Source: Armatimonadota bacterium (lineage in GTDB: Bacteria > Armatimonadota > SYMT01). From it: a DNA stretch of 64,000 nucleotides. Below, one piece after another: positions 1 through 64,000 of this stretch. Within the stretch, counting starts at the first letter, position 1; each line of letters starts with the position of its first letter. The position numbers were made by a program, and so were the translations under genes. Location: the NCBI GenBank assembly GCA_046292385.1, contig JBKBRF010000008.1, positions 1 through 64,000 of the forward strand, written 5' to 3'. Under the pieces are notes generated by a model. The model made no database searches and was not told the origin of the DNA. It saw only the letters and a program-made list of their open reading frames with translations.

Positions 1-106
1 TCCGGATTGCTCCGCAGTCCTGCTAGTGGACCTTACCTGCTACTTCTCTCACTTCTCCCGCCCCGCCCGAAGGCAGAGCGCTTGAAGCGTAAAGCTGCGT
101 CTCCCA

Positions 107-126
107 CTGTTTAGTTTTCAAAGATC
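107..126 (-). promoter_or_regulatory. rRNA operon leader, boxA-like antitermination sequence (rRNA gene presumably lies beyond the left edge)
   Basis: Minus strand reads GATCTTTGAAAACTAAACAG, the typical rrn leader boxA/processing-stem sequence, just downstream of two near-consensus sigma70 promoters. Confidence 0.75.
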
Positions 127-158
127 GCCCACTCCCGTTTCCCCGGGGGGCATCGCTA

Positions 159-187
159 AGTTTAATCGGACCGGAGCCTGGTGTCAA
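159..187 (-). promoter_or_regulatory. sigma70 promoter, rrn P2-like
   Basis: TTGACA (187-182) - 17 nt - TAAACT (164-159), pointing toward boxA. Confidence 0.75.
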
Positions 188-263
188 CCCGGTCTCGCCG
201 ATCTCTCGGCGGCCCGGGTCGGCCTCTCCGCTCTCGCGGCGGCTCCTACCGGCGACAGGCGAG

Positions 264-292
264 ATTATAGTCAGGCGTCCGTCGCCCGTCAA
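264..292 (-). promoter_or_regulatory. sigma70 promoter, rrn P1-like
   Basis: TTGACG (292-287) - 17 nt - TATAAT (269-264), ~105 nt upstream of P2; tandem arrangement typical of rrn operons. Confidence 0.75.
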
Positions 293-371
293 CACCCTGG
301 CGGAAGGTTTTTGCGGCGCGTCCCCCAGGCGATATCCTGAGCGGGTAGTGCGGGCCGGAAGCGCCGGCTCG

Positions 372-400
372 TTGACAGTTTGCTTGCCTGTGGATATGAT
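372..400 (+). promoter_or_regulatory. sigma70 promoter divergent from the rrn promoters
   Basis: TTGACA (372-377) - 17 nt - TATGAT (395-400), upstream of the small ORF at 464 and the GNAT gene. Confidence 0.7.
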
Positions 401-463
401 GGCCCGGCGAGCCAGGCTGCCCGGCCCTCTCCCCGGAGGGCGCGTTGAGCATAGGATGACAAG

Positions 464-631
464 ATGGCTGAGAAGCGCGGTGCGTGGCTCTGGAATCTCC
501 TGCGTGGCAAGAAGCGCAGCGAGCTGGATCGCCTCGAGGCGGCGCTGGTGAAGCGCCCGGGTGAGAAGCGGCAGTATGCGGGTGACCCGAACCAGGCGCG
601 CCAGCTCTGGGTCAAGACCCGCAACAAGTAA
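464..631 (+). CDS. small basic hypothetical protein (55 aa), absent from the ORF track
   Basis: ATG with AGGA upstream; translates MAEKRGAWLWNLLRGKKRSELDRLEAALVKRPGEKRQYAGDPNQARQLWVKTRNK*; GC3-rich codons; directly behind a consensus promoter. Confidence 0.65.
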   Translation: MAEKRGAWLWNLLRGKKRSELDRLEAALVKRPGEKRQYAGDPNQARQLWVKTRNK

Positions 632-688
632 GCCTTTCGCTGCCCAGCCTCCACGCCGGTACCTTACGGCGACCTCGGGAGGACCGAG

Positions 689-1168
689 ATGCTCGACGTT
701 CGATTCCGCCCCGCCACCCCCGCGGACGACTCCTTCTTTCTGGAGATGGAGTTCCGCACCACCTGGGAGAGCCTCTCTCCGGAAGACCAGCAGCGACTGC
801 GCCCGGCGGAGGTGCGGCACGCGCTCCGGGAGACCCACGAGCTCCTGCTGGCCCGTCCCGGCAACCAGGTGGTGGTGGCCGAAGATGAGTCGGGCCGGCG
901 AGTCGGCCTCCTCTGGTTCGGCAGCAACCGCAACCTGGTGACCGGCGAGGACGAGGCGTGGGTCTACAACGTCTCCGTCGCCGAGGAGTTCCAGGGCCAG
1001 GGGATCGGCCGCCGCCTGATGGATCACGCGGAGCGGCTCGCCCAGGAAGGCGGCTTCAGCGTCCTCGGGCTGATGGTCTCCAGCCACAACCTCCGCGCCC
1101 GCGGGCTCTACGAGAAGCTCGACTTCCGCCCGACCAACGTCTTGATGCGGAAGACGCTCTCCCGCTGA
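689..1168 (+). CDS. GNAT family N-acetyltransferase
   Basis: Acetyl-CoA motif VAEEFQGQGIGRRLM and N-x-x-A-x-x-LYEKLDF; GGAGG RBS. Confidence 0.9.
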   Translation: MLDVRFRPATPADDSFFLEMEFRTTWESLSPEDQQRLRPAEVRHALRETHELLLARPGNQVVVAEDESGRRVGLLWFGSNRNLVTGEDEAWVYNVSVAEEFQGQGIGRRLMDHAERLAQEGGFSVLGLMVSSHNLRARGLYEKLDFRPTNVLMRKTLSR

Positions 1169-1218
1169 CGGAGGCTCTCCGCGGGTTGTTGGCGGTCGCT
1201 CTCTCTCCCGGGAGAGGC

Positions 1219-1370
1219 GTAGTCCGCATTGCGTATTCCGTAGCGGTGAGCCCCCGCGTTCCACCAGAACCTTGTGCCGGGCGGGCGGTTCAGCAAGGCA
1301 CTTCGCCGGGCACGATCTACCGCAAAGCGGTGGAGACGCATCGCTACGCAATACGGGATACGCACTACGG
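1219..1370. repeat. palindromic repeat family A (CGTATT(G/C) heptamer arms around a GTGCCGGGCG...CGCCCGGCAC-type hairpin)
   Basis: Arms GCATTGCGTATTCCGTAGCG and CGCTACGCAATACGGGATACGC; related copies at 6734-6876/7685-7752 and 31519-31773. Confidence 0.75.
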
Positions 1371-2771
1371 AAGCGGCTTCTCGTCCCCGGCGAAGCGGAA
1401 CTCGCGGTCTCCGAACCGCAGCGCATCCCCTACCTGAATCGACCTGCTTCCTTTCACGCGCTTTCCGTTGACGTAGGTTCCGTTGCGGCTGCCGGCGTCG
1501 GTGAGGCGGTACGCGCCCCCCTCGCTCTCGATCTGCGCGTGGAGGCGTGAGACTTCGCGGCTGTCGAGGACGATGTCGCATTCCGCGCCGCGGCCGATGC
1601 CGACGACGCCGGGGCGCACCCAGAGCGGCAGCAGCTCCTCCGTGGCCGGAGCGATCCGGTGCGGACGACCGCGAGCCCCGCGCGCCAGCACCGCTCCGGC
1701 CACCAGGCCCACCACGCCCAGCACTCCGAGCATCATGGTGATCGCCAGGCGCCGGAAGTCGGCCGGCGGGGAGCCCCCGGCGGCGCCGGTCACCGATCCG
1801 GACAGGCCCGGCCCCACGGGGGCCGTTACCACCAGGCTCCCTCTCCCGGGAGCCTGGTACCAGGTCTCCGCTGCCAGGCCCAGAGACGGCACCTCCACCC
1901 GCACGCTGCGCCGGGTAGCGTCGACGGCGGGATTCGGGGAGCGGTAGGTGAGGCGGTACTCCTGTCGCAGCTCCGTCGCGAGGGAGCGATAGAGTGCCTG
2001 AAGGTCCTGCGGCTGCGGCGCGCGCAGAACCACGCCGCCGGTATTCCTCGCCAGGTAGTCCATCTGCTCCACGTTGGCGTCTGCCCCGAGTGCAACCAGG
2101 CAGAGGGAGACGCCCTGCGCGCGGGCCTGCTGGATCAGGTCATCCGCGAAGACGCGGCTGCTGCCGTCCAGGCCGTCCGTGAGCGCCACCACCACCCGGC
2201 GCGCTTCCGCCCGGGCCGGAACCGGCACTCCCGGCGCGGCGAGGCGAAGCTGTTGGGCAGCGAAGCTGAGCGCGTCGAGATAGGCGGTGGTGGTCCCCTC
2301 CGGGGCCGCGCCCTCGATCGACTGAAGCAGCGCCTCCCGGTTTCCGGAGAGCGGGTGATCCAGGCGGCTCTCGCCGGCGAAGGTGACCAGCGCCACACGG
2401 TCTGCGGGAGAAAGCTCCCGGGCAAAGGCGCTCGCCGCCGTCCGGGCGTACTCCGACTTCCGGTCGTCCGCCATGCTCAGGCTCCGGTCGAGCACCAGGC
2501 ACACGTCGAGGACACCGCCCTGGGTCTCGACCCGGTCGATGCGGACCGGCGTGCCGTTCTCCCACACGGTGAACGATCCGTCGTGCATGCCGCTGACGCG
2601 TTGTCCCTGTGCGTCCGAGAGGTGGGCGTAGACCGTCACCTGCGGGAATGCCGCCGCGTTCGGCTGCGCCAGGCGCACCGTCGGGACCGCCGGTGAGGTG
2701 CCGGCCTGCAAGTCGAGCGCCGGCAGGGCGGCCAACAGGAAGAGCGGCAGCAGTCGAAAGTGGCCCGTCAT
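1365..2771 (-). CDS. VWA domain + TM + C-terminal FHA domain protein
   Basis: Signal-like N-terminus; VWA MIDAS DRSLSM and LTDG; TM segment; FHA motifs IGRG, VSRLHA, SRNGTYVNG. Confidence 0.85.
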   Translation of the reverse strand: MTGHFRLLPLFLLAALPALDLQAGTSPAVPTVRLAQPNAAAFPQVTVYAHLSDAQGQRVSGMHDGSFTVWENGTPVRIDRVETQGGVLDVCLVLDRSLSMADDRKSEYARTAASAFARELSPADRVALVTFAGESRLDHPLSGNREALLQSIEGAAPEGTTTAYLDALSFAAQQLRLAAPGVPVPARAEARRVVVALTDGLDGSSRVFADDLIQQARAQGVSLCLVALGADANVEQMDYLARNTGGVVLRAPQPQDLQALYRSLATELRQEYRLTYRSPNPAVDATRRSVRVEVPSLGLAAETWYQAPGRGSLVVTAPVGPGLSGSVTGAAGGSPPADFRRLAITMMLGVLGVVGLVAGAVLARGARGRPHRIAPATEELLPLWVRPGVVGIGRGAECDIVLDSREVSRLHAQIESEGGAYRLTDAGSRNGTYVNGKRVKGSRSIQVGDALRFGDREFRFAGDEKPLP

Positions 2772-2996
2772 CAGTCGAAGTCTCACTCCCACGCGTGCCC
2801 GGTGCCGTGCGGCGGCGGGCTCCAGTTACTGTGGCGGCTCACCACGTGCCCCGGTTCCGCCTCGCTCGGTCGCACAGTGAGCTGTTTCACACCCCCCGCG
2901 TTCGGTAAGCCACGGGCGGCTCGCTGCTCGGGAAGTAAGCTCTGGATGTCGGGGCGACCGATCGCCCCCTCATCCGGTTTCCACGAGGTCACTCCG

Positions 2997-3869
2997 ATGA
3001 GCACAGCTGAGTCTGTCCACAACGTCACCGCCGGTAATCCTCCCGTCCGCGCCTGGGGCCGCGGTCCCGCCTCCGCTTCCGTTCGGCCGGCGCGGTCGAC
3101 ACGCGAAGAGGAAGCGGCGCTGGTGCTGGCGGCCCGGCGCGGGGATCGGCGGGCGATGGAGCGGCTCATCTCCGCGCACCTCCGGCTGATCCACCAGATC
3201 GCCCGGCGCTACCGCTGCCGCAGCTACACGCAGGAAGACCTGGTGCAGGAGGGGGTGCTCGGGTTGCTCGCCGCCGTAGACCGGTTCGACGAGCAGCGCG
3301 GCTACCGCCTCTCCACCTACGCGCTCTTCTGGATCCGCCAGGCGATCGCTCGCGCCGTGGAGCAGAACGACCGGATCATTCACCTGCCGCTGCAGGTCTC
3401 CGCGGACCTCCGCCGCCTCTCCCGCCTGGCGGATGACCGCCAGCAGACACTGGGGCGGGCGCCCAACCCGGAGGAGCTGGCGCAGGCGACCGGCATCGAC
3501 CCGCGGCGGCTGACGCAGGTGCGGAGCGCGCCGGATGACGCGGTGAGCTTCGAAGCGCTCCTGGGGGCGGACCAGGATACCTCGCTTCTCGACCTCACGG
3601 AGGATCCGGATGCCGTGAACCCGGAGACCTGGGCGCTGCGCGACGCGGACCAGCAGCGTCTCCAGGCGATGGTGCAGGCTCTGCCGGCCCGCGAGCGGGA
3701 GATCCTGGTGCAGCGCTACGGCCTGGGCGGCGCGCCCGCGGTGACGCTGGAACAGCTGAGCCAGCGGATGCGCATCTCGCGGGAGCGCGTCCGGCAGCTC
3801 GAAGTGAGGGCGTTGAGCCGCCTGCGCCAGGCCGCGCGGACCGGGGATCTGTACGACTGGGCGGCCTGA
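2997..3869 (+). CDS. RNA polymerase sigma-70 family factor (RpoD/RpoH/SigF-like, no region 1.1)
   Basis: Region 2 DLVQEGVLGLLAAVDRFD...STYALFWIRQAI; region 4 TLEQLSQRMRISRERVRQLE; start chosen at ATG with GAGG RBS. Confidence 0.9.
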   Translation: MSTAESVHNVTAGNPPVRAWGRGPASASVRPARSTREEEAALVLAARRGDRRAMERLISAHLRLIHQIARRYRCRSYTQEDLVQEGVLGLLAAVDRFDEQRGYRLSTYALFWIRQAIARAVEQNDRIIHLPLQVSADLRRLSRLADDRQQTLGRAPNPEELAQATGIDPRRLTQVRSAPDDAVSFEALLGADQDTSLLDLTEDPDAVNPETWALRDADQQRLQAMVQALPAREREILVQRYGLGGAPAVTLEQLSQRMRISRERVRQLEVRALSRLRQAARTGDLYDWAA

Positions 3870-3978
3870 CGCGGAAGGGGGTCAGCTCCACAGGCTGCGC
3901 CGTGTCCGTGGCTATCGGGAATCTTCCCGGCGAATGCCGGCCGGGAGGTTTCCGGGGAATCGGTTGTGGGCATGCTCC

Positions 3979-4004
3979 GTTTAAGCCCGCTTGCTGCCGG
4001 GTAA
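3979..4004 (+). promoter_or_regulatory. SigB/SigF-type general stress promoter
   Basis: GTTTAA-N14-GGGTAA, matching the Bacillus SigB consensus, upstream of a KGG/GsiB-like gene. Confidence 0.6.
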
Positions 4005-4091
4005 AGTGACCCAGCATCCCTGCCGTACCACCGCTTGCTCCATCCCACCTGCTGCGCCAGCCGGTCGAGCGAGCGTGAGGAGTGATCCCCC

Positions 4092-4418
4092 ATGCCACGC
4101 GAGAAGTCCGAAGAGAAGAAGGATATGACGGTCGCCGAAGCCGGGAAGAAGGGCGGCGAGACCGTTAAGGAAAAATACGGCAAAGATTTCTACACCGAGA
4201 TCGGCCACAAGGGCGGCGCCGCCACCCGCAAGAAGTACGGGCCGGAGTTCTATGGCGAGATCGGGAAGAAGGGCGGTCAGTCGACCGCGGAGCGGCACGG
4301 CGCCGAGTTCTACGAGAAGATCGGCAAGAAGGGCGGCAACCGTGTTCGCGAGTTGATCCAGCGCGGCAAGCAGGCTGCGGATGAGGCCGGGGAGGGAGAA
4401 GACACCGCCAAGGGGTAA
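4092..4418 (+). CDS. KGG-repeat general stress protein (GsiB/Em-like)
   Basis: Tandem E(A/I)G(K/H)KGG repeats with FYxEIG; GAGGAG RBS. Confidence 0.9.
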   Translation: MPREKSEEKKDMTVAEAGKKGGETVKEKYGKDFYTEIGHKGGAATRKKYGPEFYGEIGKKGGQSTAERHGAEFYEKIGKKGGNRVRELIQRGKQAADEAGEGEDTAKG

Positions 4419-4465
4419 TCCGCACACACCGTGCTGAAGGAAGGTAGCGAGGGTGCGGGTGCTGT

Positions 4466-4804
4466 CTACAACAGCCCCCGCCGCTCCAGGTCTTCCAGGG
4501 CGGGACGCACCGCCGTCCACGGTGGCGGTGCGTCGCCCCGCTCCAGTGCCACCAGCAGCCCTGCGTGCGCGGCGCGATGCTCCGCCTCGAGCGGGACCGG
4601 ATCGCACGTGGCGTTGAAGCAGTGGTTGCACCACTCCACCGCCTCGCCGCCGCAAGCCTCGGTGACCCACACGGAGACGGTCCTGACTCCGGTTGCGCAG
4701 TAGGGACACCCTTCGCGGCGGACCTCTACCAGGTACCGCATCCGGCCGCCGGAGGTCCGGAGACGCACCACTTCCGCGGCGAAGATCGATCGGCTGCTCT
4801 GCAT
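4466..4804 (-). CDS. hypothetical protein with CxxC...CxxC (possible zinc ribbon)
   Basis: 112 aa from MQSSRSIF; contains CPYC and CNHC; start uncertain. Confidence 0.55.
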   Translation of the reverse strand: MQSSRSIFAAEVVRLRTSGGRMRYLVEVRREGCPYCATGVRTVSVWVTEACGGEAVEWCNHCFNATCDPVPLEAEHRAAHAGLLVALERGDAPPPWTAVRPALEDLERRGLL

Positions 4805-5047
4805 GAATGGCGCTCGCCTGAGACAAGAGGGAAAGGCGCACCCATCGTAGCAGGTCGCCGCCGCACCGACAACAAACTTACAGTTGCCTGCTCCAACCCC
4901 AAGCGACTGCTCTGCTGCCCCCGGCACTTCTCCGCGGCCTCGTGAATGGCGCCGCGGCTTGACTCCGGGCAACCGCCTTGCGTAGACTCCGGGATTGAGT
5001 GGCTTTCCTCTCCTCCCGCGCATCCTCGCGTCTCAGGCGGACTCAGC

Positions 5048-6733
5048 GTGTCAGATAACACCCGTTACATCGTCATTTCCGGCGGCGTGGTCTCCGGCCT
5101 CGGCAAAGGCATCACCGCCGCCTCTCTCGGCCTGCTCCTGAAGGCCCGCGGCTTTACCGTCTCCCCCATCAAGTGCGACATGTACGTCAACCTCGATGCG
5201 GGCACCATGAACCCCACGATCCACGGTGAGGTGTTCGTGACCGACGACGGTCTGGAAGCCGACCAGGACCTCGGTCACTACGAGCGCTACCTGAATCAGG
5301 ACATGAGCCGGAAGAACTACGTTACTACCGGCCAGATCTACTACTCGATCATCCAGAAGGAGCGCTCCCTCTGCTACGAGGGCAAGTGCGTGGAAGTGGT
5401 CCCCCACGTGCCGGAGGAGATCATCCAGCGCATCGTGGAAGCCGGTGAGAACGCGGAGTTCGTGCTGATCGAGCTGGGCGGCACCGTGGGCGAGTACCAG
5501 AGCGAGGTGTTCCTGGAAGCGACCCGCATGCTCTCCAAGCGGATGCCGGGTCGCACGGCGCACATCCACGTCTCCTACTTCCCCTACCTGGACAGCCTCG
5601 GCGAGCTGAAGTCGAAGCCGACGCAGCTCTCTATCCGCAAGCTGAACGAGTGCGGCATCCTGCCCGACTTCGTCGTGGCGCGCTCCGCCCGGACGGTCGA
5701 CGCTCCCCGCTTCACCACGCTCTGCCAGAACTCCAACCTGGAGCCGGAGCAGATCATCTTCTCGCCGGACATGCGCTCCGTCTACGAAGTGCCGCGGAAG
5801 CTGGAGGAGCAGGAGTTCGCCCAGAAGCTGCTGCGCCGCCTCGGGGTGGAGGTGATGCCGCGGCCGCGGCTGCAGGAGTGGGAGACACGGGTCGACCGCC
5901 TGGTGAACGGCACCGGGCCGGAGATCCGCGTCGGCATCGTGGCGAAGTACCACGCCGTCGGCGACTACTCCCTCTCGGACGCGTACGTCAGCGTCGTCGA
6001 GGCGCTCCACCACGTGGAGGCGGCGACCGGCGCGCGGATCAAGATTGACTGGGTCGACGCGGAAGAGCTGGAGAACGGCGACGTGGCCGCTCGCCTGAAG
6101 CAGTGCGACGGGCTGATCATTCCCCAGGGTTGGGGCTCGCGCGGGGCCGAGGGCAAGATCGCCGCGATCAAGTATGCGCGGGAGAACGGCGTCCCCTACT
6201 TCGGGCTCTGCTACGGGATGCAGATGGCGGTGGTGGAGTTCGGCCGGCACATCCTGAAGCTGCGCGACGCGAACAGCGAAGAGGTGAACGCCGGGACACC
6301 GCATCCGGTGGTCCACGTGATGCCGGAGCAGGCGGAAGTGATCCGACAGAAGCGCTACGGCGGCAGCATCCGGGTCGGCGCGTACCCGTGCCGCACCGCC
6401 GAGGGAAGCTGGCTGCGGCGCCTCTATGGCAGCGAGACGATCAGCGAGCGCCATCGTCACCGGTACGAGTTCAACAACGAGTACCGCGAGCGCTACGAGA
6501 AGGCGGGAATGCTCTTCGCCGGCCTCTCTCCGGACGGATCACTCGTGGAAGCGATCGAGCTGCCGAACCACCCGTTCTTCGTGGGAGTCCAGTACCATCC
6601 GGAGTACAAGAGCCGGGTGGAGGTGCCGCACCCGCTCTTCATGGGCTTCGTGGACGCCTGCCTGGAGCGTCGCGACGGCGCTGCCAAGCCCGCCGCCCAG
6701 GATGAGGCGCGGGAAGCGGTAGCGACGGGGTAA
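5048..6733 (+). CDS. pyrG: CTP synthase
   Basis: GGVVSGLGKGITAAS, HGEVFVTDDG, GLCYGMQ catalytic Cys, ERHRHRYE, QYHPE; GTG start. Confidence 0.97.
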   Translation: MSDNTRYIVISGGVVSGLGKGITAASLGLLLKARGFTVSPIKCDMYVNLDAGTMNPTIHGEVFVTDDGLEADQDLGHYERYLNQDMSRKNYVTTGQIYYSIIQKERSLCYEGKCVEVVPHVPEEIIQRIVEAGENAEFVLIELGGTVGEYQSEVFLEATRMLSKRMPGRTAHIHVSYFPYLDSLGELKSKPTQLSIRKLNECGILPDFVVARSARTVDAPRFTTLCQNSNLEPEQIIFSPDMRSVYEVPRKLEEQEFAQKLLRRLGVEVMPRPRLQEWETRVDRLVNGTGPEIRVGIVAKYHAVGDYSLSDAYVSVVEALHHVEAATGARIKIDWVDAEELENGDVAARLKQCDGLIIPQGWGSRGAEGKIAAIKYARENGVPYFGLCYGMQMAVVEFGRHILKLRDANSEEVNAGTPHPVVHVMPEQAEVIRQKRYGGSIRVGAYPCRTAEGSWLRRLYGSETISERHRHRYEFNNEYRERYEKAGMLFAGLSPDGSLVEAIELPNHPFFVGVQYHPEYKSRVEVPHPLFMGFVDACLERRDGAAKPAAQDEAREAVATG

Positions 6734-6876
6734 GCGTATTCCGTATCGCGTATTGCGTAGCGGAGCGTCTCCTCCGCTCGCCAATATCTAGTGCCGGGCG
6801 AGTCGCTTCTTCGGAGCTTCTCGCCCGGCACTACGTTTTGGCGCAAGGGAGCTACCCCTCGCTATGCAGTACGCAA
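6734..6876. repeat. palindromic repeat family A; its right half recurs at 7685-7752 on the other side of element B
   Basis: GCGTATTCCGTATCGCGTATTGCGTAGCG arm plus GTGCCGGGCGAG...CTCGCCCGGCAC hairpin; 6820-6875 is repeated nearly identically at 7685-7740. Confidence 0.75.
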
Positions 6877-6883
6877 GATGTTC

Positions 6884-7679
6884 ACAGCGCGGCTGATGCC
6901 GTAACCAAACTCAAGGCGGCGGAAGAATACTCGGTTAGTCGAGATCAGCGTCGCGCCGAGGGTCCACCCCGCGCCCTCCCCACCCGGAGCGGCCCTCCCG
7001 CGTGTCTGGCCCGCCGCGGCCCTTTCACGCTCCGGCTGCGCCTCCGCTAGCGGGCGCTGCGGGCGTGCTCCCCGGCGCGCTGCGTTCCGCGTCCGAGAGG
7101 GGCGTCTGCAGCGAGACGACGGTTCACGGGCCGCTCCGCGCGGCTCAAGCGACCACCCCTGCCAGGGGTGGTCACAGGTGAAACCCTCCAGCTCTGCCTC
7201 CGGCAGCGCGTCCGGGCTTCGCAGAGCCCCACGCACCAGGGGCGCGAAGCCCGGAAGCGCTGCACCGGCTTGCGATAGCCCGTCGACGGCCGACCGTGCC
7301 CAGACTAGAGGCGCCCGGAGGGCGCCAGTTGTGACCACCCCTGGCAGGGGTGGTCGCTCGAAGGGTCGGGAGGCAGCCCGTGAGCTCCCCTGTCGGCACG
7401 GGTTACGCCTCCTGGCGCGGGAAGAGCTTTTCGACGAAGCTCCCGCAGCGGCCTGCTAACGGAGCGCAGCGGAGTGTGAAAAGGCCGCGGAGGGCCTGCG
7501 TCGCGGGAGGGCTGCATCCCGGCACAAGGTCGCGGGGTCGGGTCGCGGGCTCGATGCTGCCTCTCGAAGAGATGAAAAGACGCCTCGACACTGGCCCCTC
7601 CCACCTCGCTAGGTCCACGCGCGATGACGGCCGGCAGAATCTGCGCATCCCGGCAAGATTCTCGCGGTGAGTAGTACAG
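6884..7679 (+). mobile_element. non-coding nested-palindromic element B, complete copy (796 bp)
   Basis: Bounded by ACAG direct repeats; ends CGCGGCTGATGCCG... and ...GGTGAGTAGT; co-linear homologues at 52832-53627 and 55699-56487; no credible ORF. Confidence 0.75.
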
Positions 7680-7762
7680 AAGCGTCTCGCCCGGCACTAC
7701 GTTTTGGTGCAAGGGAGCTACCCCTCGCTACGCAATACGGAATACGCAATACGGATCACGCA

Positions 7763-8707
7763 TTACGGCACAGGGCCCTCCAACGCCTGCGCCACGGCCT
7801 GCTGCAGGGCGGTGGGGCTGGGCGGCGGGACCAGCAGGCCGCGGACACTCGGGTGATCCCGGTAGCGCTCCGCTTCTGCCGCCTCCGCCAGCAGGAGCAC
7901 CGGCAGCTCCGGGGCGAGGTCTTGCACTTCGTCGAGCGCCTCCCGGCAGTGCAGCCGTCCGCCGAGATGGCAGTCGAGGAGCAGGAGGTCGTACGGCTCT
8001 CGCTCCAGCAGCTCCAGCGCTTCGTCCGCGCTCCAGACCAGCCGCGGCGACATGCCGGCCTCGGTGAGCGCCTCGGCCAGGAGCTGGCGAAGCTGCGACT
8101 CGTCCTCCGCCACCAGTACTCGCAGGCGAGCCGAGGCGGGATGCGAGGCGGCGTGCGGCTCGTGATGGAACCAGGTCTTTCCTGCGTGCACGGCTCGGAG
8201 CGCCGGAACCAGCTCCTCGGTCAGGCGGTGCTTGTCCACCACCCCCCAGGCGTCGTTGGCCCGGGCTTCCGCCGCCAGCTCTCGAGAGGCGTAGCCGGTG
8301 CAGAACAGCACCCTGGGGGCGGGGGATTGGTCCGATCGAGTGCCCCGCAGGGAGCGGAGCAGGTGCATCCCGTCCGCGTCTTCCAGGTAGTAGTCGAGCA
8401 GGATCAGGTCCACCTCTAGCTGTACCAGGGCGGTCTGCGCGTCCCAGACGGAGGCGACCGTTCCCACCACCTCGATGTCCCGCTCCAGGGCCAGCCGCTG
8501 CTGCAGGAACCCCTGCATCATCGGCTCGTCCTCCACGAGCAGCACCCGCATTCGGCGTGTGGAGCCGGCGCTCGGGTCGGCGTCGGTCGCCTCGTCCGCG
8601 TCCTCGTCGCCCTCGTCAGCAGAAACGGTGCCGACGGGAGAGGAGAGCGACGCCGGCGCGCTCCCCGGGCGCGGCTCTTCCGACGCGTCGCCGGAGGCGA
8701 GCGGCAT
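7763..8707 (-). CDS. tandem receiver-domain (REC-REC) response regulator
   Basis: Two REC domains: RVLLVEDE...LILLDYYL...DG and RVLVAEDE...LLLLDCHL; no output domain; start may be 8551. Confidence 0.8.
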   Translation of the reverse strand: MPLASGDASEEPRPGSAPASLSSPVGTVSADEGDEDADEATDADPSAGSTRRMRVLLVEDEPMMQGFLQQRLALERDIEVVGTVASVWDAQTALVQLEVDLILLDYYLEDADGMHLLRSLRGTRSDQSPAPRVLFCTGYASRELAAEARANDAWGVVDKHRLTEELVPALRAVHAGKTWFHHEPHAASHPASARLRVLVAEDESQLRQLLAEALTEAGMSPRLVWSADEALELLEREPYDLLLLDCHLGGRLHCREALDEVQDLAPELPVLLLAEAAEAERYRDHPSVRGLLVPPPSPTALQQAVAQALEGPVP

Positions 8708-9395
8708 GCCCGCTCCGCCAGCCGGCAGCCGGCCGGTGAGGGCGCAGGCCCTCCCTTCAACCTGGCCAGAGCGGCGCTCGGGACCCACACGGATGCTGGT
8801 TCGACGCTCGACTATCATGCTGGGGATTGGCAACGTCTCGCGGCGGCGCCGGCCGGGGCACACGCGTGTCCGCAGCGACTGGAGAGCAGGGCACACGATG
8901 GAACCGGTCAGCGCGAGAATCTTACCCGGATCGGCCGAGGGAGACGCTACTCTCGACCCACGAGAGCACCGGGCCGTTCCAGCGAACGCTCGGCGTATCC
9001 GCCGTGAGGGAGGATGCGGGGGATATACTTTCGGCATTATCGGTCAGTCTTCCCCTCGGTTGCACGGCGAATTAGCTTGCAGCCACCAGGAGGGCAGTGG
9101 AGTGGAATGAGCCGGGAGGTGACCGATTACCTGTCTCCGCAGTGTTGGACAGGAAGTACTGCCGCATTCGCACGGAGTCAGCGGTGCCTGGCTACCCGAT
9201 AGCGACGAGCCGAATCGACGCCGGATGCTGGTGTCGGCGGCCGAGAGGGTCTCCCCAGCGGAGGTGGAGAGCGTCTTGCCGGAGCTGGAGATCGTGCGCC
9301 ACGTGCCGGTGACGGGCGAACGCAATCCGGCCGCTCCAAGTAGCTGCGGCGGGCCCGCCTCTGCGTGAGAGGCGGGCCGTGCGAGGCACCGTGGG

Positions 9396-10280
9396 TCAGG
9401 CGGCGGCGAGCCCGGCCTGCGGGAGCCCGGAGGCCTCCAACTCCGCGATGCTCTCCAGCACGCAACTCGGCTGGAACGGGTGCTGCGCCAGTGCCTCACG
9501 GGTGGTGCTGCCGGTCAGCACCAGCACCGCCTCGAACCCGAGCTCTAGCGCGCCGCGGATGTCGGTCTCCATCGTGTCACCGACCATCACCGTCTCCGCC
9601 GTGCGAAGACCCAACCGCTTACGCGCCGCCCGCATCATGAACGGGCTCGGCTTCCCAACGCTGTAGGCGCGCCGGTTGGTGGCCGCTTCCAGCATCGCCA
9701 CGATGGCGCCGCACCCTGGGCGGGAGCCGGCTGCGGTAGGACAGGAGACGTCGAGGTTCGTCGCGATGAGGCGGGCGCCGTTCAGGATCATCATCATGGC
9801 CTTCTCCGCCATCTCAAAGTTCAGCGTGCGCCCCTCCCCCACAATTACGTAGTCCGGCTGATGCGTGGTAATCCCGTATCCGGCCTGGTGGAGCGCGGTC
9901 ACGAGCCCTCCTTCTCCGATGACGAACGCCGTTCCACGCGGCTTCTGCTGCTTCAGGAAGTCGACGGTCGCCATGGCGCAGGTGTAGAAGTGCTCCTCCT
10001 CCACTTCGATTCGCAGCTTGCGCAGCTTCACCACGTAATCCCGCGGCGCGCTGGCGCTGTTGTTGGTGAGAAACAGGAACGGAATCCTCCGCTCCCGCAG
10101 CGAGTGGATGAACTCGGCCGCCCCGGGGATCGGCTCGTCGCCCCGGTAGATCACCCCGTCCATGTCGAGGAGGAAGCCTCGTCGTTCCGACGAGTCGGCG
10201 CCGCGGCCAATCGGCGGCGCGACCGCCGGACTGAGCTCGAGCTCCCGGTGCGTATCACTGGCATTGAGTACTGCGGTCAT
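9396..10280 (-). CDS. HAD-IIA family hydrolase (NagD-like)
   Basis: DMDGVIY, LTNNS, GKPSP, MVGDTMETDI motifs. Confidence 0.92.
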   Translation of the reverse strand: MTAVLNASDTHRELELSPAVAPPIGRGADSSERRGFLLDMDGVIYRGDEPIPGAAEFIHSLRERRIPFLFLTNNSASAPRDYVVKLRKLRIEVEEEHFYTCAMATVDFLKQQKPRGTAFVIGEGGLVTALHQAGYGITTHQPDYVIVGEGRTLNFEMAEKAMMMILNGARLIATNLDVSCPTAAGSRPGCGAIVAMLEAATNRRAYSVGKPSPFMMRAARKRLGLRTAETVMVGDTMETDIRGALELGFEAVLVLTGSTTREALAQHPFQPSCVLESIAELEASGLPQAGLAAA

Positions 10281-10581
10281 TGGCGTTGCTTCGTCAGCGG
10301 TGATTCGACCTCGTCTGCTAGCCGTGAGCTCCACAAGCGAGGCCTGGACTCGTGCTACCGTTTCGCCTGCGTCCGGTCGACCGGCGGCGCGGCCCGCTGC
10401 CATTACCGTAGCAGCAGGCGGTTACACACCTGTTTCGCGGGGGTGAAGCTCTGGTTAATCCCACTCCACCGCAGCATAGTTACACGGGTGCGACATTGAC
10501 TGGCGGCACTGGGCCCGGGGAGGAGCTTCCCCGCCGGGCCGGCAAACGAGCTACCCGGAGCTGGGCGCGGCGGGGAGGGCC

Positions 10582-11337
10582 ATGGACGCGGGTGCGGTGG
10601 TGGTACGGACGGAGGGGTTGGGGCTGACCTATGACGGCGGGGTGCGGGCGCTGGACGACGTGAGTCTCTCCGTGGCGCGCGGCGAGATCGTCTCGCTGGT
10701 GGGTCCCTCCGGCTGCGGGAAGTCGACCCTGCTCCGCCTCGCCGGCGGGCTGCTGCAGCCGACCGAGGGACGCCTGGAGGTGCGCGGCGAGGCGGGCGCC
10801 GCCCGCACCGGATTCGTCTTCCAGGATGCCACCCTGCTGCCGTGGCGGACCGTGGCGGATAACGTCCGCCTCCCGCTGGAGCTGCTCCGGGTGCCGCGGC
10901 GGGAGCACGACGGCCGGATCCGGGAGAGCCTGGCGCTCGTTGGCCTCTCCGACTTCGCCCTCGCCCGGCCGGCGCAGCTCTCCGGCGGCATGCGGATGCG
11001 TGTCTCCCTGGTGCGGGCGCTCATCACGCACCCGGAGCTGCTCCTCCTCGACGAGCCGTTCGGGGCCCTCGACGATATTACGCGGACCCGCCTCAACGAG
11101 GAGCTGCTGGGGCTGTGGGACCGGCAGCGCTGGACCGGCATCTTCGTGACGCACAACGTCTACGAGGCGGTCTTCCTGAGCCACCGCGTGCTGGTGATGA
11201 CTCCTCGTCCGGGCCGCATCGTGGCGGAGATCCCGGTGGAGCTGCCATTCCCGCGGACCCCCGAGCTGCGCGGCACCGCGGAGTTCGCCCGGACCGCGGA
11301 AGAGGTGGCGCGGCGGCTGCGGGGGGCGGCGGCGTGA
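10582..11337 (+). CDS. ABC transporter ATP-binding protein (NitT/TauT family)
   Basis: Walker A GPSGCGKST, LSGGM signature, LLLLDEPFGALD, FVTH. Confidence 0.92.
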   Translation: MDAGAVVVRTEGLGLTYDGGVRALDDVSLSVARGEIVSLVGPSGCGKSTLLRLAGGLLQPTEGRLEVRGEAGAARTGFVFQDATLLPWRTVADNVRLPLELLRVPRREHDGRIRESLALVGLSDFALARPAQLSGGMRMRVSLVRALITHPELLLLDEPFGALDDITRTRLNEELLGLWDRQRWTGIFVTHNVYEAVFLSHRVLVMTPRPGRIVAEIPVELPFPRTPELRGTAEFARTAEEVARRLRGAAA

Positions 11338-12116
11338 AGCGCTTCCTGTTCCGCATTCTGGGCCTCGCGCTCCCGCCGCTGGCGCTCTTCGTGCTGCTGA
11401 TCGGCGTCTGGTGGCTCCTCACTACGCAGCTCCGGATCCCGACCTACCTGGTCCCCTCCCCCAACCGCGTCGCGGAGGCCGCCTGGGCGAACCGGTCGGC
11501 GCTGGTCCGCGCGACGCTGCTAACCGGCTCCGCGGCCCTCGCCGGCTTCGGCTGCACGCTGCTCCTCGGATTCCTGACCGCGCTCGCGTTCTCGCAGTCG
11601 CGCCTCATTCGGCAGAGCTGCTACCCCTACGCCATCTTCCTGCAAACAGTGCCGATCGTCGCCATCGCGCCGCTGATCGTCACCTGGTTCGGGACCGGCT
11701 TCCGGAGCGTGGTGATCGTCTCCACCATCATCGGTCTCTTTCCGATCATCACCAGCGGCACCACAGGCCTGCTGGCGGTCGATCCGAAGCTGCTGGAGCT
11801 GTTCCGGCTCTACCGCGCGGGCCGCTGGCAGGTGCTCTGGAAGCTGCGGCTGCCGCACGCGGTCCCCTACCTGGTGACCGGAGCGCGGACCTCCAGCGGT
11901 CTCTCCGTGATCGGCGCCATCGTCGGCGAGTTCTTCGTCGGCTTCTCCGGCGCGCAGGGGCTCGGCTACCTCTTCCTGCTCACCTCCGGCCAGCTCAAGA
12001 CCGACTACCTCTTCGCCGCCGTGATGGCGTCCACCGTGCTGGGCCTGACCGTCTTCGGGCTGGTGAACGCCGCCGCGGCACTGATCCTGCGACGGTGGGG
12101 CGGGGTTGAAGGATGA
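11334..12116 (+). CDS. ABC transporter permease (NitT/TauT family)
   Basis: GTGA overlap with the ATPase stop; multiple TMs, QTVPIVAIAPL, IGAIVGEF. Confidence 0.9.
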   Translation: MKRFLFRILGLALPPLALFVLLIGVWWLLTTQLRIPTYLVPSPNRVAEAAWANRSALVRATLLTGSAALAGFGCTLLLGFLTALAFSQSRLIRQSCYPYAIFLQTVPIVAIAPLIVTWFGTGFRSVVIVSTIIGLFPIITSGTTGLLAVDPKLLELFRLYRAGRWQVLWKLRLPHAVPYLVTGARTSSGLSVIGAIVGEFFVGFSGAQGLGYLFLLTSGQLKTDYLFAAVMASTVLGLTVFGLVNAAAALILRRWGGVEG

Positions 12117-12240
12117 GGGATGAGCGCTGAGGGATGAATCCGAACCCTCCGTGGACGGGAGGTCGGCTCTTCGGGCGGGGCCCAGAGCCTGCCTCTTCCC
12201 TGAAGCGGAAGCAGGTCCTAGCTGGCCCTTCACCCGTAGC

Positions 12241-12277
12241 TCCCCTCTCCTCTCAGGAGAGGGGCCGGGGGTGAGGC
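12241..12277. repeat. REP-like hairpin (TCCCCTCTCC...GGAGAGGGG-CCGGGGGTGAGG type)
   Basis: Hairpin CCCCTCTCCT-CTC-AGGAGAGGGG plus GGGGGTGAGG tail between convergent genes. Confidence 0.55.
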
Positions 12278-12328
12278 CGCGAAAGAAGTAGCCGCATCCG
12301 TCTACCCGCGGGACGCGGATGGCCGCCA

Positions 12329-13105
12329 TTACAGCCGTCGGACGCGGCGGCGGTAGTCGTCGTAGGCGAGGTCGAACACCTCTTTCGAGGCCTCCGCGCC
12401 GATGAAGTGCGAGTGCGTGAGCACGTAGGGCGGCTGCCCGCCCTCGGTGAGGATGCGGGCGACCTCGCACTTGACCGCGTTGATCACCAGGGTGTTCCCG
12501 ATGGTGGAGCCGGGGCCGACCGGGTACTTCAGCCCCTCGATGTGCACCAGCGAGTCGCCGGGGACCGCGCAGTTGTCGAGCACCAGGTCGGCGATGTCGG
12601 TCAGCTTCTGGCCGCTGCTGTGTCGCGGCTCGGAAACGCGGCAGTGCTCCACGCCGATCAGGGCGATCACCGGCATGCCGAGCCGCTTCGCCTCCAGCGC
12701 CACGTCGACCCCCATCGCGCCGGCGCCGCTGGTCGAGACGACCCACATCAGGTCGTGCGGCCCGAACTCGAAGTTGCGCAGCACCACCCGGCCAAGCCCC
12801 TCCACCTGCTCGATGAACATCGCCTGCCGCTGACCGTTCGCCCCTACGACCTGGTTGTGGAACGTCACGGAGAGCTCCACGATCGGGTGGAAGCCGGGGA
12901 AGCTGCCGTAGCGCGGGAACATCTCCTCCAGCGCCATCCGGGAGTGGCCCGCGCCGAACATGTGCACCAGCCCGCCCTGGAGAATGCTCTCCCCGCACAT
13001 GCGGGCGCACTGCAGGATCGCGTCGGTCTGGGTCGCTTCGACCCGGTCCATGAGCTCCCGGGCGGCGCGGAGGTACTGGAAGGCGGGGGTGGTCTGATCG
13101 GGCAC
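12329..13105 (-). CDS. SIS domain sugar isomerase-like protein (UPF0309-like)
   Basis: FGAGHS, STSG, HSSGQKLTDIADLVLDN, GPGST motifs. Confidence 0.85.
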   Translation of the reverse strand: MPDQTTPAFQYLRAARELMDRVEATQTDAILQCARMCGESILQGGLVHMFGAGHSRMALEEMFPRYGSFPGFHPIVELSVTFHNQVVGANGQRQAMFIEQVEGLGRVVLRNFEFGPHDLMWVVSTSGAGAMGVDVALEAKRLGMPVIALIGVEHCRVSEPRHSSGQKLTDIADLVLDNCAVPGDSLVHIEGLKYPVGPGSTIGNTLVINAVKCEVARILTEGGQPPYVLTHSHFIGAEASKEVFDLAYDDYRRRVRRL

Positions 13106-13247
13106 GGCAGGTTCCTGGGTCAAATCTACGCTCCGGACAAGCATATCCGCCGTCCCCCGCTCACGTCCCGCTGTCGGCAGTCCGCGCACCTGCGGTAAGC
13201 TTGGACCGGTGCGCACTCGGCCGCACGCCGTATTCGAGAGGCTCAGT

Positions 13248-13592
13248 ATGGAAACGACCGCATCAGGACTGCAGTACGAGGATCTACAGGTGGGCGAGGG
13301 CGCGGAGGCGAAGTTCGGCCACCAGGTTTCCGTGCACTACACCGGCTGGCTGGAAGACGGCACCCAGTTCGATACCTCCCGCAAGGGCCTCTTCGGCCGG
13401 CCGTTCAGCTTCAACCTCGGCGGCCGGCAGGTGATCGCGGGGTGGGACGAAGGCGTCCAGGGCATGAAGATCGGCGGCAAGCGTAAGCTGGTCATCCCGC
13501 CCAACCTCGGCTACGGCGCCCGCGGCGCCGGCGGCGTGATCCCCCCCAACGCCACCCTGGTCTTCGAGGTAGAGCTCCTCGACGTGAAGTAG
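13248..13592 (+). CDS. FKBP-type peptidyl-prolyl cis-trans isomerase
   Basis: VHYTGWLEDGTQFD, VIAGWDEG, IPPNLGYG, IPPNATLVFEVEL. Confidence 0.96.
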   Translation: METTASGLQYEDLQVGEGAEAKFGHQVSVHYTGWLEDGTQFDTSRKGLFGRPFSFNLGGRQVIAGWDEGVQGMKIGGKRKLVIPPNLGYGARGAGGVIPPNATLVFEVELLDVK

Positions 13593-13603
13593 CCGCGTCC
13601 TAA

Positions 13604-13923
13604 AGGTGTAAGAAAGGAGATAGGGGGATAGAGGGGGATAAGGGGATGAATTCTCCCTAAGGCGCCTGACGCAGCGCTTCTGCGGCCCCGGCACCGCTGC
13701 CGGATCTCAGTCGGGTTTCGGGGTTAAGGCGTAGGAAGGGCGTAGCTGCAGCTTTCGGCCCGGCAGGTCTGAGCCCGCGCAGGCGGGCTTTGCTCTCTGT
13801 AGCCTCGACTTCAGTCCGAGGCGCGAATCCGGCAGAACTTCTCGCCCACTCCTTAGCGTTGTCGATCTCCGCGCTGTAGATCTGGCTCTTTCCAGACATC
13901 CCCCTATCTCCTTTCTTACACCT
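13604..13923. mobile_element. 320-bp MITE-like element with 26-bp perfect terminal inverted repeats
   Basis: AGGTGTAAGAAAGGAGATAGGGGGAT (13604-13629) and its exact reverse complement (13898-13923); non-coding interior. Confidence 0.6.
13768..13823. repeat. GTAG-type REP doublet (family D)
   Basis: AGCCCGCGCAGGCGGGCT hairpin plus GTAGCCTCGACTTCAGTCCGAGGC; inverted copy at 43411-43466. Confidence 0.65.
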
Positions 13924-13992
13924 GCCCCGTCCCAGCCTGTTTTGCCGCCTGAGCGCGCGGGCACAATGACCGTGACGAAGGGGGGAAACTCG

Positions 13993-14592
13993 ATGGGCAA
14001 ATCAAGGGAAATGAATCCGATGATCTCGCACCCGGTCAACAAGCCGGGCATCCGGGATCCGCGGACTGTGCTGGCGCGGGATCAGATCCCCAACTACGAG
14101 TCGGAGCGCCCGGATCCGGAGATCCCCGATCTCGCGCGCCCGGATAACACGCTTTGCACGGAGTGCGGTGCCGTCTACCAGAACCAGCACTGGGTGCTGG
14201 ACGAGAAGAAGCGGCAGCTCCTGATCGCCTCGGGCGCGGCGAACGAGGTGATCTGCCCTGGCTGTAAGATCGTCGCGGAGCGAAACCCACAGGGTATCGT
14301 CTACCTGAGCGGCGACTACTGGCCCGCGCACCGGGAAGAGATCCTGAACCTGATCCGCAACGAAGAAGCGCGGGGGATGAGCACCAACCCGCTGGAGCGG
14401 ATCATCGACATACGCGATGAGGACAACACCCTCATCATCGAGACGACGAACGAGAAGCTGGCCCAGAAGATCGGTCGGAGCATCAACAAGGCGCACAGCG
14501 GCGACCTGGAGTACAAGTGGTCCGGCGGCAATCACCTGGTCCGCATCTACTGGGAGCGGAGCCTGGAGACCGGCAACGGTAAGAAGGGCTAG
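13993..14592 (+). CDS. BCAM0308 family protein (NMD3-like zinc-binding)
   Basis: CTECGAVY...W, CPGC...P-x-GIV, NPLERII, ETTNEKLAQKIGR pattern. Confidence 0.75.
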   Translation: MGKSREMNPMISHPVNKPGIRDPRTVLARDQIPNYESERPDPEIPDLARPDNTLCTECGAVYQNQHWVLDEKKRQLLIASGAANEVICPGCKIVAERNPQGIVYLSGDYWPAHREEILNLIRNEEARGMSTNPLERIIDIRDEDNTLIIETTNEKLAQKIGRSINKAHSGDLEYKWSGGNHLVRIYWERSLETGNGKKG

Positions 14593-14616
14593 CGCTGCCT
14601 CGGGAACGTCAGGCGC

Positions 14617-14653
14617 GGCGGGGGCTGGAATCGGGTGGTTCCAGCCCCCCGCC
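14617..14653. terminator. GC-rich hairpin between convergent genes
   Basis: GGCGGGGGCTGGAA...TTCCAGCCCCCCGCC; no U-tract. Confidence 0.45.
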
Positions 14654-14659
14654 TGCGTC

Positions 14660-17089
14660 TTACCGGGGCCGGGTGGATGCCTGGACGGTCAGCTTTGCGT
14701 TCTGGAGCGACGCGGAGCTGGGACCCGCCGAGACGGTAAAGGTGCCCGGCTCCACCACTCGCTTCATCTGCAGGTTCCAGAAGGCGAGATCGTCCGGCGT
14801 GAGCTGGAACGTCACCGTCTTCCGCTCGCCCGGCTGCAGCGTGACCCGCTGGAACCGCTTCAGCTCCAGCACCGGCCGCGTGACCGACGCCTCGTCGTCG
14901 CGCACGTAGAGCTGCACCACCTCGTCGCCCGCGCGGGTGCCGGTGTTCGCCACGTCGACGCTCACCTGCGCCGGCTCGCCCATCCGGACCGTAGGCCGGG
15001 CCAGCCGCGGTGCGGAGATACTGAAGGTGGTATAGCTGAGGCCGTAGCCGAACGGATAGAGCGGCCTGGTGCTCTCGAACAGGTAGCCGCGGCGCGCGGT
15101 CGGCTTGTGGTTGTAGTAGATCGGGAGCTGCCCCACGGAGCGTGCGATCGAGACGGGAAGCTTGCCGCCGGGGCTCGCCTGCCCGAAGAGCACGTCCGCC
15201 ACCGCGTTCCCGGTCTCCTGGCCCAGGTACCAGCCCTCCAGCAGAGCGGGCGCCTTCTCCGCCAGGTAGTTGACGGAGAGCGGCCGGCCGTTCAGCAAGA
15301 CGACAACGGTCGGCTTTCCCAGCGCGAAGATCTCGCGGGCGAGGTCGTTCTGCTGCCCGATCAGGTCTAGCGACGCCCGGTCGCCCAGGTGCGTATCCGC
15401 CCAGGCTTCCCGGCTGGTCTGCTCGTTGTCGCCGAGAACCATCACCACCACGTCGGCCTTTCGGGCGGTCTCCACCGCCTCCCGGATGAGCCGCGCGTTG
15501 ATCGCCGGGTCGACCAGCTTCACGGGGTCCGCCGTCCAGGAGCGGCTCTCCGTGATCCGCACGCCCTCGGAGTAGTCGACCTCGAACCGGCCGCCGGCCG
15601 CCTTCTGGATGCCTTCCAGCACGCTGACCACGTGCCGGGGCACGTCGCTGTACCCGCCAATCGGCGTGTCACGGGCGTGAGTGCCGAGCACGGCCAGCCG
15701 CCGGATGCGCGCGGCGTCGAGCGGAAGCAGGCCGCCCTCGTTCTTCAGGAGCACGATCGACCGTCGTGCCGCCTCTCGCGCCAGCGCCACCGCGTCCGGG
15801 GTGGCGGTTCTCGCTTCGGCGGCGCCGGCGTCGACATACGGGTTCTCGAAGAGCCCGGCCTGGAACTTCAGCTCCAGGATGCGCCGCACCGCGGTGTCGA
15901 GCAGCTTCACCGACACGCGGCCGGACTTCACCAGCTCCGGCAGCAGCAGATAGCCTTCCGCGTCCGGCATCTCCGCATCGACCCCCGCCTCCAGCGCCCG
16001 CGCGGCGGCGGTGCGGAGCTCGGTCGACATCCGGTGCCGCGTGTTCAGCTCGCGGATGCCGTAGTAGTCGCTCAGCACCGCCCCCTGGAAGCCCCACGCC
16101 CCGCGCAGCACGTCGTTCAACAGCCAGCGGTTCGCGTGCGACGGAACGCCGTCGATTTCGTTGTAGGAGGCCATCACCGCGCGGACCGGAAGCTCCTTCA
16201 CGGCCCGTTCGAACGGCGGGAAGAAGTTGGTCCGCAGGTTCCGCTCCGAGATGTCCGCCGGGCCCACGTTCGTGCCGTTCTCCGGCTGGCCGTGGCCCGT
16301 CATGTGCTTCAGCGTCACGAGCACCTTGTCCGGCGCCAGGGGAAGCTTTCGCCCCTGGAAGCCGCGGATCGCCGCCAGCCCCATTTCGCTGACGAGGTGC
16401 GGGTCCTCGCCGTACGTCTCCTCGATGCGGCCCCACCGGGGATCTCGCGCTACGTCGACGACCGGCGCGAGGGCCAGCTGCGCTCCGCGGGCGCGCATCT
16501 CCCGGGCCGCCACGGCGAAGACCCGCTCCACCAGCTCCGGGTCCCAGCTGCTGGCCAGGGCGATCGACTGCGGAAAGCTGGTCGCGCCTCGCGCCACGTA
16601 GCCGTGCAGCGCTTCCTCGTGCAGCAGCAGCGGAATCCCCAGGCGGGTCTTCTCCACCGCCCAGCGCTGGGCCGCGTTGACGTAGGCAGCGGTTTCCTGC
16701 GCGCTGCGGTTGACCGCTCCGTCGGCCGCGCCGGCCACCTCGCCGCCCCGCCGTCTCGGCGCGCTCACGCCGCGTGTGTCCGAGGGGCGGGCGATCTGTC
16801 CCAGCCCGTGCGGAAACGCCTGCGACGCCTTCTCGGGAGAGAAGGTCCCGTCCGGAGTCTGGATCCGGTCCTTCTGCCCCCAGACACAGACCAGCTGCGC
16901 CGCCTTCTCCTCCAGCGTCATCCGCGAGAGGAGGTCGTTCACCCGGCGCTCCAGCGGCTGCTTTGCGTCCTTATAGAGCGGAGCGGAGCCGCGTGCTCCT
17001 GCCGCCAGCGCTGCGGCGGTGATCGACAGCGTGACGGCGAGAAGGCCCAGGGTGCGAAGGACGGAGCGGGGGTGAAAGTGCGCGCGCAT
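14660..17089 (-). CDS. exported glycoside hydrolase family 3 (beta-glucosidase/xylosidase, BglX-like)
   Basis: Signal peptide; EEALHG, RDPRWGRIEETYGEDP, TLKH, VMASYN, LSDY nucleophile; C-terminal Fn3-like GDEVVQLY. Confidence 0.93.
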   Translation of the reverse strand: MRAHFHPRSVLRTLGLLAVTLSITAAALAAGARGSAPLYKDAKQPLERRVNDLLSRMTLEEKAAQLVCVWGQKDRIQTPDGTFSPEKASQAFPHGLGQIARPSDTRGVSAPRRRGGEVAGAADGAVNRSAQETAAYVNAAQRWAVEKTRLGIPLLLHEEALHGYVARGATSFPQSIALASSWDPELVERVFAVAAREMRARGAQLALAPVVDVARDPRWGRIEETYGEDPHLVSEMGLAAIRGFQGRKLPLAPDKVLVTLKHMTGHGQPENGTNVGPADISERNLRTNFFPPFERAVKELPVRAVMASYNEIDGVPSHANRWLLNDVLRGAWGFQGAVLSDYYGIRELNTRHRMSTELRTAAARALEAGVDAEMPDAEGYLLLPELVKSGRVSVKLLDTAVRRILELKFQAGLFENPYVDAGAAEARTATPDAVALAREAARRSIVLLKNEGGLLPLDAARIRRLAVLGTHARDTPIGGYSDVPRHVVSVLEGIQKAAGGRFEVDYSEGVRITESRSWTADPVKLVDPAINARLIREAVETARKADVVVMVLGDNEQTSREAWADTHLGDRASLDLIGQQNDLAREIFALGKPTVVVLLNGRPLSVNYLAEKAPALLEGWYLGQETGNAVADVLFGQASPGGKLPVSIARSVGQLPIYYNHKPTARRGYLFESTRPLYPFGYGLSYTTFSISAPRLARPTVRMGEPAQVSVDVANTGTRAGDEVVQLYVRDDEASVTRPVLELKRFQRVTLQPGERKTVTFQLTPDDLAFWNLQMKRVVEPGTFTVSAGPSSASLQNAKLTVQASTRPR

Positions 17090-17269
17090 GGTTTCTTTCC
17101 TGAAGGGGTTGCCGGAGACACGGTTCCGCAGCATTCCGTGAGAAAACCTCTGTGGAGCCACGGTGCGGCTATATGGTTGGTTAAAGAAGAGGCTCTTCGC
17201 GTCGCAGGAACCTGTGCTAGACAGAGCCAACCACAGCACATCGGAAACTCACTGTTGCCGGAAACCCCT

Positions 17270-18208
17270 ATGAGCACTATCGACCGCCGCCACCTCCTCA
17301 CCGCCGCCGCCGCGGGTGCCCTCGCGCCAGCGCTCCCGGTCCGAGCGCAGGACAAGGAGCCACGTCGGGTCACGAACCCGATCGCCGTTTCCACCTACTC
17401 GTTCTGGCAGTTCCGGCATGCCGATCTCCGGGACGTCGAGAAATGCCTCGACCTGGCGGCGGAGATGGGGTTCGACGGCGTCGAGATCCTGCACCGGCAG
17501 ATGGAGAACGAGGAGAACGGCTATCTCCAGCGCCTCAAGCGGCGGGCCTTCGTGAACGGTCTGGCGCTCTGCGGATTCTCCACGCACCAGGGCTTCCTCT
17601 CCACCGATCCGGCGGTGCGGCAGAAGAACGTCGACCACACGATTCACTGCATCGAGCTCGCCTATCGGCTCGGCATCCCGACGATGCGCGTCAACACCGG
17701 CACCTGGGGCACCAGCAACAACTTCGACGAGCTGATGAAGAACCGGGGCATCGAGCCGCCGCCCGCCGGCGTGACCGAGGAGCTCGGCTTCTCCTGGGTG
17801 ATCGAGGGGCTGGAGAAGTGCCTGCCTGCCGCGGAGCGCTGCGGCGTGCTGCTGGGGCTCGAGAACCACTGGGGGCTGGGCCGGACCCCCGAGGGCGTGC
17901 TGCGGGTGGTGGAGGCGATCGATTCTCCCTGGCTGCAGGTGACGATGGACACCGGCAACTTCCTGGAAGACCCGTACGACCGCCTGGAGAAGATGGCGCC
18001 GCGCGCCATCCTGGTGCAGGCGAAAACCTACTACGGCGGCGGCCTGTGGTACACCCTCGACCTCGACTACGACCGCATCGCCGCCATCCTGCGGAAGCAG
18101 AGCTACCGCGGCTACGTCTCCCTGGAGTTCGAAGGCAAAGACGACCCCCGCCAGGCAATCCCCCGCAGCCTCAAGCTACTCCGAGACGCCTTCTCCCGCC
18201 CAGCGTAG
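17270..18208 (+). CDS. sugar phosphate isomerase/epimerase (xylose isomerase-like TIM barrel), Tat-exported
   Basis: DRRHLL twin-arginine signal; GFDGVE, LENHWG, DTGNF, SLEFEG. Confidence 0.85.
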   Translation: MSTIDRRHLLTAAAAGALAPALPVRAQDKEPRRVTNPIAVSTYSFWQFRHADLRDVEKCLDLAAEMGFDGVEILHRQMENEENGYLQRLKRRAFVNGLALCGFSTHQGFLSTDPAVRQKNVDHTIHCIELAYRLGIPTMRVNTGTWGTSNNFDELMKNRGIEPPPAGVTEELGFSWVIEGLEKCLPAAERCGVLLGLENHWGLGRTPEGVLRVVEAIDSPWLQVTMDTGNFLEDPYDRLEKMAPRAILVQAKTYYGGGLWYTLDLDYDRIAAILRKQSYRGYVSLEFEGKDDPRQAIPRSLKLLRDAFSRPA

Positions 18209-18254
18209 CGGGTCGTGGCTGGTTCTGGCCCGGGCGGTTAGCAGTGACCTCTGG

Positions 18255-18495
18255 GAGCCCGGAGGGTGTGCCGAAGGCAGAGCCGGAGGGGTCCCCCTGT
18301 GGCCACCCCTGGCGAGGGGTGGCTGCTTGAGCCGGACGGAGCGGCCCTCCCGCGATGATTGGCCCTCCCCCAGCCCTCCCACGCGCCTGCGGCGCTAACG
18401 GGCTGGTCCGGGCGTCTTCTCCGTCGACCTGTGCTCCACGTCCGTGTGCTGCGGCGGATCCGGAACTGCGATTCACGGGCCGCTCCGTCCGGTGA
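18255..18495. repeat. degenerate fragment of element B
   Basis: Contains GCCACCCCTGGCGAGGGGTGGC hairpin, GGAGCGGCCCTCCCGCG and TTCACGGGCCGCTCC modules; boundaries approximate. Confidence 0.55.
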
Positions 18496-18582
18496 GGGCA
18501 CGGGGTGGAGCTCCGGTGAGATGTCGTTCCCGCCAGGAGAAGCTATCTCCGTGGCAGGCGGTTCGGTTGCGGCCTAGCCGAG

Positions 18583-19869
18583 CTAGCTAGTACGCAGCCG
18601 CTCCAGCCTCTGCCAGTAGTCCGGGAAGGTCTTGGCGGTGCAGCCGGGGTCGGCGATCTGCACCCCCTCCGCGCGGAGGCCGACCAGCGCGAACGCCATC
18701 GCCATGCGGTGGTCGTGGTAGGTCTGCACTACGGCGGGGGTGACCGGCCGCGGGGTGATGCGGAGGCCGTCCGGCAGCTCCTCCACCTCCTGCCCCAGGC
18801 GGCGCAGCTCCGCGGCGGAGGCGGAGACGCGGTCGCACTCCTGCAGGCGGCTGTGGGCGACGTTCCGCACCTCCGTCACCCCCTCCGCGAACGGCGCGAT
18901 GGCGTAGAGCGTCTGCGCCATGTCGGAGAAGGCGTTGGCGTCTACGGAGACGGCGCGGAGGCGCTCCGGCCCCTGGACCTCCACGAAGTCGGCGCCGCGG
19001 GTCACGGTGCAGCCCATCTCCTCCAGCACGCGCAAGAGCTCCAGGTCGCCCTGCGCGCTCCCCCGCCCGAGGCCCGGCACGCGGACCCGGCCGCCGGAGA
19101 TCGCCGCGGCGGCGAAGAAGTAGGAGGCGTTGGAGGCGTCCGGCTCCACCTGGTAGTCGCGCGGCCAGTACTGCTGCCCGCCCGGCACCCGGAGGATGCG
19201 ATACTCCGGGTCCCGCTCCATCGTCGCGCCGAACGCGGCCATCACGTCGGCGGTGAGGTCGATGTACGGCTTGGAGACCATCTCCCGCTCCACGTGGAGC
19301 GTCAGCCCGTTCCGGGTGAGCGGACCGACCATCAGCAGCGCGCTGAAGTACTGGCTGCTGCTGTCACCGGGGAGGCTCACCTCCCCACCCGCCATGCCGT
19401 CCGCCTCGATCCGGACCGGCGGGCAGCCGGTGCCCTCTTCGGAGTAGGCCCGCACGCCGAGGCTTTGCAGCGCGTCCAGGAGCGGCTGGATCGGCCGCTG
19501 GCGCATGCGGGGAACGCCGTCGACCCGGTACCGTCCGTGCCCCACCCCCAGGAACGCCACCAGGAACCGTGTCGCGGTGCCGGCGTTGCCGACGAACAGC
19601 TCCGCCTCTTCCGCCGGGATGCGCCCGCCCTGTCCCCACACCTCGTACCGGGCGTCGGCCGCGTCCTCTTCCACGCGCAGTTTCAGCCGCCGGAGCGAGT
19701 CGGCCATCCGCTCCGTGTCCTCGGAGAAGAGCGCGCCGCGCAAGACCGAGTGACCCTCCGCCATCGCGGCGATCAGGAGCGCGCGGTTGGTGTAGCTCTT
19801 GGAGCCGGGGACCTGCACCACCGCGTCAACGGGGCCGGAAAGGGGGCGGATCGGGAGAGGATCTTGCAT
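18583..19869 (-). CDS. aroA: 3-phosphoshikimate 1-carboxyvinyltransferase (EPSP synthase)
   Basis: PGSKSYTNR, GNAGTATRF, SSSQYFS, RLQECDR, DHRMAM, KTFP. Confidence 0.97.
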   Translation of the reverse strand: MQDPLPIRPLSGPVDAVVQVPGSKSYTNRALLIAAMAEGHSVLRGALFSEDTERMADSLRRLKLRVEEDAADARYEVWGQGGRIPAEEAELFVGNAGTATRFLVAFLGVGHGRYRVDGVPRMRQRPIQPLLDALQSLGVRAYSEEGTGCPPVRIEADGMAGGEVSLPGDSSSQYFSALLMVGPLTRNGLTLHVEREMVSKPYIDLTADVMAAFGATMERDPEYRILRVPGGQQYWPRDYQVEPDASNASYFFAAAAISGGRVRVPGLGRGSAQGDLELLRVLEEMGCTVTRGADFVEVQGPERLRAVSVDANAFSDMAQTLYAIAPFAEGVTEVRNVAHSRLQECDRVSASAAELRRLGQEVEELPDGLRITPRPVTPAVVQTYHDHRMAMAFALVGLRAEGVQIADPGCTAKTFPDYWQRLERLRTS

Positions 19870-20092
19870 GCGCCCATTCTAGGGTCCGCCTGCGGAGGGG
19901 TCAACTGCGGAGCGGAGACTGGAGCTCCCGGCTGCAGCGAGTCCGCGCCGGCGCGAAAATGGCTGGAACGGGCCCACTCCGGGCGGGTTCATTAGGACAC
20001 GACCACGCCGGGAGCCGAGAAGGAGCCGGTTGGTTGGCTTTCCCTGAACCAATCCCCGGGCCGAGCCCGGACTCAAGTAGAGGAGCTCCCTC

Positions 20093-20533
20093 GTGAAGAC
20101 CTTCATTCTGCGCGGCCTGTTGGCGACCGCTCTCATCGGCGCCGCCGCCCTTCCCGCCGCCGCTCACGATAGCCATTCCCGCGGCAGCAGCCCGAGCCAC
20201 CGCTCGCATCCGGACCGCGGACCGGGCTACCGCGCTCCGGACCACAGCCGGCATCCGGGCCAGAGCGGCCATCCGGGCCGGGGCAACGCCTACGGCCGGT
20301 ACGACCATCGCGACAGCTTCGAGCATCGCTGTGTCCGCGGCGAGAGCCGCGAGCAGCACCTCCGGGGCCTCCGCATGCAGCGCGAGCGGCAGCAGCAGCG
20401 GTCTCGCTACGGCAACTCGCACCGGGACGGCTACCGCGGCCGGTACGACGATCGCCGCGACGACTACCGCGGCCGGGACCATGACCGCGACGATCAGTAC
20501 CGCGGCTCGCGCGGGTCTTCCCACCGCCGCTAA
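20093..20533 (+). CDS. exported low-complexity His/Arg/Asp/Gly-rich protein
   Basis: AGGAG RBS, GTG start, signal peptide ending AAA-H; mature part is RDDYRGR-like repeats. Confidence 0.7.
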   Translation: MKTFILRGLLATALIGAAALPAAAHDSHSRGSSPSHRSHPDRGPGYRAPDHSRHPGQSGHPGRGNAYGRYDHRDSFEHRCVRGESREQHLRGLRMQRERQQQRSRYGNSHRDGYRGRYDDRRDDYRGRDHDRDDQYRGSRGSSHRR

Positions 20534-20553
20534 GCGATGGGGATCGGCCGGAT

Positions 20554-20590
20554 GAAGAGGGGCTGGAGCATTTCGCTTCAGCCCCTCTTC
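20554..20590. terminator. hairpin between convergent genes (possible bidirectional terminator)
   Basis: GAAGAGGGGCTG...CAGCCCCTCTTC 12-bp stem. Confidence 0.55.
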
Positions 20591-20601
20591 GCTTGTCGAG
20601 A

Positions 20602-21492
20602 CTAGAAGAACGTCTCGAACGCCACCCGGAGCTCGTAGGGGAAGTCCGAGTGGGCCGCCTCGCCGGTGCGGGCCAGCGGAACCATCACCCCGACCCGGAA
20701 CTGGTGGCTGCCCCGGATCACCATCTGTGTCAGGTGCAGACCCAACAGTCCGTGCCGGTTGTCGGCGTCCCGTCCTCCGCCGAGCGGATCGTCGGAGTGC
20801 CACTCGGCGTGGATCCCGAGGGCCGTGTTGAGCCCCAGGTCGGCGGCTTCCCGCTGCGGACGGGTCCAGTAGCCGTACGCGGCGTCGAACGCGAGCATGT
20901 CCCCCATTCGGAAGCCGCCCCCCAGGTCGCGCGTCCAGACCAGGCTCGCCCAGGTGGTGTCATCCAGGCGCTCCAGGTCCCACGCGTAGCCGAGCAGGAG
21001 TCCCGGGTTACCGGTGCCGGTCTGCGAGTGCGGCTCCAGGCGGCCGCCTCCGGGATCGGGATGGGTGTCGTCGCCCGTGGGAAGCTTCACCCCGAAGAAG
21101 ACCGACTGCTGCATGTTGTAGCCGACCTCCTGTTTGGCCGAGATCCGGCTCTTGGCGCGGAGGGTAATGTCCCCCAGCCCGGAGACGAAGGTCGACCGCA
21201 GCCGGCCGCGCAGCCGGGTCTGGTGCAGGCTGTTGTGGTACGGCACCTCCAGCCGCAGGTTCAGGCGGGGGCTGATGCCGTAGTCGACCATGTACTCCTG
21301 CTCGAACATCCGCATCCGCTCGCCGCCGCGGCGGGTGGTGCCGGCATCGAAGTACATGAGCTTCACCTCCGGGTGGATCACTCCGAAGCCGAAGGTGATC
21401 GGCGTCTCGCCCCAGAGCGGCTCATGCGCCGCCGCCGGAGCGGTCCCCAGGAGCAGGCTGCTCAATCCGAGCACAGAGAGCAGGCGTCGCAT
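20602..21492 (-). CDS. putative outer-membrane beta-barrel transporter (Phenol_MetA_deg/COG4313-like), His-rich
   Basis: Signal peptide AAA-HEP; SGLGDITLRAK and GVKLPTG motifs; alternating strand with terminal Phe (YELRVAFETFF). Confidence 0.7.
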   Translation of the reverse strand: MRRLLSVLGLSSLLLGTAPAAAHEPLWGETPITFGFGVIHPEVKLMYFDAGTTRRGGERMRMFEQEYMVDYGISPRLNLRLEVPYHNSLHQTRLRGRLRSTFVSGLGDITLRAKSRISAKQEVGYNMQQSVFFGVKLPTGDDTHPDPGGGRLEPHSQTGTGNPGLLLGYAWDLERLDDTTWASLVWTRDLGGGFRMGDMLAFDAAYGYWTRPQREAADLGLNTALGIHAEWHSDDPLGGGRDADNRHGLLGLHLTQMVIRGSHQFRVGVMVPLARTGEAAHSDFPYELRVAFETFF

Positions 21493-21493
21493 C

Positions 21494-22036
21494 TCACCGC
21501 TCCTTCTTTCGCTCGCCGGGCGGCACCACCGCGGTGACTCCCAGGGTCCCGTGGCTGCCCTCTTCTTCTCCCGGCTTCCAGAGCCCCTCCAGCTCCACCC
21601 CCTGGCCGACCTGCTTCTCCAGTTGGGAGAGCAGCTCAGCGTGCCCCTCGGCGGCGGTGAGCGGCAGCTCCACGGGGTGGCGCATCTTGTCGAGGCGGAG
21701 CACCAGGCGATCCGCTTCGCGCGCCAGCGTTCCGGTTACCCGGAGCTCGGTCTGCTCGGGAATCGGGGTGTAGCCCGCGTCCCGGATCGTCTCCCACATG
21801 CGGCGCGGGTCGGGCCACTGGCCCGGCTTCACCTTCACCTCCATGACGGGAGGGCGCAGGTACAGCTTTGCTTGAGCAACGCCATCCAGGCGCTGCAGCC
21901 CCTTGCGGAGCGTAATGCCTCAAGTGGCTCACGTGGCGCCCTTGAGGCCCAGCTTCACCTGCTTCAGGTCGGCGAAGGCGGGGCCGGCGCAGAGCAGCGC
22001 GGCGAGCGCCGGTACGACGAATAGACGTCCGTTCAT
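21494..22036 (-). CDS. exported heavy-metal-associated (HMA, MerP/CopZ-like) domain protein with two in-frame UGA codons: putative UxxU selenoprotein (180 aa)
   Basis: GGGAGA RBS and ATG 22036; reads MNGRLFVVPALAALLCAGPAFA-DLKQVKLGLKGAT*AT*GITLRKGLQRLDGVAQAKLY...WETIRDAGYTP, in frame with the 21494-21844 ORF; the two TGA (21931-21929, 21922-21920) sit exactly at the Cys positions of the HMA GMTCxxC motif. Confidence 0.85.
21889..21919 (-). promoter_or_regulatory. candidate bacterial SECIS hairpin
   Basis: Directly 3' of the second UGA: GGCAUUAC-GCUCC-GCAA-GGGGC-UGCAGCGCC; apical loop begins with G, 22 nt after UGA1 and 13 nt after UGA2. Confidence 0.55.
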
Positions 22037-22128
22037 CAGAGTCTCCCAGTCGAGATGCATCGGAGCGCGCACCCTGCGGGTACGCGCGAGCGGGACGACA
22101 GGCGGGCCGAGGTACTCGGCCGTTCTCG

Positions 22129-22602
22129 TCAGCGACTGGGAGGAGCGCGGGGCCCCGCGGCGGTGCGGCCCGGCGGAGCCCGGCCCGGAGAGGAGGTCCG
22201 GAAGAAGAGGCGTCGTACACCCGTGGGAGCCGCGAGGCGCACTCCGCCGAAGGCGGGGAGCATGGGACCCGGGTCGAGACCGGGCGGCGTGTCCAGGTGG
22301 CGCGGTGACCCGGCCGGGTTGGCCTCCACCCGGAATCGGCAGTGGTCTGGGGTCTTCGCCTGCGGAGCCTGGTCTGCGGTGCTGCCCGCGGCGGGCAGCT
22401 CGCCGTGGTCGCAGGTGTCATGCACCGGGACCGCGCAGCAGCTTGGCTTTCCCGCCAGGCGCTCCAGGCAGGCGAAGGCCTCCGCGCCGACCCGGACGCA
22501 CGCGTCTCCGTTCGGGCAGGTCCACCCTGCCCGCGCGGGTTGCAGCGGCATCCCCAGCAGCGCGAGGACCGGCAGCAGCGCGATTCGGACTCGTCTCCGC
22601 AT
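22129..22602 (-). CDS. Cys-rich exported leader protein ending in RAPP (DUF2946/CruR/CutF-like arrest peptide)
   Basis: Signal peptide; Cys/His cluster (CPNGDAC, C, CC, HDTCDH, HC); Pro-rich linker; C-terminus GRAPPGRTAAGPRAPPSR*. Confidence 0.7.
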   Translation of the reverse strand: MRRRVRIALLPVLALLGMPLQPARAGWTCPNGDACVRVGAEAFACLERLAGKPSCCAVPVHDTCDHGELPAAGSTADQAPQAKTPDHCRFRVEANPAGSPRHLDTPPGLDPGPMLPAFGGVRLAAPTGVRRLFFRTSSPGRAPPGRTAAGPRAPPSR

Positions 22603-22778
22603 CACAAGAAGAGTATACGGCCCCGGGTCACCGCTCCGACGATCCGTGCGACTTCCGTCACAAAGACGGCGGCGAGTGCCCGGTACCGGCTTCCAGAGCC
22701 CCGGTGAGGGGTTTGAGGCGTGTCAGGATGGGAAGCTAGGGGCAGAGAGACAAACGCTGAACCCCGGGAGGTCGCTCG

Positions 22779-23447
22779 ATGCAGACTGTCTCACGCCTCG
22801 CCCTGATCTCGTCCCTGCTCCTGACCGCGCTGGCGGCGCACGCGGCCGCTCCTGCTCCGAGCGCCTCCGACGTGCTGGCACGCGTGGAGCGCCGGCTCGC
22901 CGCGGTGGAGGACTACAGCTACGTGCTGGAGTCGGAAGTCCGCGGGCCGAAGAAGCGGAGCCACGGCACCTACCAGATCTGGGTCCGCAAGCCGAATCTC
23001 TTCCGCCTCAAGGTGCAGCGCGGGCAGAACGAGGGCAGCGAGATCGCGGTCACGCCCCGCGGTACCGTCGATGCCCGGCCTGGCGGTCTGCTGAAGCACC
23101 TGGTGACGAAGTCGATGGACAAGCACGACCCCCGCCTCCGCTCGCCGCGCGGGGCGTACGCGTGGGAATCGACGTTCAGCCACTTCTGCTCCCGGCTCCG
23201 GCAGAGCCTCGGGCGCGCCGGGAGCGCTTCCACCGCGCCCGCTTCCGGCTCGAAGCAGCTCGCCGTCACCCTGAGCTACCGGCACCCGCAGAGCGGTCGC
23301 GCGATGCGCGAGACCTGGACGGTCGACAGCGGCGACTGGAAGCTCACTGGCTTCGATGTCTGGGAAGACGGCGTGCAGGTCGAAAAGTGCCGCCTCAAGG
23401 ACTGCCGCCTCAACCTCGGGCTGAAAGAGAAGTTCTTCGACCTGTAG
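22779..23447 (+). CDS. exported LolA/LppX-fold-like protein (outer-membrane lipoprotein-sorting family)
   Basis: GGGAGG RBS; signal peptide; DYSY, RKPNLFRL, and C-terminal N-x-GL-x-x-x-x-F typical of LolA-like folds. Confidence 0.6.
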   Translation: MQTVSRLALISSLLLTALAAHAAAPAPSASDVLARVERRLAAVEDYSYVLESEVRGPKKRSHGTYQIWVRKPNLFRLKVQRGQNEGSEIAVTPRGTVDARPGGLLKHLVTKSMDKHDPRLRSPRGAYAWESTFSHFCSRLRQSLGRAGSASTAPASGSKQLAVTLSYRHPQSGRAMRETWTVDSGDWKLTGFDVWEDGVQVEKCRLKDCRLNLGLKEKFFDL

Positions 23448-23664
23448 CCTGCCCCCTCGAGCGCGTCGGAGAGCCGCGGCCACCACCCCGCCTTTGGATC
23501 GAGGCAGTATTCCTCGCTCCGACACCCGGCCCAGAGCAGGATAGTCCCGGCGCCGGTCCGCGATTCCACCCATCAAATCCCCCGCCGGCGGGAACCATGG
23601 AAGTGAGGCGCGCACCGGGCACGGGAGCAGATTAGCGGTGCGCGCGGGCTCGAAGGAGGCTTCC

Positions 23665-24447
23665 GTGATCGAGATCAGGAGCCGGGAAACGCAGGCGGTG
23701 CTGCTGCGGGTGGAGGCGGATACCCTTCGCGGCGCCCAACTGGAGGGAGCCAACCTGCGCGACGCCTATCTCGTGGGCGCGGACCTGCGGGACGCCAACC
23801 TCCGGTGCGCCTGTCTCCGCTCCGCGCTGCTGCGCGGCGCCAATCTGCACGGCGCAGACCTGCGCGGCGCGGACCTGCGCGAAGCGCAGCTCGAGGGAGC
23901 GGTGCTGGACGGCGCGCACCTGGACGCCGGCCTGTTGGAAGGGGCGGACCTGGACCACGCCGGCCTCCACTCCGCCGTGCTCGCGCGCGCCGATCTCCGC
24001 GGAGCGATGCTGGAGGCGGCCGACCTCGAGGAGGCGGACCTCAGCGGCGCCGACCTGCGCGAGGCAGACCTGCGCGGAGCAGACCTGGCCGGCGCCAACC
24101 TGCGGGATGCCGACCTGCGCGGCGCGTTTCTGCGGGAAGCGGATCTGCGCACGGCGGTGCTGAGCGGCGCGGTCCTCCACTGCGCGGCGCTCGATGCGGC
24201 AGAGCTAGAGGGCGCCGTCCTCCGCGCCGCAGACCTGGACCACGCGCACCTGCGGGGCGCCGACCTGACCCACGCGGATCTCTCCCAGGCCGATCTCAGG
24301 TGTGCAGACCTCACGGGCGCGACACTCAGGGAGGCCGAGCTGGAAGGCGCGGACCTGCGCGGCGCCTCGCTGGAAGCGGCTGATCTCCGCGATGCGGACG
24401 TGGAGCCGGACCAGCTCAGCGCCGCGACGCCGGAGAATGGCCGCTGA
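23665..24447 (+). CDS. pentapeptide repeat protein
   Basis: Long run of A(D/N)LxG/ADLxx pentapeptides; AAGGAGG RBS before GTG. Confidence 0.92.
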   Translation: MIEIRSRETQAVLLRVEADTLRGAQLEGANLRDAYLVGADLRDANLRCACLRSALLRGANLHGADLRGADLREAQLEGAVLDGAHLDAGLLEGADLDHAGLHSAVLARADLRGAMLEAADLEEADLSGADLREADLRGADLAGANLRDADLRGAFLREADLRTAVLSGAVLHCAALDAAELEGAVLRAADLDHAHLRGADLTHADLSQADLRCADLTGATLREAELEGADLRGASLEAADLRDADVEPDQLSAATPENGR

Positions 24448-24456
24448 GGGGCCGGT

Positions 24457-24777
24457 CTACGCCTCGTTGATCACGCCGAGCAGGCCGGTGACCTGCAGGA
24501 TTCGGCGCACCTCACGGGAGGGGTTCCGAATGCAGAGATCCCCGCCCAACTCCCGCGCCTCGCGGAGCACGTGGATCAGCACGCCGAGGCCGCTGCTGTC
24601 CATGAAGCTGACGCCCGAGAGGTCGACGATGAGCGACGGTCCCTGGGTGTGAAGGACACGGATCAACTCCGCGCGTACTTCCCAGGAGTTCGCCGTGTCG
24701 ATGCTCTCATCCTCAATCGCGAGCACCGCGGGTGGTCTCTCGACTCCTGTCGCGGGGATCTCGAGCCGGGTCATCAT
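24457..24777 (-). CDS. STAS domain anti-sigma-factor antagonist (RsbV/SpoIIAA-like)
   Basis: IVDLSGVSFMDSSGLGVLI phospho-Ser motif; GGAGAGGA RBS. Confidence 0.92.
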   Translation of the reverse strand: MMTRLEIPATGVERPPAVLAIEDESIDTANSWEVRAELIRVLHTQGPSLIVDLSGVSFMDSSGLGVLIHVLREARELGGDLCIRNPSREVRRILQVTGLLGVINEA

Positions 24778-24953
24778 CTGTCCTCTCCAGGAGCTGCCGG
24801 CCCGCGGCTGCGGTGCGGGCGGACGGTATCCACGCTCAGGGTGTCCGATCTGCGGTACCGTGAAACAGCGTTTGAAACAATCTTATTGGCCCCTGACTGC
24901 TCGCGGGAGAGCCGGCTGAGTCGCCGCTGGCTCGAGGGCTATTCGGCTGGCCG

Positions 24954-27293
24954 CTACTTGCGGCGGGCGGCCTCCAGAAGGAGCCTCTGTTCGGCGGCGG
25001 CGATGATGCGGCGCGTGCGATCGAGGGTGTCCGGATTGACGGAGATCGAGGTGATCCCCCACTCCACCAGTTTTTCCGCGATCTCCGGGTAGACAGAGGG
25101 CGCCTGACCGCAGATAGAGCAGGTGACGCCCTGCTCCCGGCACGCGGTGATGATGTCGCGGATCGCGCCCATCACCGCCGGGTCTCGCTCATCGAACAGG
25201 GTGGCGAGCGCCTGGCTGTCGCGGTCGACGCCGAGCATGAGCTGTGTCAGGTCGTTGGAGCCGATCGAGACGCCGGAGACGCCCTCCGCCACGTATTCCG
25301 GCAGGCGGTAGAGGATGGAGGGCACCTCTGCCATCACCCAGTAGGAGAAGGTCGGGTCCTCGGTCAGCCCCACCTCGTCCATCAGCCGGCGGCAGGCGCG
25401 CAGCTCGGAGAGGGTGCGGACAAACGGCAGCATCAGGATCAGGTTCTTGAGCCCCTGCTCCTGGCGAACCCGCTTGAACGCCTCCAGCTCCAGCCGGAAG
25501 AGGTCCGGCTCCGCGAGGTAGCGGTACGCCCCGCGGTAGCCGATCATCGGGTTCGCCTCTTCCGGCTCGTACTCGGCACCGCCCGCCATGTTCCGGTATT
25601 CGTTGGTCCGGAAGTCGGTGGTCCGCGCGATGACCGGCCGCGGTGCGAAGGCGCGAGCGAACCGGGCTAGGTGTTCTGACAGGCCGTCCCGGAATTCCGC
25701 TCCGCGGCCTTCGTCAATCAGCTTCCGTGGGTGGGTATTGTTCGTGCTGGACAGGACGATGAACTCGATCCGCAGCAGCCCGACGCCGTCCGCGTCGTGC
25801 GCCGCGACCTTCTCCGCCAGCTCCGGCTGCCCCAGGTTGACGTAGAGGCGCGTGGCGGTGACCGGCGGCGCCGGGAGGGCTGGGGCGGCCGGTTCCGGCG
25901 CCGGTTTCGGGGCTTCTCGCCGGCCGGCGTAAACCACGCCCTGGGCCGCGTCGACCGTTACCTCGGCTCCATCGGAAATCCGCTGCGTGGCGTCCTGGGT
26001 ACCGACGATGCACGGGATGCCCAGCTCTCGCGAGACGATCGCCGCGTGCGCGGTCATTCCACCCTCGTCGGTTACGATGGCGCCCGCTTTCTTCATCAGT
26101 GGCACCCAGTCCGGCTCGGTCATGCGCGTGACCAGCACGTCGCCCGCGGAAAGTCGGGAGCTCTCATCCAGCGAGCGCAGCAGCCGCGCTCGCCCGGAGG
26201 CGACCCCCGGCGAGGCGGGCAGCCCCTTCGCCAGCACCTCTTTCGCGCCCTCCTCCGTCTCGGAAGCGACGGCCGCGCCGGCGACGGCGGTGACGGGACG
26301 GGACTGGACGATGTAGACGCGCCCGTCCGCGAGCGCCCACTCGATATCCTGGGCGGTGCCGTAGTGCGCTTCGATCTCCCGGCCGAGCCGAGCAACCGTC
26401 TTCACCTGCTCCGGCGTCAGGCAGGCACGGCGCGCCTCGTCGCCCTGCAGCCTGCGGCGCTGGTTCTCTCCCTGCTCGTCCCGGTAGGCGAGGATATGCT
26501 TCTCCGCCAGCCGCTCCCGCGTGACCTCTAGTGTCTCCTTGCTCACCTCCCAGTGGTCCGGGCTCACCGCCCCGCTCACCACCGTCTCACCCAGGCCGAA
26601 GGCGCCCTCGATCACGATCGAGCGCCGCTCGCCGTTGGCGGGGTTCACCGTGAACATCACCCCGGCCGCTTCGGAGTCGACCATCGCTTGCACCACCACC
26701 GCGATCGCCATCCGCTCCTCCGGAATCCCCTGCTTCCGGCGGTAGAAGAGCACCCGCGCGCCGTAGAGGGAGCGCCAGCAGTCCCGCACGGCCGCAAGCA
26801 GACCCTCCTCCCCGCGGACGTTCAGGAACGTCTCGTTCATCCCGGCGAACGAGGTCCCCGGCATGTCCTCCGCCGTCGCGGAGGAGCGCACCGCCACAAA
26901 CGGCTGCTCCTCGTTGCTGCGCTGCGCCAGGGTGCGGTAGGCGTCGAGAATGGCGGAGCGCACCGGCTCCGTCAGCTCCGCCCGGCCGATCAGCGCCTGC
27001 AGCTCGGCGGCGGCGACCTGCAGATCGTCCGTCCGGTCCACGTCGAGCCCTTCGATCCGCCGCAGCACCCGCTCCCGCAGGCCGGACTCCACCAGGAACT
27101 CCTGAAACGCCTCCGCGGTCACCACGAACCCCGGCGGTACCGGCATCTCGAACGAGGCGAGCTCTCCGAGGTTGGCGCCCTTGCCGCCGACCAGGTCGGT
27201 ATCGGCGGCAGAAAGTGTCTCGAGCCAGCGGATCGAGGCGGCCCCCGCGCTCGCCGGCGCCGGCTCCGAAGGACGGTTCGTGGTGATCGACAT
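24954..27293 (-). CDS. ppsA: phosphoenolpyruvate synthase
   Basis: GGKGANLGEL, VAVRSSATAED, GGMTAHAAIVSRELG phospho-His, SIGSNDLTQ, SICGQAPS. Confidence 0.95.
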   Translation of the reverse strand: MSITTNRPSEPAPASAGAASIRWLETLSAADTDLVGGKGANLGELASFEMPVPPGFVVTAEAFQEFLVESGLRERVLRRIEGLDVDRTDDLQVAAAELQALIGRAELTEPVRSAILDAYRTLAQRSNEEQPFVAVRSSATAEDMPGTSFAGMNETFLNVRGEEGLLAAVRDCWRSLYGARVLFYRRKQGIPEERMAIAVVVQAMVDSEAAGVMFTVNPANGERRSIVIEGAFGLGETVVSGAVSPDHWEVSKETLEVTRERLAEKHILAYRDEQGENQRRRLQGDEARRACLTPEQVKTVARLGREIEAHYGTAQDIEWALADGRVYIVQSRPVTAVAGAAVASETEEGAKEVLAKGLPASPGVASGRARLLRSLDESSRLSAGDVLVTRMTEPDWVPLMKKAGAIVTDEGGMTAHAAIVSRELGIPCIVGTQDATQRISDGAEVTVDAAQGVVYAGRREAPKPAPEPAAPALPAPPVTATRLYVNLGQPELAEKVAAHDADGVGLLRIEFIVLSSTNNTHPRKLIDEGRGAEFRDGLSEHLARFARAFAPRPVIARTTDFRTNEYRNMAGGAEYEPEEANPMIGYRGAYRYLAEPDLFRLELEAFKRVRQEQGLKNLILMLPFVRTLSELRACRRLMDEVGLTEDPTFSYWVMAEVPSILYRLPEYVAEGVSGVSIGSNDLTQLMLGVDRDSQALATLFDERDPAVMGAIRDIITACREQGVTCSICGQAPSVYPEIAEKLVEWGITSISVNPDTLDRTRRIIAAAEQRLLLEAARRK

Positions 27294-27419
27294 GGCGCTT
27301 CTCCCGAAAGCCCCGGCGCGGGCGGCCCGGGACGGAGCGGCGCCCGAACGCGCCCTCCTCGTTCCAGCGTTCCCCCGTCTGCGGGGGATGACGCGGACCG
27401 CCGGAGCGGGGCGCTGCGG

Positions 27420-28460
27420 TCAGAACGGGAGCAGGCGCCGGAATCCGTGGTAGAGCACCACCGGGTAGAGGGAGAGGTTCCGGCCGAGGGCGGCGGCGAC
27501 CGAGTACCGCGGCGGCGGCACCCGCTCGCCGCCTCGCACCTGCGCCAGACAGGAGGCGAGCGCCCGGAGGTGGGAGGGGCCGAACGGGCCGTCGTGGATG
27601 CGGTCGACGCGGTCCAGCGGCAGACCCGCCTCTCCGTGGAGGGCGCCGACCCACGCGCCGACGACCGCGCCGATGCTGTCGGTATCGCCGCCCGCGTTCA
27701 CCGTCTCCACCACGGCGTTCAGTGGATCGGCGCCGTGACGCAGCAGGCAGAAGAGCGCGAAGGAGACGGTGTGCACCACGTAGCCGCTCGTTCCGAGCCG
27801 GGCCGCCGCATCGGCCGTTGAGGTTTCCTGCCCAGCAGACTCGATCGCGGCGGCGAGTGCAGTGCGAAGCTCCGTCGCCGTCACGAGGGCCGGGTCATCC
27901 AGCAGCGCAGCACAGGCGGCCGTGAGGGCGGAACGATCGAAGCGCTCCGCGCGGGCGCAGAGGGCCGCCACCTCCGCGGTGAAGAGGGCACCGTCCACCG
28001 CCCGCGGGTCGGTGTGCGTCACCTCCGCCAGCAGCCGTCCGAAGCGGCGGCGCTCCTCCGGCCGGTCCCGGAAGTAGACGCCGACCACCGCCGCGCGCAT
28101 CGCCGCGCCGTTTCCGGCGGAGCGGACTCCGGTCCGCCGCATTCCCACCGCCGCCTTGAGGCAGGCGCGCACCGTGGCGAGCCCCACTCCCCAGGGGAGC
28201 CGCAGGAACCATCCCAGCAGGGCGCGGCGGAAGTCGCGGGCGCACGCCTCCGCGTCGCGCGGGTGACGGACCAGGCTCTGCGCCACCAGCGCGCTCTGCT
28301 CGGTGTCGTCCGAGACGAACCCGGTCGCGCCGAGGAGCCGGTAGCGGTCGAGGCGACCGAACCGCCGGGAGATGGCGTGGGCCGGCATCCCTTCGGCGGG
28401 CAGGCCGAGCGCGTCTCCCAGGGCGGTGCCGAGCAGCGTACCCGCCAGCCGATCATCCAT
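27420..28460 (-). CDS. ADP-ribosylglycohydrolase family protein
   Basis: GDALGLPAE, SDDTEQ, SAGNGAAMR, VTHTD, GGDTDSIGA; overlaps the pfk stop. Confidence 0.92.
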   Translation of the reverse strand: MDDRLAGTLLGTALGDALGLPAEGMPAHAISRRFGRLDRYRLLGATGFVSDDTEQSALVAQSLVRHPRDAEACARDFRRALLGWFLRLPWGVGLATVRACLKAAVGMRRTGVRSAGNGAAMRAAVVGVYFRDRPEERRRFGRLLAEVTHTDPRAVDGALFTAEVAALCARAERFDRSALTAACAALLDDPALVTATELRTALAAAIESAGQETSTADAAARLGTSGYVVHTVSFALFCLLRHGADPLNAVVETVNAGGDTDSIGAVVGAWVGALHGEAGLPLDRVDRIHDGPFGPSHLRALASCLAQVRGGERVPPPRYSVAAALGRNLSLYPVVLYHGFRRLLPF

Positions 28461-29559
28461 CGCCGAACGAAATGCCGAGGGCCCGCGCGGTGCGGACCAG
28501 GTCCCCATTCGGCGGCACCAACTTCAGCCGGTGGATCGCCTGCGAGATCGGCACGTCGAGCACGTCCGGCGGCTCGAACGAGACCATCCGGCCGAAGCGC
28601 CCCTCCACCACCAGCCGCACCGCATTCACGCCAAATCGCGTCGCCAGGAGCCGGTCGAACGTCGTCGGTCCGCCGCCGCGCTGGAGGTGCCCCAGCACCA
28701 CGCAGCGGGTCTCCTTGCCGGTGAGCGCCTGGATCTCCTCCGCCAGCCGGTGCCCGATGCCGCCGAGCCGGATCTCGCCCAGCTTTCCCTCGCCGGTGCC
28801 GCACGCCACCAGCTCTCCGGAGGGCCAGCGGGCACCCTCCGCCACCACCACGAGCGAGAAAGCGCGGCCGTTCGCCTCCCGCTGCCGGATCTTGCGGACG
28901 ATCCCCTCCAGGTTCCAATCGATCTCGGGGATCAGGATGACGTCGGCCCCGCCTGCCATGCCGGCGTGCACGGCGATCCAGCCGGCGTGGCGGCCCATCA
29001 CCTCCATCACCATCACCCGTTCGTGCGCGGCGGCGCTGGGGTGCAGGCGGTCGAGCGCCTCCGTGGCGAAGGCGACGGCGCTGTCGAAGCCGAAGGTCTG
29101 GACCGTCGCTTCCAGGTCGTTGTCGATCGTTTTCGGCACGCCGACCACCGGCACGCCGGACTCGAAGAGCTGCTGAGCGATGGTGAGGCTGCCGTCGCCG
29201 CCGATGCAGATCAGGCCGCGCAGGTTGAGCCGCTCGCACGTCTCTCGCGCCTGGGAAAGCATGGATGGATCGATCTGCACCACGTCGCCCTCTCCCACCT
29301 TGCCGACGAACCGCCCGCGGTTTACGGTGCCCAGGATCGTGCCGCCCAGGTGCAGGATCCCCTTGGTGCTCTCGTTATCGAGCACGCGGTAGCTGACCGG
29401 ATCGAGCAGCCCCTCGTACCCGCGCTCGAAACCCAGCACCTCCCAGCCGAGCTGAGTCGCCGACTTCACCACCCCACGGATCACCGCATTCAGTCCCGGC
29501 GCATCTCCCCCACCGGTCAAGACTCCCAACCGCATCGGCTCGCCTGCCTCACTCATCAC
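28453..29559 (-). CDS. pfkA: 6-phosphofructokinase
   Basis: TGGGDAPGLNA, GGTILGT, IGGDGS, PKTIDND, EVMGRHAG, LGHLQRGG. Confidence 0.93.
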   Translation of the reverse strand: MMSEAGEPMRLGVLTGGGDAPGLNAVIRGVVKSATQLGWEVLGFERGYEGLLDPVSYRVLDNESTKGILHLGGTILGTVNRGRFVGKVGEGDVVQIDPSMLSQARETCERLNLRGLICIGGDGSLTIAQQLFESGVPVVGVPKTIDNDLEATVQTFGFDSAVAFATEALDRLHPSAAAHERVMVMEVMGRHAGWIAVHAGMAGGADVILIPEIDWNLEGIVRKIRQREANGRAFSLVVVAEGARWPSGELVACGTGEGKLGEIRLGGIGHRLAEEIQALTGKETRCVVLGHLQRGGGPTTFDRLLATRFGVNAVRLVVEGRFGRMVSFEPPDVLDVPISQAIHRLKLVPPNGDLVRTARALGISFGDG

Positions 29560-29688
29560 TCTCTCCTCGCCCGGGCGCCGCCCGCTTCCCTCTCAGTCTG
29601 GCACAGCGCGCTGAAATCCTCCGGCGAGAAACGGCGCGTACCCGGCGGCCGCGTCCTCCGGACGCCCGAGCCTGGCCAACCGGAGCGC

Positions 29689-29738
29689 CCGAAGAAGCAC
29701 TTCGTTTGGTGGCTGCCGCGGTTTCAACCGCCCGGCAG
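29689..29738. repeat. REP-like family E (GCGGTTTCAACCGC hairpin)
   Basis: CCCGAAG..ACTTCGT..GTGG(C/T)TGCCGCGGTTTCAACCGCCCGG; second copy at 46773-46823. Confidence 0.6.
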
Positions 29739-29803
29739 CGGACTGGGGTTCGGATCACATGTTCTGCAGGAGAGCCGCACCCTCTGCCGTATGTTTAAAG
29801 TGT

Positions 29804-30586
29804 ATGGCGCTCACCCTGCCCGCTCCACCTCTTCGGGACCGCCCGGAAGCCCCCTGCTTTACCGGCCCCCCGATCTTTCTCTCCGGCTGTAACCGCGGCG
29901 GCACCACGATCATGGCCCGCCTCCTCAGCGCGCATCCGGAAGTCCGGAACGTCGGGCGCGGCCAGTTCTGCGAGGGGCAGTATATCTGGCGCCGCCGCTT
30001 CCGCGACTTCAGCCGCCACCGCTGGGCGATCCGTCCCTGGCTCTGGCACATGCGGAAGACGGAAGAGCACGCCACGCCGGAGCTGCTGGAGTTCTTCCGA
30101 AGGGAATTCCTGGCGGCGCTCGACGGCAAAGGCCGGATGATGGAAAAGACACCGGCCAATGCCGTGCGCATCCCGTTCATCGACCGCCTCTACCCGGACT
30201 GCCAGTTCGTCCACGTGATCCGGGATGGGCGCCACACCACCGCCTCCCTCATCGCGCGGCGGGTGCTGCCTCCCTACGCGCCGCACCAGTGGGTCGGCGC
30301 GCACCGCACCGCCCTGGCGGACCTCGCCCGCATCGCTCCCGAGCGCGTCACCCTGGTCCGCTACGAGCGGCTGATCCAGGAGCCGGAGCAGACGCTGGAA
30401 GAGATCTGCCGCCGAACCGGGCTCGACTGGTCCGAATCCAGCCGCCAGCAGATGCTCGCGGCGGCGGCGGGCTCGCTGGAGAACCCCGCCAGCCGCTGGG
30501 AGCGGTTCTGGCCCCTCCAGAAGCGCTACATCCTCTCCGTGATCGGGCCGCTGCAGGCGGAGCTGGGTTATCCCGTCGAAGAGTAA
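29804..30586 (+). CDS. sulfotransferase family protein
   Basis: 5'-PSB IFLSGCNRGGTT, EKTPAN, 3'-PB IRDGRHTTAS, VRYERL. Confidence 0.88.
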   Translation: MALTLPAPPLRDRPEAPCFTGPPIFLSGCNRGGTTIMARLLSAHPEVRNVGRGQFCEGQYIWRRRFRDFSRHRWAIRPWLWHMRKTEEHATPELLEFFRREFLAALDGKGRMMEKTPANAVRIPFIDRLYPDCQFVHVIRDGRHTTASLIARRVLPPYAPHQWVGAHRTALADLARIAPERVTLVRYERLIQEPEQTLEEICRRTGLDWSESSRQQMLAAAAGSLENPASRWERFWPLQKRYILSVIGPLQAELGYPVEE

Positions 30587-30603
30587 CGCAGCCGGTCCCG
30601 GCT

Positions 30604-30708
30604 GTTAGCAGGTTTCAAGTTAGCAGGTTACAGGTTCCGAGCCACTCCGGCGCCGCCAGCGTGCCGGGTTCGGTAACCTGTAATTTGCAAACCTGCAACT
30701 TGCAAACT
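30604..30708. repeat. heptamer-arm palindrome (CAGGTT / AACCTG units)
   Basis: GTTAGCAGGTTTCAAGTTAGCAGGTTACAGGTT ... AACCTGTAATTTGCAAACCTGCAACTTGCAAAC. Confidence 0.6.
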
Positions 30709-30744
30709 CGAGATGCCGCTCCCGCTCACCCACGGAGGACACGG

Positions 30745-31461
30745 ATGGAACGCGACCTGCCCCCGAGTCACACGCTCAACGACTTCCTGCTCGCTACCGC
30801 GGAGCGGGACCGCCCCGGCGACGTCTTCGAGCTCGAGAGCAAGCGGATGCTCGAGGTGAACGTGAACGGCCGGATCTGGTCGAAGCTCGGCGCGATGATC
30901 GCCTACCGCGGCGCGGTGCAGTTCAACCGGGAAGGCGCGATGGAGGGCGGCGTCGGTAAGATGCTCAAGCGCTTCGTCTCCGGCGAGGTGACGCCGCTGG
31001 TCAAGATCGAGGGCCGCGGCACGGTCTACCTCGCCGACGAAGGCAAGCACATCACGATCCTGCGGCTGCAGCCGGGCGAAGCGATCAGCGTGAACGGGAA
31101 CGACCTCCTCGCCTTCGAGGACACGATCAGCTACGACATCACCTTCCACAAGCGGGTCGCCGGCATGCTGGCCGGCGGTCTCTTCTCCCTCCGCCTCACC
31201 GGCCAGGGCCTCCTCGCGCTGATGTCGCACGGGGAGCCGCTCACCCTGCGGTGCACGCCGAACGACCCGATCACCACCGACCCGAACGCCACCATCGCCT
31301 GGTCCGGCAACCTGCAGCCGGAGCTGAAGACTGATATCTCCTTCCGCAGTCTGATCGGCCGGGGCGGCGGCGAGACGTTCCAGATGCACTTCCGCGGCGA
31401 CGGCTTCGTGGTGGTCCAGCCGTTCGAAGAAGTGCCGGTGGTGACGAGCTCGCAGGGATAG
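30745..31461 (+). CDS. AIM24 family protein
   Basis: GAMIAYRG, GTVYLAD, TDPNATIAWS, GETFQMHFRGDGFVVVQPFE; GGAGG RBS. Confidence 0.88.
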   Translation: MERDLPPSHTLNDFLLATAERDRPGDVFELESKRMLEVNVNGRIWSKLGAMIAYRGAVQFNREGAMEGGVGKMLKRFVSGEVTPLVKIEGRGTVYLADEGKHITILRLQPGEAISVNGNDLLAFEDTISYDITFHKRVAGMLAGGLFSLRLTGQGLLALMSHGEPLTLRCTPNDPITTDPNATIAWSGNLQPELKTDISFRSLIGRGGGETFQMHFRGDGFVVVQPFEEVPVVTSSQG

Positions 31462-31518
31462 GTGGTCTCACGCGAGCGGTGTGTGGAGGCAGTAGGAGAT
31501 TCCGGAGCGGTAGGCTGC

Positions 31519-31773
31519 CGTATTGCGTACCGTGTATTGCGTAGCGACCGGCTGCTAACTCGTGCCTGGACATCGTGCCGGGCGAACAGCTATTGGAAGG
31601 CGCTCCGCCCGGCAGCAGGTTTTGTGAAGCGGAGGAGGCACGCCGCTACGCAATACGCGATACGGAATACTCTAACGTCGTGCCGGGCGGCGCGCCTCTA
31701 AAGCCTCTCGCCCGGCACGACGCCTCGGAACTTGGTGGCAACCGATCGCTACGCAATACGCGATACGAAATAC
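31519..31773. repeat. palindromic repeat family A with tandemly duplicated right half
   Basis: One left arm, two GTGCCGGGCG...CGCCCGGCA hairpins and two CGCTACGCAATACGCGATACG right arms. Confidence 0.75.
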
Positions 31774-31840
31774 ACCCCGCAGGTCGCGACCGCCCCGCCC
31801 GCGAACGAAGCCCTGTCTCCGCTCCGGAAAGGACATTCCG

Positions 31841-33160
31841 ATGCCTCGCCGATCTTCGCCCCTCCGTCTGCTGCGCCTGACCGCGGGAGTCGCCGGCGCC
31901 ATGCTCCTCGCGGCCGCGGCAGGGGCGGAGGACTGGCCGCAGTGGCGCGGGCCCGGCCGCGACGGCGTGTGGCGGGAGACCGGCCTGATCGAGAAGTTCT
32001 CCGCTCCCCAGGTGCCGGTGAAGTGGCGGGTGCCGGTCTCGAACGGCTACAGCGGGCCGACCGTAGCGGCAGGCCGGGTCTACCTGACCGACCGCGTCAC
32101 CGAGCCGAAGCAGCAGGAGCGGGTCCACTGCTTCAACGCGGAGACGGGCGAGACGCTCTGGACGCACGTCTACGACGCGGCGTATGGCGGGGTCGGTTAC
32201 CCGGACGGCCCGCGCGCCGCGGTAACTGTCCACGACGGCCGCGCCTACGCGCTGGGGGCGGTCGGGCACTTCCACTGCCTCGACGCCGCCTCCGGAAAGC
32301 TGCTCTGGAGCCACGACCTGGACGCCCGCTACCAGATCCGGCTGCCGACCTGGGGCCTCACCGCGGCGCCGCTGATCGAGGGCGGCCTGGTGATCCTGCA
32401 GATCGGCGGCGAAGGAGACGCGTGCGTGGTCGCCTTCGACCGCAAGACCGGCCAGGAGCGCTGGAAGGCCCTGCCGGACCAGGCGTCCTACTCCGCCCCG
32501 ATCATCGTGGAGCAGGCCGGGAAGCGGGTCCTGGTGGTCTGGACCGGTGACCGGGTGGTCGGCCTCGATCCGCAGACCGGGACGCTCCTCTGGGCGCAGG
32601 ACTTCCCCTCGCGGGAGCAGGTGATCGCTATCGCTACCCCCGCGCTCAGCGGTGACCGCCTCTTCCTCACCAGCTTCTACCAGGGCTCGCTGATGCTCCG
32701 GCTCCCGAAGGACCGCCTGGCGGTGGAGAAGCTGTGGGAGCGCCGCGGTCGGAACGAGCTAAACACCGACGGCCTCCACTCGATCATCGCCACTCCCCTC
32801 TTCCAGGGCGACTACGTCTATGGAGTCGACTCCTACGGCGAGCTGCGCTGCCTCGACGCGCAGACCGGCGAGCGGCTCTGGGAAAGCCAGGAGGCGGTGC
32901 CGAAAGCGCGCTGGTCGACGATCCACTTCGTCCCGAACGGCGACCGGGTGTGGCTGTTCAACGAGCGCGGCCAACTCGTCATTGCGAAGCTGTCCCCGAA
33001 GGGCTACGAGGAGATCAGCCGCGCGCAGCTCATCCAGCCGACCCTCGGCCAGCTCCCCCAGCGGGGCGGCGTCACGTGGTCGCACCCCGCCTACGCGAAC
33101 AAGCACGTCTTCGCCCGCAACGATGCAGAGCTCGTCTGCGCCAGCCTCGCTGCGAGGTAG
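31841..33160 (+). CDS. PQQ-binding-like beta-propeller protein (BamB-like)
   Basis: Signal peptide, DWPQWRGPGRDG, repeated DxxTGxxLW blades, TWSHPAYA. Confidence 0.85.
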   Translation: MPRRSSPLRLLRLTAGVAGAMLLAAAAGAEDWPQWRGPGRDGVWRETGLIEKFSAPQVPVKWRVPVSNGYSGPTVAAGRVYLTDRVTEPKQQERVHCFNAETGETLWTHVYDAAYGGVGYPDGPRAAVTVHDGRAYALGAVGHFHCLDAASGKLLWSHDLDARYQIRLPTWGLTAAPLIEGGLVILQIGGEGDACVVAFDRKTGQERWKALPDQASYSAPIIVEQAGKRVLVVWTGDRVVGLDPQTGTLLWAQDFPSREQVIAIATPALSGDRLFLTSFYQGSLMLRLPKDRLAVEKLWERRGRNELNTDGLHSIIATPLFQGDYVYGVDSYGELRCLDAQTGERLWESQEAVPKARWSTIHFVPNGDRVWLFNERGQLVIAKLSPKGYEEISRAQLIQPTLGQLPQRGGVTWSHPAYANKHVFARNDAELVCASLAAR

Positions 33161-33413
33161 GCAGGAAGCCGAACCGTTCAGGGGATCAGGGGATGGGATT
33201 GGGGCTGAGGGGATTTACTCCCAGCCTCGGTCTCCTCCGGCAGTACGGCGTCCGGACGACCCTCTTGCTCAGCGTGCGAGGGCGTTTTCCGGCGTCCGGA
33301 GGACGCTTGGCCGCAGGCCGACGAGCGAGGTATTTCAATGCCTCGCGACCTCCGAGGGCGGTAGATCCATCCCGATGATCGGAACTGGCGTTCAACCTCC
33401 GCCACTTACGTCG

Positions 33414-35774
33414 TTATCGGTAGAGCAGGTACTTTTGCCGGGAGCGCCGGAACGACTCCACGTCATCTCGGTACGACGCGACGATCTGCGCCATGCTGTC
33501 GCCCCGCAGGATCGCCTCCGGGATGGCGCGGGAGCCGAACCAGCGGGCGGTCGGCTCGATCTTCGGCTTGCCGGGGAAGAGGCGCACCAGGGCGTCGAGG
33601 ATCTCGATGGCGGTGCGGGTGCCGTCGAACGCCTCGCGGTCGAGCAGGCGGATGTCGACCCCCTCGCACCGCTCGCCCTTGAACTCGCGGGTGGTCGGCG
33701 TGAAGGTGACCGGCACGAACCGCAGCCCCGGGATCCGGCGGCGGTTCAGCTCCAGGCTCAGCTTCTCGCCGTCGATCCAGGGGGCTCCCACCCGCTCGAA
33801 CGGGGTGTCGGTGCCGCGGCCGACGGAGAGGTTCACCCCCTCGATCAGGCCGATGCCGGGGTAGAGCTCCGCCTGGAGCGTGTTCCGAATGTTCGGGCTC
33901 GGGTTGACCCACGGCTGGCCGGTCTCGTCGAACCACCGGTCCCGGCGCCAGTTCTCCAGCCGCACCACCTGCAAGTCGGCGTTGATCTTCCGCTCCGCGT
34001 TGAAGAGCTGCGCCAGCTCGCCGACCGTCATCCCGTGGCGGACCGGCAGCCGGTGGTGCGCGATGAAGCTCTCCAGCCCCGGCTGGAGGAGTGGGCCCTC
34101 CACCGCGAGGCCGTTCACCGGGTTCGGACGGTCGAGCACCACGAAGCGCAGGCCGTTCTCCGCCGCCGCCTGCATGCAGAGACCGAGGGTGGAGATGTAG
34201 GTGTAGTAGCGGACGCCGATGTCCTGGATGTCGAACACCAGCGTGTCGAGGCCGCGGAGCTGCTCCGGCGTCGGCTTGTACTTGCCCTGCCCGTAGAGGC
34301 TGTGGATCGGCAGCCCGGTCTTCTCATCCCGGGAGGAGGGCACTTCCTCGTCCAGGTCGGCGCGCAGGCCGTGCTCCGGGGAGAAGAGCGCGGCGAGGCG
34401 CACGTTCGGGGCGGAGTGGAGCAGGTCGATGGTGCTCACCCGGTCCCGGTTGATGCCGGTGCGGTTGGTGATGAGCCCCACGGTGCGCCCCTCCAGCAGC
34501 TTGAAGCCGTCCCGCTGGAGCACGTCGATTCCGGTCAGCACGGGGACCATCCGCGGCGTCACCTCCTTGCGCTCCGGCAGCTCCTGTGGCCGCACGATGC
34601 CCGCCGTCACGTTCGCCGCGCGCGCCCAGAGCGGCAGCACGTTGCCGCCGTCGCCGGGATGCACCCGGTTGGCAAGACCGATTACGAACGACTCGCTGTA
34701 CGGGTCGACCCAAATGTAGGTGCCGGTGAACCCGGTGTGGCCGAAGCTGCCGACCGGGAGCAGGTCGCCGCGGACATGGGAGTACGGGGAGTCGATGTCC
34801 CAGCCCAGGCCGCGCATCGGCACCCGCTCCGGAGAGTGCGGGCTGGTCATCGTGCGAATAGTGGCCGGCGCCAGCGGGTAGCGGCGGCTCCCCCTGCCAT
34901 CCGAAGAGAGCAGCATCCGCGCGAAGCGGGCGAGGTCGTCGGCCGTGCTGAAGAGGCCGGCGTGGCCCGCTACGCCGCCCATCACCGCGGCGTTCGGATC
35001 GTGCACCGCACCGCGCCGGAACTCGCCCGCGTAGGCGGTGGTCGGCGCGGTCCGCGGCTTCAGGCTCTCGGAGAGGTGGTAGCCGGTCTCCTTCATGCCG
35101 AGCGGCTCGAAGATGTGCTTCCGCGCGTAGACGTCGAGCGGCTCCCCGCTCACGCGGCGGACCAGCTCCCCCAGGGTGATGAAGCCGAGGTCGCTGTAGA
35201 CGAAGCGGGTATCGGTGGGATAGCTCAGCGAGGCCGCCGCCAGCGCTTCCATCACCTTGGGGGTGTGGTCCTGCACCGCCGGCCCCTGCGGATCGCCGAA
35301 CCGCTTCAAGTAGTTGTCCCACGCCGCCAGGCCGGAGGTGTGGGTCAGGAGCTGGCGGATGGTGATCTTGTCCTTCCCGTTCGCGCCGAACTCCGGCCAG
35401 TAGGTCACCACCCGGTCGTTCAGCCGCAGCCTCCCCCGCTCCACCAGGTCCATCACGCAGGAGGTCGTCGCCACCACCTTCGTCAGCGAGGCGAGGTCGA
35501 ACACCGTGTCCGGCGTCATCGCCTCCACCGCCGGCTGGACGCTCCGGTTGCCGAACGCCTTGCGGTAGACCACCTTCCCCCGGTGACCCACCAGCAGCAC
35601 CACGCCCGGCGTCTCGCCGCTCTGCACCGTCGCCCGCGCCGCGGCATCCAGGTCGGCCCACGGGTCGTCCGCTCGCGCCCCGGAGACGGAGAGGGAGCAG
35701 AACAGCGCGAGAAGCGCCGCGAGGGCAAGGACGAGACGGTGACTCCGGCGGACCGGCGGACAGAGGCGGCTCAT
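33414..35774 (-). CDS. serine hydrolase (beta-lactamase fold) fused to exo-beta-N-acetylmuramidase NamZ (DUF1343)
   Basis: ASLTK, LLTHTSG, YSD, GHTGFTG, then GLITNRTG, FSPEHG, DIQDIGVRYYTY, LDRPNP, NPSPN, SVGRGT. Confidence 0.9.
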   Translation of the reverse strand: MSRLCPPVRRSHRLVLALAALLALFCSLSVSGARADDPWADLDAAARATVQSGETPGVVLLVGHRGKVVYRKAFGNRSVQPAVEAMTPDTVFDLASLTKVVATTSCVMDLVERGRLRLNDRVVTYWPEFGANGKDKITIRQLLTHTSGLAAWDNYLKRFGDPQGPAVQDHTPKVMEALAAASLSYPTDTRFVYSDLGFITLGELVRRVSGEPLDVYARKHIFEPLGMKETGYHLSESLKPRTAPTTAYAGEFRRGAVHDPNAAVMGGVAGHAGLFSTADDLARFARMLLSSDGRGSRRYPLAPATIRTMTSPHSPERVPMRGLGWDIDSPYSHVRGDLLPVGSFGHTGFTGTYIWVDPYSESFVIGLANRVHPGDGGNVLPLWARAANVTAGIVRPQELPERKEVTPRMVPVLTGIDVLQRDGFKLLEGRTVGLITNRTGINRDRVSTIDLLHSAPNVRLAALFSPEHGLRADLDEEVPSSRDEKTGLPIHSLYGQGKYKPTPEQLRGLDTLVFDIQDIGVRYYTYISTLGLCMQAAAENGLRFVVLDRPNPVNGLAVEGPLLQPGLESFIAHHRLPVRHGMTVGELAQLFNAERKINADLQVVRLENWRRDRWFDETGQPWVNPSPNIRNTLQAELYPGIGLIEGVNLSVGRGTDTPFERVGAPWIDGEKLSLELNRRRIPGLRFVPVTFTPTTREFKGERCEGVDIRLLDREAFDGTRTAIEILDALVRLFPGKPKIEPTARWFGSRAIPEAILRGDSMAQIVASYRDDVESFRRSRQKYLLYR

Positions 35775-35907
35775 GGGGAGGTGACCTTTCCCGGCGCCGG
35801 CGGAGGGTGCCCGGCGGCGGTTCAGCCTTAGTTACGAGTGCGGGGTCAGAGGGTCCTCCGAGCTCAAGGCGCTCGCCGCGTTGCGGTAACGACTTCTCAC
35901 CGGCGTT

Positions 35908-36492
35908 CCACCCCGTGCCCTCACGCGGCGGAGCGGCCCTCCCGCGTGGGTGGCCCACCCGCAGTCCTTTCACGCTCCGCCTTCGGCTCCGCTAGCGGAT
36001 TGCTCCGGGCGTGCGCTCCGGCAGCCTGCGCCCCGCGACCGAAGACAACGATTCCCGCATTGCGGTGGTTCACGGGCCGCCCCGCCGCGCTCAAGCAGCC
36101 ACCCCCGGGTGCCCGCAAGCGGGCACCCGGGGGTGGCCACAAGTGAACCCCTCCAGCCCTGCCGCCGGCAGCCCTTCCGGGCTCCCATGGATTTGCAGGA
36201 ACCTGACCGGTGGCGTCCGGATGTGCGGCCGCAGGCGGCACTGGAGGGCGGCATTTGTGACCACCCCTGGGAGCCAGGGGTGGTCGCTCGACGGCGGCCG
36301 ATTCAGCCCGTGAACCAGACTGCTGTAGCAGTAGAGCGCACTGGCGCGGGATGAGCGCAGCGGTACGCACTCCCGGAGAGGCCCGCTAACGGAGCGAAGC
36401 GGAGTGTGAAAGGGCCGCCGGAGGGCACTCGCCGCGGGAGGGCTGAAGCGGCCGACTAGGGCGTGGGGTCGGTCTCACGGGTTCAACGCTGC
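35908..36492 (+). repeat. element B, subfamily B' (alternative right arm)
   Basis: Shares left arm and both (A/G)CCACCCC..GGGGTGG hairpins with B; right arm CGACGGCGGCCGATTCAGCCCGTGAAC...GCTGAAGCGGCCGACTAGGGC shared with 60006-60607; ends approximate. Confidence 0.7.
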
Positions 36493-36605
36493 ATGACGCT
36501 GAGCCACAGCAGGCTCCGGAGCAACTCCAGCAATTCACGCGTCCTGAGCCGCCCCGGTGGTAAGACAGGAGAAAGGGCCTGCCAGGAGGCGGATCGGAGC
36601 GGCGG

Positions 36606-37916
36606 ATGAAGCGGTTTCTACAGGGATTGATCTTCGGGGCGGCGGTCGGGGCGGCGGTAGTCCTTGCGGCGGCGCCGGCGTTCGCGCAGCGCCCATCTTC
36701 TCTACCGGAAGAGCGGCCCGGGGGCGCCCTGGAGCGCGCGGAGCGTCCGGAGCTGGCGGTGCGGGTGACGCCGGAGATGGAGCGCTACTCCTCCACCCGC
36801 TACGCCCTCTACTTCCTCCGCAGCTTCCTGGGACTCCTGATCCTGCTGCTCTTCCTGTCCACCGGAGCCAGCGCGCGGCTGCGGGACCTGGCGGAGCGGC
36901 GGACCGGCAACCCGGTGCTCCGGACCTTCATCTACTTCCCGCTCCTCTGGCTCGGCATCACGGTCTGCTCGCTGCCGCTCTCCTTCTACAGCTCCTACCT
37001 GCTGCCGCACCAGTACGGGCTCTCCAACCAGACCGCCGCCGGCTGGGTGCAGGACGCGCTAAAGGGCTACGCGCTCACCGCGGTGATCGGCTCGCCGGTG
37101 GTGGCTCTGCTCTACTGGTCGCTCCGCCGCAGCCCGCGGCTCTGGTGGGTCGGCTTCTGGGTCGCGTGCATCCCGCTGCTGATCGCGGCGGTGCTGCTGA
37201 CGCCGCTGGTGGTCGACCCGCTCTTCAACCGGTACCGCCCGCTGCCGGAGTCGCCGCTGCGGGAGAGCCTGCTCGAGATGGCGGAGCGTGCCGGAATCGA
37301 GAACAGCCGCGTCTTCGAGGTCGACGCCAGCACCCGCACGAAGGCGGTGAACGCCTACGTGACCGGAATCGGTGGCTCGGCGCGGATCGTGCTGTGGGAC
37401 ACGCTGCTGGAAAAGCTGGATGACGACGAGGTGGTCGCCGTGATGGCACACGAGATGGGGCACTACGTGGAGCGCCACGTGGTGATCGGGCTCGGTGCCA
37501 GCATCGTCGGCACGCTGCTCGTCTTCATTCTGGTCGACCGCGGCGGCCGGCGCATCCTGGCTCGCAGGGGCGACCGCTGGCGGGTGCGCGGGCTCGACGA
37601 TCTCGCCGGCTTTCCGCTGGTGCTGCTCCTCGTCTCCGCCATCAACTTCTTCGGCGCCCCGGTGGAGAACGCCGTCTCCCGGACGATCGAGCGCCGGGCG
37701 GACGACTTCTCGCTGCGCCTGACGGGGGACGGCCGCGCCGCCGCCTCCGCTTTCGTGAAGCTCAGCGAGGCGAATCTCTCCCACCCGGCGCCGCCCCCGT
37801 TCATCGAGCTCTGGCTCTTCAGCCACCCGCCGCTGAACGAGCGGATCGAGAAAGCCTTGAGTTATCGATCATCAGCCAGCGCGGGGCTCGGGGAGGCGCC
37901 AGAGGACCAGCCCTAG
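36606..37916 (+). CDS. M48 family zinc metallopeptidase (Ste24-like)
   Basis: NAYVTG, AHEMGH (HExxH), ERRADDF, SHPPLNERI; multiple TMs. Confidence 0.93.
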   Translation: MKRFLQGLIFGAAVGAAVVLAAAPAFAQRPSSLPEERPGGALERAERPELAVRVTPEMERYSSTRYALYFLRSFLGLLILLLFLSTGASARLRDLAERRTGNPVLRTFIYFPLLWLGITVCSLPLSFYSSYLLPHQYGLSNQTAAGWVQDALKGYALTAVIGSPVVALLYWSLRRSPRLWWVGFWVACIPLLIAAVLLTPLVVDPLFNRYRPLPESPLRESLLEMAERAGIENSRVFEVDASTRTKAVNAYVTGIGGSARIVLWDTLLEKLDDDEVVAVMAHEMGHYVERHVVIGLGASIVGTLLVFILVDRGGRRILARRGDRWRVRGLDDLAGFPLVLLLVSAINFFGAPVENAVSRTIERRADDFSLRLTGDGRAAASAFVKLSEANLSHPAPPPFIELWLFSHPPLNERIEKALSYRSSASAGLGEAPEDQP

Positions 37917-39113
37917 TGCCAGGGCGGTGCCGACCGCGCCCGCGGCGAAGATCGGGCTGAAGCCGACCGCGCTGATCATCGAGCCGGCGGCCAGCGGCAG
38001 CAGCACGCGGAACGGGCCGGAGAAGAGGTTGAAAACGGCGGTATAGGTGCCGCTGCGCTGCGGAGGGCAGAGCTCCAGCACGTAGTTCTGGGCGCAGACG
38101 GCCCAGCCCTGGAGCGCCAGCTCGTTCAGCAGGAAGACCGGGTGCATCCAGAGCGGGCCGTCGGCGCCCCACGCCAGGGAGACCGCTCCCAGCCCGGCGA
38201 AGGTGGCGAGCTGGATGGCGCGCAGGTTACCATACCGGTCGGCCAGCCAGCCGATCAGCAGGTAGGTGACCGCGCGCCCCACATTGAGCACCTGGTTGTA
38301 CTCCGCCACGGTCCGCTCGCTCGCCCCGAGGCCGGTGATGGCAAAGTCGGTATAGAACGCGCCGGCCATCTGGTTCAGCGCGAAGAGCGCGACGCCGATG
38401 CAGAGCCAGAGGATGCGGGAATCGCGCCGCACCAGGGAGAGCGCCTTGCGCACCGGCTCCGGGGGTGGGATCTCGTGCTCCTCCGGGATGACCTCCCGCA
38501 TCACGCCCAGCGGAAGCAGGGTGACGGTCTGGATCACGAAGGCCGCCAGGAAGCAGGCGGCGTAGCCGTTGGGGAAGCCCCAGGCGCCGATGAACCGCTC
38601 CGCCAGGACCGCGCAGCCGAGACCCAGCACTCCCGCCGCCGCCCCGCCGAGGCCGTAGAGGCGCCCGCGCCGCGCGGCGGGAATCGTCTTGGCGATCAGC
38701 TTGTAGTAGGCGGGCAGGTTGGCGCCCAGCGCCAGGTTCATCACGAGCCAGCAGCCGAAGAAGGCGAGGAGCAGCGCGGACCGGCTCTCGCTGAAGCCCC
38801 AGCAGAGCACCGCCAGCACCAGGAGCATCAGGCGCTCCAGCAGCCCGACGCCGAGCACCCAGTACCGGACGTTCCGCAGCCGTTCGATGCGGCTCGCCAC
38901 CAGCACGCCCGGCACCAGCCAGCCGAACAGCATCAGCGCCGGGATCATGCCGATGGCGACCGGGCTAGGGGTGAGCTGCTTGACGAACAGCGGCAGGATC
39001 GTGAGGTGGGAGATGAACGCGACCCCGGTGTTCCAGCCGCACGCGTCGATCAGCGCCGCGCCGAAGTTCCACCGCCGGTCGGCCCGCGTTTCCCGTGGAG
39101 AGTCCGGTTTCAG
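37872..39113 (-). CDS. MFS transporter (start codon uncertain, possibly CTG 39113)
   Basis: Many TMs, GWLADRYG motif; frame open to 39131 and encodes a first TM (WNFGAALIDACGWNTGVAFISHLTILPLFV) upstream of the first ATG (38948). Confidence 0.8.
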   Translation of the reverse strand: MKPDSPRETRADRRWNFGAALIDACGWNTGVAFISHLTILPLFVKQLTPSPVAIGMIPALMLFGWLVPGVLVASRIERLRNVRYWVLGVGLLERLMLLVLAVLCWGFSESRSALLLAFFGCWLVMNLALGANLPAYYKLIAKTIPAARRGRLYGLGGAAAGVLGLGCAVLAERFIGAWGFPNGYAACFLAAFVIQTVTLLPLGVMREVIPEEHEIPPPEPVRKALSLVRRDSRILWLCIGVALFALNQMAGAFYTDFAITGLGASERTVAEYNQVLNVGRAVTYLLIGWLADRYGNLRAIQLATFAGLGAVSLAWGADGPLWMHPVFLLNELALQGWAVCAQNYVLELCPPQRSGTYTAVFNLFSGPFRVLLPLAAGSMISAVGFSPIFAAGAVGTALALGLVLWRLPEPRAG

Positions 39114-39131
39114 GGGAGTGCCCGGTAAGCG

Positions 39132-40283
39132 CTAGACCGCCAGCCCGACGATGGCCGACCGGAACTCGACCACCAGCGTGCGGCCCACCAGGGTGAGGTC
39201 CGGCACCATCCGCCGGGCCCGCAGCTCCCACGCCGGCTTACCGGTGGCGCGGTCGAGCGCCAGCACCAGCCAGCGGCCCTCCGGCTCCGGCGTATTCACG
39301 CGCAGGTAGAGCCGCTCCGCGTCACCGTCCAGCCCGTGCACCTGGCCCACTTTTCGCTCCCAGCGCAGCTCGCCGGTGGCCGGATCGAGGGCGAGGAGGC
39401 GCCCGCTCCAGGTTTCCGCGAAGAGCAGGTCGCCCTGGACCCGCAGCTTGAAGATCCGCTCCTCCCCCTCCGGCTCCCGCTTCCAGAGGCGGTCTCCGGT
39501 GAGCGCGTCGACCGCGTAGGCGGTGCCGTCCGTGAAGTAGCAGAGCATGCCGTGCGACACGCCCGGCTCCTCCACGCTGCCGGTGTTCTCCAGCCGCCAG
39601 CGGACCTGGCCCGAGACCAGGTCGACCCCCATGGCGCCGGCCTCGTGGCCGGAGATCGGGAGGAGGTCGCCGTTTGCCTGGCCGACGACCATCGGCTGCC
39701 CCTCCGCAGAGAGCGACCACCGCCGCGCCCCGCCCGCGGTCGCGAAGCCCTGCACGACTGCTTGCTCCGGATCCGAGACCACCAGCAGGTCTCGCTCCGG
39801 GAAGGGATAGAACTCCGGCTCCCCCTCCAGCGGAGCGCGCCACTCCTGCCGGCCGTCCGCCCGCGAGAGCGCGAACATCGGTCCCGGCCGCCGCTGCGTG
39901 ATCGCGGCGTAGAGGTGGCGCGGGTCGATGCCCAGCGTGTTCACCCGTCCGCCCAGCTTCTGCGCCCAGGCGCGCCGGCCGGTCGCCAGCTCCAGCGCCT
40001 CCAGCTCCTGCCCGCGCGCCAGGCACGCCAGCTCCGCGTCGACCGCCACCTCGTCCGGCAGCGCGGGGGAAGGTGCCTCCCACCGCACGGCGCCGTCCGC
40101 CGCCTCCCGCACCAGCAGCCGCTCCTTCTCCATCAGCAGCACGGCCCCACTGGCGGGCAGGCTCTGGGCCCACACCTGGCGCGCGGCGTGCTCCCACGCC
40201 ACGTCCGGCTGGCCGCCGGGGCAGTCTCCCCAGGAGTATTCCGGCTCGGCGGGTGCTTCTCGGTCGGGGCGGTTCTTTGGCAT
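39132..40283 (-). CDS. PQQ-like beta-propeller repeat protein
   Basis: Repeated A(L/V)DxxTGxxxW blades; no signal peptide. Confidence 0.8.
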   Translation of the reverse strand: MPKNRPDREAPAEPEYSWGDCPGGQPDVAWEHAARQVWAQSLPASGAVLLMEKERLLVREAADGAVRWEAPSPALPDEVAVDAELACLARGQELEALELATGRRAWAQKLGGRVNTLGIDPRHLYAAITQRRPGPMFALSRADGRQEWRAPLEGEPEFYPFPERDLLVVSDPEQAVVQGFATAGGARRWSLSAEGQPMVVGQANGDLLPISGHEAGAMGVDLVSGQVRWRLENTGSVEEPGVSHGMLCYFTDGTAYAVDALTGDRLWKREPEGEERIFKLRVQGDLLFAETWSGRLLALDPATGELRWERKVGQVHGLDGDAERLYLRVNTPEPEGRWLVLALDRATGKPAWELRARRMVPDLTLVGRTLVVEFRSAIVGLAV

Positions 40284-40520
40284 CTCGTTAGGGGTCTAGG
40301 TTCAGGGCAAACGGTCGAGCCTGCGGGGCGTACGGTGAACGTGCCGCGCGCTCTCCGGAGACCATCTTGCCTCAGCCGGTTCGGATTCGGCCAGGAACGT
40401 ACGCGAAAGCGGCTCCCGAGACGTCCAGGGGACGCTGGGAGCCGTAAAGAGACCGCACCCGGGCTTGCCTCGTCCCGCCGCTGCAAACTACGGGGCTAGA
40501 CGGCGTAGGACGCCGAGGCC

Positions 40521-42449
40521 TCAGTGGGCGGGGGCGTCCGGGATGTAGTCTTTGCTCATCCCCAGCTCTTCCGGCGCGTGGAGTCGGAGCATCAACGAGT
40601 CGACCCCCTTGGGGACCTCCGCGGCGGTCAGCGCGCTCACCAGCCACATCAAGCCCAGGGAAAGCGGCACGCCCCAGATCGCCGGCTGCTCCAGCAGCGT
40701 GCGGACGATCGGATCGGGAGCCCAGGCCAGGATCTTCTTGTCGATCAGCATCGTGGAGATGATCGCTCCCAGGCTGGCGAGGCCGCCGATCAGCATGCCG
40801 GCGGCGGCGCCCTTGGCCGTGAGCCCTCGCCACCAGGCGCCCAGCAGCAGCAGCGGGAAATAGCTGGCGGCGGCGATGGCGAACGCCCAGCCGACGAGCA
40901 TGGCGATGTCCCAGCTCTCCGCGACCATTCCCAGCAGCGTGGCCAGAATCCCGACCCCCACCGCCGAGATCTTGAACGCCTTCAGCCGGTCTTCCGGGGT
41001 GGCGCTCGGCCGCAGGATCGAGCCGTAGATGTCGTGCGCCATCGCGCTCGACATGGAGACCAGCAGGCCGCTGAAGGTCGACATGAACGCCGCGAACGCG
41101 CCCGCTACCGTCACGCCCTTCAGCACCGGGCCCCAGACGCCGCCCAGGATGGTCGGCAGCTCTACCACCACGGCATCGGTCTTGCCGTTGGCGTAGAGCT
41201 CCGGCATCAGGAAGCGGCCCATCGCGCCCCAGATCCCCGGGAAGATGTAGAAGACGCCGATCAGCACCATCACCCAGAGGGTGGTCCGCTTCGCCGCGCG
41301 CCCATCCGGATTGGTGTAGAAGCGGACCAGGATGTGCGGCAGCCCCGCCGTCCCGAACACCAGGCCCACGATCAGCGAGAAGGTGTAGAGCAGCGGATAC
41401 CCGTGCTTGCTGGTGAAGGCGCCGAAGGGACGTACCCACTCTTCGTTCGAGACGGTCCCGGCCACCGGCTCTCCTGCCAGGAACCGGACCTGCGCGGGCT
41501 CGGCAAACTCCAGCTTCGCGCCGGTTAACCGGCCGGCCAGCTCCGCGGGCTGGAGCTCCAGGCGGGTGCCGGCGGGCCAGAAGAGCTCCGCGCCGTTCGC
41601 CGCGGAGGGCGCCGACGACATGAAGTCGGCGATCGTCCACTCCCGGCCCCCCGGAATCGCCTTCACCGCCGGGGCGACGCTCCGGAGCCGCGTGTCGGTG
41701 GCGAGCTCCAGGACCACCGGCTCGGGCGGCAGCGTGAGGAAGTCTCCGGCCTTGAACGCGCGCGTCGCCTCCCGGGGGTAGACCGGCAGCGGCCGGTCCG
41801 AGCCGCCGCCGCCGGAGACGAACCGGTCGTACGGCCCGAAGTACGCCATCAGCACGAAGACCGGCGCCGCGATGGCGAACATCTTCAGCCAGTACTGGAA
41901 CGCCTGGACGAAGGTGATGCCCTTCATGCCGCCCAGCGCCACGTTGAAGGAGATGACCACGCCCACCAGCGCCACGCCGACCCAATAGGGCGTCCCCAGG
42001 ATGCTCGTCATCGCCACGCCAGCACCCTTCATCTGCGGCATCGTGTAGAAGAACCCGATGAACAGCACGAAGGTCACGGCGATCTTCCGGAACGAGGGGC
42101 TGGAGAAGCGCCCTTCCGCGAAGTCCGGGATCGTGTAGGCGCCGAAGCGGCGCAGCGGGCCGGCGATGAACAGCAGCAAGAAGAGGTATCCGGTGGCGTA
42201 GCCGACCGGATACCAGAGCACGTCGTAGCCGAACTTCATCACCAGCCCCGCCACGCCCATGAACGAGGCGGCGGAGAGGTACTCGCCGGAGATGGCGGAG
42301 GCGTTCCAGAACACGCTGACGGAGCGCCCTGCCACGAAGAAGTCGCTGGCAGAGCGGGAGATGCGCGTCGTGTAGATGCCCAGGCCGATCGTGGCCAGCA
42401 CCACGGCCGCCACCATCACCACCGGAATCCAGTCCAGGTTACCTGTCAT
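40521..42449 (-). CDS. sodium:solute symporter, cation/acetate symporter ActP-like
   Basis: AISGEYLSAASFMG, YTIPDF, GGMKGIT, GTAGLPHILVRFYT, AFAAFMST; paired with DUF485. Confidence 0.9.
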   Translation of the reverse strand: MTGNLDWIPVVMVAAVVLATIGLGIYTTRISRSASDFFVAGRSVSVFWNASAISGEYLSAASFMGVAGLVMKFGYDVLWYPVGYATGYLFLLLFIAGPLRRFGAYTIPDFAEGRFSSPSFRKIAVTFVLFIGFFYTMPQMKGAGVAMTSILGTPYWVGVALVGVVISFNVALGGMKGITFVQAFQYWLKMFAIAAPVFVLMAYFGPYDRFVSGGGGSDRPLPVYPREATRAFKAGDFLTLPPEPVVLELATDTRLRSVAPAVKAIPGGREWTIADFMSSAPSAANGAELFWPAGTRLELQPAELAGRLTGAKLEFAEPAQVRFLAGEPVAGTVSNEEWVRPFGAFTSKHGYPLLYTFSLIVGLVFGTAGLPHILVRFYTNPDGRAAKRTTLWVMVLIGVFYIFPGIWGAMGRFLMPELYANGKTDAVVVELPTILGGVWGPVLKGVTVAGAFAAFMSTFSGLLVSMSSAMAHDIYGSILRPSATPEDRLKAFKISAVGVGILATLLGMVAESWDIAMLVGWAFAIAAASYFPLLLLGAWWRGLTAKGAAAGMLIGGLASLGAIISTMLIDKKILAWAPDPIVRTLLEQPAIWGVPLSLGLMWLVSALTAAEVPKGVDSLMLRLHAPEELGMSKDYIPDAPAH

Positions 42450-42787
42450 CGGCCCTGCCGCTCCTCACGGATCATCTGCGCCTCCTCCGCCTCCAGCTTC
42501 TCGGAAGACTTCACGAAGTAGGTCGAGAGCGCCCAGGTAATGGGATAGAACGCGATCCCCAGGATGAACCAGGAGAGCGGGAAGCCGAAGACCGGCTGCT
42601 GGGTCCAGGCCGGGGTGAACTGGGTCAGGAGCGGGAGCCCGAGGATCAGCACCAGGAACACGGCCGCTACGGTGATACCGAGGCCGGCCTGCTGCTTCAT
42701 CAACCGACTCGCAAGCTGGGCATCGGTGAGATGCGGATGAGGGGAGCCTTCCTCGGCTCCGGGGTTTCGCTGCGTCTTTGCCGCCAT
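42446..42787 (-). CDS. DUF485 family small membrane protein (YjcH-like)
   Basis: Two TMs; ATGA overlap with the ActP-like gene, the usual arrangement. Confidence 0.8.
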   Translation of the reverse strand: MAAKTQRNPGAEEGSPHPHLTDAQLASRLMKQQAGLGITVAAVFLVLILGLPLLTQFTPAWTQQPVFGFPLSWFILGIAFYPITWALSTYFVKSSEKLEAEEAQMIREERQGR

Positions 42788-42906
42788 GAATGAAGTCCGG
42801 TCCGCCGGCTCGGGCCGCGCGGAACACGGAAGTATTGGACAGGCACGCGCCGACCGCCTCCACCCGGTGCGGATGGGATGTCAGCGGAGATCCCTCCATC
42901 CCTCCG

Positions 42907-43597
42907 AGCGGCTCAAGCGACCACCCCCACCGCCCGCAAGCGGGCACCCGGGTGGTCACAGGTGAAACTCTCCAGCCTTGCCTCCGGCAGCGCTTCCGGG
43001 CTTCGCGAACCCCGATGCCCTGGGGGCACGAAGCCGGTCGTGCTGCACCGCCTGAAGGCAACCCGTCGGCGGCCGACCGTGCCCAGACCACAGGCGCCCG
43101 CCGGGTGCCAGTTGTGGCCACCCCTGGGCGGCAGGGGTGGTAGCTCGAAGGGTCGGGAGGCAGCCCGTGAGCTGCCCTATCGGCGCGGGTTACGCATCCT
43201 GGCGCGGGAAGAGCTTTTCGACGTCAGCTCCCGCAGCGGCCTGCTAACGGAGCGCAGCGGAGTGTGAAAAGGCCGCGGAGGGCCTTCGTCGCGGGAGGGC
43301 TGCCTCCCGGCACAAGGGCTCGGGGTCGGGTCGCGGGATCGACGCTGCCTCTCGACGAGAAGCAAAGACGCCCCACAACTAAGGGGTCCGCTGGAGTGAT
43401 TGGCCGCTTTCGCCTCGGACTAAAGTCGAGGCTACACGGAGCGAAGCCCGCCTTCGCGGGCTCAGAACTCCCCGGGAAAACGTGTCGGTGACTTCCCGCA
43501 ACCCCTTTGGCCCCTGCCGTCTTGGGAGGTCCAAGCGCGCAATGGCCGACGGTAGAATCTGCGCATCCGGGCAAGAATCTCGGGGTGAGTAGCGCAG
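42907..43597 (+). mobile_element. element B, 5'-truncated copy carrying an inserted family-D REP (43411-43466)
   Basis: Core and right arm match 7141-7679; ends GGTGAGTAGC-GCAG. Confidence 0.7.
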
Positions 43598-43615
43598 AAG
43601 CAGCTGGACACACCC

Positions 43616-45115
43616 CTAAACGAGAAGATCCCGCATCACCTCTCCGCTCTCCACGAGAGGGAGCGGCCGCTGCTGCGGGTCGAGGATCATGCTGTGCGGG
43701 TCGATGCCGAGGAGGTGGTAGATGGTAGCGAGGACGTCCTTCGGGGAGACGGGGCGCTCCTCCGGGAAGCCGCCCTGAGCGTCGGTCTTGCCGATCACGG
43801 CGCCTTCCTTGATCCCGGCGCCGGCGAAGAGGTTGCAGTAGGCGCCCGCCCAGTGGTCGCGGCCGCCCCCGCCCTGCGGGCCGAAGCCGTCGTAGCCCTT
43901 GTTGAACTTCGGCGTGCGGCCGTGCTCGCTCAGGATGCAGACCAGCGTCTCGTCCAGCAGCCCGCGCTGGTCCATGTCGTGCATCAGCGCGTTAAACGCC
44001 CGGTCGAAGCCGGGGCAGAGCTCGTTCTGCATCCGGTTCACCAGGTAGACGTGCGTGTCCCAGGCGGAGTTTCCGAGATTGTACTCGTCCCAGAAGACGG
44101 TCACCACCCGCGCGCCCGCTTCGATGAGGCGGCGCCCCGCGAGGGTCGCCTGGCCGAAGAGGGTCATCCCGTACTCTTCGCGGAGCTTCATCGGCTCCTG
44201 GTGGATATCCATCGCGTTCCGGAGCTTCTCCGAGGTGAGCAGGCTCATGGCGAGCTGCTGCGACCGGCTCCACGCCGCCGCCTCGTCCGAGTGCTCCAGC
44301 AGGCGCCGCTGCTCGTCGAACTGCTGCAGGATTCCGGCGCGGCGGCTCAGGCGGTCGAGGGTGAGGTCACGCGCGGTGCTGCCCGGCATGAAGTGGAACT
44401 TGGTGTCCGGCGAGATCCCGCCGTACGGGTTCTCCCGGCCCTGCCCGTACGGGTCCTCGCCGGTCGACTTCCCCTCCCAGCTTGCCTCCACCGGCGCCCA
44501 GCCGCTCCCGAGCCAGTGCGGCTGCGGACCCGGGCGGCGGAACCGGTGCGGCAGGATGATGTTGTTCGGCACCGGGGAATCGGCGAGGCCCTGCTTCCGG
44601 CGCGCTTCGGTGTCGAGGTAGTCGACCACCGACCCGAAGTAGGGCCAGTGGCGCGGGTCGCGGGTGTTCGTCTCGCGGGCCAGGTCGGTCGTCGCCATTC
44701 CGGTCAGCGCGTAGGAGACGCAGTGGATCGGGTACTCGTGGGTGACCGAGCGGACCGTCGCGACCCGGTGCATCCACTTCGCCATCTTCGGCAGGTGCTC
44801 GCAGATGTCGATGCTCGGGTTGGAGGTGCGGATCGGCTTGAACGGGCCGCGGATGTCCTCCGGCGCGTCCGGCTTCATGTCCCAGGTATCGACCTGACCC
44901 GGGGAGCCGTAGAGGAACAGGATCAGGACGTTCTTCGCCTTGCCGAAGCTGCGCCCGGCGCCCGCCGGCGCGGGAGCGGCCTGCGCTTCCTTGAGCTGGA
45001 GCACGTCCGCGAGGGTGAGGCCGTAGAGCGAAAGCGCCCCGGCCTGGATCAGGTCTCGCCGGGTGATCCCGTCACAGGCGCGCGCGCCATTTCCCAGAAT
45101 GCGAACTCTCGACAT
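43616..45115 (-). CDS. DUF1501 domain-containing protein
   Basis: TRRDLI, GKAKNVLILFL.G.P...DTWDMKPDAP, RRLIEAG, WDTH, EHGRTP, GRDHW. Confidence 0.88.
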   Translation of the reverse strand: MSRVRILGNGARACDGITRRDLIQAGALSLYGLTLADVLQLKEAQAAPAPAGAGRSFGKAKNVLILFLYGSPGQVDTWDMKPDAPEDIRGPFKPIRTSNPSIDICEHLPKMAKWMHRVATVRSVTHEYPIHCVSYALTGMATTDLARETNTRDPRHWPYFGSVVDYLDTEARRKQGLADSPVPNNIILPHRFRRPGPQPHWLGSGWAPVEASWEGKSTGEDPYGQGRENPYGGISPDTKFHFMPGSTARDLTLDRLSRRAGILQQFDEQRRLLEHSDEAAAWSRSQQLAMSLLTSEKLRNAMDIHQEPMKLREEYGMTLFGQATLAGRRLIEAGARVVTVFWDEYNLGNSAWDTHVYLVNRMQNELCPGFDRAFNALMHDMDQRGLLDETLVCILSEHGRTPKFNKGYDGFGPQGGGGRDHWAGAYCNLFAGAGIKEGAVIGKTDAQGGFPEERPVSPKDVLATIYHLLGIDPHSMILDPQQRPLPLVESGEVMRDLLV

Positions 45116-45332
45116 GCTGCCTGCATCTCCCGCCCGCCGCGGCGCGGGCCTCCCTGGTTAGGATACCTGACGAGGGCCGGCGTTGCGGGGAGATCGAAGC
45201 TGTCGAAGAACCGCAACAGCGGGCTGATCTACCGGCGGCTGGTTAAACAAATGTTAGATTCCGGGGTGAGACGGGCTAAACCGTACCAGTACGGCGCTTG
45301 GGGCCGGGGTCGGTGAGTAGTTTGGATGCCGA

Positions 45333-46439
45333 ATGGAAGAGACTAGGGCGCTGCGGGAGCGGTTGGAGCGTCGCGAGCTGGAGCTGGACGCGGTCCGCCG
45401 TTTGAGCGCGGATCTCCGCGCGTGTCTGGATCCGGACGAGCTGGCGCGGCGCGCCCTCCGGGCGGCGATGGGGACCGTCGAGGCGCACGCGGGAGGGCTG
45501 CTCCTGCACGACCCGGACCGGGACACGCTGGAGTTTTGCGCCGTCGTCTCGGATTCCGAGGCGGTAGAGACCGCCCTGCTGGGAGCCCACGTGGCGCCGG
45601 GCGATCCGGCCTGGCTGGTCTTTGACGAGCGGCACGGTCGTGTCGATTACGATATCTCCGCGGACCTCCGCCACTACTTTGACGCGGACGCGATCGGCCG
45701 CACTCACCGCCGCAGCATGATCCGCGTCCCGATGATCGGCTCCTGCGGCGACTGCATCGGGGTGCTGGAGGTGGCGGACCGCCGCCGCGGCGCCTTCGAT
45801 CAGACCGACTGCGGGGTGCTGGAGATCCTGGCCGGGCAGGCCGCCTCCGCGATCGAGACTGCCCGCCTTCACGCCCGTATCCTGCGGGAAGAGGCGGAGC
45901 GGGAGCGGTTCTACCGGGAGGTGATCCGCTGCGTCACGCACGACTGCCTCCGCCTGGTAGATCACGCCGAAGTACCGACGGAGGGCAGGCAGGCCCTGCA
46001 GGTCGATCTCTCCGACCCCGCGGGATACCCGATGCTCCGGAACTGCCTGCGCGAGCTGGCGACCAGCGCGGGGATGTCGGAAGATGGCGCGGAGGATTTC
46101 ATCCTCGCCGCCGGGGAGGCCGCGACCAACGCGATCAAGCACGCGGACGGCGGCACCGGCTCGGTCTACCTCACGGAGAGCCGGATCATCGTGCGGATCG
46201 CGGACACCGGCAGCGGCATCCGCTCGAAGGACCTGCCGGCCACTCTCCTCCTCCCGGGCTTCTCAACCAAGGCCTCGCTCGGGATGGGCTTTACCCTCAT
46301 CCTGAAGCTGGTCGACCGCGTCTGGCTCGCCACCGACTGCAGCGGCACCGTGGTCCAGCTCGAGAAGTCGCTCGTCCCGGTGGATGACGACGAGTGGAGC
46401 ATGTCGCCACTGCTGGAGGATTCCTGGGCGAGGCTTTGA
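45333..46439 (+). CDS. GAF domain + HATPase_c (RsbW-like anti-sigma kinase) protein
   Basis: GAF (VPMI...IGVLEV...F...D...LAGQAASAIE) followed by GEAATNAIKHA, DTGSGI, GMGF; no HisKA H-box seen. Confidence 0.8.
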   Translation: MEETRALRERLERRELELDAVRRLSADLRACLDPDELARRALRAAMGTVEAHAGGLLLHDPDRDTLEFCAVVSDSEAVETALLGAHVAPGDPAWLVFDERHGRVDYDISADLRHYFDADAIGRTHRRSMIRVPMIGSCGDCIGVLEVADRRRGAFDQTDCGVLEILAGQAASAIETARLHARILREEAERERFYREVIRCVTHDCLRLVDHAEVPTEGRQALQVDLSDPAGYPMLRNCLRELATSAGMSEDGAEDFILAAGEAATNAIKHADGGTGSVYLTESRIIVRIADTGSGIRSKDLPATLLLPGFSTKASLGMGFTLILKLVDRVWLATDCSGTVVQLEKSLVPVDDDEWSMSPLLEDSWARL

Positions 46440-46487
46440 GCCGTGGTGTGGGCTCGTTGTGTCGAATGACGGCGTCGGCACCGAGAG

Positions 46488-46725
46488 TCCGACCCCGTGC
46501 CCTAGTCGACCGATTCAGCCCTCCCGCGTCGAGGGCCCTCCGCGGCCTTTTCACGCTCCGGCTTCGCCTCCGCTAGCAGGCCGCTCCGGAAGTGCACCCC
46601 GTATTGCGCTTCCCGCGCCACTTCGTCCTACCGCCCCAAAAGCCGAGTTCACGCGCTGAATCGGTCGCCGTCGAGCAACCACCCCTGATACTCCAGGGGT
46701 GGTCACAACTGCCGCCCTCCGGGCC
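46488..46725 (-). repeat. element B' partial copy (right arm and one hairpin)
   Basis: Reverse complement of the B' right arm plus ACCACCCCTG..CAGGGGTGGT; followed by a family E REP at 46773-46823. Confidence 0.65.
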
Positions 46726-46842
46726 ATCCTGCGGCTGCCCCTCCGGACGCCGGAGCCAGGCCCATCTGAGTCCCCGAAGGGGGACTTCGTGCCGTGGTTG
46801 CCGCGGTTTCAACCGCCCGGTAGCTACTACCGCTAACCGCCG

Positions 46843-47970
46843 TCAGACGTAGTTGTAGCCGTACCACAGGTTCGGCAGCGGCAGCGCATTCGCCAGCACG
46901 TCTCGGATGCCGGACGGCAGCGGCGGCATCTCCACGCCGGTGTCGCTGGCGGTGCTGAAGAAGAGCGTCGTTGCCTGCGCCATGGTCGGCAGGCTTACCG
47001 TTTCGCTGCCCCACTCCAGCCGCACTCCCTCGCCCTCGGGTACGATCCGGAGCTGCTGCGCGGCGAGCTCTTCCAGAAGGGGGCGCACCGCCGTGAGGAA
47101 GCGCTCCGGGCTGATGATCCCCATGGTGGCGGAGTAGAGGAAGCGGCTGGAGGCCCAGCCGCGGGACTGCGCTACCTGCCGCCAGTCCGAGTCGTTCGGC
47201 TGTACCACCACGTCGGCGGCCTCCGCTCCCAGATCGCGCACCAGGCTGGGCAGCGCGCGGGAGAGGGCTCTGCGGCTGCCGGCGATCTCCCGTACGTGGA
47301 GCGGCTCTCCCGACCCCTCCGCCCCCTGTGCCGGGCGCTGGACTCCGGCGTAGGCCACGACCGCCCCGCCCCACCGGATGACGAAGAGGTCGGCGGGCCG
47401 GTTCATCAGCATCCCGCCTTCCATCAGCCGGCGCCAGTCTTCCATGGGACGGAAGAACCGTACCGGCTCCGCCTGGTAGAGGCTCGCCACGGCCGCCAGG
47501 TCCGCCCCCGCGTAGTGGCTCGACTGGTACGCGGGGTCCGGTTTGCCCGCGGGAACGGAGTAGGAGTCGAACGCGCCGACCTGCACGTACCCGAGCCGCT
47601 TGTAGAGGCCGCGGTCGCCGGAGATCAGCATCAGGCACGCGCCCTGCTCCACCGCCGAGGCGCGTGCCTCCGCCATCAGCCGGCTCGCGAGCCCCTGGCC
47701 CCGGTGCTCCGGGTCGGTGCCGACCGATCCGATCAGCGCGACCCGCAGGTTGGTGCCGAGAATGGCGGCGTCGCGCAGCACCACCCCCACGTGCGCCACG
47801 ATCCGGCCGCCGTTCCGCGCCACCCGCAGGTTCCGCCGGTTCGCCGGGTCGAAGAGGAGCGGATACTCCCGCACCATGTCGCCGGGACGCTCCGTGCGAA
47901 AGATGCGGTCGGCTAGCGCCCCCAACTCCTCCAGCTCGTCGGGGCCGCACGTTCCCAGCTCGTAGCTCAT
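46843..47970 (-). CDS. GNAT family acetyltransferase (Eis-like)
   Basis: IGSVGTDPEHRGQGLASRLM, LYKRLGY; 375 aa tandem-GNAT length. Confidence 0.85.
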   Translation of the reverse strand: MSYELGTCGPDELEELGALADRIFRTERPGDMVREYPLLFDPANRRNLRVARNGGRIVAHVGVVLRDAAILGTNLRVALIGSVGTDPEHRGQGLASRLMAEARASAVEQGACLMLISGDRGLYKRLGYVQVGAFDSYSVPAGKPDPAYQSSHYAGADLAAVASLYQAEPVRFFRPMEDWRRLMEGGMLMNRPADLFVIRWGGAVVAYAGVQRPAQGAEGSGEPLHVREIAGSRRALSRALPSLVRDLGAEAADVVVQPNDSDWRQVAQSRGWASSRFLYSATMGIISPERFLTAVRPLLEELAAQQLRIVPEGEGVRLEWGSETVSLPTMAQATTLFFSTASDTGVEMPPLPSGIRDVLANALPLPNLWYGYNYV

Positions 47971-48132
47971 CCCGGGCTCCTCCCTGTGGCTGCCCCGCTC
48001 CGCGGGGCTCGCGAGCCGAGCGCTCGACGCCTCAGAACGCGCCGTTCGCCGCCTCCGAGACCGGTTCCTGTGTCGCCGAGACCGCTTCCACTGGACGCCT
48101 GGGAACGCGCGGATTGACGGAGGCGGGCTCCC

Positions 48133-50994
48133 CTATCGCCGCGAGCCGGAGACGGGGACGCGCACCAGGGGACGGGCCGGGTCGTCGCTGGCGATCTCGA
48201 GAGTTTGCCGGAAGCTCCCCGCGTTCTGCGGCGTGAAGGTGACGACCAGCTCCTGGGACTGCTTCGGACCGAGGACCACCGGTCCGGTAGGGCTGACGCT
48301 GAACGGCTCCCCGAGCGACTGCACCTGGAGCGCAAGCGGCCCCTTTCCGGTATTGCGAGCCTTGAGCCGCTCGACCCGGGTCCGGCTGCGGGTGACGCGG
48401 CCGAAGCTGATCTTTCCAGGCGTCAGGCGGAGCACCCCCTCCGCGGCCGGGGTGGTGATCGTCGCCAGGTTGGAGTACGGCGAGGCTCCCATGGCGCTGA
48501 CCGCCCGTACGCGGTACGTGTAGGTCGTCTCCGCGGAGAGCCCGAAGTCGCGGTAGCTCTCGGTCCCCGCTGCTACGGTGGCGATCGTCTCGAAGCCGTC
48601 GCCGTCCCAATCGGCGGGGACGCCCCCGATCCGGCGCTCGATCTGGAAGCCTCCTCCGTCCTGGAACCGGTCCAGCCAGGAGAGATGGAGGACGGTGGCC
48701 GCGTGCGCGGTCAGCGTCAGGTTGGAAGGCGGGCCGAACGGCGCGAAGCCGACCTTCGCCACAAAGGCGTCCTCCCCGCCGCTGTGAGTGGCACCCGGTC
48801 CATTCACCACGGGAAAGCCCTGGCCCGGCGTGGAGTAGGCGGTTCCGCAGACGTGGGCGACTCCCTGCGTGTCGAGCGCGATCCCCTCGCCCGTCTCGTC
48901 GTCGCTCCCGCCGATATAACCCGCGTAGACGAGCCCCGTCCCCCCGGGCTGGATCCTCGCCACGAAGAGATCGCTGCCGCCATTGTGCGAGAGGTCCGGG
49001 CCGGAAAGCGCGGGAAAGCCCTGCGCCGAAGACGACCAGGTGGTGCCGCAGACGTACGCGCCTCCCTGGCCGTCTACCGCGATGCTCTCTCCGTAGTCCG
49101 CGCCGGCGCCGCCCAGGTAGCCGCAGTATTCCAGCCCGGAGCCGCCCGGCTGCACCTTGGCGACGAACGCGTCGAAGTTGCCGCCGTAGACGAGCTCCGG
49201 TCCTACGAGGGCCGGAAAGCCCTGGTGGGGCGAGGAGAGGGTGGTGCCGCAGAGATAGGCCGCCCCTACGCTGTCGATCGCGATGCCTTGCGCCCAATCG
49301 GACCCGCTGCCGCCCAGGTAGCCGCAGTATGCCAACCCGGTGCCGTTCGGCAGTACTTTGGCGACGAAGCCGTCGGTCCAGCCTGCGAAGGTGGTGTCGA
49401 GCCCGCCGCTCACCGGAAACCCCGGACCCTGACCCGAGGCAGGGGCGGAGCTGGTCCAGCCGCACACGTAGGCGGCCCCCTGCTGATCGACCGCGATGCT
49501 GCTCGCGTAGTCGTCGTCGCCGCCGCCGATGTAACCGCAGTACTCCAGCGCGGCGCCGCTGGGACGCAGCTTCGCCACCCAGGCGTCGAGTCCGTTGTTC
49601 CACTGGAGGTCCGGGCCGGTCTTCACCGGGAAATCGAAGTACTCGGTTGCCAGGGTCCAGCCGCACACGTAGGCCGCGCCGTTCTGATCGACTGCGATCC
49701 CCTGCGCCCGCGTCCCCCAGCCTCCCCCGATATAGCCGCAGTACTCCAGCACGTCTCCCTTGGAATTCAGCTTCGCGACCCAGGCGTTCGGGTTGGAGTT
49801 GAGGGGTCCGTTGAAGGTGAGATCGGGCCCTACCCGCGCCGGAAAGCCCTGGCTCTCCGCCGAGTAGGTGATCCCGCACAGGTAGGCGCTCCCCTGCTGG
49901 TCCACCGCGATGGCGTTCGCCGAGTCCAGCCGGTGCCCGCCAATGTAGCCGCAGTAGAGGAGCCCCGCCCCATCCGGCCGCACCCGGGCGACGAACGCAT
50001 CCTGGCTCGTCCCTTTTACGAGACTCGGTCCGAACGTGACCGGGAAGCCCTGGAGCTCGGAGGAGCTGGTGGTGCCGCAGACGTAGGCGTAGCCCAGGCG
50101 GTCGACCGCGATGGCGTGGGCCGACTCGTCCGCGGCGCCGCCCAGGTAGCCGCAGTAGAGCAGCACGGTCGGATCGATGACCAGGGTCTGCTCGCTGTCG
50201 TACGCGCCGAGCCGGAAGGAGACGACGGGATCTCCACCCGGCCCCGCTTCGACGCGATAGGCGGAAGACACCGCAGCTCGGCTCCCTCCGGCCTGGGTGA
50301 AGCTCATCGGCGCCTCATCGACCACCGTTCGGATCGGATTCTCCAGGCGCAGCCGGCCGGCGTCGTCTACCTTCACCCGTTCGGCGCCGCGTACGCGCAG
50401 GCGGATGACGCTCGGGTCCGCGCCGGGCTGCACCTCGAACTGATACTTCAGGGCGGAGCCGTCGCCGCGATAGACCAGGTCGATCCCCGGCCAGACCTCC
50501 CGGTACCTCACGCCCAGGAAGCTCGGCACGCCGGACTGCCAGTCGGCCTGCTCACCGCGGAAGAAGCTGAAGACGCACCCGGCAGGCTCGCTGCCTACCA
50601 CTTCCACCGCCGGATTGCTGTCTACGAACTCGACCCCCAGCGTCCACCGGCGCTCCGCCTCCTCCAGGGCTGCTTCCGCCGCTGGACGAGAGCCGGAGCG
50701 CAGGAGCGCGGCGTCCGCGCGCGGTGGGCTGCCGGACCGCTCCCGCAGCGTGAAGCGCACTCCGGTGCGCGTAAAGCCGACGTCCGCCTCGCTGCCGCGC
50801 GTGGAGTAGAGCACCTCCGCGCCGGCCTGCCCGCGGTTCTCCACGAAATAGAGCGGCACCCGGGCGAGCGAGGCGGCCGCGGGCGCGCTCGTGGCCGGGA
50901 GCGGCTGCAGGACGCCCCCGGGGAGGGCGAGTGTCGCTGCTCCGCCGATCAGGGTCAAGAGCAAAGTCCACGGGGCGCGAGCAGGTGCGGACAT
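48133..50994 (-). CDS. exported SBBP beta-propeller repeat protein with FN3 and C-terminal Ig-like (ASH) domains
   Basis: FVENRGQ N-domain; ~7 repeats YCGY(L/I)GG...IAVD..G.AY.CG.T...DAFVAK; FN3 (PSNL...W...YTYRVRA...SPYSN); FG...NTG...F.P Ig domain. Confidence 0.85.
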   Translation of the reverse strand: MSAPARAPWTLLLTLIGGAATLALPGGVLQPLPATSAPAAASLARVPLYFVENRGQAGAEVLYSTRGSEADVGFTRTGVRFTLRERSGSPPRADAALLRSGSRPAAEAALEEAERRWTLGVEFVDSNPAVEVVGSEPAGCVFSFFRGEQADWQSGVPSFLGVRYREVWPGIDLVYRGDGSALKYQFEVQPGADPSVIRLRVRGAERVKVDDAGRLRLENPIRTVVDEAPMSFTQAGGSRAAVSSAYRVEAGPGGDPVVSFRLGAYDSEQTLVIDPTVLLYCGYLGGAADESAHAIAVDRLGYAYVCGTTSSSELQGFPVTFGPSLVKGTSQDAFVARVRPDGAGLLYCGYIGGHRLDSANAIAVDQQGSAYLCGITYSAESQGFPARVGPDLTFNGPLNSNPNAWVAKLNSKGDVLEYCGYIGGGWGTRAQGIAVDQNGAAYVCGWTLATEYFDFPVKTGPDLQWNNGLDAWVAKLRPSGAALEYCGYIGGGDDDYASSIAVDQQGAAYVCGWTSSAPASGQGPGFPVSGGLDTTFAGWTDGFVAKVLPNGTGLAYCGYLGGSGSDWAQGIAIDSVGAAYLCGTTLSSPHQGFPALVGPELVYGGNFDAFVAKVQPGGSGLEYCGYLGGAGADYGESIAVDGQGGAYVCGTTWSSSAQGFPALSGPDLSHNGGSDLFVARIQPGGTGLVYAGYIGGSDDETGEGIALDTQGVAHVCGTAYSTPGQGFPVVNGPGATHSGGEDAFVAKVGFAPFGPPSNLTLTAHAATVLHLSWLDRFQDGGGFQIERRIGGVPADWDGDGFETIATVAAGTESYRDFGLSAETTYTYRVRAVSAMGASPYSNLATITTPAAEGVLRLTPGKISFGRVTRSRTRVERLKARNTGKGPLALQVQSLGEPFSVSPTGPVVLGPKQSQELVVTFTPQNAGSFRQTLEIASDDPARPLVRVPVSGSRR

Positions 50995-51356
50995 GAGAGG
51001 CGGTCTCCGGGAGCGAACGGGTGCGGCCGGGCGCCGAGTGCCCTTCGCTGCGGCGTTCACCGCGGACGGCTGGTTGACCTCCGAACAGAGGGCCATCTCA
51101 CGGTAAAGAGATCGGCGGCAGAATGAAGGGCGCGTAATCGGGCGCGGGTTCGACAGTCCCGTCCGGAGTCCGAGAGGGAACGCGGGAGGCTGCGGCGAAT
51201 CGAAGACCAGTCCGCTCCCTCGCCCGAAGCCCGCGTAAGCCTCGCGCGGACCTCCCGGCGCTGAATGACTTGCGCCGGATTGCGGGACGGACTCTAGATT
51301 TCGCATCGATTCGCCGGCACTGCCGCTCTGGCAGCATCCGATAGTAGGAGCGTTCC

Positions 51357-52652
51357 ATGGCTCGAGCTTTCAATCGACGGACCTTTTTGATGGGCGCGCT
51401 CGCTGCGCCGGCGCTCACGCCGAGCATCGCACGGGCGGTACAGGAGCAGAAGCTCCGCGTGGCGGTGATCGGCGTGGGCGGCCAGGGCGCCTACACCTGG
51501 AGCAACCTCACCAGCGAGGAGATGGTGATGCTCTGCGACGTCGACCTCGCCCGCGTGGCGGACGCCGCGAAGCAGTACCCCAAGGCGGAAGTGGTGCAGG
51601 ACTTCCGGCGGGTGCTCGACCGGAAAGACATCGATGCTGTAGCGGTCTGCACGCCGGACCACTGGCACGCCATCCCCACCGTCTGGGCGATGCAGACCGG
51701 CAAGCATGTCTACTGCGAGAAGCCGCTGGGCCACTCCGTCTACGAGACCCGCGTGATGGCGGAGGTGGCGAAGGAGAAGAAGCGCGTCACCCAGATGGGC
51801 ACCCAGATCCATTCCGGCGGCAACTACCGGCGCGTGGTGGAGCTGGTACAGGCGGGCGCCATCGGCCCCGTGCGGCGGGTCGACGTCTGGTGCGAGCGCA
51901 GCCCGGACCGCGGCAAGCTCGGTCCGCAGGGGACGGCGCCGTCTACGCTCGACTACGACCTCTGGCTCGGCCCCGCGCCGGAGCGCCCGTTCAACTCCCA
52001 GATCGTGCCGTTCGGCTGGCGCTGGTGGTGGGAGTTCGGCGGCGGCGTGCTGGCGGACATGGCGTGCCACTTCATGGACCTCCCCCACTGGGCGCTCGGC
52101 CTGCGGCACCCGGAGCGGGTGAAGGCGGAAGGCACCACCTTTACCGACGCGGACAACACCGTTCCGAACCTGTTGAAGGTCGACTTCCACTACCCCGCGC
52201 GCGGCTCGCAGCCGCCGGTCCACCTGGTCTGGTGGCACGGCACCCCGGGCCCGCGGGATGACGAAGGGAAGGTCCGCAGCCTGCACGGCTTCGGCAGCGG
52301 CGTCCTCTTCACGGGCGAGAAGGGCCAGATCATCTCCGACTACGGCCGCCACATGCTGCTGCCGGAAGAGCAGTTCAAGGACTACCAGCGCCCCTCCCCG
52401 ACGATCCCCGACTCGGTGGGCCATCACCGGGAGTGGATCAACGCCATCAAGAACGGCGGCCCCACCACCTGCAACTTCGACTACAGCGGCGCCCTCACGG
52501 AGACGGTCCACCTCGGCAACGTCTCTTTCCGTCTCGGCGGCAAGGAGCTGCACTGGGATCCGAAGCGCCTCCGCGTCACTAACCTGCCGGAGAGCGAGTG
52601 GAAGCCGCTGATCCGCCGGGAGTACCGCGGGGATTGGAAGCTGAAGCGGTAG
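51357..52652 (+). CDS. Gfo/Idh/MocA family oxidoreductase, Tat-exported
   Basis: NRRTFL, IGVGGQG, TPDHWH, YCEKPL, DMACHFMD. Confidence 0.92.
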   Translation: MARAFNRRTFLMGALAAPALTPSIARAVQEQKLRVAVIGVGGQGAYTWSNLTSEEMVMLCDVDLARVADAAKQYPKAEVVQDFRRVLDRKDIDAVAVCTPDHWHAIPTVWAMQTGKHVYCEKPLGHSVYETRVMAEVAKEKKRVTQMGTQIHSGGNYRRVVELVQAGAIGPVRRVDVWCERSPDRGKLGPQGTAPSTLDYDLWLGPAPERPFNSQIVPFGWRWWWEFGGGVLADMACHFMDLPHWALGLRHPERVKAEGTTFTDADNTVPNLLKVDFHYPARGSQPPVHLVWWHGTPGPRDDEGKVRSLHGFGSGVLFTGEKGQIISDYGRHMLLPEEQFKDYQRPSPTIPDSVGHHREWINAIKNGGPTTCNFDYSGALTETVHLGNVSFRLGGKELHWDPKRLRVTNLPESEWKPLIRREYRGDWKLKR

Positions 52653-52664
52653 CCTTTCAGGCGG

Positions 52665-52835
52665 GATTCTTCGACACAGAGGGACACAGAAGAACCAACA
52701 GAGGGGACACAGAAGTGAACGGGACGGGCGGGGCTTGCCGTGAGCCGAGGGGCTCGACGAGCGGCAGTAGGCAGGTAGGCCCGGCCTTATCCACCTGAAT
52801 TCTGTGTCCCCTCTGTTCCGTCTGTGTCTCTCTGT
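52665..52835. repeat. palindromic repeat family C (GACACAGA units); right arm interrupted by element B and resumed at 53624-53638
   Basis: GACACAGAGGGACACAGAAGAAC..AGAGGGGACACAGA left arm and complementary TCTGTGTCCCCTCTGTT..TCTGTGTC right arm. Confidence 0.7.
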
Positions 52836-53627
52836 ACTACTCACCGCGAGAATCTTGCGGGGATGCGCAGATTCTGCTGGCGGTCATCGCGCGCCTGGGC
52901 CTCGCGGAGCCGGAGGGTGCCAGTTGTGTGGCGCTTTTGCTTCTCTTCGAGCTGCAGCCTCGATCCCGCAACCCGACCCCGCGCCCTTGTGCCGGGAGGC
53001 AGCCCTCCCGCGACGAAAGCCCTCCGCGGCCTTTCACACTCCGCTCCGCTCCGTTAGCAGGCCGCTGCGGGAACTCCCGCCGAGAAGCTCATCCCGCGCC
53101 AGGAAGCGTAACCCGTGCCGACAGGGAAGCTCACGGGCTGCCTCCCGACCCTTCGAGCTACCACCCCTCGCCAGGGGTGGTTACAACTGGCGCCCTCCGG
53201 GCGCCTCCGGTCTGAGCACGGTCGGCCGCCCGGTTGCCTCAAGCCGGTGCCGCACTACCAGCTTCGCGCCCCCAGCGCGTGGGGGTCTGCGAAGCCCGGA
53301 AGCACTGCCGAAGGCAGGGCTGGAGGGGTTCACCTGTGACCACCCCTGCGAGGGGTGGTCGCTTGAGCCGTCTGGAGCGGCCCGTGAACCGTGATCTGGC
53401 TACAGGCGCCGCCTACGGACGCGGAACGCAGCGCGCCGGGGAGCACGCCCGCAGCGCCCGCTAGCGGAGGCGAAGCCGGAGCGTGAAAGGGCCGCGGAGG
53501 GCCACCCACGCGGGAGGGCCGCTCCGGGCGGGGAGGGCGCGGGGTGGACCCTCGGCGCGATCCTGATCTCGACTATCCGAGCAGTCTTCCGCCGCCGTGA
53601 GATTGGTGGCGGCATCAGCCGTGCTGT
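52832..53627 (-). mobile_element. element B, complete copy (796 bp)
   Basis: CTGT direct repeats at both ends; co-linear reverse complement of 6884-7679. Confidence 0.75.
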
Positions 53628-53639
53628 GTCTGAAATCCG

Positions 53640-54710
53640 CTACGGCAGCCGCAGGCGGAAGGCTCTCGGCTGGCCGTTCAGGCGGCCCTGGCCGCAGACC
53701 TGGTTCGCCGCGTTGATCCCGTAGGCGATCTGCAGGTTCCAGCCGCTCCCCTTCGGCAGCAGGGTGTTCAGGTCGATCACCTTGTTCCCGCGCCAGAGGG
53801 TGGCGCGCAGCTCGCCGCCGGCCGTGGCGGAGTAGCCGACGATCTTCCCGGCCGGGTCGATGCCGTAGGCGCAGCTCACCGCTTCGCCGGGAAGGCTCTT
53901 CAGCGCGGTGGGGCGGGCATTCTTCCGGCTGGAGCGCCAGGCCACCGCGCGGCGCGTGCGGAAGCCGAGGTCGTCGGTCTTCCCCGTCTCCGACTCGCCG
54001 ACCGCAACTCCCCGGGTGTTGATGGCGTAGGCGGTGGCGAACTTCGAGCCCCTCAGCCCGCGGAGCGGCAGGAGCCGGCTCCCCTGGAACCGGGCCGGGG
54101 CGAACCGGACGGTGCCGTCTTTCTCCTCGCCGGTTGAGTAGCGGCCGGCCATGGTACCGCCGGTGTTGATGCCGAAGGCGAGGCTATAGTCGGCGTCATC
54201 TCGCGTCGCGTTCGGGCCGCGCAGGCCTTTCCACCGCACGCCGCGGAGCAGCCCCTCGGGGGTATCCGAGGTGCCGGCGATCAGCGTCGTGCCGGCAAGC
54301 GACCGCGCCGTACTGGACGAAGCGCCGGAGAGGACGGCGAGGTCCAGCATGGTCTCCTCGGCGTGGATGAAGGCGTGGTTGAACAGGCGTCCGGAGCCGG
54401 CGTCGGTGAGCGACTCCCCCACCACCTGCGGCCCCAACACCGCGCGGCCGAAGCTGTCGGTGCCGCCGGGGAGCGTGCCGAGATCCTGCGCTTCCCTGCC
54501 CAGCCAGGCCGTCGCGTGGAAGCGGCCGTCCGGCATCTGGGACGCGCCGGCGACGCGCCCGCTGGCGCAAATGCCGTACGCCACGCTGTAGGTGCCGCCG
54601 GGAAGCGGGGGGAGCGCGTCGATCTTGACACGCGCGGAGCCGACCTCGTCCTGGCAGAGCGCCAGGGCAGCGGCAGCGAAGATCAGGGCGGCGGCGCGGC
54701 GGGTCGACAT
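53640..54710 (-). CDS. exported HAF-repeat protein
   Basis: Signal peptide; repeats DLGTLPGG..S.A.(G/A)IN..G.VVG.S and NHAF; IDLNTLL C-terminal motif. Confidence 0.85.
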   Translation of the reverse strand: MSTRRAAALIFAAAALALCQDEVGSARVKIDALPPLPGGTYSVAYGICASGRVAGASQMPDGRFHATAWLGREAQDLGTLPGGTDSFGRAVLGPQVVGESLTDAGSGRLFNHAFIHAEETMLDLAVLSGASSSTARSLAGTTLIAGTSDTPEGLLRGVRWKGLRGPNATRDDADYSLAFGINTGGTMAGRYSTGEEKDGTVRFAPARFQGSRLLPLRGLRGSKFATAYAINTRGVAVGESETGKTDDLGFRTRRAVAWRSSRKNARPTALKSLPGEAVSCAYGIDPAGKIVGYSATAGGELRATLWRGNKVIDLNTLLPKGSGWNLQIAYGINAANQVCGQGRLNGQPRAFRLRLP

Positions 54711-54813
54711 TCGGCACTCCCCAGAGCGATCGATTCTCTGCCAGCCAATTGAGCGAGCGAAGGACAGTTCCCTCCCTCTGTGGAACAGCAGACCACCTTT
54801 CGTGGAGGGTCTG

Positions 54814-55578
54814 ATGAGTAACCGGGGACGTAAGTCGGCAGCCAGGATCGCAGTGGCAGTGGGAGTGCTGCTGCTGGTCTGCGCCTTTCTCTTCCGCGGG
54901 CACGCCGCGTCTGCGCTCGGCGGCGAGCCCGCGCTGACCGTCTACGTGCTGCGCAGCGGCAGCGCGGAGCAGGACGGCGCGGTGGAAGCGGCGCTGCAGG
55001 AAGCGGGCTACTCCGTGACGATGGGCGTGCCGACCCCGGTCTGGGACGGCACTTCCGCAGACCTCACCGCGTTCGACGTTGTGGTGCTGCTGAACAGCTA
55101 CAACTGGATCAGCACGGAGATGCCGTCTGCCGGCCAGCGCGCGCTGATGAGCTACGTCGCCGGCGGTGGCGGGCTGATTACGGCGGAGTGGCTGATGTGG
55201 AACGTCTACCGCAGCGGCGCCGCCTCCGGCCTGGCCCCGGCCCTCCCCGCCACCACCTCCAGCTACGTCGCCGCCGTCGAGCCGATCACCTACACTCGCG
55301 CGGCGGCCGACCCGGTGCTGGACGAGGGTGTCGCCGACTCCTTTACCTTCGCGCCGAACGACGTCTTCGGGAGCGAGTCGACCCTCAAGCCGAAGCAGGG
55401 CGCCACCGTCTTCTACCAGAGCGGCGGCGCGAGCGGCGCGGGTGTCCTCGGATGGGACTACCGCGAAGGGCGGGTGCTCAGCTTCTCCACCTTCATCAGC
55501 CAGGCCGAGCTGGCCCACCCGGACTACCGCCGCCTCTTCCGGAACGGGGTGCGCTGGGCGGCGGGGGATTCTTTTTAG
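54814..55578 (+). CDS. exported hypothetical protein, class I glutamine amidotransferase-like/ThuA-like fold
   Basis: GGAGG RBS; signal/TM; DLTAFDVVVL, YVAGGGGLI, GRVL, LFRNGVRWAA. Confidence 0.65.
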   Translation: MSNRGRKSAARIAVAVGVLLLVCAFLFRGHAASALGGEPALTVYVLRSGSAEQDGAVEAALQEAGYSVTMGVPTPVWDGTSADLTAFDVVVLLNSYNWISTEMPSAGQRALMSYVAGGGGLITAEWLMWNVYRSGAASGLAPALPATTSSYVAAVEPITYTRAAADPVLDEGVADSFTFAPNDVFGSESTLKPKQGATVFYQSGGASGAGVLGWDYREGRVLSFSTFISQAELAHPDYRRLFRNGVRWAAGDSF

Positions 55579-55618
55579 ACACAGAGGGACACAGAAGAAC
55601 CTGCAGAAGGAACACAGA
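55566..55618. repeat. repeat family C left arm; its right arm lies at 56484-56530 beyond element B
   Basis: GACACAGAGGGACACAGAAGAAC; complementary CTGTGTCCCCTCTGTTCAGTCTGTGTCCCTCTGTGTC at 56484. Confidence 0.7.
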
Positions 55619-55698
55619 TTTGAATTGAGCCAGCGCTCTTGCCGGGTTCCGATAGCCCAACGGGAGTCGGAAGGGGCCTGAGTCGCTTGCTCACTTCT

Positions 55699-56487
55699 CT
55701 GTACTACTCACCGTGAGAGTTTTGTCGAGCCGGGCAGATTCTGCCGGCGGGCATGGCGCGTGGAGCTTGCGAAGCGGAAGGGGCCAGTCTTGAGGCATCT
55801 TTGCTTCTCTTTGAGATGCAGCCTCGATCCCACGACCCGACCCCGAGCCCTTGTGCCGGAAGGCAGCCCTCCCGCGACGAAGGCCCTCCGCGGCCTTTTC
55901 ACACTCCGCTGCGCTCCGTTAGCAGGCCGCTGCGGGAGTGCAATTCGCCAAGCTCTTCCCGCGCCAGGAAGCGTAACCCGTGCCGACAGGGGAGCTCACG
56001 GGCTGCCTCCCGACCCTTCGAGCTACCACCCCTCGCCAGGGGTGGTCACAAGTGAACCCCTCCAGCCCTGCCTCCGGCAGCGCTTCCGGGCTTCGCAGAT
56101 CCGCTCGCCCGAGTGCGCGGCCGGTCGTGCCGGACCGGCTTGAGGCAACCCGTCGGCGGCGGACCGTGCCCAGACCACAGGCGTCCGGAGGACGCCAATT
56201 ATGACCACCCCTGGCGAGGGGTGGTCGCTTGAGCCGCCCGGAGCGGCCCGTGAGTCGCCGCATCGCTACTACCGCAGGCCACAAACGCGGAGCGCAGCCA
56301 GTCGAAGGGCACGCCCGGAGCAGTCCGCTAGCCCGGAGGGCGTGAAAGGACTGCGGGAGGGCCACCCACGCGGGAGGGCCGCTCCGGGTGGGGATGGCGC
56401 GGGGTGGACTCCCGGAGCGATGACGGTCTCGACGAGAGAATCTTTCTCCCGCCGCCTCGAGTTTGGTTGCGGCATCAGCCGCGCTGT
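55699..56487 (-). mobile_element. element B, complete copy (789 bp) with inverted central core
   Basis: CTGT direct repeats; flanks in minus orientation while core 56047-56203 is in plus orientation. Confidence 0.75.
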
Positions 56488-56528
56488 GTCCCCTCTGTTC
56501 AGTCTGTGTCCCTCTGTGTCGAAAGAAA

Positions 56529-57887
56529 TCACCCCACGGCGACCATGTGGGCCTGGGTGCGAAAGACCAGCATCTCCGGGGCGATGGCGGGGGTGGCCAT
56601 GCAGACCTCGCCCATCGGGTTGACGGAGAGCAGCTCGAACTTCTCACCCGCCTTCACCACGTAGATGTCGCCGTCTTCGCTGGTGAAGTAGAGGCGCCCG
56701 TCCGCGGCGACCGGTGACGCGGTGAATCCCGTGCGGCCGGTGCCGAGGCGCTCCTGGTAGACGCGGGCGCCGGTGCGGGCCTCATAGCAGCTCAGCGCGC
56801 CGTTGTCCCGGCAGACGTAGAGGTGGTCGCCGTAGACGATCGGCGTCTGCATGTAGCCGCCCTCCCGGTGGGTGCTCCAGGCGACGTGCGCGTTGGTGGT
56901 CGCCCCTTCCGGCAGGGAGATGTCCCCCTTGGCGTCGAGGCGGATCGCGTAGATCGGCGCCATGCGGCCGTGGGCATTGGTGATGAAGATCAGGTCGTGC
57001 GCGACTACCGGCGTGGGGACCGGGATGTCGCCGCCGCCGGTCAGGCGCCAGAGCTCCGCGCCGGTCTTCAGGTCGTACCCGCCGATCTGCTTCCACCCGT
57101 TCACGATCACCTGGGTGCGCCCGTTGGCGGTGTGGACCGTCGGCGTGCCCCAGGTCGGCACGTCGTTCCGCGGGGTGCGCCACAACTCGCTGCCGTTCCG
57201 CACGTCGAGCGCGGCCACGAAGCCGCCTTTCTGCACGTCACACTGCACCACCACCACGCCGTCGTGGATCACCGGCGAGCTGGCGAAGCCCCACTGCGCG
57301 GCAGGAACCATGAAGTAGCCGGAGTCGAGGACGCCGAAGTCTTTCTTCCAGAGCAGCTTGCCGTCCGGCGCGTAGCAGTAGAGCCCCTCCGAGCCGAAGA
57401 AGGCGACGGCGTGCTTTCCGTCGGTCGCCATCGTGGGGTTCGCCTGCGTCGCCTTCGTGTGCCGCTTCACCTTCGGCACGCCTTCGTGCGCGGTCCGCTC
57501 CCAGAGCACCTTGCCGCTCTTGCGGTCGAGGCAGAAGACGAGCCAGCGGTGGACGGTGTCGTCCTCTACCGGCCGGATGTCGCCGTAGAGCCCGACCTTC
57601 AGCTCCGGGTTCTCCTTCCCGCTCACGGCGGAGGTGACGTAGACGCGGTCGCCCCACACCACCGGGCTGGAGTGCCCGAGGCCGCGGATCGGGGTCTTCC
57701 AGCGGACGCCGGTGCCCGCCGCGGCGTCCCACTTAAGCGGCAGTCCCCTGACCGGGGAGACACCGGAGGCGTTCGGGCCGCGGAACGAGGGCCAGTGGGC
57801 GGCGGCCGGCGCGGCGAGAGCGCCCCGCGCGAGCAGGAGCGCCGGCGGGGCGAGGAGCAGCTCCCGGCGAGAGAAGGAACGAGACAT
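56529..57887 (-). CDS. PQQ-binding-like beta-propeller protein, Tat-type signal
   Basis: SRRELL, WPSFRGPNASG, GHSSPVVWGD, repeated TG.ELW blades. Confidence 0.85.
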   Translation of the reverse strand: MSRSFSRRELLLAPPALLLARGALAAPAAAHWPSFRGPNASGVSPVRGLPLKWDAAAGTGVRWKTPIRGLGHSSPVVWGDRVYVTSAVSGKENPELKVGLYGDIRPVEDDTVHRWLVFCLDRKSGKVLWERTAHEGVPKVKRHTKATQANPTMATDGKHAVAFFGSEGLYCYAPDGKLLWKKDFGVLDSGYFMVPAAQWGFASSPVIHDGVVVVQCDVQKGGFVAALDVRNGSELWRTPRNDVPTWGTPTVHTANGRTQVIVNGWKQIGGYDLKTGAELWRLTGGGDIPVPTPVVAHDLIFITNAHGRMAPIYAIRLDAKGDISLPEGATTNAHVAWSTHREGGYMQTPIVYGDHLYVCRDNGALSCYEARTGARVYQERLGTGRTGFTASPVAADGRLYFTSEDGDIYVVKAGEKFELLSVNPMGEVCMATPAIAPEMLVFRTQAHMVAVG

Positions 57888-57929
57888 ACACGGATCCTCC
57901 GGCGGACGGTAGCCGCCGGAGCCCGGCGC

Positions 57930-58352
57930 TCACTCGTCCTGCTTATCGGGAGACTCGGCGGGCTGGAAGTCGATCGAGACGGAGTTGATGCAGTAGCGCT
58001 GCCCGGTGGGGCGCGGCCCGTCCTCGAAGACGTGGCCCAGGTGCCCGCCGCAGCGGGCGCAGGTGACCTCCGTCCGGCGCATCCCGAAGCTCAGGTCTTC
58101 GTGGAGATCGATCTTCTCCGGATCGACCACGTCCCAGAAGCTGGGCCAGCCGCAGCCGGAATCGAATTTCTCGCTCGACGTGAACAGCTCCTGCCCGCAG
58201 CCGGCACAGGCATAAACGCCGTTGCCCTTGTGGTTCCAGTACTTCCCGGTGAACGGCCGCTCCGTCCCTTTCTCCCGCAGGACGTGGTACTCCATCGGGT
58301 CGAGCTCGCGCCGCCACTCCTCTTCCGACTTCCGGATCTTTTCGGTGCTCAT
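57930..58352 (-). CDS. msrB: peptide-methionine (R)-S-oxide reductase
   Basis: GTERPF, KFDSGCGWPSF, HLGHVFEDGP, RYCINS, two CxxC. Confidence 0.97.
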   Translation of the reverse strand: MSTEKIRKSEEEWRRELDPMEYHVLREKGTERPFTGKYWNHKGNGVYACAGCGQELFTSSEKFDSGCGWPSFWDVVDPEKIDLHEDLSFGMRRTEVTCARCGGHLGHVFEDGPRPTGQRYCINSVSIDFQPAESPDKQDE

Positions 58353-58469
58353 ACCGTCATCTTACCCGAGCCGGCGGTCGATCGGACGCGGCGGAGGACC
58401 GAACGCACGGCGGAATCCTGCTATTCCGGCGCCGGGACGGTGGTATACACAGAAGCGAGGAGAACTTCG

Positions 58470-59942
58470 ATGCCGATCCTGATCTCGACCCGCCGCGGCC
58501 TCTACCTGGTAGAAGGCGACGACGTGCTCGCCTCGCTGGAGGAGGAGCGGGAGTTCCTGGCGCTCGCCGCCGCTCCCTCCGCGCCCGGCCTGTGCTACTC
58601 GGCGACCGCCGACGGGCAGGTCTACCGCTCCGGAGACGGCGGCGGTACCTGGGAGGCGGTAGGCGCCATTCCGGAGTACGTGGAGCTCTCCTCTCTCGCC
58701 GTCTCCCCGGAGGACCCGCACCACCTGCTCGCCGGAATGGAGCCGGCCGCCCTCTTCCGCAGCTCCGACGGCGGCCTCACCTGGAATGAGGACTCGGTGA
58801 TCCGCGGGATGTCGGAGACGAACGGGTGGTCGGTGCCGTGGAGCGAGGCCCTGGGGCACGTGCGGAACATCGCCGTCGACCCGCGGGAGCCGCGCCGGAT
58901 CTACCTCGCCATCGAAGTCGGCGGCGTGGTGCGTACCGAGGACGACGGCGCCACCTGGGAGAACGTGCGCGGCGGTATCCACGACGACGTCCACATGGTC
59001 GCCGTTGATCCGAGCGCCTTCGCGGGCGATTTTTCGCCGGAGACCGCGGCTGCGCTGCCGGACGTGCTGCTCCAGGGCAAGGTGATCACTCCGGAGCAGC
59101 TGGCGCGCGTCCGAGAGATCTCCGAGCGTGAGGGCACTCCAATCACGGATGTTCTCATCCGGCAAGGGGTAGAGCCGTTCGTGATCCTCCAGGCCACCGC
59201 GTTCCTCCACAACATGAAGGCGGTCGATCTGAAGCAGCATGCACCAGCGGAGGACGCTCTCGAGGAGATTTCTCCGGAAGTGGCGCGGCGCGAGCGTGTG
59301 GTTCCGATCCGAAGGGCGGGACAGGGCGACCACGAACAACTCATCTGTGCGGTGGACAGCCCCAATAAGTCTCTCGCCTGGCAGAATTTGCAGTGCCGGA
59401 GTCGCTTCTGGAAGGTGGGCGCGGTGCTAGCCTGGCCGGAGCAGATCAGCGAGATGCTGGACCGCTACTATCCGGCGCCCGCCGGCGAATCTGGGTCAGG
59501 CCCTCGCGACACTGGCTCGCCTCGCCTCTACGCTGCCACGCGGCACGGGTTCGGGATCAGCGAGGACTACGGGCGCTCCTGGCGGCGCGTCGACGGGTTC
59601 GAGGGACAGGGATACTCCCGGATGCTGGCGCTCCACCCGGGCCGGCCCGGGCGCGTCTTCGCGGCGGCGGCGACCGCCGGCCCGTCCAGCTTCAGCCGCC
59701 CTACCGGCGCCGAATGCGGGATCTTCCGTTCCGACGACGGCGGCGAGACCTGGGCGCATCTTTCCAACGGCATCCCGGCCTATTTCCGCGCCTACGTCGA
59801 CGCCATCGGCATCGACCCCGCCGATCCGGACCACGTGGCGCTTGGCGACGGCGAGGGGAACGTGTATGTCAGCCGGGACGGGGGTGGGAGCTGGCGGGAG
59901 ACGTTGAGTTTGCCGCCGATCCGGCGGTTGTTGATGCTTTGA
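58470..59942 (+). CDS. BNR/Asp-box (sialidase/VPS10-like) beta-propeller with an internal MshEN/T2SSE_N-like domain
   Basis: GAGGAG RBS; multiple (S/T)xDGGxTW Asp-boxes; ~165-aa insert resembling the GspE/PilB N-terminal domain. Confidence 0.8.
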   Translation: MPILISTRRGLYLVEGDDVLASLEEEREFLALAAAPSAPGLCYSATADGQVYRSGDGGGTWEAVGAIPEYVELSSLAVSPEDPHHLLAGMEPAALFRSSDGGLTWNEDSVIRGMSETNGWSVPWSEALGHVRNIAVDPREPRRIYLAIEVGGVVRTEDDGATWENVRGGIHDDVHMVAVDPSAFAGDFSPETAAALPDVLLQGKVITPEQLARVREISEREGTPITDVLIRQGVEPFVILQATAFLHNMKAVDLKQHAPAEDALEEISPEVARRERVVPIRRAGQGDHEQLICAVDSPNKSLAWQNLQCRSRFWKVGAVLAWPEQISEMLDRYYPAPAGESGSGPRDTGSPRLYAATRHGFGISEDYGRSWRRVDGFEGQGYSRMLALHPGRPGRVFAAAATAGPSSFSRPTGAECGIFRSDDGGETWAHLSNGIPAYFRAYVDAIGIDPADPDHVALGDGEGNVYVSRDGGGSWRETLSLPPIRRLLML

Positions 59943-60005
59943 CGAGCTTTCAGTTGGGTCCGGTCCGGCTCTTGGATGCCCTACTCTCTTTTCGGGGAGG
60001 GCATC

Positions 60006-60607
60006 TCGCCGAGAATTCACCCCGTGCCCTCACCACCCGGAGCGGCCCTCCCGCGAGAATGGCCCTCCGCTGCCCTTTCACGCTCCGGCTTCGCCTCCGC
60101 TAGCGGGCGCTGCGGGCGTGCTGCCCAGAGCGTGCGCTTCGCGTCCGTCGGCTGCGGGTTGAGACAGCGCTGCGATTTACGGGCCACTCCGGGCGGCTCA
60201 AGCAGCCACCCCTATCGCCCGCAAGCGGGCACCCGGGGGTGGCCACAGGTGGAGCCTTCCGCCGCTGCCTACGGCAGCGCGTCCAGGCTCCTTCGGTAGC
60301 GTGAGCGAAGGCCTATCCCGTGGCGTTCGGAGGCGGAGCCGCAGGCTCTGCCGGAGGGCGGCAATTGTGACCACCCCTGGAGTGGCAGGGGTGGTAGCTC
60401 GACGGCGGCCGATTCAGCCCGTGAACTGGGCCTCTGTCACGGTAGCGCGCAGTGGCGCGGGAAGAGCGCAGCAGTACGCACTCCCGGAGCGGCCTGCTAG
60501 CGGAGGCGCAGCCGGAGCGTGAAAAGGCCGGCGGAGGGCACTCGCCGCGGGTGGGCTGAAGCGGCCGACTAGGGCTCGGGGTCGGGCCGCGGAATCGACG
60601 CTGCCTC
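60006..60607 (+). repeat. element B' copy
   Basis: Co-linear with 35908-36492; between convergent genes; ends approximate. Confidence 0.7.
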
Positions 60608-60708
60608 GCGGGAGCCATCAAGACTCCGAACTAATCACCCACCGTAGAGAACCGCGCCGGACTGAATGCCGTGAGTCCACACGGCCGGCCGCGAGCAAAT
60701 CCGAAGAC

Positions 60709-61029
60709 CTACTCCTCCTCATCCTCATCCGGCTCCACATTGCCGGAATCAGTGTAGGAGCTGATCTCCTCTCCGCGGAACACCGTCACCACGAAGTCTT
60801 CGCGGTCGAAGTGCGGCAGGTACGACGACACGATGTCGTCATCGATCTGCGTCAGCAGCTCTTCTTCGGAGGTCACGGAGAGGTCCGCTTCGAGGATCAT
60901 CGTGGCGTAGACCGTCTCGCCCTGGTAGTGCAGGTCGAGCTGCCCCACCCGGTTCTCCTCTTCCCAGATCATGTAGATCTCGGACGACTTCGTGCGAACC
61001 ACCCGGGTGAAGCGAAACCGTGCTTCCAT
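60709..61029 (-). CDS. hypothetical acidic protein (106 aa)
   Basis: AAGGA RBS; MEARFRFTRVVRTKSSEIY...; normal codon bias. Confidence 0.75.
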   Translation of the reverse strand: MEARFRFTRVVRTKSSEIYMIWEEENRVGQLDLHYQGETVYATMILEADLSVTSEEELLTQIDDDIVSSYLPHFDREDFVVTVFRGEEISSYTDSGNVEPDEDEEE

Positions 61030-61133
61030 GCGCCGTTCCTTTGTCCGAACCTCAATGCCGCCCCGCGGGCCGTCCCGGAGGCGAAGAGCCAGTGTACCGC
61101 GCCCCCGCGGCGCCGCGAATGCCCGGTGGAGTG

Positions 61134-61529
61134 CTACAGCTCGGTCTGGATGAGCTGGTAGCCCGTGGGCACGCGCACGTGTTCGACCGGCACCAGCCGG
61201 TCCGGGCGCACGGTGTAGTACGTCACCACCGTTACGAGCATATTCTGCGCCGTTTTCCCGTCTCGTGTCACGAGGCGCGGCTCCCGCGTGGCGACCACGA
61301 AGTGCATCGGGTCGAGCGGCTGCACGGAGATCGGCTGCGGCTCCACCGCCGCCGGCTGCGGCGGGTTCGTCACGCTCACGGTGGGCCCCGAAAGCGTCCC
61401 CACGCCGCCGATCGGCGGACCGAGCTGCTGCGCGGACGCCGGCCGCGCCGACCAGGCGACAAAACCGGCCGAGGCCGCGAGAGCGCCTGCGAGGGCGGCG
61501 GCGAGAAGCGGGAGGGAGCCGGACTTCAT
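61134..61529 (-). CDS. hypothetical exported protein
   Basis: GGAGG RBS; signal peptide/TM; Pro-rich linker then beta-rich domain. Confidence 0.7.
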   Translation of the reverse strand: MKSGSLPLLAAALAGALAASAGFVAWSARPASAQQLGPPIGGVGTLSGPTVSVTNPPQPAAVEPQPISVQPLDPMHFVVATREPRLVTRDGKTAQNMLVTVVTYYTVRPDRLVPVEHVRVPTGYQLIQTEL

Positions 61530-61775
61530 GGAGGGCCTCCAACGGTGAGGACTTCCGGCATGCGCCGGAGGGTTCCGAACATGCTAGCACGCGGCCGGCT
61601 TCGGGTCAATCCTGCCCTCTCTTGCACTGCAAGCGAGGTCGCAGCCTCGTCCGGTCGGCGTGCTCTATGTAAAGAGGTCGGTCGCCGCGGCGGGTGTCTT
61701 CCGCCGATAGGCAGGAGCAAGCCTCTTCGTCACGGGGGTTCGGAAGTCCGCACTCCGCCCTCTGCACTCCGTCCT

Positions 61776-62834
61776 TCAGCGCAGCAGTTCGAGTGCCCGG
61801 TCGGCGTTGCGCACTGCCTGCGCGCGGAGGTGCTCGGCGCGGGCTTCGCGGTCCTGGCGGCGGCGCTCGTCCTCTTCCAGGTAGGCCTCCAGCACCCGGC
61901 GCAGGTGGTCGGGATCGAGCTGGCCCGCGGTGCCGACTTTCGGCGCGCGGAGGCGGCCGAGGAGGGCGTCGACCTTCGGATCGTAGCTGATCCCGGCGAC
62001 GGGGACGGAGCGCGCGGCGGCGAAGATGAGGGCGTGGAGGCGCATGGCGACCACCGCGTCGGTCCACCCGGCGAGCGCCATCCACTCGCCGGGGCTCAGC
62101 GTCTCCCGCATCACCTGCATGCTCGGCAGGCGGCTCGCCAGCGCCTCGCACACCGGCAGGTCCTCCGCGCCGTAGAGCGGCCAGGCGTGCAGCGCCACCT
62201 CCCCCTCGAACCGGCCGAGCGCCGTTGCCAGCGGGTCGAGGATCCGCTCCACTCCCTCCCACGGGCGCAGAGAGACGGCGATGACGGGCCGGTGGAGCGC
62301 GGCGGCGGTCACGCGCTCGGTCACCTGCGGCTCCAGCGCGAAGACCGGGTCGGCGGTCACCTCCACCGACGGTCCCCGCACCCCGATCTCCTGGAGCAGC
62401 TCCGCGGAATCGGCGTCGCGGACGGTGATCGCGTCGACTCGCGAGAGCGTCTCGGCGGTCCAGCGGCGCGCGGCGGGGCGAACCAGCGGCCCGATCCCCT
62501 GGGCGAAGACCATCGTCCGCTTGCCCCAGAGCTTCGCCAGGCGGATCAGGAAGAGGTAGTAGATCAGTGACTTCAGGCTGGTGCGATCCTGCAGCAGGCT
62601 CCCGCCGCCGCTCAGGAACAGGCTGCACCGGCGGACGGCCGCCAGCGCCGCCGGGCTCATCCGCGGGGCCGCCTCGATGCCGAGAGCGTGGCGGGTTCCC
62701 GCCGGGTCCCCGCTCAGCGCTTCGAGGGTGAGGTCGGGCCGCCGCCCCCGCAGCATCCCCACGCTGGCGGCCAGCACCGCCTCGTCACCGGCATTTCCCA
62801 GCCCGTAATAGCCCGAAAAGAGGATTCGCCTCAT
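61776..62834 (-). CDS. csaB: polysaccharide pyruvyl transferase
   Basis: SGYYGLGNAGDEAVL, SGGGSLLQDRTS, AQGIGP, VRD, MRLHALI, SYDPKV. Confidence 0.93.
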   Translation of the reverse strand: MRRILFSGYYGLGNAGDEAVLAASVGMLRGRRPDLTLEALSGDPAGTRHALGIEAAPRMSPAALAAVRRCSLFLSGGGSLLQDRTSLKSLIYYLFLIRLAKLWGKRTMVFAQGIGPLVRPAARRWTAETLSRVDAITVRDADSAELLQEIGVRGPSVEVTADPVFALEPQVTERVTAAALHRPVIAVSLRPWEGVERILDPLATALGRFEGEVALHAWPLYGAEDLPVCEALASRLPSMQVMRETLSPGEWMALAGWTDAVVAMRLHALIFAAARSVPVAGISYDPKVDALLGRLRAPKVGTAGQLDPDHLRRVLEAYLEEDERRRQDREARAEHLRAQAVRNADRALELLR

Positions 62835-62888
62835 CCACTCCCGCCCGTACTCTGCGTTTAGTTCGCGCTTCTTATGCTGTCGAATGGA

Positions 62889-62972
62889 AGAGTGGGCGAG
62901 ACGGAGAGTGGGGGAAACCGCTCGCGGTGGGTTCGAATCCCCCACTCGCCCACTCCCCCTTGCACCCACTCC
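62889..62972. repeat. short-unit palindrome (GAGTGGG / CCCACTC)
   Basis: GAGTGGGCGAG..GAGTGGGGGA ... TCCCCCACTCGCCCACTC. Confidence 0.5.
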
Positions 62973-63014
62973 AATCCGGAAGAAGTAATTCCACGCGGCA
63001 AGAGCGCGGCCCGG

Positions 63015-64000
63015 CTAGCGCCGGAGCGCTCCCGCCCAGGGCCGCACCGGCGCGGAGAGCCACTGCCACACCACGACGAGCAGGATCCCGAGCAGGCCGC
63101 CGGTCCAGAGCCCGTTGAGCGTCCGGAGCAGCGTTACCTTCAGTGGGGAGTGGAGATGGCAGAACGAGTTGAGCATGCCGACCTGTCCGATGATCCCCAC
63201 CAGCAGCAGCGGGAGCGCCCAGAGCCGCCACTGGGGCCGCGCCGCCATCGCCAGGGAGAGCAGCAGCGCCGGGTGTCCGATCAGGAACTCCTTGGTGCGC
63301 GGGCGCACCCCCACCACGCGGTCGAGCAGCGAGCGGAACCGCAGCTCCAGCTCGGAGACGCCGACGCCCGGATCGTTGCCGGAGCGCGCGAGCAGCAGCG
63401 CCAGCGCCACGATACCGACCAGGATCGCCACCGCGTGCCAGACGCGGACCGGCTCGGAGAAGAAGCCGCGGAGTCGCGCGGTGACGCTCCGTCCCTCTTC
63501 CGAGAGCGAGGGGTAGAGACCGGTAAGGCCGGTCAGGTAGATCGCGCCGACCAGCAGCAGCGGGAGGGCGGTCGCCGCCTTGATGCCGACGAACTGCTCC
63601 GTCTTCACCAGGTAGGAGAGCTCGGAGAGCTGTGCGGCGACCATCAGCGCGCCGACCAGCGTCACCAGGGAGATGGCGGCGAACTCCGCCACGGCGGGCA
63701 CCACCGCCTCCGTCCGCTCTCGCACCGCCGCGTGCTCGTGCTCCTCGAACGCTCCCAGCGGCTGCGGGAAGAGCACGAAGGCGAGGGTCGGGAAGACAAT
63801 CGCCCCGGTCAGCGCCATCAGCTCCGGGCCGAGGTGGACCGGAGCGGCGCCCAGGGCCGCCCCGCCGAGTCCGAGCAGCGCCGCCGCGACCGCCTGCTGC
63901 GTCCGGGAGAGGACGAACACGCCGGCCAGCAGCAGCGCCGCGCCGGCCGCGATCCCGAGGCCAATCAGGCCGCCGAAGAGGGCGCGGAGGCCGGCGCTCT
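63015..64000 (-). CDS. DUF5693 family membrane protein, 3' part (5' end beyond window)
   Basis: F.GIK, RSGN, ELRFR..L....GVRPRTKEFLIGHP, NSFCHLHSP; usual neighbour of csaB. Confidence 0.85.
   Translation of the reverse strand, partial: SAGLRALFGGLIGLGIAAGAALLLAGVFVLSRTQQAVAAALLGLGGAALGAAPVHLGPELMALTGAIVFPTLAFVLFPQPLGAFEEHEHAAVRERTEAVVPAVAEFAAISLVTLVGALMVAAQLSELSYLVKTEQFVGIKAATALPLLLVGAIYLTGLTGLYPSLSEEGRSVTARLRGFFSEPVRVWHAVAILVGIVALALLLARSGNDPGVGVSELELRFRSLLDRVVGVRPRTKEFLIGHPALLLSLAMAARPQWRLWALPLLLVGIIGQVGMLNSFCHLHSPLKVTLLRTLNGLWTGGLLGILLVVVWQWLSAPVRPWAGALRR

Follow-up and report, generated by a model that had tools for sequence, protein, structure and literature searches.

What do three adjacent genes for exported proteins do in the cell envelope of a bacterium of the phylum Armatimonadota, and what switches them on? 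The host genome is summarised as that of a soil or hot-spring bacterium, and the genes lie in a stretch of 64,000 nucleotides that is called the window here. They form a small operon-like set on the minus strand, and all three products carry predicted signal peptides for export, assigned by eye:

22129-22605, minus strand: g1, an exported Cys-rich leader of 157 or 158 amino acids, defined by open reading frame and translation and ending in GRAPPGRTAAGPRAPPSR before its stop codon
21494-22036, minus strand: g2, an exported HMA-domain selenoprotein of 180 amino acids with a UxxU metal loop
20602-21492, minus strand: g3, an outer-membrane barrel of 296 amino acids of the PF13557/COG4313 kind

Taken individually, the parts of this locus are of known kinds. 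The original prediction had read the three co-oriented genes as a metal-related cassette of a RAPP leader, a UxxU selenoprotein and a PF13557-kind barrel. All of this was borne out, whereas the DUF2946 identity of the leader and a coupling of the barrel to read-through of the g2 UGAs were not. The genes flanking the set encode AroA, a His-rich secreted protein, an unknown protein and a pentapeptide-repeat protein; inspection of these flanks revealed no copper-type neighbour within the window itself.

The reading frame of g1 yields 158 residues from a GTG start and 157 from the ATG at 22602. The N-terminus is basic and hydrophobic, and the protein contains nine Cys and several His residues. Two RAPP motifs lie near the C-terminus, as had been predicted:

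22138-22149, minus strand: terminal RAPP codons (CGC GCU CCU CCC) at which stalling is proposed, with two further codons before the TGA stop
22171-22182, minus strand: upstream RAPP of g1, aligned with the RPPP (GYRPPP) motif of the family in an alignment of 31 sequences

A search of a collection of 5.8 billion proteins identified 30 relatives of g1, none of which (0/30) carries a Pfam domain. The C-terminal motif proved to be conserved: 30 of the 31 aligned family members have RAPP and one has RGPP. Family members also have an RPPP about 12 residues upstream of RAPP. Exactly two residues follow the motif in 27/31 members, and the window reads RAPPSR followed by the stop. Two RAPP motifs also occur in two other leaders (L065 and L071). 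W27, C29, G32, C35, C88, R152, P154 and P155 are invariant in the alignment and C45, C55, C56 and C64 nearly so, and the spacing between the invariant C88 and RAPP is 63-65 residues in 30/31 members. The Cys motifs of the family are W-x-C-P-D-G-x-x-C, CC, C-x-H-G and D-H-C-R-F; CXXC is absent from g1. Within the phylum, the family is present in 32/401 genomes and 25/207 genera.

The leader had originally been likened to DUF2946 proteins, and g1 does resemble DUF2946 leaders in having RAPP at its C-terminus, a few residues from the stop. However, g1 did not match Pfam PF11162 (cut-off 23.7 bits) at E≤1, and neither did any of the 31 family members. A six-frame scan of its own genome with PF11162 (E≤10) matched three other places rather than g1, and the nine matches obtained across 201 genomes of the phylum all lay away from g1 loci. 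An hhalign comparison of the 31-sequence alignment with four DUF2946-type leaders from the phylum aligned no more than the terminal 15 columns, with a probability of 2.1%. True DUF2946-type leaders of the same phylum do have CxxC. The lack of CXXC in g1 and its spacing of 63-65 instead of about 45 residues complete the evidence that rules out this identity. By sequence comparison, g1 is a member of an apparently undescribed leader family unrelated to DUF2946; the survey of CutF-like proteins, which has 29 clusters, gave no match to the family in its text supplements.

RAPP arrests ribosomes according to the available text of PMC10951233 and, likewise, of PMC12992588. In this GC-rich genome, R[AG]PP is nevertheless common (3.5e-4 per residue in six-frame ORFs), and one such motif at a C-terminus carries no statistical significance by itself, with 211 occurrences in six-frame ORFs of at least 60 amino acids against about 150 expected. 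g1 might simply be a secreted Cys-rich protein for metal binding or redox chemistry, with a tail that is a by-product of high G+C and with all three genes expressed constitutively. The N-terminal 90 residues, which are conserved like a folded domain, would agree with such a protein, but the Atlas model of g1 is poor (pLDDT 0.48). Moreover, RAPP is retained in low-GC relatives at fixed distances to the stop and to the invariant Cys, and the stop-proximal codons covary with the Shine-Dalgarno (SD) sequence of the next gene, as detailed below. It is the conservation in the family (30/31 RAPP, 1/31 RGPP), not the single occurrence, that decides that RAPP is more than chance here, and we regard a g1 devoid of regulatory function as very improbable.

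How could an arrest at the end of g1 affect g2? The minimum-free-energy fold predicts a helix of 10 bp between two segments:

22133-22142, minus strand: anti-SD arm CUCCCAGUCG, within the Pro-Pro-Ser-Arg codons of RAPPSR
22043-22052, minus strand: SD arm CGACUGGGAG of g2, six bases before the g2 AUG

The 181-nt region folds with a z-score of -3.09, and 1/200 shuffled sequences folded equally well. In 11 close loci of differing sequence, leader ends paired more strongly with their own SD than with those of other loci (-18.0 vs -14.3 kcal/mol, permutation p about 0.00025). The same applied to 12 distant loci, for which some of the next-gene starts were picked by eye (-11.1 vs -8.9, p about 0.008). 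Pairing of the post-RAPP codons with the SD of the next gene recurs with different letters in 23 loci, and we therefore liken g1 to CutF, where stalling is linked to unmasking of the SD in the available text of the reports (PMC9973294; bioRxiv 10.1101/2025.02.05.636593): a stall should unmask the ribosome-binding site. In a crude model of the stalled ribosome, the SD region was re-paired elsewhere in most GC-rich loci, so that folding alone does not establish the unmasking. A further point against a fixed role of the leader is that, in three of 12 loci with enough upstream sequence (L035, L036 and L037), barrel and HMA gene occur without a g1-type leader. Overall, it appears likely from the conserved pairing that g1 is an arrest leader that unmasks the SD of the next gene.

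The same leader could also act with the opposite logic: a stalled ribosome would block Rho when metal is scarce, metal would release the stall and turn the operon off, and g2 and g3 would serve high-affinity acquisition. CruR, with its RAPP three residues from the end, follows this logic and controls an outer-membrane importer, as stated in the available text of PMC9426467. The regions downstream of g1-type genes are long and C-rich (92 nt between g1 and g2 on the same strand in the window, 50-305 nt elsewhere), COG4313 channels have been discussed as uptake channels, and selenolate ligands would be expected to bind with very high affinity, which would suit scavenging. However, what is conserved is an SD-hiding helix, and this fits a control exerted where translation starts rather than one through Rho. 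In addition, leaders related to g1 stand at the head of OEP- and CusB-type efflux genes, and in one genome (G007) the pair of barrel and HMA protein sits behind a CsoR-type repressor. In known systems, CsoR releases its genes at high Cu(I). Given these arguments on both sides, the acquisition logic seems unlikely, although it carries more weight than a g1 without regulatory function.

Is the second gene indeed a selenoprotein? Its frame is interrupted by two UGAs, which are followed by two candidate SECIS hairpins:

21929-21931, minus strand: first in-frame UGA, Sec36; TGA in 8/11 orthologues, Cys in 3/11
21920-21922, minus strand: second in-frame UGA, Sec39; TGA in 11/11 orthologues
21898-21911, minus strand: hairpin A, candidate SECIS, beginning 11 nt after the U of the second UGA
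21878-21894, minus strand: hairpin B, candidate SECIS, downstream of both UGAs

Read through, g2 contains KGAT-U-AT-U-GITLRKGLQRLDGV, which is the metal loop of an HMA domain; the two UGAs are nine bases apart and exactly at its two metal-ligand positions. Among the orthologues in 11 loci, eight read GATUATUG with both TGAs and three read CxxU. The both-TGA orthologues share 25-53% identity, with conserved sequence on either side of the TGAs. An exhaustive profile search returned full-length CxxC homologues of the same architecture (e.g. P0141, P0142 and P0146-P0148) as well as many C-terminal fragments that start directly after the metal motif; the other members of the family are mostly CxxC.

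If both TGAs were true stops, g2 would be a broken gene or two short ORFs. Gene callers do split g2, and the public collection holds only its C-terminal piece of 112 amino acids. The SECIS support is modest: both hairpins are conserved, but the overall fold has a z-score of only -1.0, and no match in Rfam was obtained. Hairpin A is paired in 81.8% of cells with no compensatory pair and is shifted by one register in some orthologues, while hairpin B is paired in 97% of cells with one compensatory pair (CG 6, AU 4, GC 1). From the second UGA, hairpin B is separated by 34-38 nt, and from the first by 43-47 nt. These distances are at or past the range of bacterial SECIS elements. Against true stops, the TGAs coincide with the ligand positions, persist in 8/11 divergent orthologues and alternate with Cys in the remaining orthologues and in the full-length homologues. 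The selenocysteine machinery of the genome is complete, with selB (367.5 bits), selA (577.9 bits) and selD (362.3 bits, itself with one in-frame TGA) all above their NCBIfam cut-offs and a tRNA-Sec called by ARAGORN. Elsewhere in the genome, TGA serves as an ordinary stop, as at the end of g1; of ten compared g1 homologues, eight end in TAG, one in TAA and one in TGA. A reading of the TGAs as stops is thus barely credible, and g2 is, as had been predicted, very probably a real UxxU selenoprotein, judged by these comparisons.

Which metal does this protein bind? As a single sequence, g2 scores 20.2 bits with Pfam HMA (PF00403), below the cut-off of 24.8, although its loop shows the motif, U standing in place of C. 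A profile of the orthologues matches solved HMA domains (1opz, E 3.7e-12, single domain; MerP 1afi, 2.5e-8), the best of which are domains of Cu-ATPases. A UxxU metal-binding selenoprotein family is listed in reviews; g2 matches its model NF041115 at positions 3-49 of 74 with 34 bits (cut-off 95). The C-terminal domain of about 90 amino acids had no match in Pfam or the PDB, with a weak hint of DUF5818 in relatives.

These scores leave room for mercury or another very soft metal (Ag, Cd) in place of copper, with g2 as a MerP-like scavenger whose selenolates bind Hg(II). The NCBIfam MerP model (TIGR02052) scores g2 with 34.3 bits, equal to the UxxU model, g2 has a signal peptide as in MerP, and the known UxxU HMA selenoprotein family has been labelled 'putative mercuric reductase' in reviews. 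Still, the MerP score is far below the cut-off of 92.55, the best solved matches are copper domains, and neither merA nor merT nor merB was seen in the related loci scanned. The neighbours in these loci point in another direction. In G007, a gene for a CsoR-type repressor lies directly upstream of the barrel and a CxxU-HMA protein; other related loci contain YHS-Redoxin fusions, a P-type ATPase with YHS and HMA domains (CopA-like), RND pumps and a MerR-family regulator, the last of which would also suit mercury. Distant leaders of the g1 family head OEP and CusB/HlyD genes, and one related locus adjoins ArsD/ArsA. Copper-like metals are favoured because related loci carry CsoR, CopA-like, CusB, OEP and YHS genes. 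On the basis of this gene company, a copper-like metal and a protective role are reasonably probable, whereas mercury or a similar metal is a distinctly improbable choice.

The third protein had been described as a His-rich barrel that begins with His after cleavage, ends in Phe and follows g2 after a single base, and all of these features are present. The stop of g2 and the start of g3 are separated by one base (TGA-G-ATG), the mature N-terminus after the predicted signal peptide is HEPLWGE and nearly invariant in the subfamily, and the 296 residues include 12 His and end in ETFF. A protein search found 107 homologues, in which H23, E24 and H40 are conserved at 95-97%. The g3 of the window itself had no Pfam match at E≤1, but 18 of 39 aligned homologues match PF13557 (best E 5.2e-9), and the orthologue of G007 scores 24.9 bits (cut-off 22). 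The ESM Atlas model of exactly this g3 (pTM 0.81) aligns over residues 18-296 with a cluster of which 77% of members carry PF13557 (TM 0.86, both structures being predicted). The homologue matches and the model support the assignment to PF13557-kind barrels.

It had further been proposed that translation of the barrel is coupled to read-through of both UGAs. The pairing of HMA protein and barrel does recur in related loci, but the order HMA then barrel was found only in the window and one relative, whereas ten other loci have the barrel first. Since the gene order is reversed in most relatives, such a coupling is not a conserved design. Moreover, g3 has a ribosome-binding site of its own:

21500-21505, minus strand: SD sequence AAGGAG of g3, found in the sequence inside the end of g2, seven bases before the g3 ATG

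By analogy with other selenoproteins, control of the locus by selenium supply would amount only to the generic dependence that any of them has.

Taken together, the locus is probably an operon for handling a thiophilic metal in the envelope, with Cu(I) as the most likely one, and is switched translationally by its own leader peptide. In our proposal, g1 would be exported during its synthesis, and its conserved Cys/His motifs would reach the periplasm as the ribosome arrives at RAPP; the fixed distance of 63-65 residues between Cys and RAPP would time periplasmic exposure to RAPP translation. The ribosome arrested at RAPP, with the Pro codons placed in P-site and A-site according to the available text of PMC12992588, would cover the next two codons and the stop, which constitute the anti-SD arm. 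Since the stalled ribosome would occupy this arm, the SD of the next gene would become accessible during the arrest, as happens with CutF-cutO in Rhodobacter capsulatus. Metal bound by nascent g1 may make the arrest last longer and thereby activate the operon. g2 would act as a periplasmic HMA metallochaperone in which both metal-binding Cys are replaced by selenocysteine, and g3 as a COG4313-type outer-membrane channel with a conserved His/Glu segment at its N-terminus that is probably located inside the lumen; the two proteins may jointly bind the metal and pass it out of the periplasm or hold it there. We infer that ribosomes do stall on g1, in which direction the metal acts, which metal it is and that g2 and g3 make contact. 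A more specific version, which we put forward tentatively and consider somewhat less probable than not as a whole, combines a new family of exported arrest-peptide sensors, with an anti-SD made of two post-RAPP codons and the stop, with a selenium-dependent route for soft metals, in which an N-terminal His/Glu plug of the COG4313 barrel receives Cu(I), Ag(I) or Hg(II) from the diselenolate (UxxU) site of the chaperone. If true, a selenoprotein would for the first time come under a translational metal sensor, and COG4313 barrels would gain their first role in metal handling. The compact, testable parts of the system would also lend themselves to studies of how a ligand beyond the membrane acts on a ribosome in the cytoplasm, and of what selenolates contribute to metal handling.

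Each part of this proposal has a counterpart in a known system. COG4313/PF13557 channels resemble g3 in their length of about 300 amino acids and their C-terminal Phe, and in the structure of one of them, Pput2725, about 14 N-terminal residues are located inside the lumen in the available text of PMC4493636; by analogy, the conserved N-terminal segment of g3 may occupy the same place. Known COG4313 members are linked to the uptake of hydrophobic compounds, not metals, and what sets the subfamily of g3 apart is its HEPLWGE N-terminus and its strict pairing with an HMA protein. g2 shares a predicted HMA fold with NF041115 and MerP/CopZ-type proteins and, like NF041115, has probable Sec at both ligand Cys positions (UxxU). 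Unlike NF041115, it belongs to a separate family with a signal peptide and an additional C-terminal domain of about 90 amino acids.

ApdA/ApdP-type RAPP/RGPP arrest peptides (PMC10951233, PMC10987492, PMC12992588) resemble g1 as small exported or membrane proteins encoded upstream of a regulated gene, the arrest being predicted for g1. According to the available text of PMC12992588, RAPP/RGPP proteins occur upstream of metal-homeostasis and thioredoxin/DsbA genes. In the available texts, the described peptides precede genes for sec/yidC, TonB receptors, YcnI, PCuAC, PepSY, DsbA and thioredoxin, and these texts mention neither a selenoprotein nor a COG4313 barrel as cargo, whereas g1 has both. 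CruR (Bp2923) of Bordetella pertussis is likewise an exported upstream ORF with RAPP 2-3 residues from its end, a Cys motif at a conserved distance to RAPP and a long intergenic region before the gene of an outer-membrane protein, and it responds to copper, as far as described in the available text of PMC9426467. However, CruR has a CXXC at a spacing of 45 residues, g1 a spacing of 63-65 without CXXC, and CruR acts in that text by Rho-dependent termination with copper relieving the stall, while g1 has the conserved SD-masking helix.

The closest likeness is to CutF of the cutFOG operon of Rhodobacter capsulatus, which is likewise small and exported by Sec and combines a Cys-based motif for metal with a stalling motif rich in proline at its C-terminus; the RPPP of the g1 family recalls its PPP. 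A further shared trait is a place at the head of genes for metal homeostasis (OEP, CusB, CusA and similar kinds), and the mechanism is matched by prediction in the 10-bp helix and the stronger own pairs of the 23 loci. With respect to the definition of CutF-like proteins (PMC9973294), g1 has PP in its last 15 residues, a signal peptide assigned by eye and a same-strand gap of 92 nt to g2, but its 157 or 158 residues exceed the limit of 150. g1 also differs from CutF in that it has no detectable sequence relation to it and other Cys motifs, in its anti-SD, which is formed by the stop codon together with the two codons between it and RAPP, and in its cargo of a selenoprotein and a COG4313 barrel instead of a multicopper oxidase. 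If our proposal is true, the leader design can be read from its parts, a fixed ruler between Cys and RAPP and an anti-SD within the footprint of the stalled ribosome, and a metallochaperone with two selenocysteines plus a COG4313 barrel would be a cargo that nobody had linked to such leaders. The principle common to CutF and CruR, a nascent chain that senses periplasmic metal, would then have arisen in, or spread to, a family unrelated in sequence outside the Proteobacteria.

The three-gene cassette is best read as a real, conserved metal operon with predicted translational wiring. The three minus-strand genes had been described correctly in all particulars by the original prediction, with signal peptides judged by eye:

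22129-22605, minus strand: g1, leader, 158 aa with a GTG start or 157 aa with the ATG start at 22602, the latter being the public form (P0004)
21494-22036, minus strand: g2, putative HMA selenoprotein, 180 aa, open only with read-through of the TGAs at 21929-21931 and 21920-21922
20602-21492, minus strand: g3, outer-membrane barrel, 296 aa, starting one base past the g2 stop (TGA-G-ATG)

The cassette is present once in its own genome, G000 (7.0 Mb, 91 contigs, 98% complete), and the g3 homologues that bear a name in the protein search all belong to Armatimonadota. Among the differences listed for the contigs of four DNA runs, which give part coverage, none falls at 21920-21931; as 88 further differences lie outside that listing, this result was given no weight. 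One divergent metagenome contig of sequencing run X2 joins 22012 to 22128 and lacks 115 bases that contain the g1-g2 spacer and the g2 start; its source is probably a relative with a different arrangement. A promoter and terminator scan of 20000-23200, uninformative for Armatimonadota, returned none of either. Rfam detected neither SECIS nor another family in 19500-23500, its sole row being a sub-threshold match to the alphaproteobacterial sRNA ar35 at 20466-20592 on the plus strand (25 bits, gathering score 45, E 0.079), probably by chance. This match lies between g3 and a convergent ORF of 146 aa (20093-20533, plus strand) with a signal-like N-terminus and a body rich in His, Arg, Asp and Gly (HDSHSRGSSPSHRSHPDRG...RDHDRDDQYRG). 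At E<=1 the ORF matched nothing in Pfam or NCBIfam; it has no paralogue in G000, and could encode a secreted metal-binding protein or else be a spurious GC-rich ORF. On the other side, a pentapeptide-repeat protein is encoded at 23638-24447 on the plus strand, about 1 kb upstream of g1; in genome G007 (locus L060) an RGPP-tailed leader of the g1 family is directly followed by such a protein, which may be a coincidence.

Judged by its sequence, g1 belongs to a new family of RAPP-tailed leaders. Its N-terminus is basic and hydrophobic; the protein contains nine Cys and several His residues and ends in ...SSPGRAPPGRTAAGPRAPPSR followed by the stop. Among 5.8 billion proteins searched by profile, 30 sequences matched, none with a Pfam domain. 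In the family alignment of 31 sequences, two of the relatives having been read from loci, W27, C29, G32, C35, C88, R152, P154 and P155 are invariant. The family motifs are W-x-C-P-D-G-T-P-C-V, S-C-C, R-C-K-H-G, P-D-H-C-R-F and G-Y-R-P-P-P, and its tail reads G-P-S-R-A-P-P-x-x-stop. The proposed stalling motif is indeed kept among homologues, as RAPP in 30/31 and RGPP in 1/31, with exactly two residues past it in 27/31; the upstream RAPP of the window gene aligns to a family RPPP. A lone C-terminal RAPP is insignificant in G000 (211 six-frame ORFs observed versus about 150 expected); it is conservation that counts. The invariant Cys of DHCRF precedes the Arg of RAPP by 63-65 residues in 30/31 members and by 61 in one, across a poorly conserved linker. 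The same kind of fixed Cys-RAPP spacing, of 45, has been shown to matter in Bordetella pertussis CruR (PMC9426467, in part). The spacing suggests that the last Cys motif of g1 would be just beyond the translocon as the ribosome arrives at RAPP. Within the phylum, 32 of 401 genomes, spread over 25 of 207 genera, were found to carry the family. Distant members keep an N-terminal S-W-Q-C-x-D-G-x-P-C and end in ...F-Y-P-Q-R-F-L-R-P-x-x-G-R-A-P-P-x-x-L-stop; two of them carry a double RAPP like the window gene and one carries RGPP. A PDB sequence search with g1 gave no match (best E 1.6), and its ESM Atlas model, at a pLDDT of 0.48, is of low confidence and lies near no named family.

The assignment of this leader to DUF2946 (PF11162) did not hold: none of the 31 family members matched the profile at E<=1, and the g1 locus of G000 gave no match at E<=10. 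Over 201 phylum genomes PF11162 produced nine matches, none at a g1 locus. Four of the five readable ORFs with a match are classical CxxC leaders with a C-terminal RAPP or RGPP (loci L073, L076, L077 and L079); the fifth (L075) contains an in-frame TAG and needs read-through. When these four were compared with the g1 family by hhalign, only the last 15 columns aligned, with a probability of 2%. Classical DUF2946-type leaders are thus found in other genomes of the phylum, and therefore two unrelated RAPP-tailed families coexist in Armatimonadota. A weak PF11162 match in G000 itself (C2:165722-166084) is not a RAPP leader.

Strong structure is predicted for the g1-g2 spacer of 92 nt (z = -3.09), and the minimum-free-energy fold pairs CUCCCAGUCG with CGACUGGGAG:

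22133-22142, minus strand: anti-SD arm, which begins at base 2 of the first Pro codon in RAPP and runs as far as the Arg codon that precedes the stop
22043-22052, minus strand: SD arm, holding the g2 Shine-Dalgarno (SD) sequence six bases ahead of the AUG

Equivalent helices made of other letters occur elsewhere (GUAGCAUCC with GGAUGACUAC, UAGCAACC with GGUUGCUA and UCUCUCUCCUGAU with AUCAGGGAGAG, among others), and in other loci the 5' arm always comprises the final sense codons together with the stop and a few bases past it. Arms pair better with their own partner than across loci: -18.0 versus -14.3 kcal/mol in 11 close loci (permutation p about 0.00025) and -11.1 versus -8.9 kcal/mol in 12 distant lower-GC loci, for which some next-gene starts were picked by eye (p about 0.008). 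During RAPP arrest the two Pro codons occupy the P and A sites (PMC12992588, in part), so that a ribosome arrested on g1 would cover the anti-SD arm and free the g2 SD; the need to cover this arm would also account for the exactly two codons past RAPP. The same mechanism has been shown for CutF-cutO of Rhodobacter capsulatus (PMC9973294; bioRxiv 10.1101/2025.02.05.636593; both in part). We consider it likely that g1 is an arrest leader of this kind. In a crude folding with the footprint of the stalled ribosome forced unpaired, the SD was not clearly freed in GC-rich loci, and this folding was given no weight as evidence.

The proposal that g2 is a UxxU HMA selenoprotein is borne out by the Sec machinery of G000, by orthologues that keep the TGAs and by CxxC homologues, and we regard g2 as very probably a genuine selenoprotein. 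The read-through translation shows a signal-like N-terminus, and its loop reads KGAT-U-AT-U-GITLRKGLQRLDGV. G000 encodes selA, selB and selD, all above NCBIfam cut-offs, and a tRNA-SeC called by ARAGORN; selD is itself a selenoprotein because it contains one in-frame TGA. The genes for selD, selA and tRNA-SeC are apparently clustered (C11, about 87434-90122), the contig of the tRNA call being assumed from coordinates, and a second, shorter tRNA-SeC call lies at 16947-17029 of its contig. Six-frame searching of 61 genomes turned up g2-family orthologues with in-frame TGAs. In eight of the 11 orthologues read, from this search and from metagenome loci, the motif is GATUATUG; the other three have Cys first and TGA second (CATU, CPTU, CHIU). 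The flanks of both TGAs are conserved on either side, with 25-53% identity among orthologues. The sole match of a word-indexed protein search with g2 was the window's own truncated product of 112 aa, and searching 1.84 billion representatives exhaustively with a profile yielded 9518 matches at E<=0.001, of which 11 reached E<=1e-30. The best of these include full-length CxxC proteins with signal peptide, HMA and C-terminal domain; one full-length CxxC homologue (P0141) has the loop GATCATCAF. Many further matches are fragments of 100-140 aa that start just past the motif and are gene-caller products of Sec forms. In a full-length homologue of 210 aa (P0143), Arg and Pro take the two ligand positions (GLT-R-AT-P-ATLSL); this protein is perhaps degenerate or else miscalled. 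TGA as a genome-wide sense codon was ruled out because g1 and g2 end at TGA where their homologues end; the same stop as that of g1 is TAG in eight of 10 compared homologues, TAA in one and TGA in one.

Two hairpins conserved among g2 orthologues follow the UGAs:

21898-21911, minus strand: hairpin A, starting 11 nt past the second UGA, 82% paired, with a register shift in some orthologues
21878-21894, minus strand: hairpin B, 97% paired, with one compensatory pair (CG 6, AU 4, GC 1)

The local fold z-score after the UGAs is only -1.0, and the two hairpins suggest a SECIS element without proving one. Among solved structures, the HMA segment of the g2 family profile has matches to Cu-ATPase, CopZ and MerP domains. 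For the C-terminal domain, which spans about 90 residues, neither Pfam nor PDB gave a match, and there is a weak DUF5818 hint in two relatives only. UxxU metal-binding selenoproteins are already catalogued in reviews (PMC13188914, PMC9312934; both in part), and g2 matches the corresponding NCBIfam model NF041115, 'UxxU metal-binding (seleno)protein', weakly (34 bits, cut-off 95); its own family differs in being longer and exported.

The view of g3 as a PF13557 barrel was supported. Its 296 aa contain 12 His, one of them first after the predicted signal peptide, and end in ETFF. The protein search returned 107 homologues, 10 with a precomputed PF13557 match, and a rescan of the aligned family matched 18 of 39 members (best E 5.2e-9). 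The ESM Atlas model of exactly this protein (pTM 0.81) has a TM of 0.86 to a PF13557 cluster; a PDB sequence search gave no match (best E 0.07). In a solved COG4313 channel with 12 strands, the first 14 or so residues fill the lumen on the periplasmic side (PMC4493636, in part). Their counterpart in the g3 family is the nearly invariant HEPLWGE (H23 95%, E24 97%), and by analogy it is a reasonable guess that this segment forms a metal-accepting plug at the periplasmic mouth. From the strict adjacency of the two genes, we infer a contact between g2 and g3.

In each of the 12 distinct loci read, the barrel and HMA genes are neighbours. A g1-type leader heads seven of the 12 and was not found in L035, L036 and L037, each with several kb of upstream sequence; the other two loci are on contigs too short for a call. 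The order is barrel before HMA in 10/12 loci and HMA before barrel only in the window and in the closely related genome G005. Coupling of the barrel to read-through of both UGAs, as originally envisaged, is possible in the window but is not a conserved design, since the order is reversed elsewhere and g3 has its own AAGGAG. A fuller operon in L045 and L048 consists of leader, Cys-rich secreted protein, TlpA-like redoxin, barrel and HMA; L047 has the same operon minus a listed Cys-rich gene. The exported TlpA/Redoxin-like protein in the leader-barrel interval carries an in-frame TGA at its active site (DFWGPS-U-PS-C):

L045, 4985-5539: TlpA/Redoxin-like gene with in-frame TGA
L047, about 3304-3864: the same
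L048, about 4857-5459: the same
L042, about 5025-5519: the same

This protein gives the fuller operon a second selenoprotein, one that the window lacks; L065 holds a CPPC version. Small CC-rich secreted proteins directly follow the leaders in L041 (5519-5905), L042, L044, L045, L048, L051, L066 and L068 (CC-pair example, ..ACCATKTRCCDKVEFCCDQPDKAECC..); they gave no Pfam match and are probably periplasmic metal sponges. Other leaders of the g1 family precede an OEP gene (L064) or a CusB/HlyD gene (L062).

In G007, a CsoR-type repressor lies directly ahead of the barrel and a CxxU-HMA gene. Neighbours in related loci comprise YHS-Redoxin fusions, a YHS protein, a YHS+HMA P-type ATPase, RND pumps, a MerR regulator and, in one locus, ArsD/ArsA with a BlaI/BlaR pair; none of the copper-type neighbour genes occurs in the window flanks. 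Mercury or another soft metal instead of copper seems unlikely to us, the weight of these neighbours pointing to copper-type (Cu(I)/Ag(I)) resistance. Cargo of this copper type also matches CutF-like leaders, which mostly head copper-type resistance genes (PMC9973294, sections 10-12, in part). Which way metal would act was deduced from the cargo and from CsoR; CruR exemplifies the opposite logic of metal response.

No paper linking a RAPP leader to a selenoprotein was found in the literature searched, and the available portion of the supplementary text of PMC9973294 makes no mention of Armatimonad, HMA, PF00403 or PF13557. Each separate part of the cassette is of a known kind; what is new with respect to the principle of CutF and CruR is the unrelated leader family and the selenoprotein cargo.

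Follow-up and report, generated by a model that had tools for sequence, protein, structure and literature searches.

The NCBIfam model NF041115 ('UxxU_metal_bind') describes a single-domain protein of heavy-metal-associated (HMA) type, 74 positions long, in which both ligand cysteines have been replaced by selenocysteine (Sec, U), and a UxxU HMA selenoprotein is listed in the available text of two reviews. This model is also the best NCBIfam match, at 34 bits against an equivalog cut-off of 95, of the protein reported here, which is encoded on the minus strand of the window (the whole 64,000-nucleotide stretch of DNA that was analysed). Unlike NF041115, the window protein has a signal peptide, an OB-fold domain and a length of 180 aa, and its family also includes CxxU, UxxC and CxxC forms. 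A true NF041115 member was not found in the genome, the best match to the model (63.9 bits) being an ATPase domain. The preliminary description of this locus had regarded an exported UxxU HMA protein with an extra C-terminal domain as uncharacterised. As far as the UxxU HMA selenoprotein itself is concerned this was too broad, as it is already curated and reviewed; the two-domain architecture with signal peptide and OB domain is what is new. Our literature search found no paper joining a selenocysteine UGA with a heavy-metal-associated domain, and HMA or CopZ go unmentioned in a preprint on eight selenoprotein families.

MerP and CopZ/Atx1 share with the window protein the fold and the position of the ligand loop (Foldseek TM 0.79 to MerP 1osd and 0.86–0.89 to CopZ 2qif and 6ff2), and MerP is likewise exported. 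The window protein departs from them in carrying Sec for Cys, in its additional OB domain and in its surroundings, as neither a mer or cop operon nor any other metal-specific context was seen in the window. Its scores were 34.3 bits with the MerP model (TIGR02052, cut-off 92.55) and 24 bits with that of CopZ (cut-off 91). A further comparison is offered by CusF/SilF, the periplasmic Cu/Ag chaperones of the CusCBA route, in which a soft metal is passed on to an envelope transporter by a small periplasmic beta-barrel. The OB domain did match SilF (8bwv) in structure (Z 6.8, rmsd 3.0 over 71 aligned residues), on a par with its matches to numerous unrelated OB folds. In contrast to CusF/SilF, however, no conserved ligands of the Met, His or Trp type (nor any conserved Cys) are found in this OB domain, and the predicted metal site lies in the HMA domain.

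With respect to decoding, the closest case is provided by group 4 [NiFeSe] hydrogenase large subunits with UXXU, CXXU and UXXC motifs, for which the accessible part of PMC13582414 reports UGAs 9 nt apart followed by a conserved stem-loop. As in the family described here, a single metal-binding CxxC motif is met with in every Sec/Cys combination, and the carriers include the same phylum. The hydrogenase is nevertheless an unrelated cytoplasmic Ni-Fe enzyme, and a single SECIS is proposed for it in that text, whereas two adjacent conserved hairpins are found here.

Reading frame and predicted domains

Positions 21494..22036 (minus strand) are a real, intact gene for a full-length exported protein. 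The coding sequence comprises 180 codons and a TGA stop (21496-21494), and the orthologues read include ones that agree with it in length and architecture. A Shine-Dalgarno-like GGGAGA (22042..22047, minus strand), read directly, is separated by a 5-nt spacer from the ATG (22036-22034), which opens a signal peptide recognised by eye (residues 1-22, 21971..22036, minus strand) with a cleavage-type AFA/D end. This segment has low pLDDT in the structure model; in the orthologues the N-termini are all hydrophobic and end in xRA/DVK. The frame translates as MNGRLFVVPALAALLCAGPAFA/DLKQVKLGLKGAT-U-AT-U-GITLRKGLQRLDGV..., so that the HMA loop of the 180-residue product is spelled GAT-UGA-AT-UGA-G. UGA1 is codon 36 (21929..21931, minus strand), at the first metal-ligand position, and UGA2 is codon 39 (21920..21922, minus strand), at the second. 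A 116-aa ORF obtained with table 11 (21494-21844) corresponds to the 3' part of this frame. Ribosome-binding site, start codon, signal peptide, both in-frame TGAs and the truncated ORF had all been pointed out in the preliminary description, and direct reading bore out each of them. A promoter and terminator scan found neither for the selenoprotein operon.

The certainty of the letters was assessed on contigs from two other studies, X3 record 8 (covering 21778-22095) and X4 record 14 (21709-22103). Both have TGA at the two sites and 0 letter differences over 21920-21931, which excludes an assembly error; run X1 was left out of this comparison as it may be the source sample, and run X2 gave no cover over the UGAs. 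In the public protein collection the gene is represented solely by a 112-aa piece (P0154), and a homologue search there returned truncated pieces only. As had been anticipated, gene callers shorten the frame at the UGAs, so the family is cut short in public protein sets and missed by annotation.

The mature protein would begin with an HMA domain (residues 23-97, 21746..21970, minus strand) of ferredoxin-like beta-alpha-beta-beta-alpha-beta topology, to which the Pfam matches of the family, a profile search of the PDB and the structure model all point. The window protein alone scored 20.1 bits with Pfam HMA (PF00403; cut-off 24.8), while the same model matched 19/19 family members (E up to 0.1; best 2.4e-15), and in the PDB the family profile matched HMA chains, namely CopZ, MerP and the metal-binding domains of ATPases, with single-domain values of 1e-9 to 1e-14. 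The full-length model (pLDDT 89.6, pTM 0.82) has strands (E) and helices (H) at E23-32, H40-48, E53-60, E63-69, H77-86 and E90 onward, placing ligands 36 and 39 between E23-32 and H40-48, i.e. in the beta1-alpha1 loop; its VIA-align superposition on 1fvq gave Z 8.6 and rmsd 1.6 over 72 residues.

Residues 98-180 (21497..21745, minus strand) form the additional beta-rich C-terminal domain noted earlier, now identified as an OB fold from structure models and VIA-align. Modelled separately (pLDDT 86.8; E5-16, E19-24, E31-37, H42-49, E55-63, E73-80), it forms a barrel of five strands, the third and fourth of which are separated by a helix, the arrangement characteristic of OB folds. Every one of the 50 VIA-align matches listed is a small beta-barrel domain, and the majority are named as OB-fold proteins (Z 6.4-8.2), the best of those listed being 3koj (Z 8.2, rmsd 2.7, 74 residues aligned). 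Two structure-atlas rows for this domain gave leads to DUF5818 (PF19135). Cys-form relatives match that Pfam family only below threshold (P0128 at E 1e-4, P0074 at 0.0055 and P0016 at 0.04), and none of the 19 members of the selenoprotein family matches it.

Codon alternation at the ligand positions and the RNA downstream

Nineteen full-length copies of the gene were read in 401 genomes of the phylum, with eight UxxU, six CxxU, four UxxC and one CxxC ligand pairs. At protein identities of 18-54%, one or both columns are TGA in 18 of the 19, well beyond what chance would give; the first holds 12 TGA and 7 TGC/TGT, the second 14 TGA and 5 TGT/TGC. In CxxU forms it is the first position that is occupied by Cys and in UxxC forms the second; G225, L083 and 13 library proteins have Cys at both, and full-length CxxC forms are present in the public protein library. 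All four ligand states are thus found at the same two columns, and each ligand is predicted to be either S or Se; the CxxC, UxxC and CxxU homologues that the preliminary description had proposed to look for have all been found. The 19 do not include G017:C40 and G300:C23, two partial matches that each have one TGA. A metagenome scan yielded eight loci (seven UxxU and one CxxC), and a scan of the genome contigs yielded five, none beyond those already known. Amino-acid conservation is present on both sides of the UGAs, and upstream of them the six closest copies agree without exception at D23, L29, G30, K32, G33 and T35. The family tree (32 rows) is poorly resolved, with 18 of its 29 inner branches open; the best tree has 10 state changes, of which far fewer are forced by well-supported branches.

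The genome also carries the complete Sec machinery that the recoding proposal called for, with profile scores of 367 bits for selB, 578 bits for selA, 362 bits for selD and 66.6 bits for tRNA-Sec, all above curated cut-offs. The selD gene is itself Sec-containing, with its own TGA.

Just 3' of the UGAs, in codons 43-53, synonymous sites are almost frozen. The major-codon fraction is 0.88 over the 8 conserved columns there versus 0.53 over 38 columns elsewhere, figures which, like the other hairpin statistics, overstate the case, as the hairpin windows were picked after the hairpins had been seen and the sequences are related. Two hairpins are predicted in this stretch. H1 (GCUCC-GCAA-GGGGC, 21898..21911, minus strand) starts 17 nt past UGA1 and 8 nt past UGA2, and H2 (GCAGCGCC-UGGAU-GGCGUUGC, 21876..21896, minus strand) starts 23 nt after UGA2 and has a G at loop position 2. 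The H1 codons K45 and G46 are AAG and GGG in 17/17 copies, and the H2 codons R49 and L50 are CGC and CTG in 18/18.

H2 was recovered as the RNAalifold consensus, its inner pairs being retained in 13-14 of 14 sequences, with compensatory AU/CG/GC swaps at pair 38-54. Its folding energy is at or below -8.6 kcal/mol in 17/18 genes with UGA2, versus -0.4 to -6.5 in the six genes without it, one of which, a CxxC gene, encodes the same amino acids but with CGG CTC for CGC CTG. The H2 loop starts with UG in 18/18 genes with UGA2. CxxU genes, as well as one CxxC gene, retain H1 too, and three of the UxxU genes have an H1 loop with no G.

Bacterial SECIS elements generally lie 16-37 nt from their UGA and have a G at loop position 2 as a hallmark; H1 is at a usual distance from UGA1, whereas H2, 41 nt from UGA1, is beyond the range for that codon. 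The single-sequence fold of 86 nt was no better than shuffles (z = -0.89), so the RNA signal is visible comparatively only, and Rfam, searched over the region at E up to 10, yielded no SECIS family and nothing beyond chance matches. The comparison nonetheless shows the 45 nt after the UGAs to be under RNA-level constraint, with the two hairpins as the predicted structures, and H1 and H2 are the candidate SECIS elements. The Sec/Cys alternation, the complete machinery, the conserved 3' hairpins and the confident HMA and OB model together support the recoding of both UGAs as Sec, as originally argued, rather than two nonsense hits.

Gene neighbourhood and alternative explanations

The ATG of the next gene, P0002 (20602..21492, minus strand), lies 1 nt past the selenoprotein stop. 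Its product is a predicted exported outer-membrane beta-barrel of 296 aa, whose mature N-terminus, HEPLWGE, is invariant in the subfamily. A barrel gene adjoins the selenoprotein gene in 13/19 loci, with a fragment in a 14th and variable gene order; for the four UxxC copies and the CxxC copy among the genomes, the barrel query used found no such neighbour. The barrel sequence had no Pfam match at E up to 1, its profile had no PDB sequence match, and its paralogues in the genome are weak matches only. In structure it is PF13557-like (Atlas feature score 0.98), the Atlas model giving TM 0.86 over 278 residues to a cluster in which 77% of members have PF13557. This likeness extends to the COG4313/PF13557 channels, of which Pput2725 (PMC4493636) is one; what is known of their members links them to the uptake of hydrophobic compounds and not to metals, and the HEPLWGE N-terminus belongs to the present subfamily.

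Upstream of the selenoprotein gene lies P0003 (22129..22605, minus strand), an exported Cys-rich protein with no family assigned, possibly of the same operon; its relatives adjoin the pair in G003, G005, G087, G343 and G368. A TlpA/Redoxin gene, in some cases fused to a YHS domain, is found near the pair in 7 of the 13 extended loci of relatives, and a YHS-only gene in an eighth. No TlpA or YHS gene was found near the locus in the window's own genome. In that genome Sec-containing redoxins abound: out of 25 Redoxin matches, 11 have a TGA.

These genes bear on another reading of the same di-Sec protein, in which the U/C pair would be a redox centre, i.e. a selenol/diselenide oxidoreductase fed by the TlpA-like reductases, and not a metal carrier. 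The neighbouring TlpA/Redoxin genes and the abundance of Sec-containing redoxins favour it, as does the statement in the available text of the reviews that most known bacterial selenoproteins are redox proteins. Fold and loop, however, are of the metal-binding HMA type and not those of thioredoxin, and the YHS domains fused to TlpA genes point towards metal handling. Moreover, one subgroup has the motif GMDUAVC, which resembles the GMDCxxC found in Zn/Cd/Pb ATPase domains. We therefore consider a redox centre rather improbable. Still less credit is due to a dead gene with two nonsense mutations, an assembly error or a TGA read as sense throughout the organism. Table 11 does yield only the 116-aa ORF, and public protein sets hold only a truncated piece, but TGA is kept at the ligand columns across the divergent copies, conservation continues upstream of the stops, and the contigs of other studies are identical over the UGAs. 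TGA is also the commonest stop of long ORFs in the window, terminating 30 of its 61 long ORFs as well as the selenoprotein gene itself, and the homologues have Cys at the UGA columns, not Trp or Gly. These observations rule out all three variants, to which we attach next to no probability.

A subtler alternative accepts recoding and changes the residue: one or both UGAs could be read as Cys by a SelB-dependent non-canonical tRNA-Cys (tRNA-ReC, selC*), giving a CxxC or mixed product. The accessible part of PMC13582414 reports tRNA-ReC-like genes in 5/5 Armatimonadota genomes with UXXU hydrogenases and warns that either UGA may then be Cys in such genomes. A same-family genome of the window is labelled Armatimonadota, and, at a distance of 2.6 kb from selA, ARAGORN predicted a 97-nt 'tRNA-Cys (gca)'. 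This call, however, covers both the stop codon of an ORF and the start region (ribosome site and ATG) of the ORF that follows; its acceptor stem is mismatched, its discriminator is a C, it folds as one long hairpin and no Rfam tRNA model matches it (E up to 1). The arms are likewise poor in another odd call, an 83-nt 'SeC' on C77. The tRNA-Sec model found one canonical tRNA-Sec each in the window's genome (G000) and in five other UxxU-bearing genomes, and those of its lower matches that were run through ARAGORN were all tRNA-Ser, Leu or other standard tRNAs. No tRNA-ReC was found in the genome with the tRNA-Sec model and ARAGORN, a search distinct from the tRNAscan-SE criteria of PMC13582414, which ask for a length of at least 80 nt, a UCA or GCA anticodon and a U as discriminator; decoding as Cys appears distinctly improbable. 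Concerning the di-Sec metallochaperone first proposed, the UxxU in the HMA loop stands; the chaperone role is kept as a suggestion, and on the available text of PMC13582414 the UGAs may in part be Cys.

Proposed role and significance

The reading that best accounts for these data jointly, and that we hold to be probably correct, is that of an exported di-Sec protein of 180 residues, made by hairpin-directed recoding and acting as a soft-metal carrier together with the barrel. SelB with Sec-tRNA, bound to the H1 and H2 hairpins, would read both UGAs as selenocysteine. After Sec-type export, the HMA domain would hold a soft metal ion between two selenolates, most likely Cu(I), with Hg(II) and Ag(I) as further possibilities. 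Selenolates bind soft metals more tightly than thiolates, and at lower pH. The rigidly attached OB domain would dock the protein to a partner, for which the adjoining outer-membrane barrel is the best candidate; its N-terminal His, an invariant residue, could serve to accept or donate the metal. The U/C pair would be kept reduced, in many relatives, by a periplasmic reductase resembling TlpA, in some cases with a fused YHS domain. The protein would then carry soft metals through the periplasm on a diselenolate site and work with the barrel.

A more specific version can be put forward only tentatively, and we regard it as rather less likely to hold than to fail. In it, the two ligands would be independently tuned between S and Se, the hairpins would be tandem SECIS elements serving UGAs 9 nt apart (H1 for UGA1, H2 for UGA2), and the protein would be the periplasmic arm of a previously undescribed selenolate metal relay to a dedicated barrel with an N-terminal His site.

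No curated model matched above its cut-off, and the annotation of these genes would be mended by turning the present alignment into a family model. The locus is a compact case of bacterial decoding of two closely spaced UGAs, and the UxxU, CxxU, UxxC and CxxC series of one exported carrier would provide a natural system for what selenium adds to metal handling.

A gene with two in-frame UGA codons and its relatives

On direct reading, the ribosome-binding site, ATG, signal peptide, double-TGA frame and 116-aa ORF of the minus-strand gene at 21494-22036 were exactly as given in the preliminary description. A Shine-Dalgarno-like GGGAGA (22047-22042, minus strand) precedes the ATG at 22036 with a 5-nt spacer, and the frame runs to a TGA stop at 21496-21494, provided that the in-frame TGA codons 36 (UGA1, 21931-21929) and 39 (UGA2, 21922-21920) are read through. 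The product has 180 residues, MNGRLFVVPALAALLCAGPAFA followed by DLKQVKLGLKGAT-U-AT-U-GITLRKGLQRLDGV..., U being selenocysteine (Sec). Of this frame, table 11 yields only the 116-aa ORF at 21494-21844.

Copies of the gene were sought in 61 related genomes with a protein search and across 401 genomes of the phylum with a profile. Generic HMA matches at E up to 1e-8 occurred in 124 genomes and were mostly ATPase domains. Full-length two-domain copies numbered 19, in 18 genomes, a count that leaves out two partial one-TGA matches (G017, G300). Read codon by codon, eight were UxxU (the window's own genome, G000, and G005, G002, G003, G004b, G062, G343 and G236), six CxxU (G004a, G018, G007, G087, G368 and G375), four UxxC (G041, G293, G016 and G009) and one CxxC (G225), so that all the Cys-bearing states that had been suggested for these columns were found. 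Alternation of Sec and Cys, here at both columns, is a classical mark of selenoproteins. In all 19 copies a hydrophobic N-terminus is followed by an HMA block and then by a C-terminal one of ~90 residues, and their identity to the window protein ranges from 18 to 54%; upstream of UGA1, the six closest copies share D23, L29, G30, K32, G33 and T35 without exception. A metagenome scan gave eight loci, seven UxxU (two pairs of them identical across the portion read) and one CxxC. Finally, an exhaustive profile search covered 1.84 billion representative proteins, and 32 of the best 150 matches were retrieved: 13 full-length CxxC proteins (174-206 aa), 12 proteins of ~250 aa that have an additional HMA domain, one protein without Cys, P0086, a public predicted protein reading CATW at the motif, where a gene caller probably took TGA as Trp under another code, and five ORFs that start just past the motif and are truncated remains of Sec forms. 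Together with the table 11 result, these five bear out the expectation that gene callers miss the gene.

Decoding of the UGA codons

In G000, selB lies on contig C16 (367 bits), and selA (578 bits), selD (362 bits), whose own frame has one TGA, and tRNA-Sec (66.6 bits; anticodon tca by ARAGORN) are grouped on contig C11; the genome thus holds all four components for which the preliminary description had proposed a search. The tRNA-Sec, the Sec-containing selD and selA adjoin at G000:C11:87434-90122 and 92690-92820 (locus L108), where the intergenic DNA contains GCAGGTT-like repeats in runs as well as a long perfect hairpin. A single in-frame TGA was detected in 11 of the 25 Redoxin (PF08534) matches of the whole genome, which appears unusually rich in Sec-containing redoxins. 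A second double-TGA HMA gene lies at C16:37704-37916 (minus strand, locus L103); it encodes a lipoprotein-like protein (...NAKGMT-U-PAG-U-PPKVEKAL...) with candidate Sec positions three residues apart, and the ORF immediately upstream encodes a similar domain without Cys. The redoxins and this gene therefore point to a large selenoproteome in G000.

A pseudogene, an assembly error or another genetic code is refuted as the source of the two TGAs by the comparison across copies, by independent contigs and by the use of TGA as a normal stop in G000, where it ends 30 of the 61 ORFs of at least 350 aa in the window and the selenoprotein gene itself. Contigs from two other studies (soil and root) span both UGAs with zero differences, a third sequencing run having been excluded as the possible source sample; the letters at 21920-21931, singled out earlier for a check, are therefore sound. 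Decoding of UGA as Cys through tRNA-ReC, a SelB-dependent non-canonical tRNA-Cys, had to be weighed because PMC13582414 reports this tRNA in five of five Armatimonadota genomes that carry UXXU hydrogenases, a genome from the window's family bears the label Armatimonadota, and ARAGORN made two odd calls on the whole of G000, a 97-nt 'tRNA-Cys gca' and an 83-nt 'SeC'. However, the 97-nt call, located between genes at L108, overlaps an ORF stop and the ribosome site of the next gene, has a poor acceptor stem and a C discriminator, matches no tRNA in Rfam, and folds into a single long hairpin; it was rejected as a miscall of intergenic repeat/hairpin DNA. The 83-nt call has poor arms. Moreover, the tRNA-Sec model found one canonical tRNA-Sec each in G000 and five other UxxU genomes, and those of its lower matches that were checked with ARAGORN were Ser, Leu and other standard tRNAs, so that decoding as Cys, which these searches do not support, is unlikely. 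We conclude that 21494-22036 is very likely a genuine double-UGA gene, and that both UGA positions are likely Sec. Two neighbouring 'tRNA-???' calls by ARAGORN with four-letter anticodons (ctct, cgaa) at G000:C5:199142-199303 may be artefacts.

The RNA signal 3' of the UGAs was seen by comparison, the single-sequence fold of the window region being unremarkable (z = -0.89) and an Rfam scan of the region giving no match. Among the 18 Sec-form genes with UGA2, synonymous sites read CTC for L43 (17/18), AAG for K45 (17/17), GGG for G46 (17/17), CGC for R49 (18/18), CTG for L50 (18/18) and GGC for G52 (15/18), whereas Gly, Lys, Pro and Leu columns of equal conservation elsewhere in the gene use 2-5 codons each. 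The mean major-codon fraction was 0.88 in eight columns 3' of the UGAs versus 0.53 in 38 columns (Mann-Whitney p = 8e-5, overstated because the sequences compared are related). Two hairpins lie here on the minus strand. H1 (21911-21898, GCUCC-GCAA-GGGGC) starts 17 nt past UGA1 and 8 nt past UGA2, and its register shifts among relatives (CCCUC-AAGC-GAGGG in G004b, AGCCUC-GAUAA-GGGGCU in the G018 group). H2 (21896-21876, GCAGCGCC-UGGAU-GGCGUUGC) is the RNAalifold consensus; its six inner pairs are kept in 13-14 of 14 sequences, and pair 38-54 occurs as AU (8), CG (3) and GC (2). Overall, 83.7% of cells pair versus 33-47% with slid partners, and the covariation score was reached by 0 of 500 shuffles, though related sequences can give such scores without structure. 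In folding-energy windows picked after the hairpins had been seen, H2 folded at or below -8.6 kcal/mol in 17 of the 18 genes with UGA2 (the exception being G002, -6.4) and -0.4 to -6.5 in six genes without UGA2, one of which, the CxxC gene L083, encodes the same YSLDKGLRRLDGV but with CGG CTC, breaking H2. Hairpins at the H1 position (-8.4 or better) were detected in 21 of 22 UGA-bearing genes, with G-first triloops in the UxxC forms; one is present in L083 and none in the CxxC gene G225. The bacterial SECIS consensus has G at loop position 1 or 2 (PMC13582414); the H2 loop starts U-G in 18/18, and in three UxxU genes there is no G in the H1 loop. H1 and H2 may act as tandem SECIS elements on UGA1 and UGA2, respectively; alternatively, one element may serve both UGAs, by analogy with what that paper proposes for UXXU hydrogenases.

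Protein fold and standing of the family

AlphaFold2 on the 19-row alignment (pLDDT 89.6, pTM 0.82) modelled an HMA domain at residues 23-97 (beta-alpha-beta-beta-alpha-beta), with both ligands in the loop preceding helix 1. Foldseek matched it to CopZ (6ff2, TM 0.89; 2qif, 0.86) and MerP (1osd, 0.79), and VIA-align to 1fvq (Z 8.6, rmsd 1.6, 72 residues aligned). In the model, the last HMA strand (E90-107) continues into a second domain, beta1-beta2-beta3-alpha-beta4-beta5, which supports the extra beta-rich C-terminal domain noticed earlier and is modelled as an OB fold (pLDDT 86.8 for the C-terminal 89 residues alone). This call was made on the topology and the unanimous match list rather than on Z values: all 50 of the 50 matches listed were small beta-barrel domains, most named OB-fold proteins, including SSB, PriB, MCM, RPA, tRNA-synthetase N-domains and SilF (Z 6.8), at Z 6.4-8.2, middling by the tool's own scale (3koj: Z 8.2, rmsd 2.7, 74 residues aligned). 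No Cys, His or Met is conserved in the OB domain.

The top match of the window protein was NF041115 'UxxU_metal_bind' (NCBIfam), a 74-position equivalog, at 34 bits, under the cut-off of 95. Two reviews (PMC13188914 and PMC9312934) list its protein, UxxU with two Sec residues, as predicted, and UGAs lying close together at a CxxC metal site are known from group 4 hydrogenases as well (PMC13582414). A preprint on eight selenoprotein families does not mention HMA or CopZ, and the literature searched, mostly outside subscription journals, gave no paper on the exported HMA-OB selenoprotein or its barrel partner. The earlier view that the protein is uncharacterised therefore stands for the exported HMA-OB form but not for the UxxU metal-binding kind, which is already curated and listed in reviews. 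Given the score under the cut-off and the lack of a paper, the HMA-OB selenoprotein is a new, uncurated family and architecture of a known kind.

Neighbouring genes and putative role

The ATG of P0002, a 296-aa exported protein ending ...AFETFF, lies 1 nt past the selenoprotein stop. Its sequence has no Pfam match and no PDB sequence match; in the ESM Atlas it falls among the outer-membrane channels of PF13557 (COG4313), with a feature score of 0.98 and a structural TM of 0.86 over 278 residues. A tblastn search placed the barrel gene beside that of the selenoprotein at 13 of the 19 loci and a 48-residue fragment of it at a 14th; the barrel gene follows the selenoprotein gene in G000 and G005 and precedes it in the others. 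Beside the four UxxC copies and G225 this query gave no barrel. Across 10 sequences, H18 and the HEPLWGE that opens the mature barrel do not vary. A 332-aa protein cluster (27% with PF13557) structurally matches the OB-domain part (Atlas, TM 0.64 by query); this lead, with a low-confidence model behind it, hints that an OB-type domain is fused to the barrel in some forms.

Upstream of the selenoprotein gene, P0003 (22129-22605, minus strand) is an exported Cys-rich protein of no known Pfam or NCBIfam family. Proteins related to it are encoded beside the pair in five other genomes (loci L087, L097, L089, L095 and L091), six including G000, with invariant W28, C30, G33 and C36 (W-x-C-x-x-G-x-x-C), C56, C89 and a C-terminal RAPP. 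A TlpA/Redoxin-type periplasmic reductase occurs near the pair in 7 of 13 relatives' extended loci, and in G003 and G018 it carries a fused YHS domain; an eighth genome, G005, has a separate YHS protein only, with no TlpA/Redoxin. YHS-TlpA fusions or separate YHS proteins stand beside the pair at L097:5490-6248, L090:10492-11211 and L087:7311-7694 and 7707-8252. In some relatives a second small outer-membrane-type protein, ending ...NIGF, was also observed; no TlpA, YHS or ...NIGF-type gene was found near the G000 locus. On the plus strand, transcribed divergently to the cluster, lie genes for an exported protein of 222 aa without family match (22779-23447) and a pentapeptide-repeat protein (23638-24447; Pfam E 4e-69).

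In the mechanism that we propose, SelB would direct insertion of two Sec residues, and the selenoprotein would be exported by the Sec protein-export pathway. The diselenolate site would then hold a soft metal, with Cu(I) favoured because of the CopZ-like fold and the YHS/TlpA company in relatives, and Hg(II) and Ag(I) possible; a GMDUAVC subgroup has loops that we take to resemble the Zn/Cd/Pb type of ZntA. A redox role for the U/C pair instead of a metal role is possible, but the fold speaks against it. TlpA-like proteins, where present, would reduce the pair. Docking to the barrel would be through the OB domain, and the barrel's N-terminal His could exchange metal. A role for the selenoprotein as a metal carrier acting with the barrel is plausible.
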